Assembly: GCA_977017645.1 (NCBI GenBank) | Contig: OZ360223.1 | Location: 209,374,001-209,438,000 of the forward strand | Source of the DNA: Torpedo marmorata | Lineage: Eukaryota | Direction of reading: 5' to 3' | Length of the DNA stretch: 64,000 nt | Shown here: positions 1-64,000 of the stretch, piece after piece | Layout of the letters: the number at the start of each line of letters is the position of its first letter | How positions within the stretch are numbered: position 1 is the stretch's first letter | The notes under the pieces: model-generated | Told to the model about the DNA's origin: nothing | What the model saw: the letters and a program-made list of their open reading frames with translations, nothing else | The model's database searches: none | Made by a program: the position numbers and the translations under genes

Positions 1-199
1 GCGCTGGAGGCGAATCTATGGACACTCGGTGACTCTGGGGGGACTCTCTTTTGCTTCACTTTCTCTGACTGTAAGGAATGTAAGAGGCGCTTAGGCAATT
101 TCTGCCGGTGGCGAATCTGTCTGCCTTGCAGCAGGCAAAAAGAAATTTCATGGAATATGACACTGTTTTATTACTATGACAATAAATTGAATCTTGAAT
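1..199 (+). mobile_element. 3' end of the GC-rich non-autonomous element (runs off the window)
   Basis: Matches 28828-29025 almost base for base. Confidence 0.85.
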
Positions 200-212
200 G
201 TCAATCCCTTAT

Positions 213-466
213 GGGCGGCACTGTTAGTGTAGTGTTTAGCACAACACTGTTACAGTGCCAGCGACCCAGGTTTGAATCCGGCGCTGTCTGTAAGGAGTTT
301 GTACATTCTCCCCGTGTCTGCATGGGTTTCTTTCAGGTGATCTGGTGTCCTCCCACCCTCCAAAAATGTACAAGGGTTCTTGGTCAATTGGGTGTAATTG
401 GGCAGCATGGGCTCGTGGGCCAGAAGGGCCTGTTAACTTCTTGTATGTCTAAAATTTTTTTTAAAA
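213..466 (+). mobile_element. tRNA-derived V-SINE (HE1-like)
   Basis: Pol III B-box-like ggtttgaatcc, V-domain-like catgggtttc..cctcccac, tail tgtatgtctaaa. Confidence 0.8.
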
Positions 467-2034
467 TCCCTGAATTGAGGAGGCCATTAAGAGCTAATCA
501 CATGGCTGCGTATGTTGTTATCTGAAGAATGGCAAATCTTCTCCTCCGAACCACATCAATTGGTTTTTTTTAATGTTCTTTTACATAATTATGTGCATGG
601 CAGAATAAACGGAACCATTGCCTCCCATACTTTTCAACCAGCTGTTGCACAGATGATGTCATGGGTGAATTGTGGCACCTTTCCTGCATTATCTTCTCAA
701 CTGATGACACCATTCAAAGAAATAGTTCACAGAGAAAAAAATGACTGGGTGTGTGGTGGGCAGTAGAAACAATCATTTTAATTCTAACATCTACAGAGTA
801 TAAAGACTTTTTGAATGTCTGAATCAATGAAGGGACCCAATTGCTGGCAAGATCAGAAAAGATTCTTGTAAACGCAAGGATTACTTTAAAGGGTAACTTC
901 AAAAGATGGGCGGAGAAAGGTGTTGCCCTTTTGTAAGTAGATGCTGGAGCAAGGGATTTGTTTATAGTCTGTGCTTTTATCTTCCACTGTGAGCTATTTC
1001 AATGTAAATTCCTTCAAACCCTCCAGCCTAGACCTGGAGAAGATGAGGATAGCAGCAAGCAAGCATTCTCTCTGAACCTTGCTGCCGCCATCATCTGTTA
1101 GGCATCGAGTTACAGGGGCCTCCTGTGATTCAGTATTTACAAGGAAAGTCTACCATCTTCAAAATGAGGATGAGTGAAGCTTTTTATTTCCATTTTTTAA
1201 ATTCTACAGAACCAAATCTCCTAATGTTACTCAACAGTTATAGCATGACATATTTGGCTGCATGAACTACAGTGAACAGTCAAGACTGTGTGTGTCTGCA
1301 AGAAAGTTGGTACTCTCTTTACTTTTTTGGCTTCCCTGTCCCTAGGTAATGATAAGATTCTTGCTTTGATGTCAGCATGAGGCAGGTTTTGTCACGCATA
1401 CGCTGTTGTTTGACTAGTGTGGAAGGAATCACTGATAACTTTAAATTCCTTCCTAAATGAACAGCATTATTTTGCACGGATGGGTTTTCAGCATGCTAGT
1501 GTTATAAAGGATATTGCCACTACTGTAATATACTGAGATTCAAGATTATTAAATTATTTAACTTATTTTTAAGGTAGGTATTAGTATAGTCTATGGATAC
1601 TAAAAGCAATGTGTCTGAAAATAGGAGGAAAAATATCACAAGCAAAATATACTGGTCTCCCTATCCCAAAGGTATATATCAATTTCAGCTGCGGCAAACC
1701 ATAAGCTGGTCTCTGCTCTCCAAGGGAAGGACGATGAGTGAAGGGCAACACATCCTTCAGCCCTGGTGCTGGAGCATGTTGAAGCCCATCAGCACATGAA
1801 GATGAGGAAAGAGTGGGGAAGGGTGGGGGAGGTCTTGCAGACCCCAGGACGTTGATTAGAGGACTGGAACTGAACTGAAGTGGTAGGTGTGTTGAAATGG
1901 CATCACAAATTAAAACCTGAGCATTTTATGAGCATCATTCAAAATCCTTCAATCCATTAATGCTATAGTAACACAACTCCAGCTACTTATTCTTATCCAT
2001 TTATTCAAAACAGCAGTAACCTTGTGTTTGTGTT

Positions 2035-2280
2035 TTTTAAAATTGAAATTTGGACATATAGCACGGTAACAGGTCCTTCCAGCCCATAAGCCCGTGCTGC
2101 CCAATTGCACCCATTTAACCAGTACATTTTTGAAGGGTGGGAGGAAACGGGAGCACCCAGAGGAAACCCACGCAGACATGGGGAGAACGTACAAACTCCT
2201 TACAGACAACGCCAGATTCAAACCCGGGTCGCTGGCGCTGTAACAACATTGCGCTAACCGCTACACTAACCGTGCCTCCC
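2035..2280 (-). mobile_element. V-SINE (HE1-like)
   Basis: Reverse complement of the same SINE family. Confidence 0.85.
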
Positions 2281-3234
2281 ATAATAATAGTTTCTCCTGC
2301 AATTTCTATACTTGTCTATTTTTGTATTTCCTGAATTACAACAGGAATTACACATCAATAAATGACTTCATTAGAGGTAAAGCAGATTTGGACCTTCTGA
2401 AAGAGACATGAAGTGGCTGTACGATATTTTAGTGTGTGCACAGAACAATTAAAATAGAGCTTGGTTGGCATGATCAGCGATCTGTAACATGCCACATGAT
2501 TCATTAACTCAGCTGTTTATATTTGCAAAGTAATTTTAAAGGTGAGCCAACAGGCACCAAAATAATATGTGTGGACTGTCATCACAGAAGGCTATCAAAG
2601 CATTTCAAATCAGTCCACAGTAAAAATCAAGTGCATTATTGGAGAGTGGAGGATTTACTGACAAGGTGAGAGGGTGGATAGATGGGGCCGTTGTATCAGA
2701 AAGGAACAGGGCTATTTCATTTCACAGTTGTTTTCTGCTACTGGGGTTTTTAATGCTCTTTCTTAATTTTCCATTAGTCTCTATATCACAATATTATGAT
2801 CCTAGACTCATGAAACAATTGAGTTACATAGCCAAAAGATTTTGGAGAAATAGCAATCGCCTTTTCAAAGGCAAAATATTTATACACCATCAAGAAAATC
2901 TCTTGACTTAGCTTGATTACACCTCTGAAACACCTTCTGAGTTTTCTCTGAAAGGAACTATATATCTATAGGGATGGTCATTGTTACTTATTTTAAATAT
3001 ATATATTGTACCTTTCCAAGCTCAGGGAACACAAGAAGCAGTTTTCAAGTGTGGCACATTTTATAAAGTGGGATATGTGGCTGGCAGCTTGGAATTAGTA
3101 CTGGGATGGTGACCAGATTATCTGTTGATTTGAATAATGTTTTGAGAGATTAATATTTATCCAAGACTGAAAGAATTCTCCTTTTCTTCTTCTAAGTAAT
3201 GTCACGGATATTTTATATCCACCTGCAAGTGCAG

Positions 3235-3690
3235 ATGGGCCAAACACATGAACATAACAGTCAAGAAAGCACACCAATACCTCAATCTTTTTTTGAAGAC
3301 TAAGGAAGTTTGGCATGTTCTCCTTGTCCCTCAACAACTTCTGCAAGTGCACCATCAAAAGTATACTTGCTGGATGCATCACAGTGTGGATGGGAGATGC
3401 TTTGCTGAAGATCGGAAGTTACAGAAGGTACTGAATGCAGATCAGAACAACACAAAAACTTCCCTCCCCACCATGCATTACATCTAGGAAAGGCAGCCAA
3501 CATATCGAAGGACCATCGCATCCCAGACACAATCTCTTCTCCCTCCTCCCAATGGGGAGAAGCCTCATAAGTGTGAAAGCATGCACCGACAAGCCTACAA
3601 ACTCTTTATTCCCATCAGCCATCAGGCTCCTGAATGAACCCCACAACAGTGCTATCACGCTGCCCTTGTTTGGTGCTAATTGATCATTTA
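3235..3690 (+). mobile_element. Degraded Rex1-like LINE fragment
   Basis: KKAHQ.L, LQKVLN, HPRHNLFSLLP, NSLFPSAIRLLN. Confidence 0.75.
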
Positions 3691-5381
3691 TTTAATTGTA
3701 ACTCTTCACTCTGTAAATTATGCTTTTTAACTTTATATTGGCTACATGAATATTAAAGATAGCCTGTTGCATAAAACCCTTCTGTCTGTGACAAGTAAGC
3801 TTAAACGTAAAGATGGGGCATCAGTTAATGTCATTTCCTGAGCACTGCATTGAAGCAGGCTGGATTTTGGGTTTATATCCCTGGTGGGGAACTTCTTCAT
3901 CCTTCTGACTCAGTGCTACCACACAGTTGACACATTTGGCTTTGCAGAATGTTATGCATTCTACATTTCTCAATGTAAACTATGTCTGTAGCTTCCTTTT
4001 CCAAAAGAATCATTTTTTTTGGCAATTCCTTCCTGAAATTAGGTTTACTTTTCATGGTATTATTCACTGGGCCTTGGAAAAAGGCCTTGTGGTGACCCCC
4101 TCCCAGCCAATAGGCCTCCCACTTCTGCTGCCATAGTACGTCAGCTGCTGATGGATTGATTTATCATGTGAAGGTCAAGCCAAGGACTACTTTTATTTTT
4201 CCAAATTCAACAGATAGGGATGTGAAAGTCCCTTGAGCTCTGACTATTTTATCACTGTTTTCTTAAAAGATTACTTCCCACTGTACTCCATAAGCCTCAA
4301 ACAATATCCCCTACAATTTAATTTATTGGCAACTGTCAGTGACTCTTTGGAGACCAGAAAGGTTATGAAAATTAAAGTATCATGCTGTTTTTCTCTGGAG
4401 TTTGTGTTGTCTATTCCCACTCATTTTTAAAGCATCAGTTGATTTTTTAACAGAGGAAATGAACAAAGTATCTTGCAAATAAATAATGGAAGTTTTTGTC
4501 CAGCGATTTGAGATGTTCAGATATTGGTTTCTGGATAGATAAGATAGTGAGCTATTCTGAGGGGGGGGGGGTGGTGGTGGGTGTGTGTGCGTGTGGTAAG
4601 TTGATCTTTCTATCTTAAAGGCTTTCACCACCCTAAAATCATTACTCGAAGGTGTTAGAGAGAGGATATTACACACAACTATATAATCCATCAATCACAT
4701 GATCAGTATTGCAACTGATTGAAATTGAAATGTATTTGAAAAAAAATATATAACACTCAACATAATTACACCTGTTTCAATAAAGTTCCACATCTTGGTT
4801 TTAGCTTTAAACTTGAGGAATTCCCATTGCGTAAATTCACTAATGGATTGAAAAGATCATCTTGTTGAAACTGGTCAGTTCTACATAGAATCTCTCCTAG
4901 ATCATATCTCATTCATGCTGCTTCCACTTTTAAATTATGTGGTGCTAGTGAAATGGACTCCATTTTATTCTGTACTGAAAGCCTAGTTTGTTTTTCTTGC
5001 TTTTTTGTACCTTTGATTTTACATAGCTTCCATTTTGTGTTTTTTTTTGTTTAATGACAAATCTACTTAACAACCAATTCCACTGGTAGATTATAGTGAA
5101 ACGCATCAAGAAGATGGTTGTTTGTGCAACACCGCTCTTGGGCTTATGCTCAGTTTGGGAAAGAGAACAAAACAAAAACTGGAAAATGGGGAGGAAAAAG
5201 AACAAAAAGTACAAGTCCCCGACCAAGACCAAGTATAGCAAAAGGATTTTTTTGTTGTTGTTGGGGTGCTTGAGAACTCCAAAATATGAATATAATGTGG
5301 GCAACTTGAAAGAAGTAATTGTACAGGAACTGCAACTCCGATGCCTGACCTTCACACTTGTTATTTAAGTGAGACACTTAC

Positions 5382-5662
5382 AATAATGCCAGCTGTCCAA
5401 GGGTTGAGTAACAGAAGAGCGCAGACCAGGAACGTGCAGGCCAACACAATGCTGATGGTGAGCAGAAACCAGTGACGCAGGCCGATGTACTGTTCCCAAA
5501 ACAGGAAAGGGTAACCGTTGGGATAGCTGCGCACTCCCTTCTTGGAGAACTCCTCACATATCGCTCTGATGCTCTCGATAGCTTCAATGAAATCGGAGGT
5601 CTGCTGCAGGCCAGTCAGGTAGAAAGGGAACTGGGCAAACTCAATCAGCTCAGCAGCAGGAA
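5382..5662 (-). CDS. PTCH2: Patched 2 coding exon (exon 18 homolog, 281 bp)
   Basis: [18 protein letters not shown]...[22 protein letters not shown]...[10 protein letters not shown]; cccag acceptor, gtaag donor. Confidence 0.95.
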
Positions 5663-6734
5663 CTGGGTAAAAAGGGAAGGAGAAAAACAGTTCAGAGGTG
5701 AAATATTGGCAACAAGAATGGATTTTGGTGCATCTGTACATTGTACTTACGTATATGACATTAAACTTTCATATCATTTCACATCCCCTCATAACATATC
5801 AACATTTAAGCAAGATCACTGCTGAAACAGTGAGGTGGGTTTTCCATGCAGGCTCTTCATTACTGGTTAGTTACAAATCCAATGTTAATTATATTTCATT
5901 GTTGTAAAGGATGCAGGAAAATCTCCAGGATTGCACATAGCACCGTTTCAGAGAGTCACCGAAAGGTCCATCCTTACCTTTAATTAACCTGCATGGTAAT
6001 TGATTGCATTGACTGGAGCAGGTGGGGCGAAAGCGCGGTAAAATGGATTTGCTGTCAGAGTTTAGATGTGGCACGCCTGCCAGATGGAACAACTGAGTGC
6101 TGTCGACATGACATGACCATTTGGTATGGTCAGTGATGTCCAGATGACCTTCACAATGGGTCATGAGACTGTTAGATGCAGCCTCTGATTGCTTACAACA
6201 GGTGCTGAATGCTAATTAGGCAAAAAAGGTTCAACAGTAATGGAGAAAGCCGGCCAGAGGGCAGAACTGATGAGACAGGATGAGTGCTGACACAGCCTTC
6301 CGAATCCTGTTGAAAGTGCTGGACTCCAGCTGCATTCAGAATTTCTTGGGCCTCTTAATGCACCCTTCACCATCAGCCTCAGCTCTAACTCACTATATCT
6401 GGAGCACGAGAATAATCCGAGTTTATTTTCCCTCAGTGGCTTGATCCCTGGATAGATTTACCAACAAAGGAGGCACAAGAAAGCACAAGTGCCTGACCAC
6501 ATCAGGGTACCACCACATTGGTGTAATGCTGCCACTATTTTCGCAGCTGTTTGGTTTTGAAGTGATGAGGGACTTGGGGGGATTTTTATGTGGGATACAG
6601 AGCCACTCCCTTCTGCAGCGACATTGTGGACAAAGTCAGACTTACTTAAAAATAAATTCCAGCATGTTTAGTAGGAAGGATGATGAATCATGTGCGAATG
6701 GTGCCATTGTTTAATGAGCCACAGATTAACTAAG

Positions 6735-7040
6735 TGAAACACAAAAGTCAGCAGACGCTGTGATTGTAGTAAAATCACACAGAAGTGCTGGAGGAATTCA
6801 GCTGGTCTCACAGCGTCTATAGGAGGTAAAGATACCAACGTTTCGGGCCTGAGCCCTTCTTCAAGGTATAAGTAAAAAGCAGGCAGGCGTCTGAATTAGA
6901 CTAGTGAGAGAAAGGGGGAAGAATGGGAAGGGGAGGACTCCACACCAACAGACAAAAGATGTTAATTGGACATGATAAGAGGAAAGGTGAGAATTGATTT
7001 TGTCTCTGTGAAAGGAGACAGAGGGAAAAGGGAAAAGGGA

Positions 7041-7071
<31 letters not shown>

Positions 7072-7230
7072 CAGAGAACTAGAGGAAAGGAGACAGGGGG
7101 AAGAAGATTGGGGGGGGGGGAGGTGTTTAACGGAAACTGGAGAGGTCGATGTTAATGCTATCTGGTTAATGTTGCCCAGATGGAAGATGAGGTGTTGTTC
7201 CTCCAATTTGTGGATGGTCTCAATCTGGTC
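6735..7230 (-). mobile_element. Penelope-like 3' fragment with hammerhead-like tail and (GA)n tract
   Basis: Minus-strand LEEQHLIFHLG matches the PLE C-terminus (LEEQHLIFRLG); tail resembles 11560-11730. Confidence 0.8.
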
Positions 7231-7349
7231 ACAGATTAACTAATTTCAGAATAGCCACTACAGCAAGGTAAATTGGAATTCCAAAGTGGATTGGTTACCA
7301 AATCAAGTTTATATTCACTCAATTGAAGAACTTTTCTTTCATATTCAGA

Positions 7350-7620
7350 TAATCATGGAATTACAAACATGGAAACAGGTCCTTCAGTGCAACTTGCCCA
7401 TGCCAACCAAGGCACCTCCTTGAGCTAATGCCATTTGCCTGTATTTGGCGCCTATCCCCTACCATCTTTCCTATCTATGTATCTGTCTAAATGTATTGCA
7501 AACATTTTAATTATCCTCTAGCAACTGGCTCCATTTACCCATAATCCTCTGTGTGAAAAACATGCCCCCCAGGTTCCCTTTGAATCTTTCCCCTCTCATC
7601 TTAAACCTATGCCTTAGACT
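7350..7620 (-). mobile_element. Degraded CR1 3' fragment
   Basis: catggaaacaggtccttc...ctctgtgtgaaaaacatgccccccaggttccctttgaatctttcccctctcatcttaaacctatgcc resembles 54730-55000. Confidence 0.65.
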
Positions 7621-7804
7621 CGCCCACCCTCATGATTTTGCATACCTCTATAATGCCACCCCCTCAGACTCCTGCTCTGAGGGAAAACAGACCCAGTTTG
7701 GGAGAAATGTAACAATATGTCTCAGGATTATATCTAAAGGTTTTCTGGAGCAAATTGTCTTTGCTCACTTACATACAGATTCTGATAGCCCGCTCAGTAC
7801 ATAC

Positions 7805-7985
7805 TTCTCAAATTCTCTCCAGTTGTGTCATATCTGTCGTGAATCCATTCAGGTGGGTGAGGGTTGAAGTTAGCTTGAGATGCAGCATATCCCAGGGGGT
7901 CGTTGCTGACCCATGCTGTGAGATAGATGTAAAAGATATCAGGATTGATGATCCCATCCTCATCCACCAACCGTCTTGAAGACAA
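7805..7985 (-). CDS. PTCH2: Patched 2 coding exon (exon 17 homolog, 181 bp)
   Basis: [60 protein letters not shown]; the YDTTGENLR motif is PTCH2-type; tctag acceptor, gtatg donor. Confidence 0.95.
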
Positions 7986-8299
7986 CTAGAATAAAGGAGT
8001 AAATAAAGCAGTCAGTGAAACCTGCATGGAACATGATAAACTCGTGTAACAGCACATATGAGCACTAACTAGAGCAAAAGCTCCTGAAATGTTTCTAAAT
8101 TCACACATATTCATCTCCTGCAGAATGTGACATCTTTTAATTCTTATTTCACTCCTGCCTACAGACGTAAGTGATGTGGGAGTGGATTTATTTTATGTTG
8201 TGGTAGAATTTGTATTTGGGGAAAAAGAGTGTGTGAAAGCAGCAGAAACTCTTCCTGATATTTATGCCACTTAGGTTCACTCATACAGATAAGTGTACG

Positions 8300-11200
8300 A
8301 GGGACCTCCCCAACCTTCCCCCTCCCCCCAACACCCTCCACAACACCGATCCCCACTCTAACCCCTGCTTGGTTTTTATTATCCCCTCTGATCTTCCCCT
8401 CTCTGAGACAGAGCGCTCGGTCCTCAGTCGAGGCCTCACCTTCGTCCCCCTCCGCCAACACCTTAATGAGTTCCGCGCACGCTGCGATGCCAAACTCTTC
8501 TTCCGTCGCCTCCGCCTCCGGGCTCACTTCCATGACCGTGACTCTCCACCCCCCCACCCAAGACCCTTTCTCCCGCTTCAAGCCTTCTTCCTCTTCCTGG
8601 ACACCTCGTCCTGGCCAGCTGCCCGCTCTGGACCTTTTTATTTCCAACTGCTGCCGAGACATCAACCGTCTCAACTTTACCACCCCCCCCCCTCTCGTAT
8701 TCCAACCTCATCTCCTCAGAACGCTCTGCCCTCCACTCTCTCCGCAACAATCCAACCTCACCATCAAACCCGCAGACAAGGGCCGTGCAGTTGTGGTCTG
8801 GCGCACTGACCCCTGCCTTGCCGAGGCCAGTCGACAACTCTCAGACACCTCCTCCTACCGACCCCTCCCACGGGACCCCATCACTACACATCAAGCCACT
8901 GTCTCCAACACCATCTCCGACCTCATCACCTGCGGTCACCTCCCCCCCACGGCCACCAACCTCAATCTCTCCCACCCCCGCACTGCCCGTTTCTACCTTC
9001 TACCCAAGATACACAAACCCAACCATCCGGGCAGACCCAGTGTTTCTGCCTGCTCCTGCCCCACCGAACTACCGTAGTTTCATCTTACCTTGACTCCATC
9101 TTTTCTCCCCTGGTCCAATCCCTCCCCACCTAATTCTGCGACACCTCACATGCCCTCCATCTCCTCAATGACTTCAGATTCCCTGAACCGGACCACATCA
9201 TCTTCACAATAGATGTCCAATCCCTTTATACCTCTATCCCCCACACAGAAGGTCTGAAAGCACCTTGCTTCTTCCTGGACCAAAGACCCGACCAGTCACC
9301 ATCTACCACCACCCTCCTCCGCCTGGCAGAACCTGTCCTTACTCTCAATAACTCCTTCAACTCATCCCACTTCCTCCAAATCAAAGGAGTAGCCATGGGT
9401 ACCCGCATGGGTCCCAGCTACGCCTGCCTGTTTGTGGGCTTTGTGGAGCAATCCATGCTGCAAGCCTACACAGGCAAGGCCCCTCATCTCTTCCTCCGTT
9501 ATATCGACGACTACATCGGGGCTGCCTCATGCACCCGCGATGAGCTTGTCAACTTCATCCACTTCGCATCTAACTTCCACCCCGATCTCAAACTCACCTG
9601 GTCCATCTCCGATAACACTCTCCCCTTCCTGGATTTCTCTGTCTCCATCTCGGGAGACAAGCTTTCCACCTACATATACTACAAACCCACCAACTCCCAC
9701 TCCCAAAACTTGACGAAGGGTACCAAAATGGCGGCGCTGCCGGGGCCGCTGTAGCAGCAGTGCTGCCGCTGGTGTGGACCTGCGGGAAGCAAGGGAGCGG
9801 AGATGAGTCCAGCCGCCCAGTCGACTGCCGTCGGCTCCGCACGGGTTTTGAACGGCCCATTGAGGGAGCCGACGGTGGTTTTATTTGAGATCCTGCGGCC
9901 GCAGGGTCTGCGCCCAAGATGGCAGCGCCTATTAATCGGCAGCAGCCACGAGGGGCTGCAGACTCCGGGGAAGAGGAGGACTGGAGCAGGGCACCAGAGG
10001 ACGGAAAGATCACCCCCACCCCCCAAGGTCTGAGAAGGAGAAGCGGAGGAGACGACCCACGGGACGGTGACCACGGCGGCGGACCAGTGAGGGGCTCTGA
10101 GGCTGAAGGACCAGTGCATGCGGCGGGCTGCTGGCGACTCGAGGCGAAGGAACCCGTGGAGGCTGTGGGCTGCTGGAGACTGCTGTCGGGGGACTCACGC
10201 CGGGCTGCGGTCTACTGGAGACTGGCTCGAACTGGCTGGAGGAGTACCAGGTATCGGAACCGGGATGCGAGGGGGTGCCGAGGGCGCCGAAGGGTTCCTG
10301 ACCGTGTCGGAGGTTCGGATCTGGAGCTCGGGTTTCTGATGGTTTGGACTGGACTCTGTGTGGCTGCGGAGGCTGCGGAAGAGCTGGAGGCGAATCAACG
10401 GACACTCGGTGACTCTGGGGGGATTCCATTTTGCTTCTCTTTCTCTGACTATAAGGAATGTTAGAGGCGCTTAGGCAATTTCTGCCGGTGGCGAATCTGT
10501 CTGCCTTGCAGCAGGCAAAAAGAAATGTCATGTAATATGACACTGTTTTATTACTATGACAATAAATTGAATCTTGAATCTTGAACTATATGGACTACAC
10601 TTCCTCACTCCCTGTCCCCTGCAAGGATTCCATCCCCTTCTCTCAATTTCTCCATCTCCACCGCATCTGTTCCCAAGATGAGGTCTTCCAGTCCAGATCT
10701 TCTGAAATGTCTGCCTTCTTCCACAAACGTGGCCCTCACCCGCATCTCCTCCATTTCACGCTCATCTGCCCTGGCCCCCTCTGCCCCCAGACACAACAAA
10801 CATAGAATCCCCCTCATCCTCACCTACCACCCCACCAGTCTCCGCATCCAACACATTATCCTCCGGAATTTCCAGCACTTACTACAGGATCCCACCACCA
10901 GACATATTTTTCCTTCTCCTCCCCTCTCGGCCTTCTGCAGGGACCGCTCCCTCCGCGATTCCCTCGTGCATTCATCCCTCCCCACCCATCGCACCCCCGG
11001 CACCTTCCTCTGTCCCCGCAGGAGGTGCAACACTTGCGCCCACACCTCTTCCCTCACCACGGTCCAGGGTCCCAAACAGACCTTTCAAGTGAAGCAACAG
11101 TTCACTTGTACATCCAGAGAACCTATTTACTGCCTTTGTGGCATTCTCTACATCGGAGAGACCGGTCGTAGATTGGGAGATCGCTTCGCTGAGCACCTCC

Positions 11201-11732
11201 TCTCCGTCCACAACAACAGCGACCTCCCAGTAGCCAACCATTTCAATTCCGAGTCACACTCCCACACTCACATGTCTGTCCATGGCCTTATGTACTATCC
11301 CACCCAGACGACCCACAAATTGGAGGAACAACATCTTATTTTCCGTCTGGGCACTCTCCAGCCAGATGGCATTAACATTGACTTTTCTGCTTTCCACTAA
11401 ACCTGCTTGTCTTTTCCTTCCCCTCCCCCCTCACCTGTCCTTCCTGTTTTTTTCCACCCACCCAGCCATCCCTCCTCCCCCTCTTTGCTGCTGTCCCCTC
11501 CCTCCTTTCTCCACCTATCATCTCCTGCCTTTGCCACTCCCCCTCCCCCCCCTCATTCTTTTGTTCGGACGCCTGCCGGCATTTTCTCATACTTTGATGA
11601 AGGGCTCAAGCCTGAAACGTCGGTTATGTATTTCTACCTTTGCTACATAAAAGGCACTGTTTGACCTGCTGGTTTCTCCAGCATTTGTGTTTTTTACTTC
11701 AACCACGGTGTCTGCAGATTTTCGTGATTTAC
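8300..11732 (+). mobile_element. Penelope-like retroelement (RT + GIY-YIG), disrupted by stops/frameshifts and a nested insertion at about 9701-10584
   Basis: ORF pieces carry PLE motifs: LSRGLTFVP, IKPADKG, ARFYLLPKIHKP, MGTRMGPSYA, FLRYIDD, LPFLD and GIY-YIG-like LYIGETGRRLGDRFAEH. A pyrimidine-rich 3' UTR and hammerhead-like tail follow. 5' boundary approximate. Confidence 0.9.
9724..10584 (+). mobile_element. GC-rich non-autonomous retroelement, about 860 bp, nested in the Penelope element
   Basis: Starts aaaatggcggcg and ends tgacaataaa(ttgaatc)n; near-identical to 28188-29031. Penelope sequence resumes directly after it. Confidence 0.85.
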
Positions 11733-11752
11733 CTTTTAAATTAGAAGCTCAC

Positions 11753-11895
11753 CTGGTTATAGTTGAAGGCTTCTTTCTTATTTCCTGTTTGTATGAGTAA
11801 TTTGTAGGCAAGGATACCATCTTCTGAACCATTACGGTAACTCTCCCTGGTGATTTTGCCTGTCTGGCAGTCTTCATCAAATGCGTCCTGTAGTC
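11753..11895 (-). CDS. PTCH2: Patched 2 coding exon (exon 16 homolog, 143 bp)
   Basis: Read manually: GLQDAFDEDCQTGKITRESYRNGSEDGILAYKLLIQTGNKKEAFNYNQ; cacag acceptor, gtgag donor. Confidence 0.95.
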
Positions 11896-12417
11896 CTGTG
11901 TGAGCAAATGAGAAGAGTTGGTATTACACTTTTACAAATAGAAGTAAGTCCATTTCATCCTTTGGGATGGAGGAATATGGTTAATCTAATATTCTTAAGT
12001 GAGTACTCTTGACCTCATCATTGTCAAAAGTATATTTACCAAGTCTTCCAACTACAGTGAGGCTTTTGGAAAGCAATTGTCACCAAACCTAGTTTGGTTT
12101 TATTTAGGTTAATAGGTTTAGGAGTTTTTTCTCAGATTGCTACATCAGGTAGAAGCAATAAATTATTGCAGGTTACGTTACTCCTTACTGTCTATATGCC
12201 GTAACCTGGCCAAAAGAATCACTCACTCACTATACAAACATCTTACTTGTAATATGATAATTTCAGTCCAGCAAAAGCTGATCAGATTCTGTAAAGAAAG
12301 GTGCATTCTACTCTGCAAGGTTAATGCCCAGAAGGCAAAAGTCTATCCTTAATTTTCACTTTCACATCTGCACTTTCAATAGTTTCCAGTCCTGCACTAA
12401 CTTTATGAAAGTAAGTA

Positions 12418-12642
12418 CAGTAAAACCCCCAGATTCCAGCACCTATGGGGATTGGTATGTGCCGGGTAAGTGAATTTTCCGGTTGCTTGAGATTGCATGT
12501 GGCCTGATTGGTGAACTATCGGCAAGGTGCGCCAATTTGAAACTTCCGTATTTTTTACCTACTTATTTTCCGCAATTCTTTTTGCCAGTTGCTTGAGGCT
12601 GCTGCTTGCTTGAATTCTGTCCGGATAACAGGGGTTTTACTG
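12418..12642. mobile_element. Tigger/pogo-like MITE
   Basis: 12-bp terminal inverted repeats CAGTAAAACCCC...GGGGTTTTACTG; TA on the left flank, CA on the right. Confidence 0.75.
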
Positions 12643-13291
12643 CACATGCATAAACTCACACTGGGTAATTTCCTGTGGCATGGCTCAATATGAGCCACAG
12701 GATTGTCCAGTACAGATGCCAGCATGAAAGTGATGGGTAAGATTTAAAAGGACCAAGTGTTACAGCATGTAATTGTGGCACATGCAAGAAGAGACTTTGA
12801 AAACATTATTTATTGACAGATAGACAGGAGCAGGATACTGGTTGCAGTTTGTCTGTTCTTGTGTAATACACAAATTTATTATCAGGGAAATTTAGGGAGA
12901 ACTCCATCCTGTGCCAATCCTGCACTTCACTTATCCCTCTTGACAGCCCCACGCTTGGAGATGCTTGCTGTTGAAATGGCAAAGTCTCATTTTCCAGTCA
13001 TTGACATCCTCCAGTAACAAACAAACAACAAGAGGAATTCAGCTGGTCAGGCAGCATCTGTGGAGCCAGAGGAATGATCATCATTTTGGGTCAACCATCC
13101 CTCTGCCTCCACAGATGTGGCCTGACTCCCTGTTTTTTTCTTTAAGGTCCAGATGAAAGAAACTGCGATCCCTTGTGTCTCCATTGACATCCTTTACCCT
13201 GACATTGCGTGTCTGCGTGGGTTTTCTCCGGGGGCTCTGGTTTCCTCCCACCGTTCAAAACGTACCGGGAGTGTAGGTTAATGGGGTGTAA

Positions 13292-14523
13292 GTAAAACAC
13301 GAAAATGCTGGAGAAACTCAGCAGGTCAAACAGTGACTTTTATGTAGCAAAGGTAGAAATACATAACCAACGTTTCGGGCTTGAGCCCTTCATCAAAGTA
13401 TGAGAAAATGACGGCAGGCGTCCGAACAAAAGAATGAGGGGGGGAAGGGGGAGTGGCAAAGGCAAGAGATGATAGGTGGAGAAAGGAGGGAGGGGACAGC
13501 AGCAAAGAGGGGGAGGAGGGATGGCTGGGTGGGTGGAAAAAAACAGGAAGGACAGGTGAGGGGGGAGGGGAAGGAAAAGACAAGCAGGTTTAGTGGAAAG
13601 CAGAAAAGTCAATGTTAATGCCATCTGGCTGGAGAGTGCCCAGACGGAAAATAAGATGTTGTTCCTCCAATTTGCGGGTAGTCTGGGTGGGATAGTACAT
13701 AAGGCCATGGACAGACATGTGAGTGTGGGAGTGTGACTCGGAATTGAAATGGCTGGCTACTGGGAGGTCGCTGTTGTTGAGGACGGAGAGGAGGTGCTCA
13801 GCAAAGTGATCTCCCAATCTACGACCGGTCTCTCCGATGTAGAGAAAGCCACAAAGGGAGCACCGGATGCAGTAAATAAGTTCTCTGGATGTACAAGTGA
13901 AGTGTAGTTTCACTTGAAAGGCCTGTTTGGGGCCCCAGACCGTGGTGAGGGGGGAGGTGTGGGCGCAGGTGTTGCACCTCCTGCGGGCACAGGGGAAGGT
14001 GCCGGGGGTGCGATGGGTGGGGAGGGATGAGTGCACGAGAGAATCACGGAGGGAGCGGTCCCTGCGGAAGGCCGAGAGGGGAGGAGAAGGAAAAATGTGT
14101 CTGGTGGTGGGATCCTGTAGTAAGTGCCGGAAATTCCGGCGGATAATGTGTTGGATGCGGAGGCTGGTGGGGTGGTAGGTGAGGATGAGGGGGATTCTAT
14201 GTTTCTTGCGTCTGGGGGCAGAGGGGGCCAGGGCAGATGAGCGGGAAATGGAGGAGATGCGGGTGAGGGCTGAGGTGATGGTGGTGGAGGGAAGCCACGT
14301 TTGTGGAAGAAGGCAGACATTTCAGAAGATCTGGACTGGAAGACCTCATCTTGGGAACAGATGTGGCGGAGACGGATAAATTGAGAGAAGTGGATGGAAT
14401 CCTTGCAGGGGACAGGGTGTGAGGAAGTGTAGTCCAGATAGTTGTGGGAGTTGGAGGGTTTGTAGTAAATGTTGGTGGAAAGCTTGTCTCCTGAGATGGA
14501 GACAGAGAGTTCCAGGTAGGGGA
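13292..14523 (-). mobile_element. 5'-truncated Penelope-like element, same family as 8300-11732, inserted in a V-SINE
   Basis: ORFs 13590-14036 and 13340-13708 are near-identical to those of the + copy. Flanked by direct repeat GGTGTAA (13285-13291, 14524-14530). Confidence 0.92.
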
Positions 14524-17500
14524 GGTGTAAATTGGGCGGCACTGCCTGTTACCGTGCTGTATGTCTAAAAAAAAAATTTCAATTGCAAAAGGATGATTTA
14601 AGGAAAGCTTTTCTGAATAAGTCAGTTGTTGCCACCATTTAGTGGGTTTGAAAGAAAACCATTTCAAAGCAGTAATTTAACATCACTGAAAAAAAAAACA
14701 CAATTAAGGTCTGGGAATGCATGGAGTGTATTAAAGGGCACAGATTGCAAGATTATTTTTTTATTTTTAGAATGTTGAAGGATACCCTGTGTGGTCTAAC
14801 AGAAAAGGATACACTATTTTTCAAAAAGCACCAGTCTGTTCAATCTGCTATGGCTATGACAAAGGCATTTTTTTAAACCAGTAAACTCCATCTGGCAAAC
14901 CCTTTGAACATTCAAGCATTTTATTTCACTTTTATTTTGCTTCTGGGTGTTTGTTTCTTCATGCTAGTTCTATCAATTTGTGCCTCTGATGCTCTTCAAG
15001 TGATACAATTATCATACGTGCCAATGACTTCAGAGTTTGCTGAGTTCATGATCTCAGGCAAGCAAAATTATTTCCTCAAAAACAGTAAAATTAAAAGGTG
15101 CCATCAGAGGTCCATTTTGATGCTAATAGCAATGGAAATATCCATGTTACACCCAAGTGATAATGTTGCTCGCACTGGACTTGTTGAGTGTTAAAGATTA
15201 ATAAAAATGAAGTATTATCTGTAGTTACATCATGAATTTATTATATGGTAAGTTCTCCCAAGATATGGCTTTAATTCTGCTTGTAAATAAAACTATCTGA
15301 TATTTGTAATCACTACTATCATAATATGAAAGGAAACGGATAGGTTCTTTTTTTTAATCCCTTAAGAAGAAGGTGGCCTAACGGCCAAACAGATTTGTCT
15401 ATTGAGGTTAATTTACTTGATATTTTACTTGAAATAATTGAGAAAGGGATGGGATGGTCCCCGAGACCCTCAAAGACATCCTCTTTTAATGCAAAGCTAC
15501 ACGGATTCACTTCTGAAACCCTGTCCATTATCTGTCAACAACATAGGTTCAAAAAAATAGTTTAAGCCTCTTGGGAGACTTGGGTCAAGAGTTTCAAAGA
15601 TTGAGCATTTCTAGCTAGCAGAAGCTTCAGAGGATACTAACCACACTCATTAACTGTATGAGCTCAGAGAAGCTGTGTAGAATGAGCATATCGTCCTAAT
15701 GTCAAACCAGAGTGCATAAAGCTAGCCAGCTGTCAGGTGCATTTGCCATGTTGTTAACAAACCTGTGTATAATTGGTCGACAGCTTTAAGGACAATCTTG
15801 CATACTTTTTAAAATCAAGCAACATGTTTGCATCATACACTTTTACAGTTTACTTTGTTTCCCTGATAACACTGAATGTACATACGATTATGATTCAGGA
15901 CATGGATACAAAAGGTAATAGGAGTTTGACTGAAGGGGAAAGGTTATGAAGCTAAACACAATATGCTGGAGGAACTCAGCAGGTCGAGCAGCATCAGTGG
16001 GAGAATAAGGATTGGTCAATGTTTCGAGCTGAAACCCATCATGACTTCATCCATTCTTTTTCTCTCATTGATCCTGCTCCACCATTGAATTCCTCTAGCA
16101 CATTGTGTTTAGCCTCAGATTCTGGCAATTGCTGTCTCATGTGTGTCTAGAGCAAGATTATGGTAGTTGGTTGGAGGAAGAGGTTCCCACTGTCAGTTTA
16201 GGCATTCCAGATGTTGTCACTGTATTTGCCTCATCTGGACACCAACCAAACAAAGCCAAGTTTGATCTGCTAGCAAGTATAATGCAGTGAAGAGAAGAGG
16301 ATACATGTACTTACATTTGGAGGGGGTTGGGGGGGGGGGGAAGAGAGAGAGAGAGAGAGAATGATAAAAAATTAATGGTATATTTTGGAAGAAAACATAA
16401 AAATACAGATTCATTTTAGCAAAGGTATAATAAAAGAATCCTAATCTTCAACATTGTAAAGAGATTCCAGTGAGTGTCTTCAATTACAGGGCTACGGTAG
16501 GATAATGATCCAACCTCATGTATGTTCTTGGTAAAGTGTTGGGTGTTTGGCAGTGTGATTCTGCGGAAATGTAAACACACCTTGTCATTCAATCTCACAA
16601 ATGCAATCAACCCAAACCCTGGAGGCATGAGGATGTAATGTGAGTAGGTTTATTCGGGAAAGAAAAAAGCATTGTTGTATTTCCTGCTCTCCCTTCCCCT
16701 TTCCTTCTCCCTCCCCCTCCCACACTCCCTCTAATTCAGCCCTGAAGGCAATTCAACTCTTCAGAGAAAATTTCTGTCTTCCATACTCAAGAGAGTTGGA
16801 TGGCAACTGTGTTTTCACTGGTGAATGTCTCAATACAATGCTGTTCACTGGTACAAGAGGGCACCGCCAAGCCCATATAGGGAAGGTCTCAGACAAAGGA
16901 GGAACTGACACATTTTCAGCAGTCGGCCACATGGAAAAAAATACTAAGAACACTTTGAAGAAGATTGAACGTGTTGACAAGGATATGTACTTGATATGTA
17001 ACACTCAAATCTCTCAACAATTATCAGCAAACATATCGTAGAGCTGTCAGTTGCAAGGGATTAGTTCATTCTCCTTTGAAGCTGATTTAAAATTGAAATG
17101 CAGGCCTTTAAATTCAGATCTATGTCAGCAAGATGTCACGAATCATACATCTGATCTGTGAACAAATGGATCCTTGAAAGAAGCAGAGCAAATTTTTATG
17201 CCTCCAAGAAGATGAAAAGGGTTTCCAAACCATACAAGGGTTTACAAGCCTTTAGCAGGCGCAATTTTTCTGTGATGGCTGCATTTGAAAATTAAGGCAT
17301 CTATACCAATCATCAGATCAAGGAAAACATAAACACATCTGAGTGCAACTCTGCAGAAATAAAGATTTTTTAAAAAGAAGGCAAAATGCCTTTTGATTTG
17401 TAAACTCTCTGAACAGTCTGTGTTGTGACCCTGTTTTTGTTTTCCTTTGCAGCAGACGTTTGGTCATCAGCAGGTTAAAGAACATTCATTTCCTTTCTTG

Positions 17501-17759
17501 GAACTTACCCCATGAAACACTAGACAATTAGAATATGTCACAAAGTAACTGCAGTGTACTTTCCCAGAGTAACAGAGTCCCTACAGCATGGAAACAGGCT
17601 CCTTTGACCCACCAAGCAGGCTTCAACCATCAAGCGCCATTTATACTAACCTTACATTAATCTAGTTTATTCTACCTGTATTTACATTAACTCCAGATTC
17701 TATCACACACCTAAACACCAGGGGAAAATAAAAATTTTTAATATAAAATTTAAATTTAA

Positions 17760-18010
17760 AAAAAATTTAGACTTACAGCACAGTAACAGACCATTTCGGC
17801 CCACGAGTCCGTGCTGCCCAATTTACACCCAATTAACCTACGCCCCCGGTACGTTTCAAACGGTGGGACGAAACCGGAGCCCCCAGGGAAAACCCATGCA
17901 GACATGGGGAGAACGTACAAATTCCTTAGACAGCGCGGGATTCGAACCCCAGTCCCGGTCGCTGGCGCTGTAAAGGCGCTGTGCTAACCGCTACGCCAAC
18001 CGTGCCGCCC
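17760..18010 (-). mobile_element. V-SINE (HE1-like); an older V-SINE remnant follows to about 18200
   Basis: Same family; intact tRNA-like head (ggttcgaatcc on the minus strand). Confidence 0.85.
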
Positions 18011-18399
18011 AATTAACAGTGGCCAATTAATCTATTAGCCCACGCGTCTTTGGGATTTGGGAGGAAACTGGAGCACCCAGAAGAAACCCGCAGAGTCAGA
18101 GAGAACATGCAAACTCTGGACAGATAGCACCAGAAATCAGGATTGAACTTCGCTCTCTGGAGGCAACTACTCTACTATCGCGATGCTGTGCCTCCCACAG
18201 CTGAGCGACTGTCTCATCCTGAAATTTGCTGTGAATGCATTTGAGGTCAACAAATCATATGGGAAAAAATATTATAAAGGATGCTTTCTGTGCAATTTCT
18301 CTCAGGGAAGGAATTGGACTATTAGAAAGTGCATTGAAATTTCCTGTCATCACACATCACTTTGTCTGTCAGAGCTGTGAGAGATAATTTAAATTTAAT

Positions 18400-18663
18400 T
18401 TTTTAAAATTTTTAAATTTAGACATACAGCATAGTGACAGGCCCTTTCAGCCCACAAGCCCGTGCCACCCAATTACACCCAATTAACCTATGACCCCAGT
18501 ACGTTTTGAAGGGTGCGAGGAAACCGAAACACCAGAAGGAAACCCACACAGACACGGGGAGAACCTACAAACTCCTTACAGTCAGCGCAGGATTCAAACC
18601 CTGGTCCTGATCGCTGGCGCTGTAACAGCATTGCGCTAACTGCTACACTAATCGTGCTGCCCT
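18400..18663 (-). mobile_element. V-SINE (HE1-like)
   Basis: Same family. Confidence 0.85.
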
Positions 18664-18833
18664 TTTGTAAGGCCAAACTCTGTGAAATGGAAAAGGCATT
18701 ACTAAATCAAATGCGTACCTAATCCATTGATTTTTGGAGCATGATACTTTCTAATGGAAATGATAACTGTCTGTTGTTTAGATGGAATAAGAAAATGAAA
18801 AGATATTTTTTTTAAATATAAATATATAAACTC

Positions 18834-19440
18834 AGTGAAGAAGGCATATGTCATGCTTGCCTTCATTGGATGGGGCTTTGAGTCCAAGAGTTGGGACATC
18901 ATGTTACAGCTGTTTAGGATCTTGGTGAGAATGCACCTGGAATATTGTGTGCAGTTCTGGTTGCCATACGATAGGAAGGATGAGAATAAGCTGGAGTGGG
19001 TGCAGAGTTGTTATCGGAACTGAAGGGTTTCCCTTATGAAGAGAGACCAGAACTGGTTTCCCCGAAGTGAAGAAGGCTGAGGAGTAACCTGTTGGAGATT
19101 TATAAAATCATGAGGGACATAGTTAAGGTGGACGGTCACAGTCTTTTTCTCAAGGTAGGAGAGTCTAAAATCAGAAGCTATAGGTTCAAGGTGAGAGGGG
19201 AATGATTTAAAGGGGATCTGAGAGGCAAGCAGGGCGGTGAGTGCATGGAACGAGTTGCCAGAGAAAGTGGTAGAGGCCGATACAATTAGAACATTGAAAA
19301 GACATATCGACAGGAAAGGTTTAGAGGGATATGGGCCAAATGTAAGTAAAAGGGACCAACTGAATAAATCACCTTGGTCAGCATAGATGAGTTGGGCCAA
19401 ATAGCCTGCTTCCGTGCTACATAGATATGACTATGACTCT
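18834..19440 (+). mobile_element. Degraded CR1 3' fragment
   Basis: KKAY..LAFI..LVRMHLEYCVQFW; homologous to 54715-55400; ends in ctatga repeats. Confidence 0.85.
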
Positions 19441-20543
19441 ACAAGTCATCATAAGTGAATAAAGTATGCCACCCACAAATTTATTCAGATAGTCAAAACA
19501 CATTATAATTAAATCTGGGAATTTAAACACCACACATACATAGAAAACACCATTCTCTATATTTAGATGGGAGCTGGACCAGTGCCAGGTGGAAATAAAG
19601 GGTGTCTCTGTAACTCCTGTTTACACTGAAGACTTCTCTCACAAAGTAGTTCTTCTTTCCTAACTTCATTCTGTGTAGGCAGGTTGCCTACCTTTTGTTC
19701 TTTTTTTCTCTGCGCTTCCTTTCTTTATAACCAGGTTCAGAACTGTGTTTCTCCAGTTTTGGCCTCTGGTGTATTCCACCATTTCCTTCGACTCATTGGC
19801 CTCTAAGTCTGTAGTTCAATAACTCCCTCCATAAATATTTCTCTCCCACCACCCCCCCCCCCCCACCTCACCCAACTCTTTAAGAAACGTGTTAAGACCC
19901 GTTTGCTTGACCAAGCCTTTTCTAATATTACTTCTTTTGTTTCAGTCTAACACTGTAAAAGTCCCCTTTTGTGAACCACCCTGGTATGTTTTATTATGTT
20001 GAAAGTGCTATATAATTGCAAGCTGTTGCTGCTGCTCTGGGATGAACAACACTGTGGGAAGTAGTAAATGCTATTTCAATTACCCTATGACGGTGCCACT
20101 GGAACGCGGGCTAGTCATGGAATGAGCATGTTATCCTTGTGAAGAACCAAGGCCTTTTCATCTTGATTTCATTCAGTGTGTGTGCACCTTTTATCCCAAA
20201 TCCTGGTTTTCACTTAATGCGAGCTTTGACTGTTTATCTCACCCATATTAGATGCTTTTACATTAAGCGTACTGGTTCTAGAAGAGAAGGTCTTTTTCTA
20301 TTTTCAACAAGTTACACTCTCTCTCACACTGTAGGAGATTATAGCAGTTAAATGTGTCACTTCACCAGGACCACGAAAAAGTAAGACTCAATTGCTGCCT
20401 GAAAAGGTAAATCAGTTGATTTATCGCGTTGACAAAGAAGTAGATACAGTTTTACAACATGGAAAGCATGTTTTTTTTCCCTACTATATCCACCCCCTTC
20501 TCCAATTTATCCAGCAAAAATGATCCATAACCCGACTTTATCA

Positions 20544-20552
20544 GACCACCCA
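20544..20552 (+). promoter_or_regulatory. Consensus GLI-binding motif GACCACCCA (intron 15)
   Basis: Exact consensus in non-repeat sequence of a Hedgehog target gene; function untested. Confidence 0.4.
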
Positions 20553-22457
20553 CATTGCTGCATGTGCATTTACACAAATATTGTTTCAATTGCATTGCTA
20601 ACACAGGCACTCTTGATGCTATTGCATAGCCATTTAATCTCTGTAGATTTTTCATCATTAAAGGGACATCAGAATAGGGACCATTTTCTATCCATTATCC
20701 ACATTTAGGTTTTCAATCCAATTCCTATTGTAATAAAAATGTTACTTTATATCATTGGAGTCAGAACTATCTCGACATAGCATCTTAGTAACACTGAAAC
20801 TCTTCAAGTTATGCCCTCAAATGACTCTTACTAATTATTACCATAACTAAAGTGGTTTTTTTTTGTAGAATCATGACGTAATTCCCTTGTCATTTGTGCC
20901 TGCCTCAATCTTTTTAAAACAACGCATGCTACATGGAAAACCACATCTCCAAAGTTTGAGATACAGCAGATCATGTACAGGCCTCAGAACAAACAACTTG
21001 CATTTAAATAGAAAACATTCCAGACATTTTATGGGCAAGGTGGAGAAATTGATATGATTGAGCAGAGTGCACATGAATTCTAAACGAAATGCAGGGGAGC
21101 TAACGAGAGAGAAAAAAAAAACTATGTATAAAAGTACTACAGCATTGGTTGAAGAATAAGATGGCATTTGGCACAGTTTTCCTGGCATTTTTTTTATAAC
21201 AAATTTAAAGGACATGTATTCTCAGTAATTTATTAGCCAACAAATGCAATAACTTTGGAGAAATTACAGTGTTGGTCAGAGTTTGTAGGTTATGTGCAAT
21301 TGCCCCTATAGCCTTGGTTAACTATATTAGAATAATCCATATGGTAGTTATGACTGGGATGACAGGTTGAGAGAGAATATAATCGCAGGCATTGGTTTGT
21401 GCTGGAAAGTTCGGTTGTGATTAGTATTTCTTTTACAAGTTAATCCACTGGGGAAACATTTACAGCTTTTGTTCACATGAATTAGAAACTCAGGGTACAT
21501 GTATTTCTAACCCCCCCCCCCCATGAGGAATTACAAGTTTGGGTTGATTAACTGCAATGGGATCATTTATGATTGCCTCCTTTACCTTTCAAGGAAATGT
21601 GTGGCCTTTCAATATGGCATTGTTAAAAACCCTCTGACAATTAAACAGCCAATGTCACAAGCAACAAACTTGCTCTTATTTTATCAACTTAAAATCTGGA
21701 CAAATAGGGGCAAATGTGTAGGATGCAAATACAGATGATAGGAACCAGAGTGAAATTTCGATAAGAAAAATGACCTGAAATGAAATTAAATGTGCAGTTC
21801 TGAGTATGGAATATAATTAACTGAAATCATGAAAATAATTACCCTGATTGGCAAGTTAATTCCAGATTCCTCACATCATTAAGGAAGTATCACCATCTAC
21901 ATATAAAATTATGCTGTTCTGCTACTGCATCAGCAATATGAGAACACAAGGCATCAAACAATTCATATTGTATCTAGCTTAATTGCAATAAATCTTCACA
22001 GGATTCTAATAGTTCTGTGCAATATATAGCCTATGGCTATGGTTTGCCACAAGAAAAAGTTGTCTCAATGTGCTTTACATAATTTGATTACTTTGAAGTA
22101 CTGTGACTGTCACTTGGGTGCACAAGGCCTCAAAGTATACATTCTGATGCTATTTTTCAGAACCCGAGACCCCACTTCAAGTACCCCGTGCAGTGTTTTA
22201 ATTAACAGATGTTAAATTCAAAAGCTCATGTCATCAAAAATATGGCAAAGGATATACAAACAAGATTAGGAGCAGATTATTATAGAGTTGGTGCAGTATC
22301 TTTAACTCTGAACTACCAATGGAGGTCTCTTTCAAGTTTCTGCATTTCACCTTCAGATGCTCAAACTTTGTTTTTTGTCCAGCAAACTTTTACATACTTT
22401 ACTGCTTACAATTAAATTGTGTATGAAAAATATGAAAGGAAGGCTTTGAAATCTTAC

Positions 22458-22770
22458 CTCTTAGCCAGTCCTGAATATAATGCAACCACATTTTTGGCAA
22501 CTCTTTATTCTCTTCACGAACAATGTATTTGATACCATTGAAACTTCTGTGCAAGTCATACAGCAACTTCTGGGATGCAGCATAATCAAACCCTCCCATG
22601 GAGATAATGTACATGTTGTAGAATGAGAAATACTTGAACTGAGCTTCAATGAAATTGTACTCCTTGGTCTCACGAGGCACAATGTCTGTAAGGTACAGTC
22701 CATCATGAACCATGGTAGTTCCATAAAGACTCATCCCAAGCAAGGCCATGAAGAGGATTAACACGACAAT
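22458..22770 (-). CDS. PTCH2: Patched 2 coding exon (exon 15 homolog, 313 bp)
   Basis: [54 protein letters not shown]...[14 protein letters not shown]; tctag acceptor, gtaag donor. Confidence 0.95.
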
Positions 22771-23397
22771 CTAGATTGTTAAGTAAAACATAAATGAATT
22801 AATAAATATATAGCATTTCAGCGTAAAATACATGGCATTTATCTTGAACAATATACGGTAGTTGTTTTTGAAAACAAAAGTGATAACATTTTTACACTGC
22901 TGCTGAACTTTTAAAGAGGAGCAAAAGGCTGGGGAGTTTATGAATTGTTTCTTTCAGTGGGTCTTCCTGTAAACCAGCTACAGAGCCAAACAAGTATGAA
23001 TACCTACAAGGTATATGATTTAAAAATCATATTTTTCACTGTTTGGTAGCCAGTCGTGACATACCAGAATTCTTTGTCCTTGAACTTAATTTCTCTAGGG
23101 CAGCAACAAGCATACCATGCCCAGAAGTCATCCAGGATAAAGGAAAGCAAGGAATGAGATTTATAATCAAGGACTGAAAACAAAAGGTCATGGATGGCAG
23201 GACACAAAATGATATTCCTCTGCTCGAGTGGCAGGTGCCTGGTATCAGTGTCCGTCATGGGAAAGTATGCAAAGGGAGGCATGGCTCCAGTTCTCATACT
23301 GCAGGCTGGACATAAATAATAAAGGAGATCAGGGATTAAAATTGTTTTTGAATCTACTCATGAATTGAGAGAGCACCGAATCCTAACCACTGGACCA

Positions 23398-23640
23398 GGG
23401 CAGCACGGTTAGCGCAACACTGTTACAGCGCCAGCGATCGGGACCGGGGTTCGAATCCGGCACTGTCTGTAAGGAGTTTGTATGCTCTCCCCGTGTTTGC
23501 GTGGGTTTCCTCCGGGTGCTCCGGTTTCCTCCCACCCTTCAAAACGTATGGGGGATTGTAGGTCAATTGGGTGTAATTGGGTGGCACGGGCTCAGGGGCC
23601 GAAATGGCCTGGTTCCATGCTGTATGTCTAAATTTTTAAA
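23398..23640 (+). mobile_element. V-SINE (HE1-like)
   Basis: ggttcgaatcc B box; gcgtgggtttcctccgggtgctccggtttcctcccac V domain. Confidence 0.88.
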
Positions 23641-24787
23641 AAATAAAGAAGTGGGCATGCTGTCCACGTCAGCAGTTCTTGCCTGCCCTTAACTGCTCGT
23701 CACCAGACGGTGATGAGGCTCCGAGGCTCCCCTTTGTATCCTGGTGGTACTTGCAGTGAAGGTAGCCCCACAGTGCTGGCAGGGAGGAAGCTTCATCATG
23801 TTGACCCAGCAATAATGAGGAAACTGCAACAGATTTTCAAGTCTGGCTGATGAAGTTTCAGGAAGAGTCATTGGGGAGTGGCAATGGCGTGGCATGGGCC
23901 AAGAAACAGTGCCACCCATGTATAGATGGGTGACGCCATTGCTGCATGCTGCACTGCACTGCAACTATTCTGGTCATACACCTGCCTCTGTAAACATCAG
24001 AAAGGCTCAATGCTTAAACCGGCAGATTGACTTTTGTTCTTCTTACGCTTTTGGGAGTGCAAAGGAAATTGTGGGTTCAAGTGAAAGTCAGTGTGGGCGA
24101 TGGTGGTGGTAAGATGGCCAACAGTTGAGTGGTCTTTCAGGACCTGGAATGGTGTGTAGGATTGACGATCAGGATAAGGGGGGAGCGGTGGGGGGGGGGG
24201 TGGTGGTTGAGGTCGATAGCAAGCATTTGGGGCCCAGCAGAGGCGGAGGTCGTCATAGGGACTGGTGAATCAAGGGTGAGCCAATGGGGAATTTGGGAGA
24301 GGACATAGAGAAATCAGGTCTCCTGAGAACCAGGGCCTTATGAGGATTGGGACCGAAGGAATATTGGGTCAAAGGAGCCTGAGGGATTGGAAGTTTGAGG
24401 CCAAGGTCAACTAAGGTGTTGGGGAGTGAAGGGATTGGTATCATGAGCAAAGCCCCTCCACCAGTGGACAGGTGGTAAATATGTGATTTACCATAGTGGG
24501 TCCCAGTCATGTTGGTGCAGAAAGAAAACACAGTTGTCCTGGAAGTGGATTAATTTTCTTAGCACAGGGAATAATATCACTCATCAGTGAAAGTGTGTCA
24601 GACAAGGAAGTATGACTCACACTGGGAAGGGTCCTGTCAAATTTCTGGAGTGGGGTGAAGCAACCAGGAAATGGTCATTTTTGTGCTTTGTTTCATCTGA
24701 ATTGAAGTGATCGGAGCTATGAGGTTAAATTTCTAGGCTATGATCTTCAGCATAATACAAAGGCAAAACAGTTGGAAAATTGCTTAC

Positions 24788-25193
24788 TTTGGATTCTGTC
24801 TTGAGGAGGAGTGGAGCGTACTTGTCCCGTGCAAAATCTGCCAAGTTCCATTTGACAAAGGGCATCTGAATGCAGTCCCTGCAGGCTTTTGCCTCGTCCA
24901 CCTGGGCCAGTAAGTCCCGAGTTGAACTGGTGGGGTCCATTCCCTGGGAGCCAATGTGCTCTGCTGGAGGCACGATGATCGAAGGAGTTGAAGAGATTTG
25001 AGATGTTGGAGAAATGATGGTGACAATGTGTTGCCCAGTGGGATCGCACTGGGTGAAGGCCTGCACTGTGGTGGTGATCTGGGTGCTGTGGGTAAACGTT
25101 GGCCTTCCGTTCAGTGAAGGGTGATAGTTATGGCTATCATTCGCATCTGCAAACTCTTGCGGTTGGACCTGAATCACTCGAGTTGAGCAGAGA
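24788..25193 (-). CDS. PTCH2: Patched 2 coding exon (exon 14 homolog, 406 bp; cytoplasmic loop)
   Basis: LCSTRVIQVQPQE...PTSSTRDLLAQ...KWNLADFARDKYAPLLLKTESK; ttcag acceptor, gtaag donor; phases fit. Confidence 0.94.
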
Positions 25194-25704
25194 CTGAAAA
25201 ACAAAATATACGTTCCCATGTAATCCATCCTGCACCTACATCAGTGGACATTGTTAAGTGCACTACAACACTGAGAACATTGCCTGCAAACAATTAAGAG
25301 CTGTAACTTTATTGAGGAATTCATTGATCATTCAAAAACTAAACATTAATGGTTTATAACTATCCCCTGAATTAATTCCTGGACAAATTATGGACTTGAA
25401 GTTACTCCCACACAGCCCTTTCATGGTTGAAAACAGCTTTGTCTCCTGTTCATCCCTTCTTGGGAAGGTTATGATGGATGCCAGTGTGTAAAGCGTTTCA
25501 TGTGGTTGACTCATGATGGTGTCCAGACCATGAGATTATTCAAAGCTACAAGAAACTATAGGAGTCATCACGTGCCATTGGTTTAAAAGGCAGGTGTCCC
25601 AAGCAATGTTAAGAGAACTTCCTACTTTGAATGGTTTTGCCATCTCCCCTTATTCAACGATTTAGTCGATGTCAGGGTCTCACCAGGAAGTGAATCTTGT
25701 GAAT

Positions 25705-25789
25705 CTTTTGCCTCGTCCCTCTTGGCCAGTAAGTCCTGATTCGAACTAGTGGGGTCTATTCCCCGGGAGCCAATGTGCTCTACTGGAGG
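25705..25789 (-). repeat. Intronic 85-bp diverged copy of part of PTCH2 exon 14
   Basis: Ungapped match to 24886-24970, 10 mismatches by manual count. Confidence 0.9.
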
Positions 25790-25849
25790 TTCTTGTGAAC
25801 CTTCGTATCAGGGAACAGTTGCAAATGAACTGGCAGCAAATTTGCCTGT

Positions 25850-26500
25850 GCTCTTCCCCCTGCCCCTTCTTTCCTCCTCTCCTTCACCCCTCCCCCCCCC
25901 ACCACACCCCCCCCAACCCCTGCTCACCTTTTGATTTAGGCACCTGCCTGCTTTTTGCTCATTTCTTTTTTCTTTTTTTTGAAAATTGTAGAAAACTTTA
26001 TTTCGTAGAAAATGGCAATGAAACATTTGCTTTAAAATAGGACTGTTTGTAACTGTTTCTCTAACTTATCCCACAGATAAATCTATGGAAAAGACAAGCT
26101 TATGCATATCAAAGTCATTAAAAAAAAACACTCAGAAGAACAATTAAAGACCAGAAATTTACTGGTCTCATCAAGTTATTTTAATATTAGCTTGTTAAAG
26201 TTTACTGTAATCTTGTTTTTGCATTAAATGTCTGCTCACTTTCCTCCCAAAGTTATTTGATGCTAGAAATTTGTAATAATTTTTATCCCCAAGCAGAAAT
26301 CCAAAGTTTCACGTTTTATGCAGAAAGATAAATTATTCCTTTTCAAAGGAGTAATCTTTCTTCTTGTAAATGTTTGTATCTGTTGGGTTTTTGCTCATTT
26401 CTTGACGAAGGACTTAGGCCCGAAACGTTGGTTACCCTTTATTTCCTATATATGCTGCATGACCTGCTGAGACTCTCCAGCACTTTTGTGTATTGCTATA
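25850..26500 (+). mobile_element. Penelope-like 3' tail split by a retro-insertion
   Basis: Pyrimidine tract plus cacctgcctgcttttt (25850-25967) resumes at 26388 with cttgacgaagg..ggcccgaaacgttgg..gacctgctgagactctccagcac. Confidence 0.75.
25968..26387 (-). pseudogene. Retrocopied polyadenylated RNA 3' fragment, source unknown
   Basis: 16-bp TSD TTTTTGCTCATTTCTT (25952-25967, 26388-26403); minus-strand A-tail (25968-25980) and AATAAA (25997-26002). Confidence 0.75.
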
Positions 26501-26689
26501 CATTGTATCAGCTGGACCAATGCAAAAGAAATTTTGGAATCGCACATCAAGCACCTTAAATGTAGTTGGCCCACTTTGTCTTTGACCAGTTTCTTCTCTT
26601 CCTAGTTGTGACAAATAATGGCACAAATTCCTATTTAGGATTATCTTTCCCATCATACCTACAAACTCTGTGGTAAGAGCAGGCCTCAC

Positions 26690-26808
26690 CTGGAAAAGCA
26701 ACAGAAAATATCCAGCCTTTTGTCTTCCCGTCGATGAAGGTCCAAGCTTAAGATGGCCGGAAAAATGAGGAGCACCATGGCAAAATTAAATACCACAACT
26801 ATTGCAGC
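26690..26808 (-). CDS. PTCH2: Patched 2 coding exon (exon 13 homolog, 119 bp)
   Basis: [39 protein letters not shown]; cacag acceptor, gtgag donor. Confidence 0.95.
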
Positions 26809-27517
26809 CTGTGAGGGATAAGGAATGGAGATATTAATAATATTCTGATATAATTGCCTAGATTTTAAAATCTGCAGAATTATAGCTTTGAAAAAGTCAT
26901 GAAAGCTAGTGGGATGAGGGAAATGGCTTTCATTACCGATAAAGTCAACAGCCCAACATGAACCCTTCTTTCTCTGCCATGGAGGAGAGGTACCTCGATA
27001 CAATATCTGTCACTCTTTCTCTATTTTAAACTTTCCATATATGGTCCTATAGTATCAAATGCATTTGTTGCTGATTGCTTGCTGCATCCTTGCTTTGTTT
27101 ATTAACTCCTGTGCAGTTTTGTCTGTCTGCTTACCAGTTAAGAGTGTCCCTTTAAGATTCAAAAGAAACACAGATGAAAACCTTTAGCTTCACTGTAGGC
27201 CCCAGGCCTCGGGCAAAGTATTCAAAGAACAGCAGTTTCTGATTTCTAACCAAGATATTTCTAGCTTTAAGTGAGTTGTACGACAACCCATTTCCAGACC
27301 TCACCAAAGCCTTGCATTTAGCCAAAGAAAATATTAAATCACTGAAGGATTTGAAGCAAGAACCACCCCCCAGCCTAAAACATGCCCCCCTCTACCCCCT
27401 CCTCCACGTAAACATTAAAGTGAAAGAGACTTCTAAGGTCACAGCAGTCTGATGTAAGTGAATAAAGAGAGAGTGAGGTTGCCCAAGGCAGACATTATAA
27501 TACATTATTATCTCCTG

Positions 27518-27526
27518 GACCACCCA
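27518..27526 (+). promoter_or_regulatory. Consensus GLI-binding motif GACCACCCA (intron 12)
   Basis: Exact consensus in non-repeat sequence; function untested. Confidence 0.4.
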
Positions 27527-28187
27527 GTAAGCTCAGGCAGATCACATTGCTGGAGCTGACATGTAGATGATATATCCCATCATTTATGCCAACGACATTG
27601 GCTGTGCAAATTGAAGGCCTGCTTGCAGGCTGGTCTAGTGTTCATCCCTGTCAGGTTCATGCTGCTTAAAGCTCTTTGTACTGTTTTCAGCGACTCCAGG
27701 CTTTGCCAAGTACAGTAGGCCGAAGGGAGTTTTCAGCAGATCACCATTTAGCATGAGAATAAAGAGAGCACAGGACAGGAAAACAATCACTGTTCAGTGG
27801 AAATAATGAACACATGATATCTTCCTTAGCCCTTACTCTCTGGACTGGGTTGCAGTTTTCATGTACTGGACCCTCCTACTTTATGCCTGATATCCCACTC
27901 CCTGTGCAGCCCCTCAACATGTCCACAAAGAAAAATAAATGAATAGTAATTAAATTCTAGTAAAAATTCCAGAAAGGTGTGTTTGGGTATGGAACAATTT
28001 ATTTGGAGAATGATAGACAGCAAAGGGAATGATTTTCCAACTCTCTAAAAATACATTTAGACTGAACTTAAAATGCATACTAGAAATGTTTTGTATCCCT
28101 CCAATATGTAGTTATCCTGACAACAAAGCCCACCCCCCCCCCACCCACAAATAAAATTCAACTTTTTGTAAACATGCATTGTGGCAT

Positions 28188-29031
28188 AATGGCGGCGCTG
28201 CCGGAGCCGCTGTAGCGGCAGCGCTTCCGCTGGTGCAGACCCGCGGGGAGCGAGGGAGCGGAGATACAGCGCTCCCGCGGGGTCCAGCCGCCCAGTCGAC
28301 TGCTGTCGGTTCCGCACGGGCTTTGAACGGCCCGTTAAAGGAGGCGATGGTGGTTTTATTTAAGATCCCGCGACCACGGGGTCTGCGCACAAGATGGCAG
28401 CGCCTTTTAACCGGCAGCAGCCACGAGGGGCTGCAGATTCCGGGGAAGCGGAGGACTGGAGCAGGGCACCAGAGGATGGGAAGATCACCCCCCGTCTGAG
28501 AAGGAGAAGCAGAGGAGACGACCCACGGGATGGTGACCATGGCGGCGGACCGGTGAGGGGCTCTGAGGCTGAAGGACCAGTGCACGCGGCGGGCTGCTGG
28601 CGACTCGAGGCGAGGAACCCGCGGAGGCTGTGGGCTGCTGGAGACTGCTGTCGGGGTACTCACACCGGGCTGCGGACTGCTGGAGGCTGGCTCTAACTGG
28701 CTGGAGGAGTACCAGGTATCGGAACCGGGATGCAAGGGGATGCCGAGGGCGACCTGACCGTGTCGGAGGTTCGGATCTGGAGCTCGGGTTGCCGATCGTT
28801 TGGACTGGACTCTGTGTGGCTGCGGAAGCGCTGGAGGCGAATCTATGGACACTCGATGACTCTGGGGGGATTCTCTTTTGCTTCTCTTTCTCTGACTGTA
28901 AGGAATGTAAGAAGCGCTTAGGCAATTTCTGCCGGTGGCGAATCTGTCTGCCTTGCAGCAGGCAAAAAGAAATTTCATGGAATATGACACTGTCTTATTA
29001 CTATGACAATAAATTGAATCTTGAATCTTGA
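28188..29031 (+). mobile_element. Second full copy of the GC-rich non-autonomous retroelement
   Basis: Colinear with 9724-10584, with the same 5' aatggcggcg and the same 3' tail. Confidence 0.85.
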
Positions 29032-29633
29032 TTTGAATATCATTGTCACATCATTTGTGGATGAAGTGATGATTCTCTGGATAAATTTGAAATTTGTGTT
29101 GAGCTTAATTGGAATGGTGTAAGTCTGAGGACAGATTGACCTAAATGGGAGTGAGTCAATGGACAATTAATATGGCAAGTGCTTGGAAGCTCAAGGCCAC
29201 ATTTATGGACTTAATGGAGAGGTTCAACAGCACAATCACCCCAGTTTTTGTTCTGGTGCCCCACACACGTCTGGCCTCAATATCAAGATCACCAGTGCTC
29301 TGTTTCCTTGGATTTCAGGAGCTAAATATGTTTCTGTGTTAACTGTCAATTATTTCTCTCTGTCCCACTACCATCCCTTTTACCTTGTCATTTAATTGTT
29401 CCTGTTTCCACCCTACTATCATTTCTGCTCCTTCCAACCTCTTTTCTTCTTCCAAATTCTCAAATTCAAGCTCACAGATTAAAAACTACTTTTTGCTTCT
29501 CTCTCCATTACCAGGCCAACATAATCTCTTATGGATTCAGATTTGTAATATTTGCAGCATTTTACTTTTGTTTTAATGTCCTCACATGTCTGTAAATATA
29601 TCATTCAAATTGAACATCATTCATTTAACCTAA

Positions 29634-29880
29634 GGGGTGGCACGGTTAGCATAGCGGTTATCGCAACGCTGTTACAGTACCAGCGACCCAGGTTCAAACC
29701 CTACGCTGTCTGTAAGGAGTTTGTATGTTCTCCCCATGTCTGCATGAGGTTCCTCTGGGTGCTCTGGTTTCCTCCAAAAACGTACGGGGGTTGTAGATTA
29801 ATTGGTGTATTTGGGAGGCCCATGCTCGTGGGCCGGAGGGGCCTGTTACTGTGCTGTATGTCTAAATTTAAAATTTTAAA
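29634..29880 (+). mobile_element. V-SINE (HE1-like)
   Basis: Same family. Confidence 0.82.
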
Positions 29881-30619
29881 AATTAATGAGAAATATAATT
29901 TCAGTTGGTCTCCAACTTGCTCTTATTAATTGACCATTTCCATCATAGTCACTACTTTCCAAAAAAGCAGTGATATAACCACCTGGCATAAAGTTAACTT
30001 GCATTTCTTTACATTGGAAACAGGTTGTAACTGACTATCAGTAGTAGAAGGGTGTCCACTGGGTAGTCATTACCCTTCGCAGAAGTAGAATCATACGTTT
30101 TATAAGTGGGTGCAGCTCAAAAAGGGAAAAGCTGCATGTAAACTTTGGTTTCCATGATCACCTTTCAAGTGCACAAAATAGATTAAATGCAGATGACATC
30201 CTAAATCTTATGTTAAGCCAAGGGAGTCATGCAGTGATGGTCATCTTCCTATCCTTACAAAATGGCACTTTTTAATTTTAACTGCAGAAAGTTCTCATTG
30301 CAACCTCTTCAACACACCTAATGACAAGCTACTTTGTTGTTTAGCAGACAGTTAAGCCCCTCTGTGGCAGACATCTGCAGGTAAGCAACAGGGGTGGTGC
30401 AGGTAAATTCAAAGAAGCATGCAACACCTGGAGCAAAGGAATTTACAGCCCCTAATCCACCCTCATCCAATCTGCTCAGTCACCTCCCATGCCCCCCCGC
30501 CCTGCACCCGCCACTTCCCAACTTAGGTACACAAACATTTTGAAGATTTCTTTGAAAAGGCTCAAGCAATGTATTAAACACCTTATGCGTACTGTAACTG
30601 ATTTATACAATTCACTTAC

Positions 30620-30745
30620 CTGTAAGGAAAATGCACGAAGTGCAGGGATGGGAATAAGAGCAGCCATAGAGAAAGCAATCATGTTATTGATGGATGTGAG
30701 AGCAACACTGGTCCCAGTCCGTCTCAAACACTCGCCTGTTCTATC
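30620..30745 (-). CDS. PTCH2: Patched 2 coding exon (exon 12 homolog, 126 bp)
   Basis: [42 protein letters not shown]; taaag acceptor, gtaag donor. Confidence 0.95.
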
Positions 30746-31387
30746 CTTTAGTACAAAACAAAATAGTGAATAGCTATCGAAATGTTTCACATTATTAAGA
30801 TCAATTATACTTCTGGGAAAATTGAACAAAGCAAACACAGTTATCATTGCATATTGACTCAAACATGAAGTATATTTTTATAATTGGTCCCAAGCTTAAC
30901 CAAATCATGATTTCTGTTGAAAGCTTATCTACCTGGAATGTTAACTCTGCTTCTCTCTCCATCTGCTATTGTCTGAACTTCTATTTACATTATGGATTTT
31001 CAGTTTCCAGAAAAAAAAAATAGTATTTGCTGCTATTATGTTGGCTGTGAAATCCACCTCTAAGCCCAGTGTGAGCCACCTTATTTCACTCTGATTAAAC
31101 TTTTGATGGAAATACACAATGTGAACATTAACATTAAGATTACCCAGAAAGGCATGCATCAGAAATCGATGGTGCAAAGATTCCTGTCAGAGTAGCTTAA
31201 AAGGAGCTCTTGACCAAGAGGATTGTACCATGGGTTCCTAATTTTTCAACTAATTCAAACTTGTTGACATAGAAACATGCTCTATCAGCAGTGTGGAAAG
31301 TTTATAATGTTTCCCTGATTATTCCAGTATAGTAATTGGAAAGGAGTAAACATTGTATTTGAGTTTCATGTAAAGATTGATCTTTAC

Positions 31388-31486
31388 CTTGAAAGGAATG
31401 TTCTTATTTTGACCTGTCTCAGTGAATGCATGAGCCAGGAGAAACATGTCATCAACACCAATACCCAGCGCCAGAAATGGTAAGAC
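31388..31486 (-). CDS. PTCH2: Patched 2 coding exon (exon 11 homolog, 99 bp; GxxxDD motif)
   Basis: Read manually: [33 protein letters not shown], with the RND-family GxxxD motif; tctag acceptor, gtaaa donor. Confidence 0.96.
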
Positions 31487-31649
31487 CTAGATTCAGGAGA
31501 TGTGAAGAAATGATCAATATTTGAAATTTGTTATTACCATCAAGATATTATTGTTGCTATCAAAATGTGTTCTGCACATAAATAATTTCTACTTATTGAC
31601 AAAAGCAGTATTTCTTTTCCCTTCCCCAATTCCAATGAGAACTATTCAA

Positions 31650-32480
31650 TTGTGGGGAAGGGCCCTCTGCTCTGGATCCTGGACTTCATGTCTAACAGAC
31701 CACAATTAGTAAAGTTGGGAAGCAACACCTCCGTCACGATCAAACTCAGCACTGGCATTCCACAAGGATGTATGCTCAGAGTCCTAATAGACTCCCTCTA
31801 CACCACAACTGCAAAGTCAAATACAGCTCCAACTCCATCTTGAATTGCTAATAACACCACAGCCTTAGGCCAGATATTAAATAATGATGAGAGGGAATAC
31901 AGGAAGGAGATTGATGGCTAAATAACAACCTTTCTCTCAGTTTCAGCAAAGGAGCTGATCGTAGCCTTCAAGATGGAGGAAGGAGGTGGAACCCACGCCC
32001 GTGTTCAGAATCAATGTGTTGAAGTGGCCACAGTAGATAGATTCCAGTTCTTGGGAGTAAACAGTTCCAATGACCAACCATGTCAAGAAAGTGTACCATC
32101 GCTCTACTTTCTTGGAAGGCCACGGAAGTTCGGCATGTCCCCCATGTCCCTTAACAACTTTTACAGGTACACCATTGAAAGTATGCGAGCTGGGTGCATC
32201 ACAGTGTGCTACAGGAACAGCTCCGCCCCAGATCAGAAGCTGCAAAAGGTGATGAATGCAGCTCAGAACATCACACAAATCTCCCTCCCCTCCATCTACA
32301 CTTCCCACTGCCCTGGAAAGGACTCATCCCACCCTGACACCACTCCTTTCTCCCTCCTCCAGTCGGGGGAGGGAAGGTTCAAGATCATGACATCATGCAC
32401 CATCGGGTTGAATAACAGTTCCATCCATGCAGCCATCAGGCTCCAGAATGAACCTCACAGTAGTGATCTCATGCTGCCCT
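31650..32480 (+). mobile_element. Degraded Rex1-like LINE fragment
   Basis: WILDFMSNRPQLV..STGIPQGC and LYFL..RKFGMSP..NFYRYTIES..GCITV. Confidence 0.78.
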
Positions 32481-32559
32481 TACTAATTGATAATTTAACA
32501 GTAACATTACACCCTGTAATGTGCTCTTGCTCTTCTACTTTTCACCTTTATATGCAAGT

Positions 32560-33246
32560 GACAATTGAGTTCTTGGGAGTCACTATATTGGGAGGAGCTT
32601 TCCTGGACATTAATGATTAATGGCATCATGAAGAAAACACGTCAGCACCACAACTTCCTCAGGAGCTTGCGGAGGTTCGGTATGACATCAGAAACCCTGG
32701 CAAATTTCGACAGATGTGTGGTGGAAAGTGTGCTGACTGGTATAGGGACACCAATAACCCTGAGCATAAAGCCCTGCAAAAGGTAGTGGATACAGCCCAG
32801 GACATCACAGGCAAAACCCTCCCCACCATCGAGATCATCAACAGGGAACACTGCCATCGGAGAGCATCAGCAATCACCAAGAACCCACACCACCCAGCAC
32901 ACGCGCTGTTCTCGCTGCTACCATCAGGAAAGAGGTATAGGTGCCGCAAGGCTCACACCATCAGGTTTAGGAACAGCTGCTACCCCTCCACCATCAGACT
33001 CCTCAACAACAAACTCATTTAAGGATTCTTACTTTTGCACTTGATTGATATTTTTTTCTCTCTGTATTGCACAGTTGTTTACATTTCTTTATTTGTTTAC
33101 ATATATATGTATCTTCTTGAGTACAGTTTTTTGCACTACCAATAAGTGGTAATTCTGCCTCGCCCGCAAGAAAAGGAATCTCAGGGTTGTATGTGATGTC
33201 ATGCATGTACTCTGACAATAAATCTGAAATCTAAATCTGAAATCTG
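32560..33246 (+). mobile_element. Rex1-like LINE 3' fragment with intact tail
   Basis: FLRSLRRFGM..LQKVVDTAQDITG..HPAHALFSLLPSGKRY; ends tgacaataaa followed by tctgaaa-type repeats. Confidence 0.82.
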
Positions 33247-33249
33247 AGT

Positions 33250-33450
33250 TTTTTTAAAAATTTAGACATACAGACCTGTAACAGGCCAATTCGGCCCTAT
33301 GAGTCCGTGCCGCCCATTTTACACCCAATGTACCTACACCCCGGTACATTTTTGAAGGGCGGGAGGAAACCGGAGCCCCCGGAGAAAACCCACGCAGACA
33401 TGGGGAGAACGTACAAACTCCTTACAGACAGCGCGGGATACGAACCCAGG
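33250..33450 (-). mobile_element. V-SINE (HE1-like), 5'-truncated
   Basis: Same family; tail-to-tail with the Rex1-like fragment. Confidence 0.82.
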
Positions 33451-33551
33451 TCATTAAACAAACCCTTCTCATTACACCAGGTATAATGTGACCATAACCT
33501 TGAAACAAAATGATTTGCGAGAAACAGGAACTTGAGACAAGAATTATTTAC

Positions 33552-33707
33552 CTGGGTAGTTGCAGCATTGAATGAAATGCCCAGAAGTGAACACAACCCC
33601 AGTCCTGAAGCTACTGACAATGCCACCAGCAGGACACCAGCTAGACCCACAGCCCCTTGGGATTTTGAGCAGTCCCACCTTAGCATGGTCACACAGGCAT
33701 ATGCCAA
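33552..33707 (-). CDS. PTCH2: Patched 2 coding exon (exon 10 homolog, 156 bp; sterol-sensing domain)
   Basis: [52 protein letters not shown]; attag acceptor, gtaaa donor. Confidence 0.96.
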
Positions 33708-34149
33708 CTAATGGGAGAGAAAAAAATACATTAAAAGGCAATAATACAGCAGAAATAGAAAATGCAAATACTGAAAATATTCAGCAGATGTCAATGTTTC
33801 AGTTAAGCATCAGCATTACAGATGACTACATGTCAAAGGAATTTCATTGGCTGTGGTACACTGTGGGATGTCGAGATAGTGAAATCTGTTTTATTAATGT
33901 AAGTTCTACTTTTCAGAGTCACTGGAGTTAAAATTCTATGGTACCATATTGTTTCAATTCAAATCAGGGTGATTCATTGGTAATGTTCTTCCATTTATCA
34001 TTCATGATTTCTTTGATCATTGTTGGAAGAAAATATCTTGCTTAACTCAAGTTGTCATCACCACCATGTAGTAGCAAGTTCACTGACAAGATCTTCATCT
34101 CTTGATCAGTAGGTCCTGAACACTTAAGGACATGAACAAGTAACCTAAC

Positions 34150-34420
34150 CATGTAATTTAATGCAGTACTGAGGAAATGTTGCACAGTTGGTTCCTTGGA
34201 TAATATGTTAAATCAAGGCCCTGACCACTCATAACTAAGGCCTGCATCCATCTCTCAACTAACACCATATAAGCAGATGAACTGATTAATTAAAGTACCG
34301 TAGTTGCTGTTTATGGTACCTGGAGACTGCCTGCAATATTTACACTCACACATCACTGTGCAGACATTGAAGTCACTGGGGAAGTTTTGAGGACGTGAAA
34401 GATGGTTGGTTAATGCAACT
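34150..34420 (+). mobile_element. Ancient Deu-domain SINE remnant (SacSINE1/AmnSINE1-like)
   Basis: gcagtactgagg..tgcacag..tgttaaatcaaggccc and ttttgaggacgtgaaag..taatgcaa resemble the recalled Deu-SINE consensus. Similar remnants near 3810-3930 (-) and 45780-45870 (+). Confidence 0.5.
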
Positions 34421-35210
34421 GACTTACTGCTTTAAAATTATGCCTTTAAAACTGAATAGATGCACACAAAATACAAAGAGGCCAATTTCCCATTGAAAAA
34501 AAAAGTGGATTAATGCGAAGAGGTTAATTGGATCAATGCACTGTTTTGGGGTCTGATATTTTAAGGTCAGAAAAGACCAGAGTGTGCTATTATCTAATAC
34601 TTTAACGTACATTATTATTTAACTAAAGTGCCAAATATATGCATAGTGTGTCCTCTGGAGCACCAACTGAGGGGCCTGGAGATGTAAGAATGATGCACAA
34701 CAGTGCTATCACTGGCAGCATAATATCATTACACCATGACTCCATTATAAAAGCCAGATTCCATTATAAATACAGAGATTGCAAATTACAGAAAAACAGT
34801 TACAAAATGCTGAAGCTGGAAAAAAGATCAGAGTGCATTTTAAACATGTAACCAATCTGATTGTTCAGATGATATAAGGATTTCTTCAGAACTTCCCTCT
34901 GCCTTGCAATTCATTTAATATATGTAAGACATCCCATATACACAAACCTGATTACTGTCATCAATCTGAGCTGAACTTAAACATGGGTTATAGAATTTAA
35001 ATCAAAGTCAGCACAAAACTTGAAGCCTGGTGCCCATATATTTCACAGATCAACTGTCATCCTCTTAAATGGTATTAGAATAGGTTCCTAGTGTTAAATC
35101 GCCTACTCTTGTTCCTGTGTTTGTATTTCTTTCCTTATGATTCTGCATTGCGAGGCAACCTAAGATGATGTTAACATGAAATGGAGATCTAAAGGTAAAA
35201 ATATGCCTAC

Positions 35211-35342
35211 CATTAGCAAATACCCTCCAGCGACTCGGATGGCACTGACATCAGAAAAAGACTTCATGATGTCATTGAAGGTGGTGGTGGAAAAGGCATG
35301 GATATTTTGCGTTGAGTTCTGAGGCAGGGTCTGTTGAGCCAC
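35211..35342 (-). CDS. PTCH2: Patched 2 coding exon (exon 9 homolog, 132 bp)
   Basis: [44 protein letters not shown]; tgtag acceptor, gtagg donor. Confidence 0.95.
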
Positions 35343-38300
35343 CTACAACCAGAAGTACAAAGTTCAAAGTTCAGATTTATTGTCAGAGTATGTACATGAC
35401 ATCACATACAACCCTGAGATTCTTTTCCCGGAGATAGGTAAAAACATCAATATTACTAGCCCATGGAAATATACATTCAAACATGTGAAACAAATATTTT
35501 AAGGTATTCATTTGATGGTGTAGCAAATCCTCTAAAATTCTAAGTGGAAATTGCTCACGTTTCTCTGGTAAAAAGAGAAGCAAACAGTTTTGGATCTGCT
35601 TTCTGCCCTGTGTTGAGTTGGTTGATCCCCAAACCAGAGAACTAGTTGATATGTTACAATTAATCTCAAGGTTCTTGATTTGAAAAAAATCACCCACTAT
35701 TCACCAAAAATGACCCACTATAGTCTCAGGCTGAACAATAGTTATGGACAAATGCTTGCAGTATTTTCCCACAAGGGAGACTGCAAATATTCTTTCACTT
35801 TTGTGTCTTGAGGATCCAAAGACTCTTGGTGACATCCAAATTATTGTCTTGGCTGACATTGATGGCTCAAAGCAAATCATGGATCAAATTACTCTGAGTG
35901 GCCTAATAACCCACTAGGCATGGTCAGTAAAATATCAAGGAAACTAATATTTATTCTTTAAGGGTACAAATGATGCCTCTTGGCTTTAATATCACTAAAG
36001 TGTGAAAAAGTGGCAACTCTAAACCATATGGCCAAACAACAATTATTTTAAAGGATTTATCATGACTTGGTTTCTTATCCATGATGTTATCAAGAATATG
36101 ATGTTGTAGTCATGGCACTTTCACTCTTCAGATGCAATTTGTCACCAAACCACAGATGAGTTTATATTTATATTTTAAAATATATTATTTATGTAATGTT
36201 TTAAAAAATAGAACCTGCTACTAGATACTGTTGAGGGTAAATATATACAATTCCATCCGTTAAATAGCCCAAGTTGAGATTGGCCTGGAAAACCATGGTA
36301 GGTTATTTGGTCCACTGCCTTAGGTATTTGGAGGCTGAAATTTAACAGAAGTGTCCTCCCCAGGTCAATCTGCAAGAGTCACTTCCAATAGCTTGGTGCA
36401 AAGTCCTGAAGAGATGAACAATACAGTAAGCCATGTGGCAGTAAGGCAGATAGGAATAAGGATAATACAACCAGGAGTTGAATTCTTCACCAAACAGGAT
36501 ACACACATGTTTGCTGCAGGTTTAAAGGAACATGGAAATCAGAACAATTGAATGGAGGACTGACTGTTAATTAGTTCTAAAACTCTGTAGGTGTTCTCAA
36601 TCAATTTGTGCAAAAAAAGCCTTAACAGTTTAATACAATTTGAATATAAATCTAGAATAATTAAATAAAAACATCAGAGAATTCTAATTCCCTGGAGCTT
36701 CCTCTGGTTTTGTATCTTATCAAAAAGAGTTAAAATAAACATCGAAGCCATTCGATTTATTTGACAGGGTTTATCCAAATGCAAATTTGACAATCCCGGA
36801 CAAGAAAAGATTGTTTCTTCTTTTTCTGGTGGTGCTCCTTTTAACAAGTAAAAATACATTATTTTGATTCCTGACAGCTTAGAGTAATGGCTGCAGATGC
36901 CAAAGATCATTATGGTCAAAGGTCAGGCAAGATCACATGGCCTCTGGAGCGCAGCAACGTTCCCATCATTCACCACCTAAGCTGCCACAGCTAAAGGGAC
37001 TGCAACCTTGGGAATCGGTGAAACATCTTCCACATTTGTTATTCACCCCCAACACAACCCAATTCCCTTTCCAGGCAGGCTTTTCATAGGCCTCGGGTCT
37101 TCTTGCAATCAGCATCTGGGTGTCAGTTATCACCAAACAGCTTGTTCCCATAACTCTCCATCTGTCAGGAGCCCAGAATCTGACTCCTTGTACAATACAG
37201 CTGCAGACTGATGGAAATCAGCCTGATGAGTAATTCCAGCATTTACAGAAACAATTCTCCCTCACACACTGTAATGAATCCAATTGAAAATAAAGAGAAA
37301 AGTGTGCTTGTTTTCTTTATTGGTGAAAAAAAACCCTTGAAGTATTTTCCCATAGAAATAAATCCCCTAAGTTCACTTGGAGGCATTTAATAAACGGAAC
37401 CAAATTGTTTGCACAATCTTATGCACTCGGTGGAAACACCTATTTTCCTAAGTGTGCTGAGCACAGTGCAACTAATAATTAAGGTCATCCCCTGGTGATC
37501 CAATGTGACTCTGATATAAATGACAAGGCCTCTAGTTTGTCTCGTTTTATGCTGATAAAAACCCACCTATTAAAAATAACCTCAAAAAGATCTAAAATTT
37601 GCTAAGGAGTTAATAGTTTAAACCTCTGTCTGGCACTTATACAACTACCATTTATAATTTCTTTCATTTTCTCATTTTTGGAGAATTTCCACTTAAAAAG
37701 ACACTCTTGTGACTGAATATGGATCAAGCAGCCCAGTTCTTGCTGTTTGCTAAGCCTTGAAATAAACTTCTTTTGTCAAACTTTTGTTCATCATTGCATG
37801 CAAATAATTTTTTATGGAAAAAATCCGTCCAGCATGGCTCCAAAAGACACGTCATTTTCTTCAGCCATCCAATCTACAGCAGATCTTTTGATCCTCCTGC
37901 AACTCCTCTCCATTCCACTGATTCAATATAACTACTCTGTCTCTAAATATGTCTCCTCAACAAACATCTTCTTGATATCTTTGTCTTCAAGATGTTTTTA
38001 AATTGCCTCTATGTATAAGGCCGGCAGCAGTTTTTCCATCAAAGATCCTCAGAGGTCCAGCACCCACACTTGACAGCCCAGACCATGAGGGTTGCAGGTT
38101 CTGGGGAAGCAGCAGATCGTCTCCAGGCATCAGACCAGGAGGACTCCTCCCCCTCACTTCACTGAGAAGGATATGCCTGGGAGAGGACACTGTAGGTTAA
38201 GAAACCACAGTAGTGAACCACTGCGGGGTCCTGCAACTGAAGACCTCACACAAGGCCGTGGGCTACTGGCGAATGGCTTCTGGGAACTAGGTATTGGGAC

Positions 38301-38620
38301 CAAGAATCGTGAGGGTGCTGATGGTGATTGGGGCTCCCGAAGAGCCTTGGGAGCTGACAGCTTCCTATTTGCTTCAGGGTTTGAACTTAGGGGCCATAGA
38401 GGGTAAACTTGGATGCCATAAGCTCAGGTACACTGCAGGACTGGACAGGGGCGACAGTTCCAAGCTTTGTCACCGACAACGAGTTCACCTGCTGAGCCTT
38501 TTTACCTTTCCCACCAAGCAGGCAAGTTCCATACTCACGGCATCAATTCATATTCCATTTCCCCCATAAAGTAGCATCATTTAAAACAAAAGGAGCAGAA
38601 AAGATTGCATTTGTCAATAC

Positions 38621-38768
38621 CTCAACAAACTTCCGCTGCCAACTTTCCAAAATGGCCGTTGCCTTCTCCAGGTTCCAATTAATATCGTGGATTTCGTAAT
38701 CATCCTTAAAATGTTCATAAAGTTGCTTGGGGCTCATCAGCAGATACATGGTCTGTAGAGCTTCAGCA
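38621..38768 (-). CDS. PTCH2: Patched 2 coding exon (exon 8 homolog, 148 bp)
   Basis: AEALQTMYLLMSPKQLYEHFKDDYEIHDINWNLEKATAILESWQRKFVE; tcaag acceptor, gtatt donor. Confidence 0.94.
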
Positions 38769-38957
38769 CTTGAGTGGGGAAAAATAACACATATTTAACT
38801 GATTTGTAAAAGACGCGCTTGAATTTTTATTATCCCTTTTCAAAAGACACTACAAAGCTCTTTTCCAGAAATTTGAGTATTCCTTCAGTGCAGTTTTAGA
38901 TTTTAATAAGGAGAGCAAGTATTCATGTGGTGTATCTGAACATCAGGTACTGTTTAA

Positions 38958-39210
38958 TTGGATCTGGAGCTTGGGTTGCCGATGGTTTGGACTGGACTCT
39001 GTGTGGCTGCGGAGGCTGCGGGAGCGCTGGAGGCGAATCCACAGACACTCGGTAACTCTGGGGGGAACTCTCTTTTGCTTCTCTTTCTCTGATGTAAGAG
39101 GCGCTTCAGGCAATTTCTGCCAATGCGAATCTGTCTGCCTCAGAGCAGACAAAAGCAATTCAATGTAATATGACACTGTTTTTATTACATGACAATAAAT
39201 TGAATCTTGA
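38958..39210 (+). mobile_element. 5'-truncated copy of the GC-rich non-autonomous element
   Basis: ggatctggagcttgggttgccgatgg...tgacaataaattgaatcttga matches the 3' third of the family. Confidence 0.8.
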
Positions 39211-41460
39211 AATCAAGGATTTAGCAGTAGAAAGAGTGTGCATTTTTCCTATATTAATAAAGTTGCTTTTATTTCAAAACCAGAAAATCCTGAAAAGCAG
39301 AGAACTTCAATCCATTTGGTAAGAACTGATCAGTAACATGATGGCACCGTGTAGTGTATCTTCAGCATGTGATGATAATTCCACTCTCTGAACTCCGTGA
39401 CATCCTGAGCTGGCCTCAGTGTGGCCACCGGAGGAGGGGTGGATTGGGCTCAACTCTAAATAAACTCATGCTGGACATCTGAAATATAAGCAGAGCATGC
39501 TGGAAATACAGCAGGCCAGGCAGCAGCCACACAAAACACATCATAGAGCCAACGTGCCAGATAAAAGATCCATCATTGTGAGTGACTCCGGCACTTTCTG
39601 CTTTCTTTTTCGGGCTCAGCTGCAATACCTGTCACCATCCAACTACTCATCAACATGCATACATTTTGCTGCTTGGCCCTTAGCGTCGATGCCTATAGTT
39701 TGGATGGTTGTGTAGAAGCACACATCAAAGTCAATGAGCTCAAGAAAGGGAAAGGTAAAGCACATTTTCAATTAATTTGGAAATAAATGGTGTTGATGGC
39801 TGCATACAAAAGACTGCAAATGGCCTAACGACTTGATGCAAATAATAAAAGAGTGGCAGGCATAGTTATTTCTCTAAAGTCTACAACCACGCTCATCATT
39901 TATGACATTTACACAGCCGCTGCATAACGGGAAAATCTCGGAAATTTCCCGTTATGCTGGCTGTGTAAAAATGTCGTGACGGAAATTAAGAACTAATTTC
40001 CGTCCCAACATTTTTCCTGCAGCAGCTCTCGACATTTTTACGGACTGCCTGCTATCTAAACTGAACTGCAGGCGGTCTGCAAAAATGGGTTAATGAATAC
40101 GACGTACCTGTGTACGTCCGAATCGACGTGGACCCACGTCTACCCTCCGGAATCACCGCAACGCAGGAAGTTAGTGTAAACGTCCATCCTGTGTGAACGG
40201 CCACTCCGGAGGGTAAGTATGCATATTGATGACGGGAAAATCTCGGTACTTCTGTCTAAAAAACATAATTGATGTGGTGAGAAGGATGGATATTGTTGGG
40301 AGCGTAAACACTGCCAGTTCCCAACTGCTGTACTAACTCCTCAGTTGACGAGGTGACTGGTGCTAGTCATTTTCAGGGCCAATATGAAAGAGCTAATGAA
40401 CTAAAAAGAGCACCTGTTTCCCTAGCTATGCTCCAGCAAAGATAGAATAGGCATGAAAGGAAAAAGAAATGAAAGAAAAGAGATGAGTATAGACTCTGAT
40501 TGGTGTGCGAGTAGAAAAATATTTAAGGTAACTTGCAGTGTCTGCTCTAGAAAGAGTTAAAGAGCACTTTCTTCGGAAGAAGAGGCTTTTCTGTTTTCCA
40601 CCAGTGTCTGTTCTCACTTGTCCACATGTCATTCAGTCAGGATCTTGTGCTCTCAGCCTGAAACTTTAGATCTGAGTCAGGTGACCTATCATTGCCTTCG
40701 GCATGATGTTTTTCAGGCCGGTTAAGACCCCTCCCAACACCTTAACCACACCACAATTTTATGGCACTTTATCACGGAGATCTTACAAGAGTGGAGCCAC
40801 AGGTGCAAATTCAGGCTGTGCTTTCAGCTACTGGGCAGCCTCTTGGTTGGCACCCTGACAATCAGAGCTCAAAGAGCAAAACTAGGATATCATAAATCAT
40901 ATCACAAAGTAATGTTTCCGAGTCTTTCATGGTCTGTTTAAAGGGATTGCACCACATCCATGGAGATTTCCCAGGTCATGTTCTGGGCAACGCACCAACT
41001 CTGTTGTAATCCCACTCATTTTACGTTGATTTTAAATAGAAAAAAAAAAGCACAAAAATTCTGGGATTGTATAACATTCCACTCATTTTTACATGATTTA
41101 AACTATTTCCTTTTTATAATTTGAAATGATCTGTGTTATTTTCTCCTGTCTTTAGGTTTCTCTCTTTCCAGCGCCACACGCAGCTCCCTAGGCATAACAT
41201 GAAGACACTCAGGGAGATCAGCAGCCAACTTTCATCACTGCTTTTGCTGGAAGGTGTAAAAGAGTAACACTGAAAAGGACTTTATTAGTTCGGGGAAAGA
41301 AGAAACTCTCATATTTGTAACAGCAGCTGCAAGTTGGGTAACGACCACCACTGACGTATTGTTTTATGAAACTCACATTCTATGTCACCACAACAACTAA
41401 AGCCACCTGTTCCTTTCCCTCTGCTCTATTAAAAAAACACACACTTCCATTAATCAACAT

Positions 41461-41685
41461 GAGGCGGCACGGATAGCGTAGCGGTTAGTGCAATGCTATT
41501 ACAGTGCCAGCGACCGGGGTTCGAATCCGGTGCTGTCTGTAAGGAGTTTGTATGCTCTCCCTGTGACCTGCGTGGGTTTCATCCAGGTGTTCTGGTTTCC
41601 TCCCACCCTTCAAAAACATACAGGGTTTGCGGGTTAATTGGTGTATTTTGGTGGAACGGGCTTACTGTGCTGTGTCTCTAAATGT
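41461..41685 (+). mobile_element. V-SINE (HE1-like)
   Basis: Same family. Confidence 0.85.
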
Positions 41686-42384
41686 AATTAAAAAACAATT
41701 AAAAAATAAAAATTAAAATTAAAAAAAAGAAATTTAATTAATTTAACAATTGAAATGAAGTATATGTTGGACAAATATCATTTGTATTAACTTCAAGGTT
41801 AAGTCCTTTAAGTGAGAATATCACTGGTGCTATATTTTACTTTAACTAAAGACATGTTAATTTTTAATATTATGTTATCATTGCTATGTTCTGGAATATT
41901 TCTGGGTGAAGTTACACAAGCTAAAATGCTGAGCACAGTGATACTATAAGTAAAATAATAATGGAATGTATTGGAAATACTTAGAAGACCAGGCAGCCTT
42001 TTTGAGAAGTACAGTGTCATTTTAGGTTATTGATTTTTCATCCGTTCACTGACCTGAAATCTCCCTGCGTCTATAGATGCAGTCTGATTTGCTTAATATT
42101 TTGAGCAATTTATATTTATATTTTCAGGTTTCAGATCAATGAATTGATTTTAAAAAATGCCAATGACCTGGTTGAGAACAGCTCCCACACTTCACAATGA
42201 GAATCAGTTGAATTGATATGGCTATAGTTATGAAATGCATTGCTCATCCAGAAACATGATTGGATACTACTGTACAAATATGAATGGATACTACTGTCTT
42301 AACCCAGCCATCCAAATGACTTCATTCCCACATCCTTTGCACCTTTGGGTTTCTGCTCTCTGCATGAGGTCCAGCAGCGAAGTG

Positions 42385-42620
42385 AAGATTTCAGACCCAG
42401 TACCTCTGCAAGCCTCCGAGGTTCAACACCTCTTCCCTCATCACCATCCAAGGACCTAATCATCCCTTTCAGGTGAGACAGAGATTCCCATGAACCTCTT
42501 CCAAACCTGACCTCTTGCATTCAGTGCTCGAGATGTGCCCACCTCTACGTCGGCAAGACCAAGGCATAGATTAGGCATCCATTCTGCACAGCGCCTGCAT
42601 TATTTCCGCAATGCACCCCT
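42385..42620 (+). mobile_element. Degraded Penelope-like GIY-YIG fragment
   Basis: ccctttcaggtgagacagagattc...ctctacgtcggcaagaccaagg resembles 11080-11170. Confidence 0.6.
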
Positions 42621-43772
42621 TGCACTGGCCAACTCTGTTTCTCAACTTTATGATAGATCTGCTCATTTTTGATGCTCACACACAGGCAGAAGTAAGATAA
42701 AAGTAATGACATAATTTGAAATGTTTTTCTTTTTAAAGAGAATCTTGGTGGTGAGACGGCCTTTCAAAGGGAATCCCAATATTTATATCCTTTTCTGTTT
42801 AAAAAAAACTTGCTGTTTGTTTGGCTCCTCCTTTAGCCAGACTCCCTTCAAAGTGGGCCTTACGCAAGAATGAAAGGAATGATAGGAGGCAGGATTATAT
42901 GCCCATTTACTAACTGCAATTGACAACTCTAATGTTCAAGTCCAAAGGTAGCAATGATTGTCCTTGCAAGGAATTTCCTTTGTAGTGCAGTTGTTGGAAG
43001 GCAAATCAGCTTGATTTGGCCTTAAACCTTTTCAAACCACCTGAGATCATAACAAAGCAAATCCACCTTCATAAAAATATTAGCCCAAATTGTGTTAATT
43101 GTGCTGGTCTACCATGCTAACAAGTTTCAGGAATTCCATGAAAATGCACAAGCCCCATTGGAGCTGGCCCTGCTCCACTGCCATTCTCCAGCTGCAGTCT
43201 GGCCCAGTGGTTGAGCAGAATCCTGCTGAGGTGCTGCACGCTGATGTTATACAACCTGCTCACAGATCCTGTACCAGATTAGACTCACTGCAGGATCTCT
43301 GAGCCGTGTCATTTGAACAGGGATTGCAGGGAAGAAACATAACAACAGTTACATTGTATCTGTGTTGGGTTTGATGTTTTATTTAAACATGTTTTGGCAT
43401 GTTTTAGTTGATGATTAAACAAATTAGCATTTAATTATAATAAAAAATTAAAACAGTTAAAAATAATGTGAATAGTGTTATCTGGGTATTAAGTCAAGGG
43501 GAGGCAGTGGATATCAAGAGAAACAGCTTCTCACATATTTCAGCTATTTTTGCTCCAAACTTACAATGGATAATGAAGGGAATCCAAATTCTTCCCTACT
43601 GTACCCATCAGCTGCTTAAGAGAGAAAAAATACTTTAATCCTATCACTCAGGTGAGACTTAAACCGAAGTGTCAAGAATTTGAGAAATCAAACTTCCTTT
43701 TCATTCTGCCATTAAGACCCAATTCTGCCCTGTAACTCAGTGCTCTGACTTTTCCTCTCCTTCGTGCCTTAC

Positions 43773-43894
43773 CTCAGCAGTATGTTCTGGGAATTTTTCT
43801 TTACACCACCCAAAATCAGCTCCTCTTGCCAATACATAAACTTCTTTGAGAATCCGTGGCAACCTCCAGTTAATTCAGTGGCAATATTAGGAGC
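43773..43894 (-). CDS. PTCH2: Patched 2 coding exon (exon 7 homolog, 122 bp)
   Basis: Read manually: APNIATELTGGCHGFSKKFMYWQEELILGGVKKNSQNILL; tgcag acceptor, gtaag donor. Confidence 0.95.
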
Positions 43895-44787
43895 CTGCAA
43901 CAACGTAAAATATGTTTAGTTATTTATATTTAGTAGCATCACTGTGACCTTTTAATTCATCCAAATTTAGCTTTTACTCTCCAGAGCAGTTCCCTGAGAA
44001 CAGGAACATCAGTGGTTCTCTGAAAAACAGTGAACAGGTTACTGGAGCCTTTACTATCAAGTTACTTTGTCTTGGTTTGAGTGCCTCCAGTCTCTGGATA
44101 GTCACCACCAGCTTGTGTCTAAAAATCATTTCACGCATTGATTGAACCAGCCAGAAGTGACAGCTTTATCTAGAAGAGTCAACACTTGGGTAGGTTTGTT
44201 TCAGGGAACCATATAAACTGGGTTTATCATTGTAAAAGGTAGATTTCATTCTGTCAGTCAAGCGATTATTCAAAAACAAAATCAGAAAGTAATGTTGGAA
44301 TAAAAGTGCACCTGGTCTCATAATTGAGCTCCCCAAATGAATAAGGAAGCTACTGATGAGTACTGGTGTGCTCCAGAATGAAATGGTACACCAGCAGTAA
44401 TAGCCAAAAACGACATGGTACATTTAAATATTTTACATTTAAATTTTTTTTAATATCTTTTACATTTAAATATTTGTGTGCTGAGGCTCTCATGAAAAAT
44501 TAACATATCTCTCCCAGCATGTGAAGCCCTGTGTTGGCATTGCTGACATCCAAAATTTATCCAAAGGTCAGAAGTGCAGAAATAAATTGCCAATGAATAA
44601 AAAACTGGCAGGTGCTAGAACTCTGAAATCAAAACAGAAAATGGGGAAGATACTCAGCAGGTCAGACAGCATCTGTGAAGAGAGAAACAACATTCAGATG
44701 AAGGGTCTCAATTCCTCTTTCCACAGATGCCATCTGACCAGCTGAGTGTTTCCAGCATTGAATGAAATAAAATGCCAAATGGCTTAC

Positions 44788-44983
44788 CTCCAGTGACTTT
44801 TTGTTTCGGGCAGTCACAGGGCACTCAGTATCAAACGGGTGCAGGCAAAGTCTATCCATGTAGGCATGTCCTACTTGTGCCTTATCCAGCATCTCCCTGA
44901 ATCCTTCCAAAGATGTAAACTGCCCTAGTTCATCCAGAAGCTGCACAGGGTCAAGGTTCATCCATTGAATATCTGGCTTTCCT
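44788..44983 (-). CDS. PTCH2: Patched 2 coding exon (exon 6 homolog, 196 bp)
   Basis: GKPDIQWMNLDPVQLLDELGQFTSLEGFREMLDKAQVGHAYMDRLCLHPFDTECPVTARNKKSLE; aacag acceptor, gtaag donor. Confidence 0.95.
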
Positions 44984-45029
44984 CTGTTGAAAGAAATATT
45001 TACCAATTTTTGCTGGTAATTTAAGGACT

Positions 45030-45252
45030 CATACTCTTGCACTTTAATGATTTTTTGTTCTCTCTGTATTGCAGTCAGTTTGTTTACATTTCTTTATTTG
45101 TTTACATGTATATGTGTCTTCTTGATGACAGTATTTTTGCACTACCAATAAGTGGTAATTCTGCCTCGCCCACAGGAAAAAGTATCTCAGGGTTTTATCT
45201 GATGTCATGTATCTACTCTGACAATAAGTCTGAACTTTATAAATCTGAACTT
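45030..45252 (+). mobile_element. Rex1-like LINE 3' UTR fragment
   Basis: Highly similar to 33020-33246. Confidence 0.75.
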
Positions 45253-47185
45253 TAAGGCACATGCTTTTCTATCTCCAAATGATGACATTGAAACTAGCAT
45301 TGTTTGTAATCAGTAGCCTGTAAACAATCTGAACAAACTGTGCATCAACTGTGTTAGTTATCAGATGGGTTGAACTGTTTTTTCACTGGAGTCAGATGGG
45401 GTAGGTCATGAACAAGTTGCTGCATGCTCAACCAACAGACTACAAGTTCAAAATCCAGTTTTGATTGGTATTTACAGTCAACTTTGATGGTTCTTATCAA
45501 AACCAGTAGATGGAGTGCTGCACTGAACGACAACTCAAAGTTAATAATTACTCATTGTAAAACACATCATTATCTGCAATGCAATTTAGTCATCATTATA
45601 AGACTAGGTTCTTCACTGGACAAAAACATCCCTTGCTTGTAGTCACCTCCCCAACTCAAACCCATCCCATCTAATTAGGTAGGAAAGTGATGAATCTTTG
45701 AGCTAGCATGGGCAATTTTACCACCAAAATTACACCTATACCCGACTCGTCCATGTTGTTGAAATGTTTTGTAATTATGAAAGTTACTACACTTCAAAAG
45801 TACTTTATTGGCTGTTAAATGCTTTGAGATATTCTGAAAGGGCATAAAAGGTACCATATAAATACGTTTTTAAAAATCTTTTTAACTAAGGCAGAAGGAT
45901 TCTATGACAAGGATCTCACCCTCATACCAACTTTATTGCTTCTTTCAGGATACGTTACCAGGTGCTGCAAGTTCATTGCCAAGTTTCTACAAAGAATCTT
46001 TGAACAGCAAAAGTTGCTTTTGGAACTTTCTCAATATATTGAGGCAGATGTCATTTCCAGAAGGAGCTTCAGTATCAAGCATCTTTGTTAATGGGTATGC
46101 TTCCCAATCATTATCTCCAAAGAAAAGCTTTCCTAATGGATCCTATTTTAGATTTATGCATTACTTTTTATGCAAAGTATCAATAAATATTGGGCATGTT
46201 GGAGGAGTTACAAGAGTGAGTGGATGTAAGACAGAAGAGTTGTCATTAACCTGATGAACCTCTGTATTTTTTTGTTTTGCCTGTTCTCATTTCAGCTGTG
46301 AGTGTTGTCTCATTACCTCCCCTATTATCAAATTCAGCAGGCCACTTTGTTAATTCTGATGATGATATTCTAGTTACTGTTTGAATTTAAAAATCGACTG
46401 CCCCAAAAAATCCCTAACAAAAATAGGCACTGCAGAAAGAAATATTATTGACAATCATAAATATCTTTAACTGTTCATTTTATAATGGGGCTACTGATGA
46501 CAAGACTCCCTCTTTATGGAAGTGATAATATGTGTTTAAGTAACTGTGCTTGATTTCCTCTGTCCACTACTTGAAGTGAAATCAAAAGCACATGTATGAA
46601 GAATGCGTGTATAACTTGGCTACAACCTGTAAACAGAAGACAGCTCCCCCTGTCACCAAATTCTTCTGATCAATCTGTGCTTCCATAAAAATGCTGTTCT
46701 GAAGGAATAAGACAATTCTACAGGTAATCTCTGTCAAAGGGAACTGTTTAGCTTGAAAGGAAGCAACCTTTAGTTACATTCTAGAGACACTAATCATGCT
46801 GGAGTCATTGATTCAGTCCAAGGTCTCATGCCATTCCACCATAACTGACTCCCCAGATGTTACATGAAGTGGGCAAAAAAGATAGGAGTCCATAAATATA
46901 GATATTCATAAAAATAAAAATGCTGCTTTCTCAACATTAGTATCCCTTCTGGTTCTAATGTATTACGAAACAGAATGAGGTGGTCTGTCGGCAAGTGCTT
47001 CCAATTGACTACACTTACCCATAGAGGTACCTTCTCCTTTAAGCTTATATCTTTGCCAGACGCAGAGTAAAAGACCATGTATTATCCCATTATGAAGGAA
47101 CAAAGTGAGGGAAAGCCTGATCAGGCCGCGGTGCCCACTCACATTTCTTAACTTTGTGCAGTGAGACATGACAATTACTGGGGAA

Positions 47186-47187
<2 letters not shown>

Positions 47188-47220
<33 letters not shown>

Positions 47221-47288
47221 TCTCTCCCTCTCTCTCCCTCTCCGTCTCTTCCTCTCCTTTTCTGTCTCTCTCTCCCTCTCCCTCTCCC
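47188..47288 (+). repeat. (CT)n / pyrimidine microsatellite
   Basis: Direct inspection; similar tracts at about 49720-49775, 7041-7072 and 16342-16360. Confidence 0.9.
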
Positions 47289-50200
47289 ATGTGTCTCGAT
47301 ATTACTAGTCTGTGGCTTATCCTGGACATTTTAAACTCCTGCAATGAAGGCAAGGAAGAGATCCCCTCTATATCTTTGGACATTGTTGGGATAGTTAATG
47401 AGGTATGCCTGAAATGAATAAACTGTAATACCATGCAACCTGCAGGTGAGATGAGCTGACCCTCTGATGATTCCTTAAGAGAGAGTCCTACCTGTGAACC
47501 TGTAGTCTGCAGGTTTTATTTGAGGGAAAATAAAGCGAATGAATAACTGGATCATGATCATAAAATAATCCTGAAAACTCATCAAAAACTAAGGATATTA
47601 TCAAATTTAAAAATGAATTATAATATGAACTCAAATAAGTGGAGCTATAACTCAGTATTCAAAATTAGTTTGCAAAGATATTAATGTGTTTGTTTGAAGT
47701 TGCCCCAACTTCTGCCTAATATTTGTTTCAATAGCAAATGGAGGAATTTTATTTATATGCGCTATTTCACACTGCACAGAATCAGCCAGTAGGAGAGGAA
47801 TAACAATTAGCGGAAATGCAGAAAAATAGATTATTTTATAAAGCCCTTTTGATAACTGATGTGGCAAAGCATCAGAATTGTTTTCCCACGTTGGTGTTTC
47901 TTTAAAGATGGGATTAGTGTCCTTCTGTTTAAGACCTCGAACTCTGCTGCAATTAAGTGATGTTTTAATAAACCCATTTTTCCTTCAGCAGGCACTCTCC
48001 ACCTGCACGTACCCAGGCTACGTGTCAGGCCCGATCAAATTAATTTTTCATTAAAGGTCTTTCCTCTAAATAATCAGATTACGCCCCACAAACAGAGCGC
48101 TGCGGTCTCCAACGCTGGCTGACACTCTAGATTGTGTCTCTCCCCCTCCCCCATTGTGCTCATTCCTCCTCCCACTCTCCATGTAACAGCTCTCTTCTCA
48201 GCCACATTAAATCATTAATCTCTTCATCTGTAAAATATCCTTTTGTACGGTTTTCTCCCGTCACCACAAAGAGTGTCTTTTTTTTTCTCTCCCTTTTCTT
48301 CTCATTTCAGTGCCTTTCAATACCCACTGCTGCCAACTCATCACCATTTGGAAGCCGAGCACAAAACTGGACTCAAGAAAGCAGGATGGAAGAGATTCCG
48401 ACATAGACCTGCTCCCTCCTCCCCAGCCTGCGTCTCTCCAAGGACAAGACCTAATAAAGTCCTTCAGAACTGTCAGGTCTCTCTTAGCTTCTTCACTGGA
48501 TGTGGGAGAGAAGATGTAGGAAAGTGGGGAGGTTGGGGGTTGCTGATGGTGTTAGAGGAATATCAATATGTTGTTGATTTTATCTCTGTGACTTTTAAAA
48601 AACTGATTTGCTTGTGGGACTCAAGAAAAAAATGTAAATGTTACTGTGATGTGTTATAGTATAATGGACACCACAAAATGACTATAACATGGTAACTTAA
48701 GCATTAAGTGCACAAATGATGGAAAGATTTTGAACTATCATCAAACAATTGAAATCAGGGAACAATCTTAAAAAATTTTTTTGTTTTCATCATCTGTTTT
48801 TATTTAATACCGATTTATTTAATATTATTTAATATTTTAAGGCAATGAAGGCAGAGGGATTTTGAAAGGGATGTCTTAGTCCCTGCAAGTGGCTGTCAGC
48901 AGATGCTGACTAGTGGCAGAATTCAGCTCCTTAAAGAGTGATGATGTCTGCTCAAGATAGGCACCATCTTTGACATCATCACCACAGTTTTAAAGTTTCG
49001 CACCAAATAAATACGACAACAGGATAAATCCAGCTCCTATTTTGCAGTCTGGAATTCTGCAAGGTTACATACTACCTGGGGATTGGATTCCAAGCCTTTT
49101 GCCATGAGAACTGCAAGTATCCATGGCAGTAAAATGCTATTGATCATTTATGATCTGACATTTCAGTGTCAGCCATGTGTCTATAAAGAAAATTTGAAAA
49201 GTGTTTTTCAGATGCATGCTTTATAAAAAAATATGCTGTCATTTAACGACATCTTCTGAGTTTAAAATTACCAGCCAAGCTGAAAGCAGAGTTCCACATG
49301 ATAAAATAATTAAAGTGTTTTTTAATTATTGGTGCTGCCTTATTTTATTTTGTTTCTTTTTAAGTCTCCTTCAATTGATTTATTGTAATCAAAGCCTTCC
49401 AACGATTTGACTTTTTCTCCACCCTCCCACCCAGTTGAAAGTTTACAAAGCAATAACCTGTTGGAAGGAAAATGGAAATGCACGGGATATCTCGAATAGA
49501 AGACAAGGAGAAAAAGTCCAATTCTGCCAGGATGACACTCCAATAATTCATGAGCAAGGCATTGCATGAAGCAAGCTCTTTCTGATTCCCACATACCAGC
49601 AACCCCTTCTACTGCAACCAAAGAGAGGCTCCTTTATCTCCTATTTCTTGCTTGAGTGAGCCTGCTCAAGGTCTTTTGTTTTTGTATGTTTGAGAATAGA
49701 TTGCCATTCTTTGTTTTCCTTCTTTCTCTCGTTCTCTCTCCCTCTCTCTCTCTCTCTCTCCCTCTTTCTCTCTCTTGCGTATTTCAAATTGGCTGAACTG
49801 AAGCGGAAGCTGACAGCACACACAGGCTTACCCTCGACAAGGCTGGGGAGGGGGTTGGGTGAACTGGTTGGGGGAGATGAAATTGGCAAAGTTGAGTGGA
49901 TTGGAGGGAGCGAGGAAACCAACTCAAAAGACGCTAAACACTGAAAACGTAACACGTACATGGCGATTTAAATAAAAAATTTAGGAAGAATAAGAGTCAG
50001 TGTCAGTTTAACACTGACAGAGTAAACACAAAAAGAGCTATGCAAAATCTTTCAAGGGAGGAATGCTGTCAAGTGAGCTGATTTTAATCGAAAGAGGGCT
50101 TTTTTCTTCTCAGGGGCATTTTTAAATAGGGCCCGTGGAATGAATAATGTGTACATTTTATTTGTTGGGCAACTTGCAGCAATAAGGTTCAGATTAGCAT

Positions 50201-50420
50201 GAGAATAACTTCAGTTACCGTCTGTTGACAAAGAATTCCCATGGGTCTCTCTGCTCCGCCTGACAAGTAACCACATCGCAGGGGAAGAATGCAAGCCATT
50301 GTTCAGCCTCTCACCACTTTAATTCAGACCAAAAACTTGGGAGAAATGTCCAGTGTGTCATTTTTAGAGGACCAATCCCTAAAACCCCAGAAACATAATA
50401 ATTAACACAGTCCTACTTAC

Positions 50421-50512
50421 GGTAGGTAGGCAGAACCTCCTTGAAGCTTGGCACCATCCCAGAAACAGTCTAAGGGAGTTAGAATAACACAGGGAAAAAG
50501 CTTCTCAATCAT
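50421..50512 (-). CDS. PTCH2: Patched 2 coding exon (exon 5 homolog, 92 bp)
   Basis: Read manually (absent from ORF track): [31 protein letters not shown]; ctag acceptor, gtaag donor. Confidence 0.95.
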
Positions 50513-53205
50513 CTAGATGGTAGAGGAAAAGCAAGAAAACAAATGTGGTTACATTTTTATCTTAAACAAGACTATAAAGAAGAAAATTGGCAACAAATGA
50601 CTTGCAAATTTAATTTTCTGCTGATTTTCATTAACTGGAGACTGGTCTTGAGTTAAATATTTTTAGTGATGGGAAGCGAAGATATTGCCAAGTCTATTAA
50701 CGCTGGTGCATGTGAGCATTGATACTTGGGTTTCTTGTGGCATTTTCACTTCATTGACCAATTAATTGCAAAGTCGCATGATACAGTACCGTGGTGCTGA
50801 AGCAAATCTCAATAGATTAAGAATGAGATTTATGGGAAGGTTTACCATGACAGGGCCAAATTAGCACAGGGTGATTCAGATGAAGGGGCAATGATAATCC
50901 TTCTGTCTCTCATCCCAAGTACTCATTGTCCATGTGCAATCCTGTCACAGGCAATTCAGTCATAATGTACTTCAAGGCTGAATCTGATTGAGTCCTCAGC
51001 CAAGGTCGATGAGAAGGTGCCAAACATCAAGGGAGCATCGAGATCCTAACAACCCACACCTTAGACCAAACATGTTAAAGTCAATTGCAACATTGGCAGC
51101 AACACTCTGGTTGAGATCAGCTAATTCAATAATAGCCAGCGACAGACTGAGTGATTCTCTTGATTAGAGTGGTATGATAATGCAACCCATTTGGGGAGTT
51201 GCCTTTTTGACAGAAAACCTGGTCTTACTCTCACCCACAAGTCTGCTCAAACCCGCAAGACCCACTCACGACTTGCTTGAATACAACGATCATCTGTTGG
51301 CAACCACACAGATGCCTCCTTACACTAATGCAGATCAGATAGTTAACCAGAAAAATGTAAATAGGGTCATTACATTTCTATATCACAGCTGGGTTATGAC
51401 TAAATGCCTTTAAGTCAGAATTCTGCAAAAGAAAAGTACAACTGCAATGGGATGATATCACTGATGGAAAATGTCTTTCCTTTAGTAATCAATGCGTTGT
51501 TCTTTTGTAACAGTGGTCTGTTACTCTTAAATGAGGAGTTACCATACTGCAGTCTCTACAATACAAAAACCTAAGTGGTAAAATAAATGGTAACCATTTG
51601 ACCTCATTAAACATTAAATTTTGTACATGCAAAATGTCACTTCAAGTTTTAAATGCAAATCAGAAAGGTAAAGCAAACAGGGAACAAGCAAGTCATGATG
51701 CTTCAGTGAAACAAATAAGATATCTCTATGAGTTCAGAGTTCCATCAGAGACTGTTTGACTGAATGGGAAACCTGGATGTGACAGGCCACAATAACCTCT
51801 CATTCTTCTTCTAAGATAATCATCTAACTTGCAGAATACTGTTTTGGATCAGCATTTACCATTGTGGTCAGTACAAGATTCATTAGTAATTTGCACTTGT
51901 GTGTGTGTGTCGGATTGGGGGTGGGGGGAGGGGGTTGGTTAGGAAGAACAGAAAACTGAGGAAATAATTAACAACTGTTTGTGCAAAACATCCTCCTCTG
52001 CCAGAGTATATTGAGGCTAAGTTGGCAGAAACCACATTGAACTCCAAAACCATTAGCCAGCCATAAATCAGGACAGCCTGTCATCAGCCTTCTGCCTCTG
52101 CATCTTGATCATACTAGCTAGCTTTGAAACCCTGACAGCAACATGCAAGTTCCATTGTGCACAATACCATTGTGTCATATCATGCCAGGATCTCCACATG
52201 GGAGCACTATTTAAAAAAAAAGTCTGCATTGCTCCCTTCACCAGATTAAATTGAGTTTTCTTGCTATGATATGAACAAGAAGGATGAGTTGGTTAACAAG
52301 GTACTTTGATTAAAGTATAGAGATTTATTTGCATTGATAATGTTGGTAAGACAGTAAATGTCTTCCCCAATGGTTTAAAGAACGGATCTAGTAAGCAGCT
52401 GAAGGGAGGTCCGAACTTGCCTAAATGTGTTGATCTCAGCACCTTCAGTTTAGAATAGTGATAGTGAGCCATTACATTTAGTCCTGACCCATTACCCAGT
52501 GACCTCAGCTGGAAGCACAGTTATGTGAGGATATCTAGAAGATGGAAGGATTGAATTCCTCTGTAATTCCTCCTATGATCATGCCTCCTTTTTAAAAAAT
52601 GTCAAAGCCGATGTACAAATTTAGGCCTTTTGGATAAAGTGCTCAAGGATGTCCAGAAGGTAAACAAAATTATGAACTGGAGGGGAATAATCAGAACATA
52701 GGAAAGGTAGTTCCAAATCAATAATTATCAATGTTAGGATAATAATAATCGTAGGGGACTAGTCTTTTATCTTTGGCCCATATTTGTAAATCCAACCTTT
52801 AACTATAATTGAGAATTCATTCTAATTTAATAACCACACCACTCTAAATACTGCTCCATCAGATTAGATGCTGGAATACTTGTTGCTTTATTTTAGATGG
52901 GCCTACTGCTCCATTGCTTTAAAATAACATTGATGAACTAAATCAGTGAAGGGATTTTTATTCCAGCTTTAATCCATTCAGAGATTTAGCATACAATAAA
53001 AGTTCTGAGCATATTTTTGGAGTGAAGCTGAGAAACATAAAACTGAAATTCAATGTATTAGAAATGGTTCACTGTATTATTGGGTGTCACTTACTTCAAC
53101 AACTGCAACAAAAAAAATCAGATTTATGAATAGAAAGAAAGAGGAAGCTCTTGAGCATAAAGAATTGCTGCTGAGATAGCAAAGTATAATTTTTCCTTTA
53201 CTCAC

Positions 53206-53275
53206 TCGGTCAATCATTGCATTCTCAATGATAGGCACTCCAGATTTGTAACAGATTTTGTTTAAATCCCAGGAC
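53206..53275 (-). CDS. PTCH2: Patched 2 coding exon (exon 4 homolog, 70 bp)
   Basis: SWDLNKICYKSGVPIIENAMIDR; tttag acceptor, gtgag donor; phase fits neighbours. Confidence 0.95.
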
Positions 53276-54130
53276 CTAAAAGAAAGGTTAAAGGCCAATG
53301 ACCTGGTTAAACAGTACACTGACGGAGCCAGCAATGCTAATTACTGAGTGCATACACATACACATTTATTTACCACTCTACATGCCTGACCATGAAGAAT
53401 TTGAATTAAATATTTTGTAGTTAATACTCCTCCACTACCTTACCTGAAAAAAAAAATCTAGGAAGCAGGAGATAATGATGTGAAGCAAAAACAGAAAGCC
53501 TGGGAGGGAGGAATATCACTTTATGCTCTGCAATCAGTCAGATGAAGCAAACATGACTCAGAGCAGGACACTTCTGATCTGCTAATCTCAAAATGGTTAT
53601 AGGTACCTTCATTATCAGTGGGAGCATAACACAGGCGATATCAGATTAGCTGTCCCATAAACCAAAGCTGGGAGAAGTGGATTTTAAATCTCCTCTCTAG
53701 GTGGGCTGGAATAGATGGTGAGCAGTTAAAACTCAGCTGTAATACATGGTGAGCAGTTAAAATTCAGCTTTGTTTTCAATAGTAACTCTGTTGGCCTTGA
53801 TGGCAGGTCATTTGGATTCAGGTTGGAGTCAACCAACAAGATGAAGCAGAACAGAGGCTGGCAGTAAAGATAAAGATACCTTCTAATTGGTACAGCCTAG
53901 GAGGGTCCCAAAACTCACCACCATATACCTGAAAACCTCAGGGGCTGTGGGGTCTCTGTTACTCGGTTCTTGTCCTATCCAGATGTGTAGGAGAATGCTC
54001 CAGCCATGTTTAAAATGAACTCCTGCAAATAAACTACCCTGGATCTAAAGTTTGGCTTAGAGACTATGTTTCCCATGTTTGCCTGAAACCTAACTCTTAA
54101 ATCAATACATTATGGCTACGGCTTTCTTAC

Positions 54131-54320
54131 TTTCCATATAGCAAGACTTGTACTTTGCTGGCTGCTAGGGCAGCATCCAGGTGCTGGAGCAATGCTTCCT
54201 GAGTAAGGATATTCTCCCCTTCTTTTTTTGAGGTTTGAATTAGCATCTGCGTGGTGAAGATCGTCTCCTCGCCCAGTTTCTCCCGTGTGTACATTAACTC
54301 TCGACTCACTCGGCTTCCCA
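54131..54320 (-). CDS. PTCH2: Patched 2 coding exon (exon 3 homolog, 190 bp)
   Basis: Encodes [63 protein letters not shown], closer to PTCH2 (GSRVS..KLGEE..GENILT..SKVQV.LYGK) than to PTCH1 as recalled. Acceptor tctag, donor gtaag. Confidence 0.93.
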
Positions 54321-54714
54321 CTAGAGAAACACAAGGGAAAGGACAATTAAATCATGTTATTAAAAGGATATCCAACATGTAATTACTGTGACAATAAACC
54401 ATGGAAACTTGTTCAACAAGATATCCAATCACACCAGTATCAATTGTGTGAACTCAATTTTAAAAATCCTCTTTGATTTTCGTAAATTTCGATGGAATGG
54501 AAGTCTCCTCTGTAAGAGTCTTAAATCAAATGATTTTAAGGCAATTTTGAATTAATTCCTAAGAGTCACAGGAAGAAATTGGTACTGAAGGGACAATCCT
54601 TCTTGGAATTAAGGTATATGTTGTGAAAAAAATGTTTTAAAGAATTTAATCCTGTGTTTATTTCAAAATCTGGGAAGTTAGGGTTTGATGCTCAAAGAAA
54701 CAAATATCTGCTCT

Positions 54715-55708
54715 ATCATAGAACATAGAACAATACAGCACAGTACAGGCCCTTCGGCCCTCGATGTTTTTCCGACCCATATATCCTTCCTTTAAAAAAG
54801 TACTAAACCCTCCCTACCCCGTAACCCTCTATTTTTCTTTCATCCATGTGTCTGTCTAAGAGTCTCTTAAATGCCCCCAATGTTTCAGCCTCCACCACCA
54901 TCACCGGCAAGGCATTCCAGGCACCCACAACTCTCTGTGTAAAAAGCTTACCCCTGATGTCTCCCCTAAACTTCCCTCCCTTAACTTTGTACATATGTCC
55001 TCTGGTGTTTGCTGATCCTGCCCTGGGAAACAGGCGCTGGATGTCCACCCTATCTATGCCTCTCATAATCTTGTAGACCTTTATCAAGTCTCCTCTCATC
55101 CTTCTAAGCTCCAAAGAGAAAAGTCCCAGCTCTGCTAACCTTGACTCATAAGACTGGTTTTCCAGTCCAGGCAACATCCTGGTAAATCTCCTCTGCACCC
55201 TCTCCAGAGCTTCCACATCCTTCCTGTGATGAGGTGACCAGAACTGAACACAATACTCTAAGTGTGGTCTTACCAGAGATTTGTAGAGTTGTAACATTAC
55301 CTCTCTACCCCTGAACTCAATCCCCCTATTAATGAAGCCCAGCATCCCATAGGCCTTCTTAACTATCCTATCAACCTGTGCGGCGACTTTGAAGGATGTA
55401 TGGATTTGAACCCCAAGGTCCCTCTGTTCATCCACACTCTTAAGTAACTGACCATTAACCCTGTACTCAGCCTTCTGGTTTGTCCTTCCAAAATGCATCA
55501 CCTCACAATTATCCGGATTGAAATCCATCTGCCACTTTTCTGCCCAACTCTGCATCCTGTCTATATCCTCTTGTAACCTTCGACAACCTTCAGCTCTATC
55601 CACAACTCCTCCAACCTTCGTGTCGTCCGCAAACTTACTGACCCATCCTTCCGCCTCTTCATCCAGGACATTTACAAATATCACAAAGAGCAGGGGTCCC
55701 AGAACAGA
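54715..55708 (-). mobile_element. CR1-clade LINE (HER1-like), 5'-truncated
   Basis: Open 293-aa RT C-terminus (SKFADDTK, WAEKWQM, LVRPHLEYCVQFWSP, RGDLI); 3' tail of ttctatg repeats. Confidence 0.92.
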
Positions 55709-55715
55709 TCATGTT

Positions 55716-55860
55716 AGAAATCAGAATCAGAATTTATTGTCATGAACAAGTCACAAAATTCGTTGTTTTGCAAACATTCATATAAACCACCTTACAACAA
55801 TAAATAAAAATTGTGCACGAAAAGTCAAAGTAAGGCAGTGTTTTTGGTTCATTGTTCATT
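55716..55860 (-). mobile_element. Rex1-like LINE 3' UTR fragment abutting the CR1
   Basis: tcagaatcagaatttattgtcatgaacaagtca matches 56670-56810. Confidence 0.7.
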
Positions 55861-56669
55861 CAGTTGATCAATCCCTCCACTTTAAATCATGCATGTCTTA
55901 AACGATACCACTGCCACTCAAAGTTTCCAGAAGTCATTCTTACAGAATGCCTGATTGTGCTCACTTGCCGACAGCCTAACCCAAAGCCAGCTGTAGCACC
56001 TGTAAGGGGTCCCATCTGGATTGGCCTCAAATATCTGCGGCTGACTCAAGGTGGAGGAGGTACATTCTTTTGACCAACTAGATCATTACTTAAATCATTC
56101 ACAAAAAGCATTTCATTTTTCTTTTTTATATACTTTACCCTCAGAGGTAAAACATTTCTTTAAAAAAAACAGTAAATTCACCATATTTGGTTTGCCACAT
56201 TGTTCACAAAATAACTGTAAAATTGTGTTTGAGTCAATGATAAATTATACCAGAGATTTTTCTTAAAATATGCATAATAATAATAATTTCAACAATGACA
56301 GCAATAATAATCATCATCAGAATTATTTATGCTGAGGTGCAATCCCTCTGGATCAATTGGCGAAAGTCAAATGAAATGGAAATATGATAGGAAAAGAGGA
56401 TAGGATATTCAAAGTAAATAGTATCCACAAAAAGGAAAGACACATGGTTCTTGTTCTGCACTTATAAACCTGGAGCACTAACTTCCCACAGTGTTTGATC
56501 TTTGCCAGGAACTGCAAATTGTATTTATCTTTGTATTTATTGTCTCTTTTTAATTCAATAAAGTATACCTTGTGGTTGTTTTTGTAGTTGATGTTTTTTT
56601 TCCCCCAAAGTACCTGTTCAGCTGCTGCAAGCAAGAATTTCAGTGCATATGTTCATTGCACAATGTATT

Positions 56670-57236
56670 TCAGAATCAGAATTAGAATTTATTGTCATGA
56701 ACAAGTCATGAAATTTGGTGTTTTGCAGCAGCATCATAGTGCAAACATTCATATTATAACCATCTTACATTAAAAAATAAAAATAATAGTGCACGAAAAG
56801 TTTGGTTCATTGATTATTCAGGAATCTGATGGCAGCGGGGAAGAAGCTGTCCCTGTGCCGTTTAGTGCTCGTCTTTAGGCTCCTGTACCTTTTTTCCGAT
56901 GGTAGCAGAGTGAAGAGGGCATGGCCTGGGTGGTGGGGGTCTTTGAGGATAGAGGCTGCTTTTTTAAGACACCGCCTCATGTAAATGACCTCGATGGAGT
57001 GAAGTCTGGTGCCTGTGATGTCGCAGGCCGAGTTAACAACCCTCTGGAGTTTATTCTTGTCCTGAGAGTTGGCGCCTCCATACCAGGCAGTGATGTAACC
57101 AGCCAGAATGCTCTCCACGGTACACCTGTAGATGTTCATGAGAGTCTTCGGTGACATATCGAATCTCTTCAGACACCTCACAAAGTGTAGCCGCTGGCGA
57201 GCCTTCTTTGTGATTGCATCAACATGGATGCTCCAG
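56670..57236 (-). mobile_element. Rex1/Babar-like LINE 3' part, interrupted by the L1
   Basis: ORF 56807-57181 (YRCTVESIL..AWYG..LQRVV..KDPHHPGHALFTLLPS..DSFFPAAIR) is the typical Rex1-type RT C-terminus; tail tgacaataaa with ttctga-type repeats. Confidence 0.82.
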
Positions 57237-60200
57237 AGTTGAATGTGGATATAGCTTTTTTACAGGAGACACATTTAATAGATTCTGAACATCAAAAGTT
57301 AAAAAGAGAATGGGTTGGTCAAGTGGTGGCTTCTTCATTTAATTCTAAAGCAAGAGGAGTAGCTATATTAATTAATAAAAAGTTACCTTTTAAGATACAA
57401 TCAGTAGTTATAGATGTGGTAGGTAGATATGTCTTGATTCATTGCCAGATTTATTCAGAATTTTGGACACTTATGAATTTGTATGTGTCAAATCCAGATG
57501 ATGAACAATTTATTCAAGATTCTTTTTTACACTTGTCAGAAGCTAATGAGAATATTTTAATTGGGGGAGACTTTAATTGTTGTCTAGATCCAATAATGGA
57601 TAAAACTTCAAGATCACTTGCTAAAACTAAAATTGCTAAAAGAGTTCTTTCTTTGATGAAAGATTTAAATTTGGTAGATATTTGGAGGAAATTGAACCCT
57701 AGAGAAAAAGATTATTCTTTTTATTCTTTTAGGCATGATTCATATTCAAGGATAGATTTATTTTTATTGTCTTCACAGGTTCAAGATAGAATAACGCAAG
57801 CATCGTATAAAGCGAGAATTATTTCTGATCATTCACCTTTATTAATATCTTGTATAATTCCGGAAAAAGAAAATACTGTATATAGCTGGAGATTTAACTC
57901 TTCTTTATTAAAAAGAAAAGATTTCTGTGACTATATGAGAAGGGAAATTCAGGAATTTTTACAAATAAATTCTAATTCCACTGATAATAAATTTATTATT
58001 TGGGAAGCGTTAAAAGCTTATTTAAGAGGTCAAATAATAAGCTATTCAGCAAAAATTAAGAAAGATTATCTTAGGGAAGTAGAAAAATTAGAGAAGGAGA
58101 TTGAATGTTTGGAAAAAGATTTACAAAAAAATAGATCAATTCAAAAAGGAATCGTTTAATTGGGAAGAAATTACATTATAATTTATTACAAACATATAGA
58201 ATGGAAAAACTAATTGAAAGAACTAAACAAAGATATTATGAATTAGGGGAAAGAGCTCATAAAGTTTTGGCATGGCAATTAAAAAAAGAACAAACTTCTA
58301 GAACTATAAATGCTATAAGGAAAAAGAATTCTAGAGAAATAACCTATAAACCTCGAGAAATAAATGATTCTTTTAAAGATTATTATTTGAATCTATATAA
58401 ATCTCAGTTTTATCAAGATGATTTTAAAATTACTACATTCTTATCTAAAATTACACTACCTAAATTGAATACTCAAAGTAGAGAATCTTTAGATTTACCT
58501 TTTTCAATGAGGGAAGTTAATGAAGTTCTTACTTCGCTTAAAAGTGGTAAATCTCCCGGTGATGATGGATTTCCATCAGAATTTTATAAAGAATTTAAAG
58601 ACTTGTTAATACCTCCATATATGGACATATTGAATCAAATTACGGAAACTCATTCTTTACCAGATACTTTTTAAAATGCAATAATTACAGTTATACCAAA
58701 GAAAGATAGAGATGTATTGAAAACTGAATCTTACAGACCTATTTCATTATTAAATGTAGATTATAAGATAATGGCAAAGATTTTAGCAAATAGAATGGCT
58801 AATTATTTACCAGACTCAATTCATGTAGATCAAGCTGGTTTTATTAAAAATAGATATTCAAAAGATAATATAGCCAGATTGATTAGTTTAATTAATTTAC
58901 ATAAAAAGAAGGAAGACTTACCATTAGTTTTAACTTTAGATGCTGAAAAGGCTTTTGATAGATTAGAGTGGAACTTTTTATTTAAGGTATTGGAGAAATT
59001 TGGTTTTGGAAATACATTTATTAATTGGATTAAAACTATATATAAAGAACCATCAGCTAAAGTAGTTACAAATGGACAAACTTCTTCAAAATTTCCTTTG
59101 ACTCGATCTACTAGACAAGGATGTCCTTTGTCACCAGCATTATTTATTTTGGCGATAGAACCCTTGGCAGAATTAGTTAGAAAAGATCCTAAAATAGTTG
59201 GTATTAAGGTTGGAATGGAAGAACATAAAATTAGCTTGTTTGCAGATGATGTATTGATATATATGACAAAATCTACTACATCCTTAGTACAATTGTCTGT
59301 GTTATTGAGAGAATATGGATAAATATCTGGATATAAGATTAATTCTGATAAAAGTGAAATTATGGCATTATCACAAGGGGATTATAGTAGATGTAAGGAA
59401 ATTACACAATTTAAATGGGCTAAGGAAGGAATTAAATATTTGGGAGTAAAGGTCGATACAAAATTGACTAATTTATATAAATTAAATTATTTACCATTAT
59501 TTGTGAAAATAAAGAAAGATTTAGAAAATTGTAAAGATTTACCTATAACTTTAATGGGAAGAGTAAACTGTATTAAAATGAATGTTTTTCCAAGAATTCA
59601 ATATCTTTTTCAATCAATTCCTTATGGAATTCCTCAAAATTCTTTTAAAGATTTAAATTCAATTATTAGAAAATTTTTATGGAAAGGAAAGTTAGCAAGA
59701 GTAGGTATGGAAAAATTAACTTGGAATTATGAAATGGGTGGTTTACAACTTCCTAATTTCCAAAATTATTATAAAGCAGCTCAATTAAAATTTGTTAATG
59801 AATTTTTTGATTTAATAAATCTTCTGCTTGGATTAAAATAGAATTAAATAATATAGGAGAAGATTCCAAAGAAGAAATTATTTATAAATGGGATTCTAAA
59901 TTAATATCAACAAAAAAGAAAAATTCGTCTATTTTTAAACATTTGTTAGAAATATGGAATAAGACGGATAAGGAAATAGGAGCAAAAGGATTGATTTCTT
60001 CAAGGATGCCTTTATATCAAAATGGACTTATTCCATTTACTATTAATAATCAATTATTTAAAATTTGGTTTCAAAAAGGAATTAAGAAGATTAATGATTG
60101 TTTTGAAGCTGGGAAATTTATTACCTTTCAAAGAATGAAAGATAAATTTAATATATTAGATAATACACTTTTTGCTGATTATCAAATTAGAGCTTTTTTG

Positions 60201-61215
60201 ATTGAGAAATTAGGTTATGCTTTGATTTTGCCAAGACAAAATGAATTAGAATTATTAGTTACTAAAGGAGATGTTAATAAATTTATTTCTCAAATGTATA
60301 AATTGTTTCAGAGGAAAATGCCTAAAGTAGGAATGCATAAATCAAGATTAAAATGGGAATTAGATTTGAATGTAAGAATAGATGAAAATCATTGGAAAGA
60401 ATTATGTAAATTAAGTATGACGAAGATTATTAATGTTAGATATAGATTAGTTCAATACAATTTTTTTCATCAATTATATTTAACACCTAAAAAATTAAAG
60501 AAATTTAATCCGACATTATCAGGTTTATGTTTCAGATGTAATAAAGAAGAAGGATCTTTTGTACATTCTACATGGTTTTGTCCAAAAGTTTATGATTTTT
60601 GGTTGAAAGTTAAAAGTTTTTTAGATAAAGTATTTAAAATTACGTTTCCAATGGATCCTACGATATTTTTGTTTGGAGATATTAGAAAATTTAGTATTAA
60701 GATGAAATTAAATATGTATCAAATAGAATTTTTGCGAATTGCTTTAGCTGTTTCAAAGAAATGCATTGCTATTACTTGGAAATCTGATTTAGATTTAGGA
60801 TTAGAAAGATGGCATGCAGAACTTTGTTCATGTATACCACTTGAAAAAATTACTTATAATTTACGTAATAAATATAATTTTTTCTTAAAAATTTGGAGCC
60901 CATATATGAGAGCTGTTGGCTTAAGAATTTGAGGATCTCTGGGTATTGGGTCTACTGGCATACTTGACCTCCATAATAGAAGTAGTTTATAGATTGGCAT
61001 TCCCCTAACTCTATTTTTCTCTTTCTTTCTCTTTCTTCTTTTTCTATTTTTATTTTATATTTTTATTTTTATTAGATTAGTGGGGTTGGGAGGGTTTGGG
61101 AGGTGAGGGAGGGAGGGGGGGTGAAAATGTATCACAAATAATTTCATAACTGTATATTTTATGTATTTTGTGATTTAAAAATTTTAAATAAAATATTTTA
61201 AAAAAACAACAAAAA
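57237..61215 (+). mobile_element. L1-clade LINE, 5'-truncated within the endonuclease; ORF2 broken by stops/frameshifts
   Basis: APE motifs (IAFLQETH, GGDFN, SRIDLF, SDHSP), RT motifs (YRPISLLNVD, LDAEKAFD, RQGCPLSP, LFADD) and C-terminal CFRC..H..WFC. G-rich 3' UTR, AATAAA and A-tail; 16-bp TSD AACATGGATGCTCCAG (57221-57236, 61216-61231). Confidence 0.93.
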
Positions 61216-61365
61216 AACATGGATGCTCCAGGACAGATCCTCGGAGATGTTGACGCCCAGGAATTTGAAGTTCTTGACCCTCTCCACTACTGAGCCCTCG
61301 ATGAGAAATGGGTCGTGTTCCCCTGACTTCCTCCAAAAGTCCACAATCATCTCCTTGGTTTTGCT
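61216..61365 (-). mobile_element. Upstream continuation of the Rex1-like LINE beyond the L1
   Basis: Minus strand encodes KTKEMIVDF-like and VERVKNFKFLGVNISEDLSWS, contiguous with 57236 across the TSD. Confidence 0.8.
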
Positions 61366-64000
61366 GACCAAGCAGATGATTATGACAATATGACAATAAA
61401 CTCATTATCATTGTTTTTGAAACTTGAAGTAATTGCCCTGACTGGTTTCAATGTGCACCAGGTCCTCAAACACAAGATATTAAATGGAGTATCAGAGAAA
61501 CAAAGTACAGTGTGCCTTTAAAATAGGAAGAGTCCAAGCCTTGATAACAGTAATGGGCTGTCATCTCACTCGTAAAAATCTACACTGAGACAGTGCAGCC
61601 TCTCTTGGCCGAGAGTGCACAAGACATTTCCTGGCTTGTATGGTGCATGCCACTCACTTTCCTTCCCTGATAACTAACCCAGCTCCCACTTCCCCACAGT
61701 ACAGCTCCGTTTCCTAAATGCTTTTAGTCTACAACACGTTCCAAATTGAAAGGCTGGCAGACGTCCAATGTGAGGTATACCAGCATCATAGAGCAAGACT
61801 ACAAACAGCGAGCATTTTAAAGCATTATTTTTAATATCCTGACAGATGTTGTGTTCCCTCCCCTTGCTGTGGATAGCCAAACACCTCTGCTTGGTTCTTT
61901 TGATTGGAAGTTTAATATTTCTGCTACTCGGGGGTGGCACGGCCTACTCAAAGAACATCAAAGCCTAAACAAAACCTTCCATTTATACGGCAACATTATG
62001 TTATTCTAGAAAAAAAGTTATTTTAGTTTCATAATCTACTTCAAAAATTAAATAGTAGAGATATATTTCTACCGAGGGCTCACCAATCCAGCTCTCCCAG
62101 TGGTGTGTTGTATTTGAAGGAAGAACAGGACAGAGAGTTAATGTCGCCTTATCTCAACTGTTGACTCCCTTTGAGTATGTCTTCCCACACATATTGCAGA
62201 ATCAGTGGATCTACATTTCTTTCCATTAATAGTGAATATGAAGAGACAACCTCCTTTATTATCAGATTTTAACTCAATCACTCAATAAGTCAGGAACTAA
62301 TACCTCATCTCATTTTTGGTATTTGTGATACTGCCCAGGAGAGAATAAAACTATTATTTTATCATCTTTCCCTGTGCCTCACGGTGAAATGCTATGGCAG
62401 CACCTCAATTTCAGGAGAATATTAATGAAATGAATGGGTGTATTTTACACTCATATCTTTTGCATACTCGCTGATGCTCTGTATTCTGCATTGGTCTGTC
62501 AAAGCAACTCAAATGCTTATAACTTATGCATGGTAATTATACATTGTGATCTAAATTGATCCAATATTCTGTCACTGAACTAAAGACAGGGAAAAATAGC
62601 TTTAAAACTTGGACAAGTAATGTCACATTGAGTGTTATTTTGAAAAGACCAGCTTGGTTCTGAAGCTGTGGCAAGAATCCAAGTGCTCCTTTGTAATTTC
62701 CTCACAGGGGAGCCATTTGACTTCAGCCATTGATTTGTCTCCACCAAAGAGTCGGAGGGGGGGGTGGTGGGTGGTGGGAGGTGGGGGGGGGATTGGATGG
62801 AGAGTCAGTCTCAAAGGTGAAAGTTGTGCAACTTTTAGTAGCCAGTTATACATCAACACTGGTCTGGGAGCAAGTCCACTTCGCCTTAAAGCTGAGTGGC
62901 ACTGGAGGTAATGAAAAAATGTAGAATAAAATATCATTAAAATACTTGCTAAATATAACTTCAATTTTTTAGTTGAGACAGGAGTAAATGTCAGCCATAC
63001 CAAGCAGTCAGAACCCCAATGAAACTCATACTGTTTTACTGAAGCCTCTAGTGTGCCATTTTAAATGATCTGCATGTAAATAAAAGCCCAACTTAATTTT
63101 ATTTGAAGTGCCAAAAACAATTTATACACCGCGTTCATTGTTCTGACCAAAAATAGCAAACAACTGGAAATAGAAAAAGAGAGAAATCCTTCCAATTTAA
63201 AGTCAGCGATGCGATTTCAAGTGAAGCGCCTTTAAGCTTGTAAAAAAGTGTCTTCAAATTCCAAAATGTGATTAACCAGGCCAAACACAACAACGCTAGA
63301 TAAAAAAAAACATTTACATGAAAAGCTACATGTTAAAGGAGACAAAGTCTCGTTTGATGAGGCCCCATGGTAATTTCAAACTGTTGATCCCCTTTTAACA
63401 TGATGAAGCACAAAGTTTGTACTGCGTCATTTTTAAGTTAATATAAGCATCAACTGGCCATTGCGCTCTTGAAGAGGGACTGTTACTCTCTGACTCTTTA
63501 AAGATCCTTTCATCAGGGCACTTAATAAGGATGTTAGTTATAATTATAACCCTGCCTGCCTGGTAGAAATAAAAGAGGCAGATACGGGGTTTAAATGGAG
63601 TTTGGAGAGGACCCACTGAGGGTTCCTGACCTGTCTGCAGTTTTCACACCTCGATTTTCATAAAAGCAAGCATCTTCTTCTGACTCAGGATACATTGTTT
63701 TGCTTTACAGGTGATTAAAGGTAAATGCAAGTTGCGACTACAGTAAACTCTTGTTTATCCAGTATCCGGAATTGTACTACAACCAGCAAACATTTGTTTT
63801 TATGAAAATAAACTCAAACAGTGAATTTAATGTCATGTTTATCTAACATAAATGTGAAAAGACATTTATCTTATTAAAAATTTTTTATACAAGGCCTGTG
63901 CAGTTGTAGATTGATTAGTAGCAACATCCTCTTTGAAGAGCAAAAGAGACAGAACAGGCCCTTCATGTGATGATGAGTAGTCATTCATTTGATTTGTTTT

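Follow-up and report, generated by a model that had tools for sequence, protein, structure and literature searches.

Does a hammerhead-like sequence in an intron of a Patched gene represent a real ribozyme motif, and would it cut the transcript in which it lies? The question is raised by 38 nt on the minus strand (6832–6869) of the window, the whole 64,000-nt stretch of Torpedo marmorata DNA analyzed here, in which a sequence-only reading had recognized a minimal hammerhead and suggested self-cleavage. The letters of this motif are as that reading gave them, and the sequence, its fold and a covariance model agree on a minimal type I hammerhead. Stem I is formed by 5 bp between 6869–6865 and 6836–6832, and the core runs from U3 at 6864 to A9 at 6858, with G8 at 6859. 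An extra A (6857), stem II (6856–6845), the GAAA box (6844–6841), a palindromic ACGU (6841–6838) and U17 (6837) follow on the same strand, and the predicted cut falls between 6837 and 6836. By the standard numbering the order is U3 U4 G5 A6 A7 G8 A9, the extra A, G10.1 to C11.1, and then G12 A13 A14 A15.1, C-G, U16.1 and U17. Folded alone, the motif forms the perfect 5-bp stem I that had been proposed; stem II is also present, as 4 bp with a 4-nt loop rather than the 5 bp with a 2-nt loop first read, and both 8-nt core strands are left unpaired. The energy of this isolated fold (−12.3 kcal/mol, z −2.28) was equalled by 3 of 200 shuffles. Reading C6865 as C3 followed by an inserted U was rejected, since it breaks stem I and the copies at 11589 and 13364 have no C there.

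The hammerhead core pattern matched five times in the window against 0.13 expected, and none of 100 shuffles reached five. Four of the matches belong to one family, all with U3 and G8; the fifth (61445) was discarded as a family copy, as it has no stems by eye and is absent from the 18 hits of the covariance model. This model was trained on 84 C3 motifs from outside the window, with seven U3 motifs and one viral C3 motif left out. A search with hammerhead models had been proposed together with the sequence-only reading, and in it the covariance model ranked the four family copies first (41.3, 32.3, 28.5 and 24.2 bits; next best 11.6), the highest score, with an E of about 3e-10 under this C3-only model and its rough E-values, going to 6832–6869 and upholding its assignment to the minimal type I hammerheads. 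Among the 84 training motifs, 80.7% of stem cells are paired versus 53.4% after shuffling, a count of the kind that kinship inflates, and both-sided changes occur at seven of nine pairs, the remaining two being fixed by the pattern. Among the four window copies, a sample of only four, no compensatory stem change was seen. The Rfam scan returned no hammerhead family among its 8 matches at E up to 10.

The motif therefore falls outside the canonical (Rfam) definition, with no model match and no helix III. It has the core of the minimal hammerheads (min-HHRs) of Penelope-like elements (PLEs), U4 G5 A6 N7 G8 A9 / G12 A13 A14 / A15.1-U16.1 / H17, and their architecture, with stems I and II, an extra base before G10.1-C11.1 and a palindrome replacing helix III. 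It also has their location, a terminal repeat downstream of a PLE endonuclease frame, as in two longer copies. Published min-HHRs of PLE terminal repeats are alike in the short stem I, the extra base between 9 and 10.1, G10.1-C11.1, the lack of helix III, the palindromic 15.2-16.2, the U-rich 5' flank and the solo copies at the 3' ends of truncated PLEs, but have C3-G8 where 6832–6869 has U3 with G8 (PMC4209133). A Watson-Crick 3-8 pair (C3-G8 or U3-A8) is absent from all four intact copies, each with U3 and G8, and the earlier remark that they share U3 thus holds. Among the 56 representatives in Fig. S3 of PMC4209133, none of them from a cartilaginous fish, U3 with G8 and U17 appears in one, the PLE-associated Saccoglossus (1), and U3-A8 in two, the named variant being the compensated U3-A8. 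Since one published family representative also lacks the pair, its absence bears on activity more than on membership. On sequence grounds, 6832–6869 is a real hammerhead-ribozyme-shaped motif of a known class, and neither the motif nor its U3/G8 variant is new in kind. The available parts of the literature yielded no high-copy vertebrate or cartilaginous-fish lineage with uncompensated U3.G8, though the supplements of a 2026 retrozyme preprint that includes one chondrichthyan genome may list such motifs (bioRxiv 10.64898/2026.07.22.740005).

The carrier is a 5'-truncated Penelope-like insertion of 496 nt (6734–7229, minus strand), delimited by a flanking duplication and by the 3' end of the family. 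Exact 14-bp target-site duplications lie at its 3' end (6720–6733) and 5' end (7230–7243), and this word occurs in the window only at 6720 and 7230. The insertion keeps the last ~30 endonuclease codons (7125–7220, minus strand), recognized by translation and by 78% identity over 97 nt to the longer copies at 11306–11402 and 13684–13588. The duplication and this remnant bear out the proposed Penelope tail, and, as far as letters and flanks tell, the motif is the hammerhead-shaped part of the 3' terminal repeat of a truncated PLE in a Patched intron. When contigs of four sequencing runs were aligned to 6560–7030 at 80% likeness, 45,561, 20,854, 33,265 and 3,589 fitted. Contig depth was about 3–14 on the flank in the three runs covering it and 10^5 to >10^6 on the motif, which shows that the motif family is a very abundant repeat, contig depth not being a copy number. 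The family 3' end at 6733/6734, where more than 1000 contigs stop fitting in each of three runs, lies about 103 nt past the predicted cut, and further loose contig ends occur at 6774. The segment 6734–6772 (minus strand) is likely an optional PLE tail of about 35–40 nt, which the alignment places in the 6832 and 11589 copies and not in the 13364 copy; this assignment is made because an optional tail of 30–40 nt, as described for PLEs (PMC11167929; tail concept also PMC8557442), would account for the contig ends at 6774 and for the shorter copy at 13364.

The longest PLE of the window (about 8240–11735, plus strand) is decayed and interrupted by another repeat. A DKG motif, a reverse transcriptase (RT), a CX4CXXC linker and a CCHH-type endonuclease can be read from its translation. 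On the neighboring long copies, Pfam RVT_1 matched with an E of 5.8e-6, below the curated cut-off, and atlas look-alikes were found at 0.96–0.97, with GIY-YIG on 13–27% of members; direct Pfam and NCBIfam scans gave no match for the endonuclease frame. In its translated form, the CX4CXXC linker points to a Neptune or Nematis type PLE, and the neighboring long copies show the Neptune-type layout of RT, CX2-5CXXC linker and C-terminal GIY-YIG with CCHH. Compared with the Neptune clade, these copies are alike in the RT with DKG, the cysteine linker and the C-terminal GIY-YIG-like CCHH domain, a likeness drawn from motifs, while the 6734–7229 copy keeps just its last ~30 codons (PMC8557442). The Anolis Poseidon element PAc likewise has a hammerhead about 100 nt upstream of a 30–40-nt optional tail, a tail marking the insertion end and an AT-rich target, but differs in C3-G8 and in an ORF starting from stem II, and the long window element has the Neptune/Nematis-type linker (PMC11167929). 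Target duplications of the two long copies were sought within the window and not found. A retrozyme identity was rejected, as there are no tandem units and a single copy with a coding remnant stands between target duplications. Animal non-LTR retrozymes do share the type I hammerhead and the relation to PLEs, but they are non-coding tandem repeats, in contrast to the single 6832–6869 copy with its endonuclease remnant (PMC7229834; bioRxiv 10.64898/2026.07.22.740005). A second repeat family, with copies 85–95% alike, occupies 9700–10584, 28185–29031, 1–199 and 38960–39211, and one of its copies interrupts the long PLE between RT and thumb.

The host gene is a patched gene on the minus strand, of which 16 exons were mapped by tblastn at 84–100% identity to a Hemitrygon protein, a likeness that points to a ray or a near relation of rays. 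The host intron (5663–7804, minus strand, splice sites read) lies between the exons 7985–7805 and 5662–5382, and the motif stands 935 nt from the donor of this intron, sense to the pre-mRNA. By the exon numbering of human PTCH1, we take the intron to be intron 17 (exons 17/18), exons 1–2 being unmapped. Among the best 120 rows of the Hemitrygon-protein search, 21 of 26 named tetrapod rows are called patched 2, and the fish rows are mostly named patched 1, presumably the older zebrafish name of the patched 2 gene. These best-hit names make PTCH2 the likely host gene, and with the mapped exons they agree with the earlier claim that the motif is sense to a PTCH2 pre-mRNA. The intron upstream of exon 3 holds a near-complete LINE-type element interrupted by a few stops or frameshifts (57191–60932, plus strand) and another RT fragment (54803–55708, minus strand).

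The other three intact copies all carry U3 and G8. A second sense copy (13364–13401, minus strand) ends a truncated element (14528–13290) in intron 15 and has a 3-pair stem I. The two antisense copies lie at 11589–11626 (plus strand), at the end of the long decayed PLE in intron 16, and at 26397–26434 (plus strand), a tail-only copy with one stem II mismatch in intron 13. Relative to the Patched gene, two copies are thus sense and two antisense; the sense orientation of the 13364 copy, the target-site duplication and the published U3/G8 PLE hammerhead had gone unmentioned in the sequence-only reading. The three other copies retain 3 stem I pairs each, and the perfect stem I occurs only in 6832–6869. 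At 6834, hundreds of contigs per DNA run depart from this sequence and carry additional T/A letters. Judging from these letters, many family copies probably lack the fully paired stem I, which is probably a peculiarity of 6832–6869.

Several further arrangements were observed around these copies. In all four runs, a small number of contigs change strand between the stem I arms, at 6834 and 6867–6868, which suggests that the hammerhead site is inverted in rare copies. The PLE copies at 10584–11699 (plus strand) and 13290–14443 (minus strand) stand tail to tail as an inverted repeat of 1154 columns, 92.6% identical, and bracket the 143-nt exon 16 (11895–11753), with one tail ending about 20 nt from the exon 16 donor site. 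Such a pair could form a pre-mRNA duplex looping out the frame-shifting exon 16, with exon skipping, a circular RNA or A-to-I editing as candidate outcomes. At 15945–16045 (minus strand) there is a decayed tail that belongs to another subfamily, has a damaged core and was missed by the covariance model. Two older tails back to back form a short inverted repeat (44627–44760) just inside the intron after exon 6. Within intron 13, an 85-nt duplicate of part of exon 14 (25705–25789, 88% identity) adjoins a PLE tail fragment (25934–25967) that ends just before the hammerhead.

Conservation was followed in two ways. Single contigs bridge the 3' junction of the insertion in two other organisms, B (6576–6780) and C (6560–6884), and the insertion therefore predates their split. 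The organism C contig has 36 letter differences and 19 gap letters over 325 positions, and at least 11 of the 36 differing letters lie in the 160-nt flank. Among three divergent window lineages, 24 of 28 positions of the core and stem II are invariant versus 42 of 82 in the flanks (Fisher p 0.0015), in a comparison of copies partly found by their core. The invariance suggests selection in the source elements. Position 17 varies among contigs, with C in 42% of the depth in run X1 and in 8–20% in the other runs.

Cleavage within the Patched transcript is predicted to be unlikely, because helix III is absent, the 3-8 pair is not Watson-Crick, a competing hairpin is favored and the 13364 copy would be sequestered by its antisense partner. 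The hairpin arises from an upstream segment (6869–6888, minus strand) predicted to pair with the core and the 5' strand of stem II, and in a 100-nt context its advantage over the hammerhead fold is 2.2 kcal/mol. Stem I reaches a probability of 0.65–0.8 with 10 nt of flank; with 25–400 nt of flank, equilibrium folding gives stems I and II a probability of 0.05 or less, since the 6888–6869 segment then pairs with the core. Two 6832 motifs are predicted to form an inactive duplex (−29.3 kcal/mol) in preference to a double-hammerhead (−22.5 kcal/mol, 6.8 worse), and the same holds for the 6832 motif with the 13364 copy (−26.2 versus −15.7 kcal/mol, 10.5 worse). This second sense copy would be tied up by the antisense copy, which lies in intron 16 of the same pre-mRNA and is 92.6% identical over 1154 columns; the predicted duplex reaches −278.7 kcal/mol over 160 nt. 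The sequencing-run search listed no RNA run with this stretch; the four runs used consist of contigs, from which RNA ends, strand and level do not show, and no position at which many molecules start or stop was listed for them.

Published experiments bear on the same point. A single min-HHR motif is reported not to cleave and dimers to cleave little (PMC4209133), and eight of nine Xenopus retrozyme dimers were uncleaved (bioRxiv 10.64898/2026.07.22.740005). The anole PLE hammerhead is described as cleaving only with the element's protein, and C3G and G8C abolish its cleavage; insertion in vitro does not suffer from core mutations, and RNA-seq shows no reads terminating at the hammerhead site (PMC11167929). 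In the active core C3 is paired with G8, natural change of this pair is usually compensated to U3-A8, and natural core variants can keep low activity (PMC3088659). A pairwise scan gave low activity for individual substitutions within the CUGA/G8 region and, at the 3-8 pair, for every change except the G-C swap, with no figure stated for C3U (PMC9901934). A cleavage rate for U3.G8 or C3U was not found in the accessible parts of the literature, and the supplement of PMC9901934 holds no C20U entry. The self-cleavage suggested for the Patched intron is left unsupported by these predictions and reports: in context the fold is disfavored, none of the other three copies has the perfect stem I, compensatory changes are lacking among the window copies, and lone minimal PLE hammerheads are reported not to cleave (PMC4209133; PMC11167929).

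The best explanation, to which we give a probability of roughly 0.8, is a real feature of a known class that is a passenger in PTCH2. Reverse transcription of the element RNA would have begun from its tail at an AT-rich nick and stopped after 496 nt, leaving the target duplication, with U3 already in the source elements before the insertion. The motif presumably stayed conserved because it was selected in these source elements and not in the PTCH2 intron. Its likely fate is to be transcribed as part of the intron without being cut. Lacking helix III and having a U3.G8 wobble and a competing hairpin, the lone copy is predicted to cleave rarely or never, so that PTCH2 splicing would be unaffected. 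Against this, 6832–6869 has the best fold of the four copies, equilibrium folding ignores co-transcriptional folding and proteins, and an insertion common to organisms B and C must have been tolerated or kept.

An unlikely competitor, agreeing with the passenger explanation on origin, is a slow, protein-gated ribozyme whose U3.G8 core cleaves weakly with a PLE protein as chaperone or with helix III supplied by a tandem partner. Its activity would serve the retroelement, and the Patched intron would be cut occasionally without consequence. The better conservation of core and stem II than of flanks among U3 lineages would fit such a ribozyme, as would the protein dependence of anole PLE hammerhead cleavage (PMC11167929) and the U3/G8 family representative in Saccoglossus (PMC4209133). 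However, no compensating A8 occurs in the four copies, unlike in the Schistosoma U3-A8 families (PMC4209133), stem I is weak in three of the four, and the window holds no intact PLE frame. It is improbable that an abundant ray Penelope lineage has multiplied with a selected U3.G8 core, a slow ribozyme switched on by its protein, and that its sense intronic copies, including two in PTCH2, are cut; if true, retroelement activity would be linked to host pre-mRNA breakage.

Very improbable is a domesticated intronic ribozyme that would have gained its perfect stem I and, either by itself or together with the intron 15 sense copy, would cut the PTCH2 pre-mRNA often enough to tune splicing or output in the manner of the conserved amniote intronic hammerheads. 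Besides the sense orientation, the perfect stem I and the junction common to two other organisms, it could call on the precedent in RECK and other introns (PMC6155905). The hammerheads in RECK, CTCL and DTNB are likewise type I, sense in an intron and of retroelement origin, but they are described as strongly conserved and close to the canonical hammerheads of retroelements (PMC6155905), whereas 6832–6869 belongs to a repeat with very many copies, has no helix III and gives no sign of added conservation among the variants listed for one orthologous contig, that of organism C. Moreover, with tens of thousands of fitting contigs and four intact copies per 64 kb, a sense intronic copy is expected, and the U3.G8 core and the competing hairpin argue against such a role.

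As a passenger, the single locus matters little, since a great many copies of this known transposon motif exist. The function of PLE hammerheads has been called unclear (PMC8557442), and cleavage is reported as dispensable in vitro (PMC11167929). The abundant U3 lineage is a modest lead: it was amplified with a likely impaired U3.G8, a label resting on general mutagenesis text, and yet kept stem II and the GAAAC-GU box. Such a lineage could show, as a natural experiment, whether it is catalysis or the fold itself that preserves the motif.

Outside the window, the frequency of U3 was surveyed with a pattern whose position 3 could be C or U, and which matched 123 metagenome loci in 10 of 64 parts, 2 loci in a viral and 52 in a prokaryote genome collection. 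Among the 103 distinct motifs of the metagenome and the two viral loci, 96 have C3 and 7 have U3; stricter de-duplication leaves 85 and 7, and two of the seven U3 motifs keep the three proximal stem I pairs. In the genome collection, a simple stem test was failed by 15 of 19 U3 matches, which are therefore mostly chance, versus 14 of 34 C3 matches. All three scans found the same layout in other organisms and nothing recognized as the window family; judging from their flanks, the metagenome motifs are likely animal host DNA. Among the contigs fitting the window family, U3 is probably the majority letter, with a bias towards the reference. That U3 arose by independent decay in each copy of a C3 family is very improbable: sporadic U3 copies elsewhere (one, L028, with an adjoining C3 twin), a possible C3 minority among the contigs, for which 40 of 134 variant rows are listed, and a truncated hammerhead start, apparently C3, in the older tail near 44696 would agree with it, but position 3 is a non-CpG site, U3 is common to three divergent window lineages, and 6864 is not among the 40 rows, of which the nine repeat rows computed have best-run shares of at least 33%.

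Some of the outside loci are arranged in pairs. L028, L031, L032, L106 and L137 each hold two minimal hammerheads on opposite strands, 40–210 nt apart, an inverted arrangement noted for PLEs, and in the L028 pair one twin has C3 and the other U3. Repeated well-formed minimal hammerheads also occur in several bacterial MAG records (L129, L131, L134, L136 and L143, and further L147, L149, L152, L156, L160, L169, L172, L174, L175 and L177), which probably represent animal host DNA binned into the MAGs.

Follow-up and report, generated by a model that had tools for sequence, protein, structure and literature searches.

Two opposed Penelope-like insertions enclose PTCH2 exon 16 in Torpedo marmorata, likely through a neutral chance meeting

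We analysed a window of 64,000 nucleotides (64 kb) of Torpedo marmorata DNA, in which exons 3-18 of a Patched gene are read from the minus strand as 16 exons and 924 codons, free of stops and with AG/GT splice sites throughout. Exon 16 is numbered after human PTCH1 exon sizes. Its peptide matches proteins called Patched 2 at 85% in chimaeras and at 72-79% in tetrapods, whereas with the top-scoring Patched 1 chain of the structure bank it agrees at 26/44 positions. Judged by pairwise identities, the gene appears closer to vertebrate PTCH2 than to PTCH1, and an earlier sequence-only reading, which had named the gene PTCH2 and the exon its sixteenth, agrees with these Patched 2 identities. Shark and ray orthologs bear the automatic name 'patched homolog 1'. 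By crude counts, the exon 16 acceptor has pyrimidines at 15/20 positions (gene range 11-19) and ends in CAG, and the donor has 7/9 matches (gene range 5-9); these splice sites look ordinary, with an acceptor that is mid-range for the gene and not obviously weak. Where 17 other cartilaginous-fish proteins all agree, the gene carries only two private changes, one of them in exon 16. Relaxed selection on this exon was considered and rejected, its W-to-C change occurring also in Narcine and a frog and only P-to-A being private.

Table 1. Features around PTCH2 exon 16, in window coordinates.
Feature	Position	Strand	Remarks
PTCH2 exon 17	7805..7985	-	
Plus copy, whole	~8293-11732	+	interrupted by 883-bp insert
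Plus copy, 5' part	8293..9700	+	N-terminal region and RT; frameshifted, 5'-truncated; left end +/-~10 nt
Nested insert	9701..10583	+	another abundant repeat; ends AATAAA and GAATCTT-type tail
Plus copy, 3' part	10584..11732	+	linker, GIY-YIG region, 3' UTR, full tail
Hammerhead-like motif, minimal, plus copy	11588..11628	+	UUGAUGA-A-helix II-GAAACGUC; antisense to pre-mRNA
Terminal tail of plus copy	11700..11732	+	no partner in minus copy
PTCH2 exon 16	11753..11895	-	143 nt; acceptor ...cacag, donor CAG/GTGAGC; AG/GT
Host SINE, left half	13208..13291	+	split by minus copy
Target-site duplication, left	13285..13291	+	GGTGTAA, 7 bp
Minus copy	13292..14523	-	Penelope-like; 5'-truncated, without nested insert, one frameshift near 14294
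Hammerhead-like motif, minimal, minus copy	13362..13402	-	ends GAAACGUU; sense in pre-mRNA
Target-site duplication, right	14524..14530	+	GGTGTAA, 7 bp
Host SINE, right half	14531..14578	+	A-rich end
PTCH2 exon 15	22458..22770	-	

Two Penelope-like copies lie tail to tail around exon 16, their 3' ends facing each other across it (Table 1). The element protein is an RT/GIY-YIG frame, a single ORF in which RT is followed by a C-terminal GIY-YIG endonuclease. RVT_1 is matched in 9134-9700 (E 4.9e-6, below Pfam's cut-off), the copy's own GIY-YIG match is weak (E 0.13), and Pfam at E 0.1 returned nothing in 6/7 frames; an 892-aa homolog, P0153, in which both RVT_1 and GIY-YIG are above cut-off, aligns along both copies at 42-52%. 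Between RT and endonuclease we found a zinc-finger linker of the form CX4CxxC (CARRRCNTC in the minus copy, CPRRRCNTC in the plus copy), CX2-5CxxC being a feature of EN+ Penelope-like elements as defined in PMC8557442. By eye, the minus copy also carries the CCHH motif of the endonuclease, with CSLC in the GIY-YIG core and downstream histidines aligned to the homolog; the motif is partly deleted in the plus copy. The homolog alignment, linker and motif support the Penelope identity proposed earlier, and both copies appear to belong to one abundant Neptune-type EN+ Penelope-like family, 'Neptune-type' referring to the form of the linker. The 85-aa and 122-aa frames noticed in both copies do exist and differ at 5 residues each; as genes they were rejected, being incidental frames over the end of the true reading frame and the 3' untranslated part.

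The minus copy is sense in the pre-mRNA and lies in intron 15, inside a SINE. Intact SINE copies in contigs join 13291 to 14544, and the letters after 13291 are those at 14531. The target duplication and the SINE halves border the minus copy only, and its junctions are crossed by no contig: in 4/4 runs the contigs of its flanks break off within the split SINE, at 13250 to the left and at 14569-14578 to the right. The plus copy is antisense in the pre-mRNA, in intron 16, and ends 20 nt from the exon 16 donor. No convincing target duplication borders it, the longest candidate being 3 bp. Its nested insert has a second copy at 28185-29031, and family contigs without the insert were found.

Self-BLAST of the window returned, as its best self-match, 10584-11699 against 14443-13290 (92.6% over 1154 columns, 3 gap openings), confirming that about 1.1 kb of the plus copy is mirrored on the minus strand. 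With gaps left out, 47/1108 columns differ between the arms (95.8% identity), and in the gaps the plus copy is short by 25, 12 and 1 nt. The inverted pair described in the sequence-only reading thus stands, and its wording 'near-identical' should be 96% (47/1108 columns and three gaps). A further arm, 9615-9700 against 14528-14444 (86 columns, 90.7%), is separated by the nested insert. The loop between the element ends, 11733-13291, measures the ~1.56 kb given earlier and contains, as claimed, exon 16 as its sole exon, together with small repeats. Among the inverted pairs of the gene it is by a wide margin the longest and most similar, with 1154 columns at 92.6% where no other exceeds 235 columns at 86%, and it is also longer than an Alu pair. 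The match between the arms is far beyond chance; the arrangement, an inverted pair in a repeat-rich genome, is not.

We then considered how the pair arose. The family is extremely abundant: contigs matching 5.9 kb number 405,800, 140,397 and 128,567 in three DNA-like runs, and in the same order 879, 761 and 974 records continue past the element end at 11732 into flanks that differ from one another. The contig depth summed across the arms does not amount to a copy number and served only to set a wide range; with copy number, genome size and exon count assumed, a rough chance estimate gives 0.5-142 exons per genome enclosed by such pairs with a loop of at most 1.6 kb. The real number may be lower, because these inputs are assumed and because Alu pairs in the human genome are less often inverted than direct (PMC3670932). 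Some inverted repeat pair lies across 3 of the 14 internal exons of PTCH2. One contig of organism C joins 7586-8288 directly to 11738-12176, an empty site, and the plus copy is absent there. Organism B probably lacks it too, as judged from a contig of one depth (11) that matches 11738-12464 and, going by its listed differences, about 8166-8290. In the closer relative, organism A, a contig runs 25 letters into the plus-copy tail, and the copy with its tail junction is probably present. For the plus copy, the presence/absence comparison proposed earlier thus gave one clear and two probable results; for the minus copy, no junction was crossed. In run X7 of organism B, the listed differences of one contig fit the limits of exon 16, as those of spliced RNA would; this contig is no test of the pair, because organism B probably has no plus copy. 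Among the 20 sequencing-run matches listed, none contained half of the sequence words and none was an RNA run, which does not bear on expression.

Neither self-BLAST nor the arm alignment showed unique flank common to both arms. Single-event inverted Penelope units are joined at their 5' ends (PMC8557442), and an origin of our pair in one event was rejected because the tails point towards each other, with 1.56 kb of host intron and exon between them, and the minus copy has a target duplication of its own. Different ages for the two copies are likewise unsupported, with CpG losses of 7 and 5. The arms are likely two separate insertions that met by chance. An unlikely addition to this history is gene conversion between the arms after insertion, which would imply DNA pairing that could invert or delete exon 16. 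The arms share an identical run of 209 nt at 11316-11524 (P 0.002 under uniform scatter, 0.004 with CpG allowed for), and their 3' part differs less than their 5' part (10/485, 2.1%, against 34/617, 5.5%; Fisher P 0.005). However, P rises to 0.035 when the run is judged inside the 3' part only, two source elements with a differing coding part and a common 3' end would give the same pattern, and the CpG losses, split 7 and 5 between the arms, are what separate decay would give.

The minus copy entered the SINE in intron 15, producing the 7-bp target duplication, and the plus copy entered intron 16 near the donor, lengthening the intron from ~0.3 to 3.8 kb, and was then hit by another repeat. 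The arms are predicted to pair in the pre-mRNA over ~1.1 kb and to leave exon 16 in a 1.6-kb loop. The predicted energy of the duplex is -2280 kcal/mol, whereas the single arms fold at -238 and -322, in line with the long pre-mRNA duplex proposed earlier, and a 2.4-kb fold model has 408 long-range pairs and leaves the exon 16 splice sites in the loop, outside the long duplex. A pairing arm comes within 53 nt of the donor, and the upstream arm lies 1.4 kb from the acceptor. On the transcribed strand the arms hold 215 and 310 adenosines. The likely result would be intronic A-to-I editing, with at most trace skipped or circular products, and the locus is explicable without any selected function. 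We are fairly confident that two separate insertions of one abundant Neptune-type family met here by chance and that exon 16 is likely still spliced normally, the inverted pair being a likely neutral by-product. A sizeable effect is opposed by the intact frame, the ordinary splice sites lying in the loop, the shortness of 143 nt for a single-exon circle, the abundance of the family, the separate insertions and the inverted pairs across 3 of 14 internal exons of this gene. On the other side stand the length and likeness of this pair, unmatched in the gene, and an arm that pairs to within 53 nt of the donor; partial skipping is also compatible with an intact frame.

Loop-out skipping is an improbable alternative, in which the duplex would bring the exon 15 donor and the exon 17 acceptor into play and exon 16 would be lost from a sizeable share of transcripts, lowering PTCH2 dose in the lineage. 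The computed consequence of skipping, a frameshift with a stop 24 nt into exon 17, agrees with the frameshift predicted earlier for a 143-nt exon, and such an mRNA would likely undergo nonsense-mediated decay. The duplex stability, its 408 pairs and an arm so near the donor favour skipping, and inverted Alu pairs, which are enriched around skippable exons, offer a precedent with TBXT (PMC13019027). In that paper, however, stability is linked to skipping only weakly and only in weak-acceptor exons (a weak acceptor with a strong donor being the class that shows the effect), and the exon 16 acceptor is mid-range; the upstream arm is far from the acceptor, and one of two private amino-acid changes in the gene is no sign of release from selection.

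We consider it quite unlikely that the duplex makes exon 16 back-splice into detectable amounts of a 143-nt circle. Flanking inverted repeats are the standard cis element of back-splicing, with young elements dominating (PMC8516420), reverse-complementary sequences are present in both flanking introns, and in the model the long duplex takes in neither splice site. A circle may form despite the small size, because shark circles of 170-177 nt are on record (PMC7759564). Against this, longer exons circularise more readily and inverted repeats are insufficient (PMC4479058, on yeast and cited human data), and the loop is asymmetric, with 53 nt on the donor side and 1.4 kb on the acceptor side. In mammals, circRNAs associated with young elements resemble by-products of splicing (PMC8516420). 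Doubtful to a high degree is a Penelope counterpart of ape TBXT, in which the lineage-specific insertions would loop out exon 16 from a real share of transcripts, sending it to decay or to a 143-nt circle, and Hedgehog signalling would be retuned in one electric-ray lineage.

It is barely plausible that the sense hammerhead-like motif in intron 15 cuts the pre-mRNA while the antisense arm shields it: helix II, an additional base following position 9 and the palindromic GAAACGU end are as described for Penelope minimal hammerheads (PMC4209133), and the minus-copy motif is fully paired and buried in the duplex model, but the motif is single and has a U3-G8 wobble in its core, minimal motifs tested singly in that paper did not cleave in vitro, and Rfam gave 0 hits at gathering score in the 64 kb and, at E up to 10 in 11 kb, 14 weak matches with no ribozyme among them. 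Equally far-fetched is the idea that one arm arose as an assembly artefact or as a simple local duplication of the other in inverted orientation: the assembly is the source of the layout, since no run spans both arms with the window's own sequence, but the arms differ by 47 substitutions and in gaps and 5' ends, one alone has the nested insert, the minus copy has its target duplication, and the plus-copy tail junction is probably present in organism A.

The locus is a new instance of a known layout in which inverted repeats flank an exon, and a literature search without most subscription journals found neither the locus nor splicing driven by Penelope elements described. A neutral pair would show only that a burst of Penelope-like copies leaves inverted pairs around exons and that a predicted 1.1-kb duplex, 53 nt away from a splice donor, is tolerated by a conserved gene for a Hedgehog receptor. 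If splicing is altered, loop-out skipping or back-splicing would extend from Alu-type pairs to Penelope, in a developmental gene of a cartilaginous fish. With relatives that lack one arm as controls, the pair has modest value as a natural experiment.

Compared with the Neptune-type EN+ elements of PMC8557442 and PMC4209133, our copies are alike in RT with C-terminal GIY-YIG, the CX4CxxC linker, 5' truncation and a 30-40-nt tail (in one copy here), and have a candidate minimal hammerhead-like motif near the 3' end. They depart from the inverted units of PMC8557442, single insertions joined at their 5' ends, in that 1.56 kb of host DNA separates their facing 3' ends, and from the hammerheads of PMC4209133 in a core with U3 opposite G8. 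Like the inverted Alu pairs around the TBXT exon (PMC13019027), they are young, lineage-restricted, opposed retroelements within a few kb of an exon, with a predicted stem-loop and a skip that would shift the frame; unlike those 300-bp SINEs, they are 1.1-kb Penelope-like arms in a cartilaginous-fish host. With repeat-driven back-splicing loci (PMC8516420, PMC4479058) they share reverse-complementary young elements in both flanking introns, whereas the exon here is a single one of 143 nt in a very asymmetric loop.

The inverted layout that the sequence-only reading had described around exon 16 of PTCH2 is real and correct. Self-comparison of the window gives as its strongest repeat 10584-11699 against 14443-13290 (92.6% over 1154 columns including gaps), and a second inverted match pairs 9615-9700 with 14528-14444 at 90.7%. 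These arms belong to a plus copy in intron 16 and a minus copy in intron 15. The mirrored 122-aa and 85-aa frames reported earlier are both present, with 5 residue differences each, but they coincide with the last part of the true reading frame and with 3' untranslated sequence. Both copies align along their length with a homolog whose RT and GIY-YIG domains pass the Pfam cut-offs, and each contains a CX4CxxC linker, a combination that the excerpt of PMC8557442 assigns to endonuclease-positive Penelope-like elements of Neptune or Nematis type; on domain content, we identify both copies as such elements. Each also has a minimal hammerhead-like motif, whose core is U3-G8. Such motifs are usual for the class, and single motifs showed no in vitro cleavage (PMC4209133, excerpt). 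The decayed remnant in intron 17 is 72-78% alike to the plus copy and has the U3 hammerhead-like start in common with it. The ~860-bp repeat inside the plus copy ends in AATAAA and a GAATCTT-type tail, with no Pfam match in the one frame searched.

Coordinates of the inverted copies and neighbouring features
Feature	Position	Strand	Remarks
Plus copy	~8293 to 11732	+	split at 9701-10583 by another repeat
Minus copy	14523 to 13292	-	element limits
Loop	11733-13291		between element ends; holds exon 16
Exon 16	11753-11895	-	143 nt
Second repeat type, ~860 bp	9701-10583 and 28185-29031		first inside plus copy; abundant, GC-rich
Shorter remains of ~860-bp repeat	1-199 and 38960-39211
MITE-like element	12418-12643		in loop; multi-copy; short terminal inverted repeats CAGTAAAACCCC ... 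GGGGTTTTACTG
Older decayed Penelope remnant	6734-7220		intron 17; inverted vs plus copy (11306-11732) across exon 17
Small fold-back remnants	13030-13142 and 15947-16117		arms similar to Penelope tail
Inverted SINE pairs	17761-18640 vs 23406-23642		flank exon 15; 82-86% over ~235 nt
Partial exon 14 copy	25705-25789	-	intron 13; 85 nt, 88% identical to 24886-24970

Without gaps, the arms mismatch at 47 of 1108 columns; non-CpG divergence is 3.1% (32/1028), and CpG losses are 7 vs 5. Relative to the minus copy, the plus copy has deletions of 25, 12 and 1 nt, and we take it as the side that lost nucleotides because loose ends of family contigs resemble the minus-copy letters at these gaps. Divergence is 2.1% over the 3' 485 columns versus 5.5% over the 5' 617 columns (P 0.005), and the less diverged part includes a 209-nt stretch (11316-11524) free of mismatches. 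Gene conversion between the arms may have produced both the contrast and the identical run; equally, they may derive from two source elements with a common 3' end, as a subfamily mosaic.

A stingray protein places 16 exons on the minus strand of the window, all 16 AG/GT-bounded and together giving 924 stop-free codons with hand-set boundaries. Among the non-skate species compared, identity of the predicted protein is 98.3% with Narcine bancroftii, 96.2% with sawfish, ~95% with stingrays and mobulids and 92-93% with sharks, which makes an electric ray the likely host. The 47-residue exon 16 peptide matches Patched proteins, at 72-85% identity to those named Patched 2 versus 26/44 to Patched 1, which identifies the gene, at the sequence level, as PTCH2-like. 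We presume the exon to be number 16 from human PTCH1 exon sizes. It carries a P-to-A and a W-to-C change (11770 and 11867); the former is unique to the window, all 23 aligned homologs having the same residue there, and the latter also occurs in Narcine and one frog. The intron 13 copy of part of exon 14, ~800 nt upstream of its source, reads as a decayed local duplication. When exon 15 is joined to exon 17 computationally, the frame meets a stop codon after 24 nt of exon 17, with later exon junctions a long way downstream, bearing out the earlier claim that skipping would shift the frame. Decay is expected of such an mRNA.

In the pre-mRNA, the arms would pair as a duplex with exon 16 in the loop: predicted pairing reaches -2280 kcal/mol vs -238 and -322 for each arm alone. 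The modelled fold of the inner 2.4 kb has 408 long-range pairs and leaves both exon 16 splice sites outside the long duplex. On the donor side the duplex is predicted to stop 53 nt away, on the acceptor side ~1.4 kb away. The earlier reading proposed a circle, skipping or editing; we consider normal inclusion of exon 16, with intronic editing and trace by-products, the most probable outcome. By a crude score the exon's splice sites are mid-range within PTCH2, and PMC13019027 (excerpt) detected no relation between stability and skipping for exons of this class, which counts for normal inclusion. Circularisation is poorer for short exons, and inverted repeats are insufficient for it (PMC4479058, excerpt); mammalian circles tied to young elements resemble by-products (excerpt of PMC8516420). 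Against normal inclusion, the arm pair exceeds any Alu pair in length, one arm lies near the donor, and circles of 170-177 nt are recorded in shark (PMC7759564, in part). In humans, moreover, pairs in inverted orientation are under-represented (PMC3670932, excerpt), so tolerance of such a pair cannot be assumed. The boldest reading, a loop-out of exon 16 made by the Penelope copies and retuning PTCH2 within a single ray lineage, is very improbable.

The family is very abundant. In sequencing run X1, 405,800 contigs match 5.9 kb of the region, and 879 records exit the element end into dissimilar flanks. If copy number is taken as 10,000-100,000, genome size as 3-5 Gb and the exon total as 200,000, all of them assumed values, 0.5-142 exons would be expected by chance inside an inverted pair with a loop of <=1.6 kb. 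Within PTCH2, inverted pairs span 3 of the 14 internal exons, the other two pairs being short and 72-86% alike. The pair around exon 16 is likely neutral.

The minus copy interrupts a SINE. The window contains six intact copies of this SINE, and the two halves align with them. The minus copy is bounded by a GGTGTAA target duplication (13285-13291 and 14524-14530), and intact-SINE contigs run through its insertion site unbroken. The plus copy has a target duplication of 3 bp at best. Its insertion enlarged intron 16 from ~323 to 3767 nt and left just 20 nt (11733-11752) between its end and the exon 16 donor; in humans, insertions this near exons are usually selected against (PMC13019027, excerpt). 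Among relatives represented by sequencing-run contigs, organism C shows the empty plus-copy site directly in one 1506-nt contig (8288 to 11738), and equal contig depth on both sides suggests that it is empty in organism B. Presence in organism A is probable rather than firm because its contig enters the plus-copy tail by 25 letters, below the 31-letter bridging threshold. In the listed contig pieces, the unique flanks differ from the window at 51/3629 (A), 161/3153 (B) and 240/3177 (C) letters. If both copies had a single source, both would have inserted after the B split and before the A split. The copies here lie tail to tail, in contrast to the single-event inverted unit of the class, whose copies join at their 5' ends.
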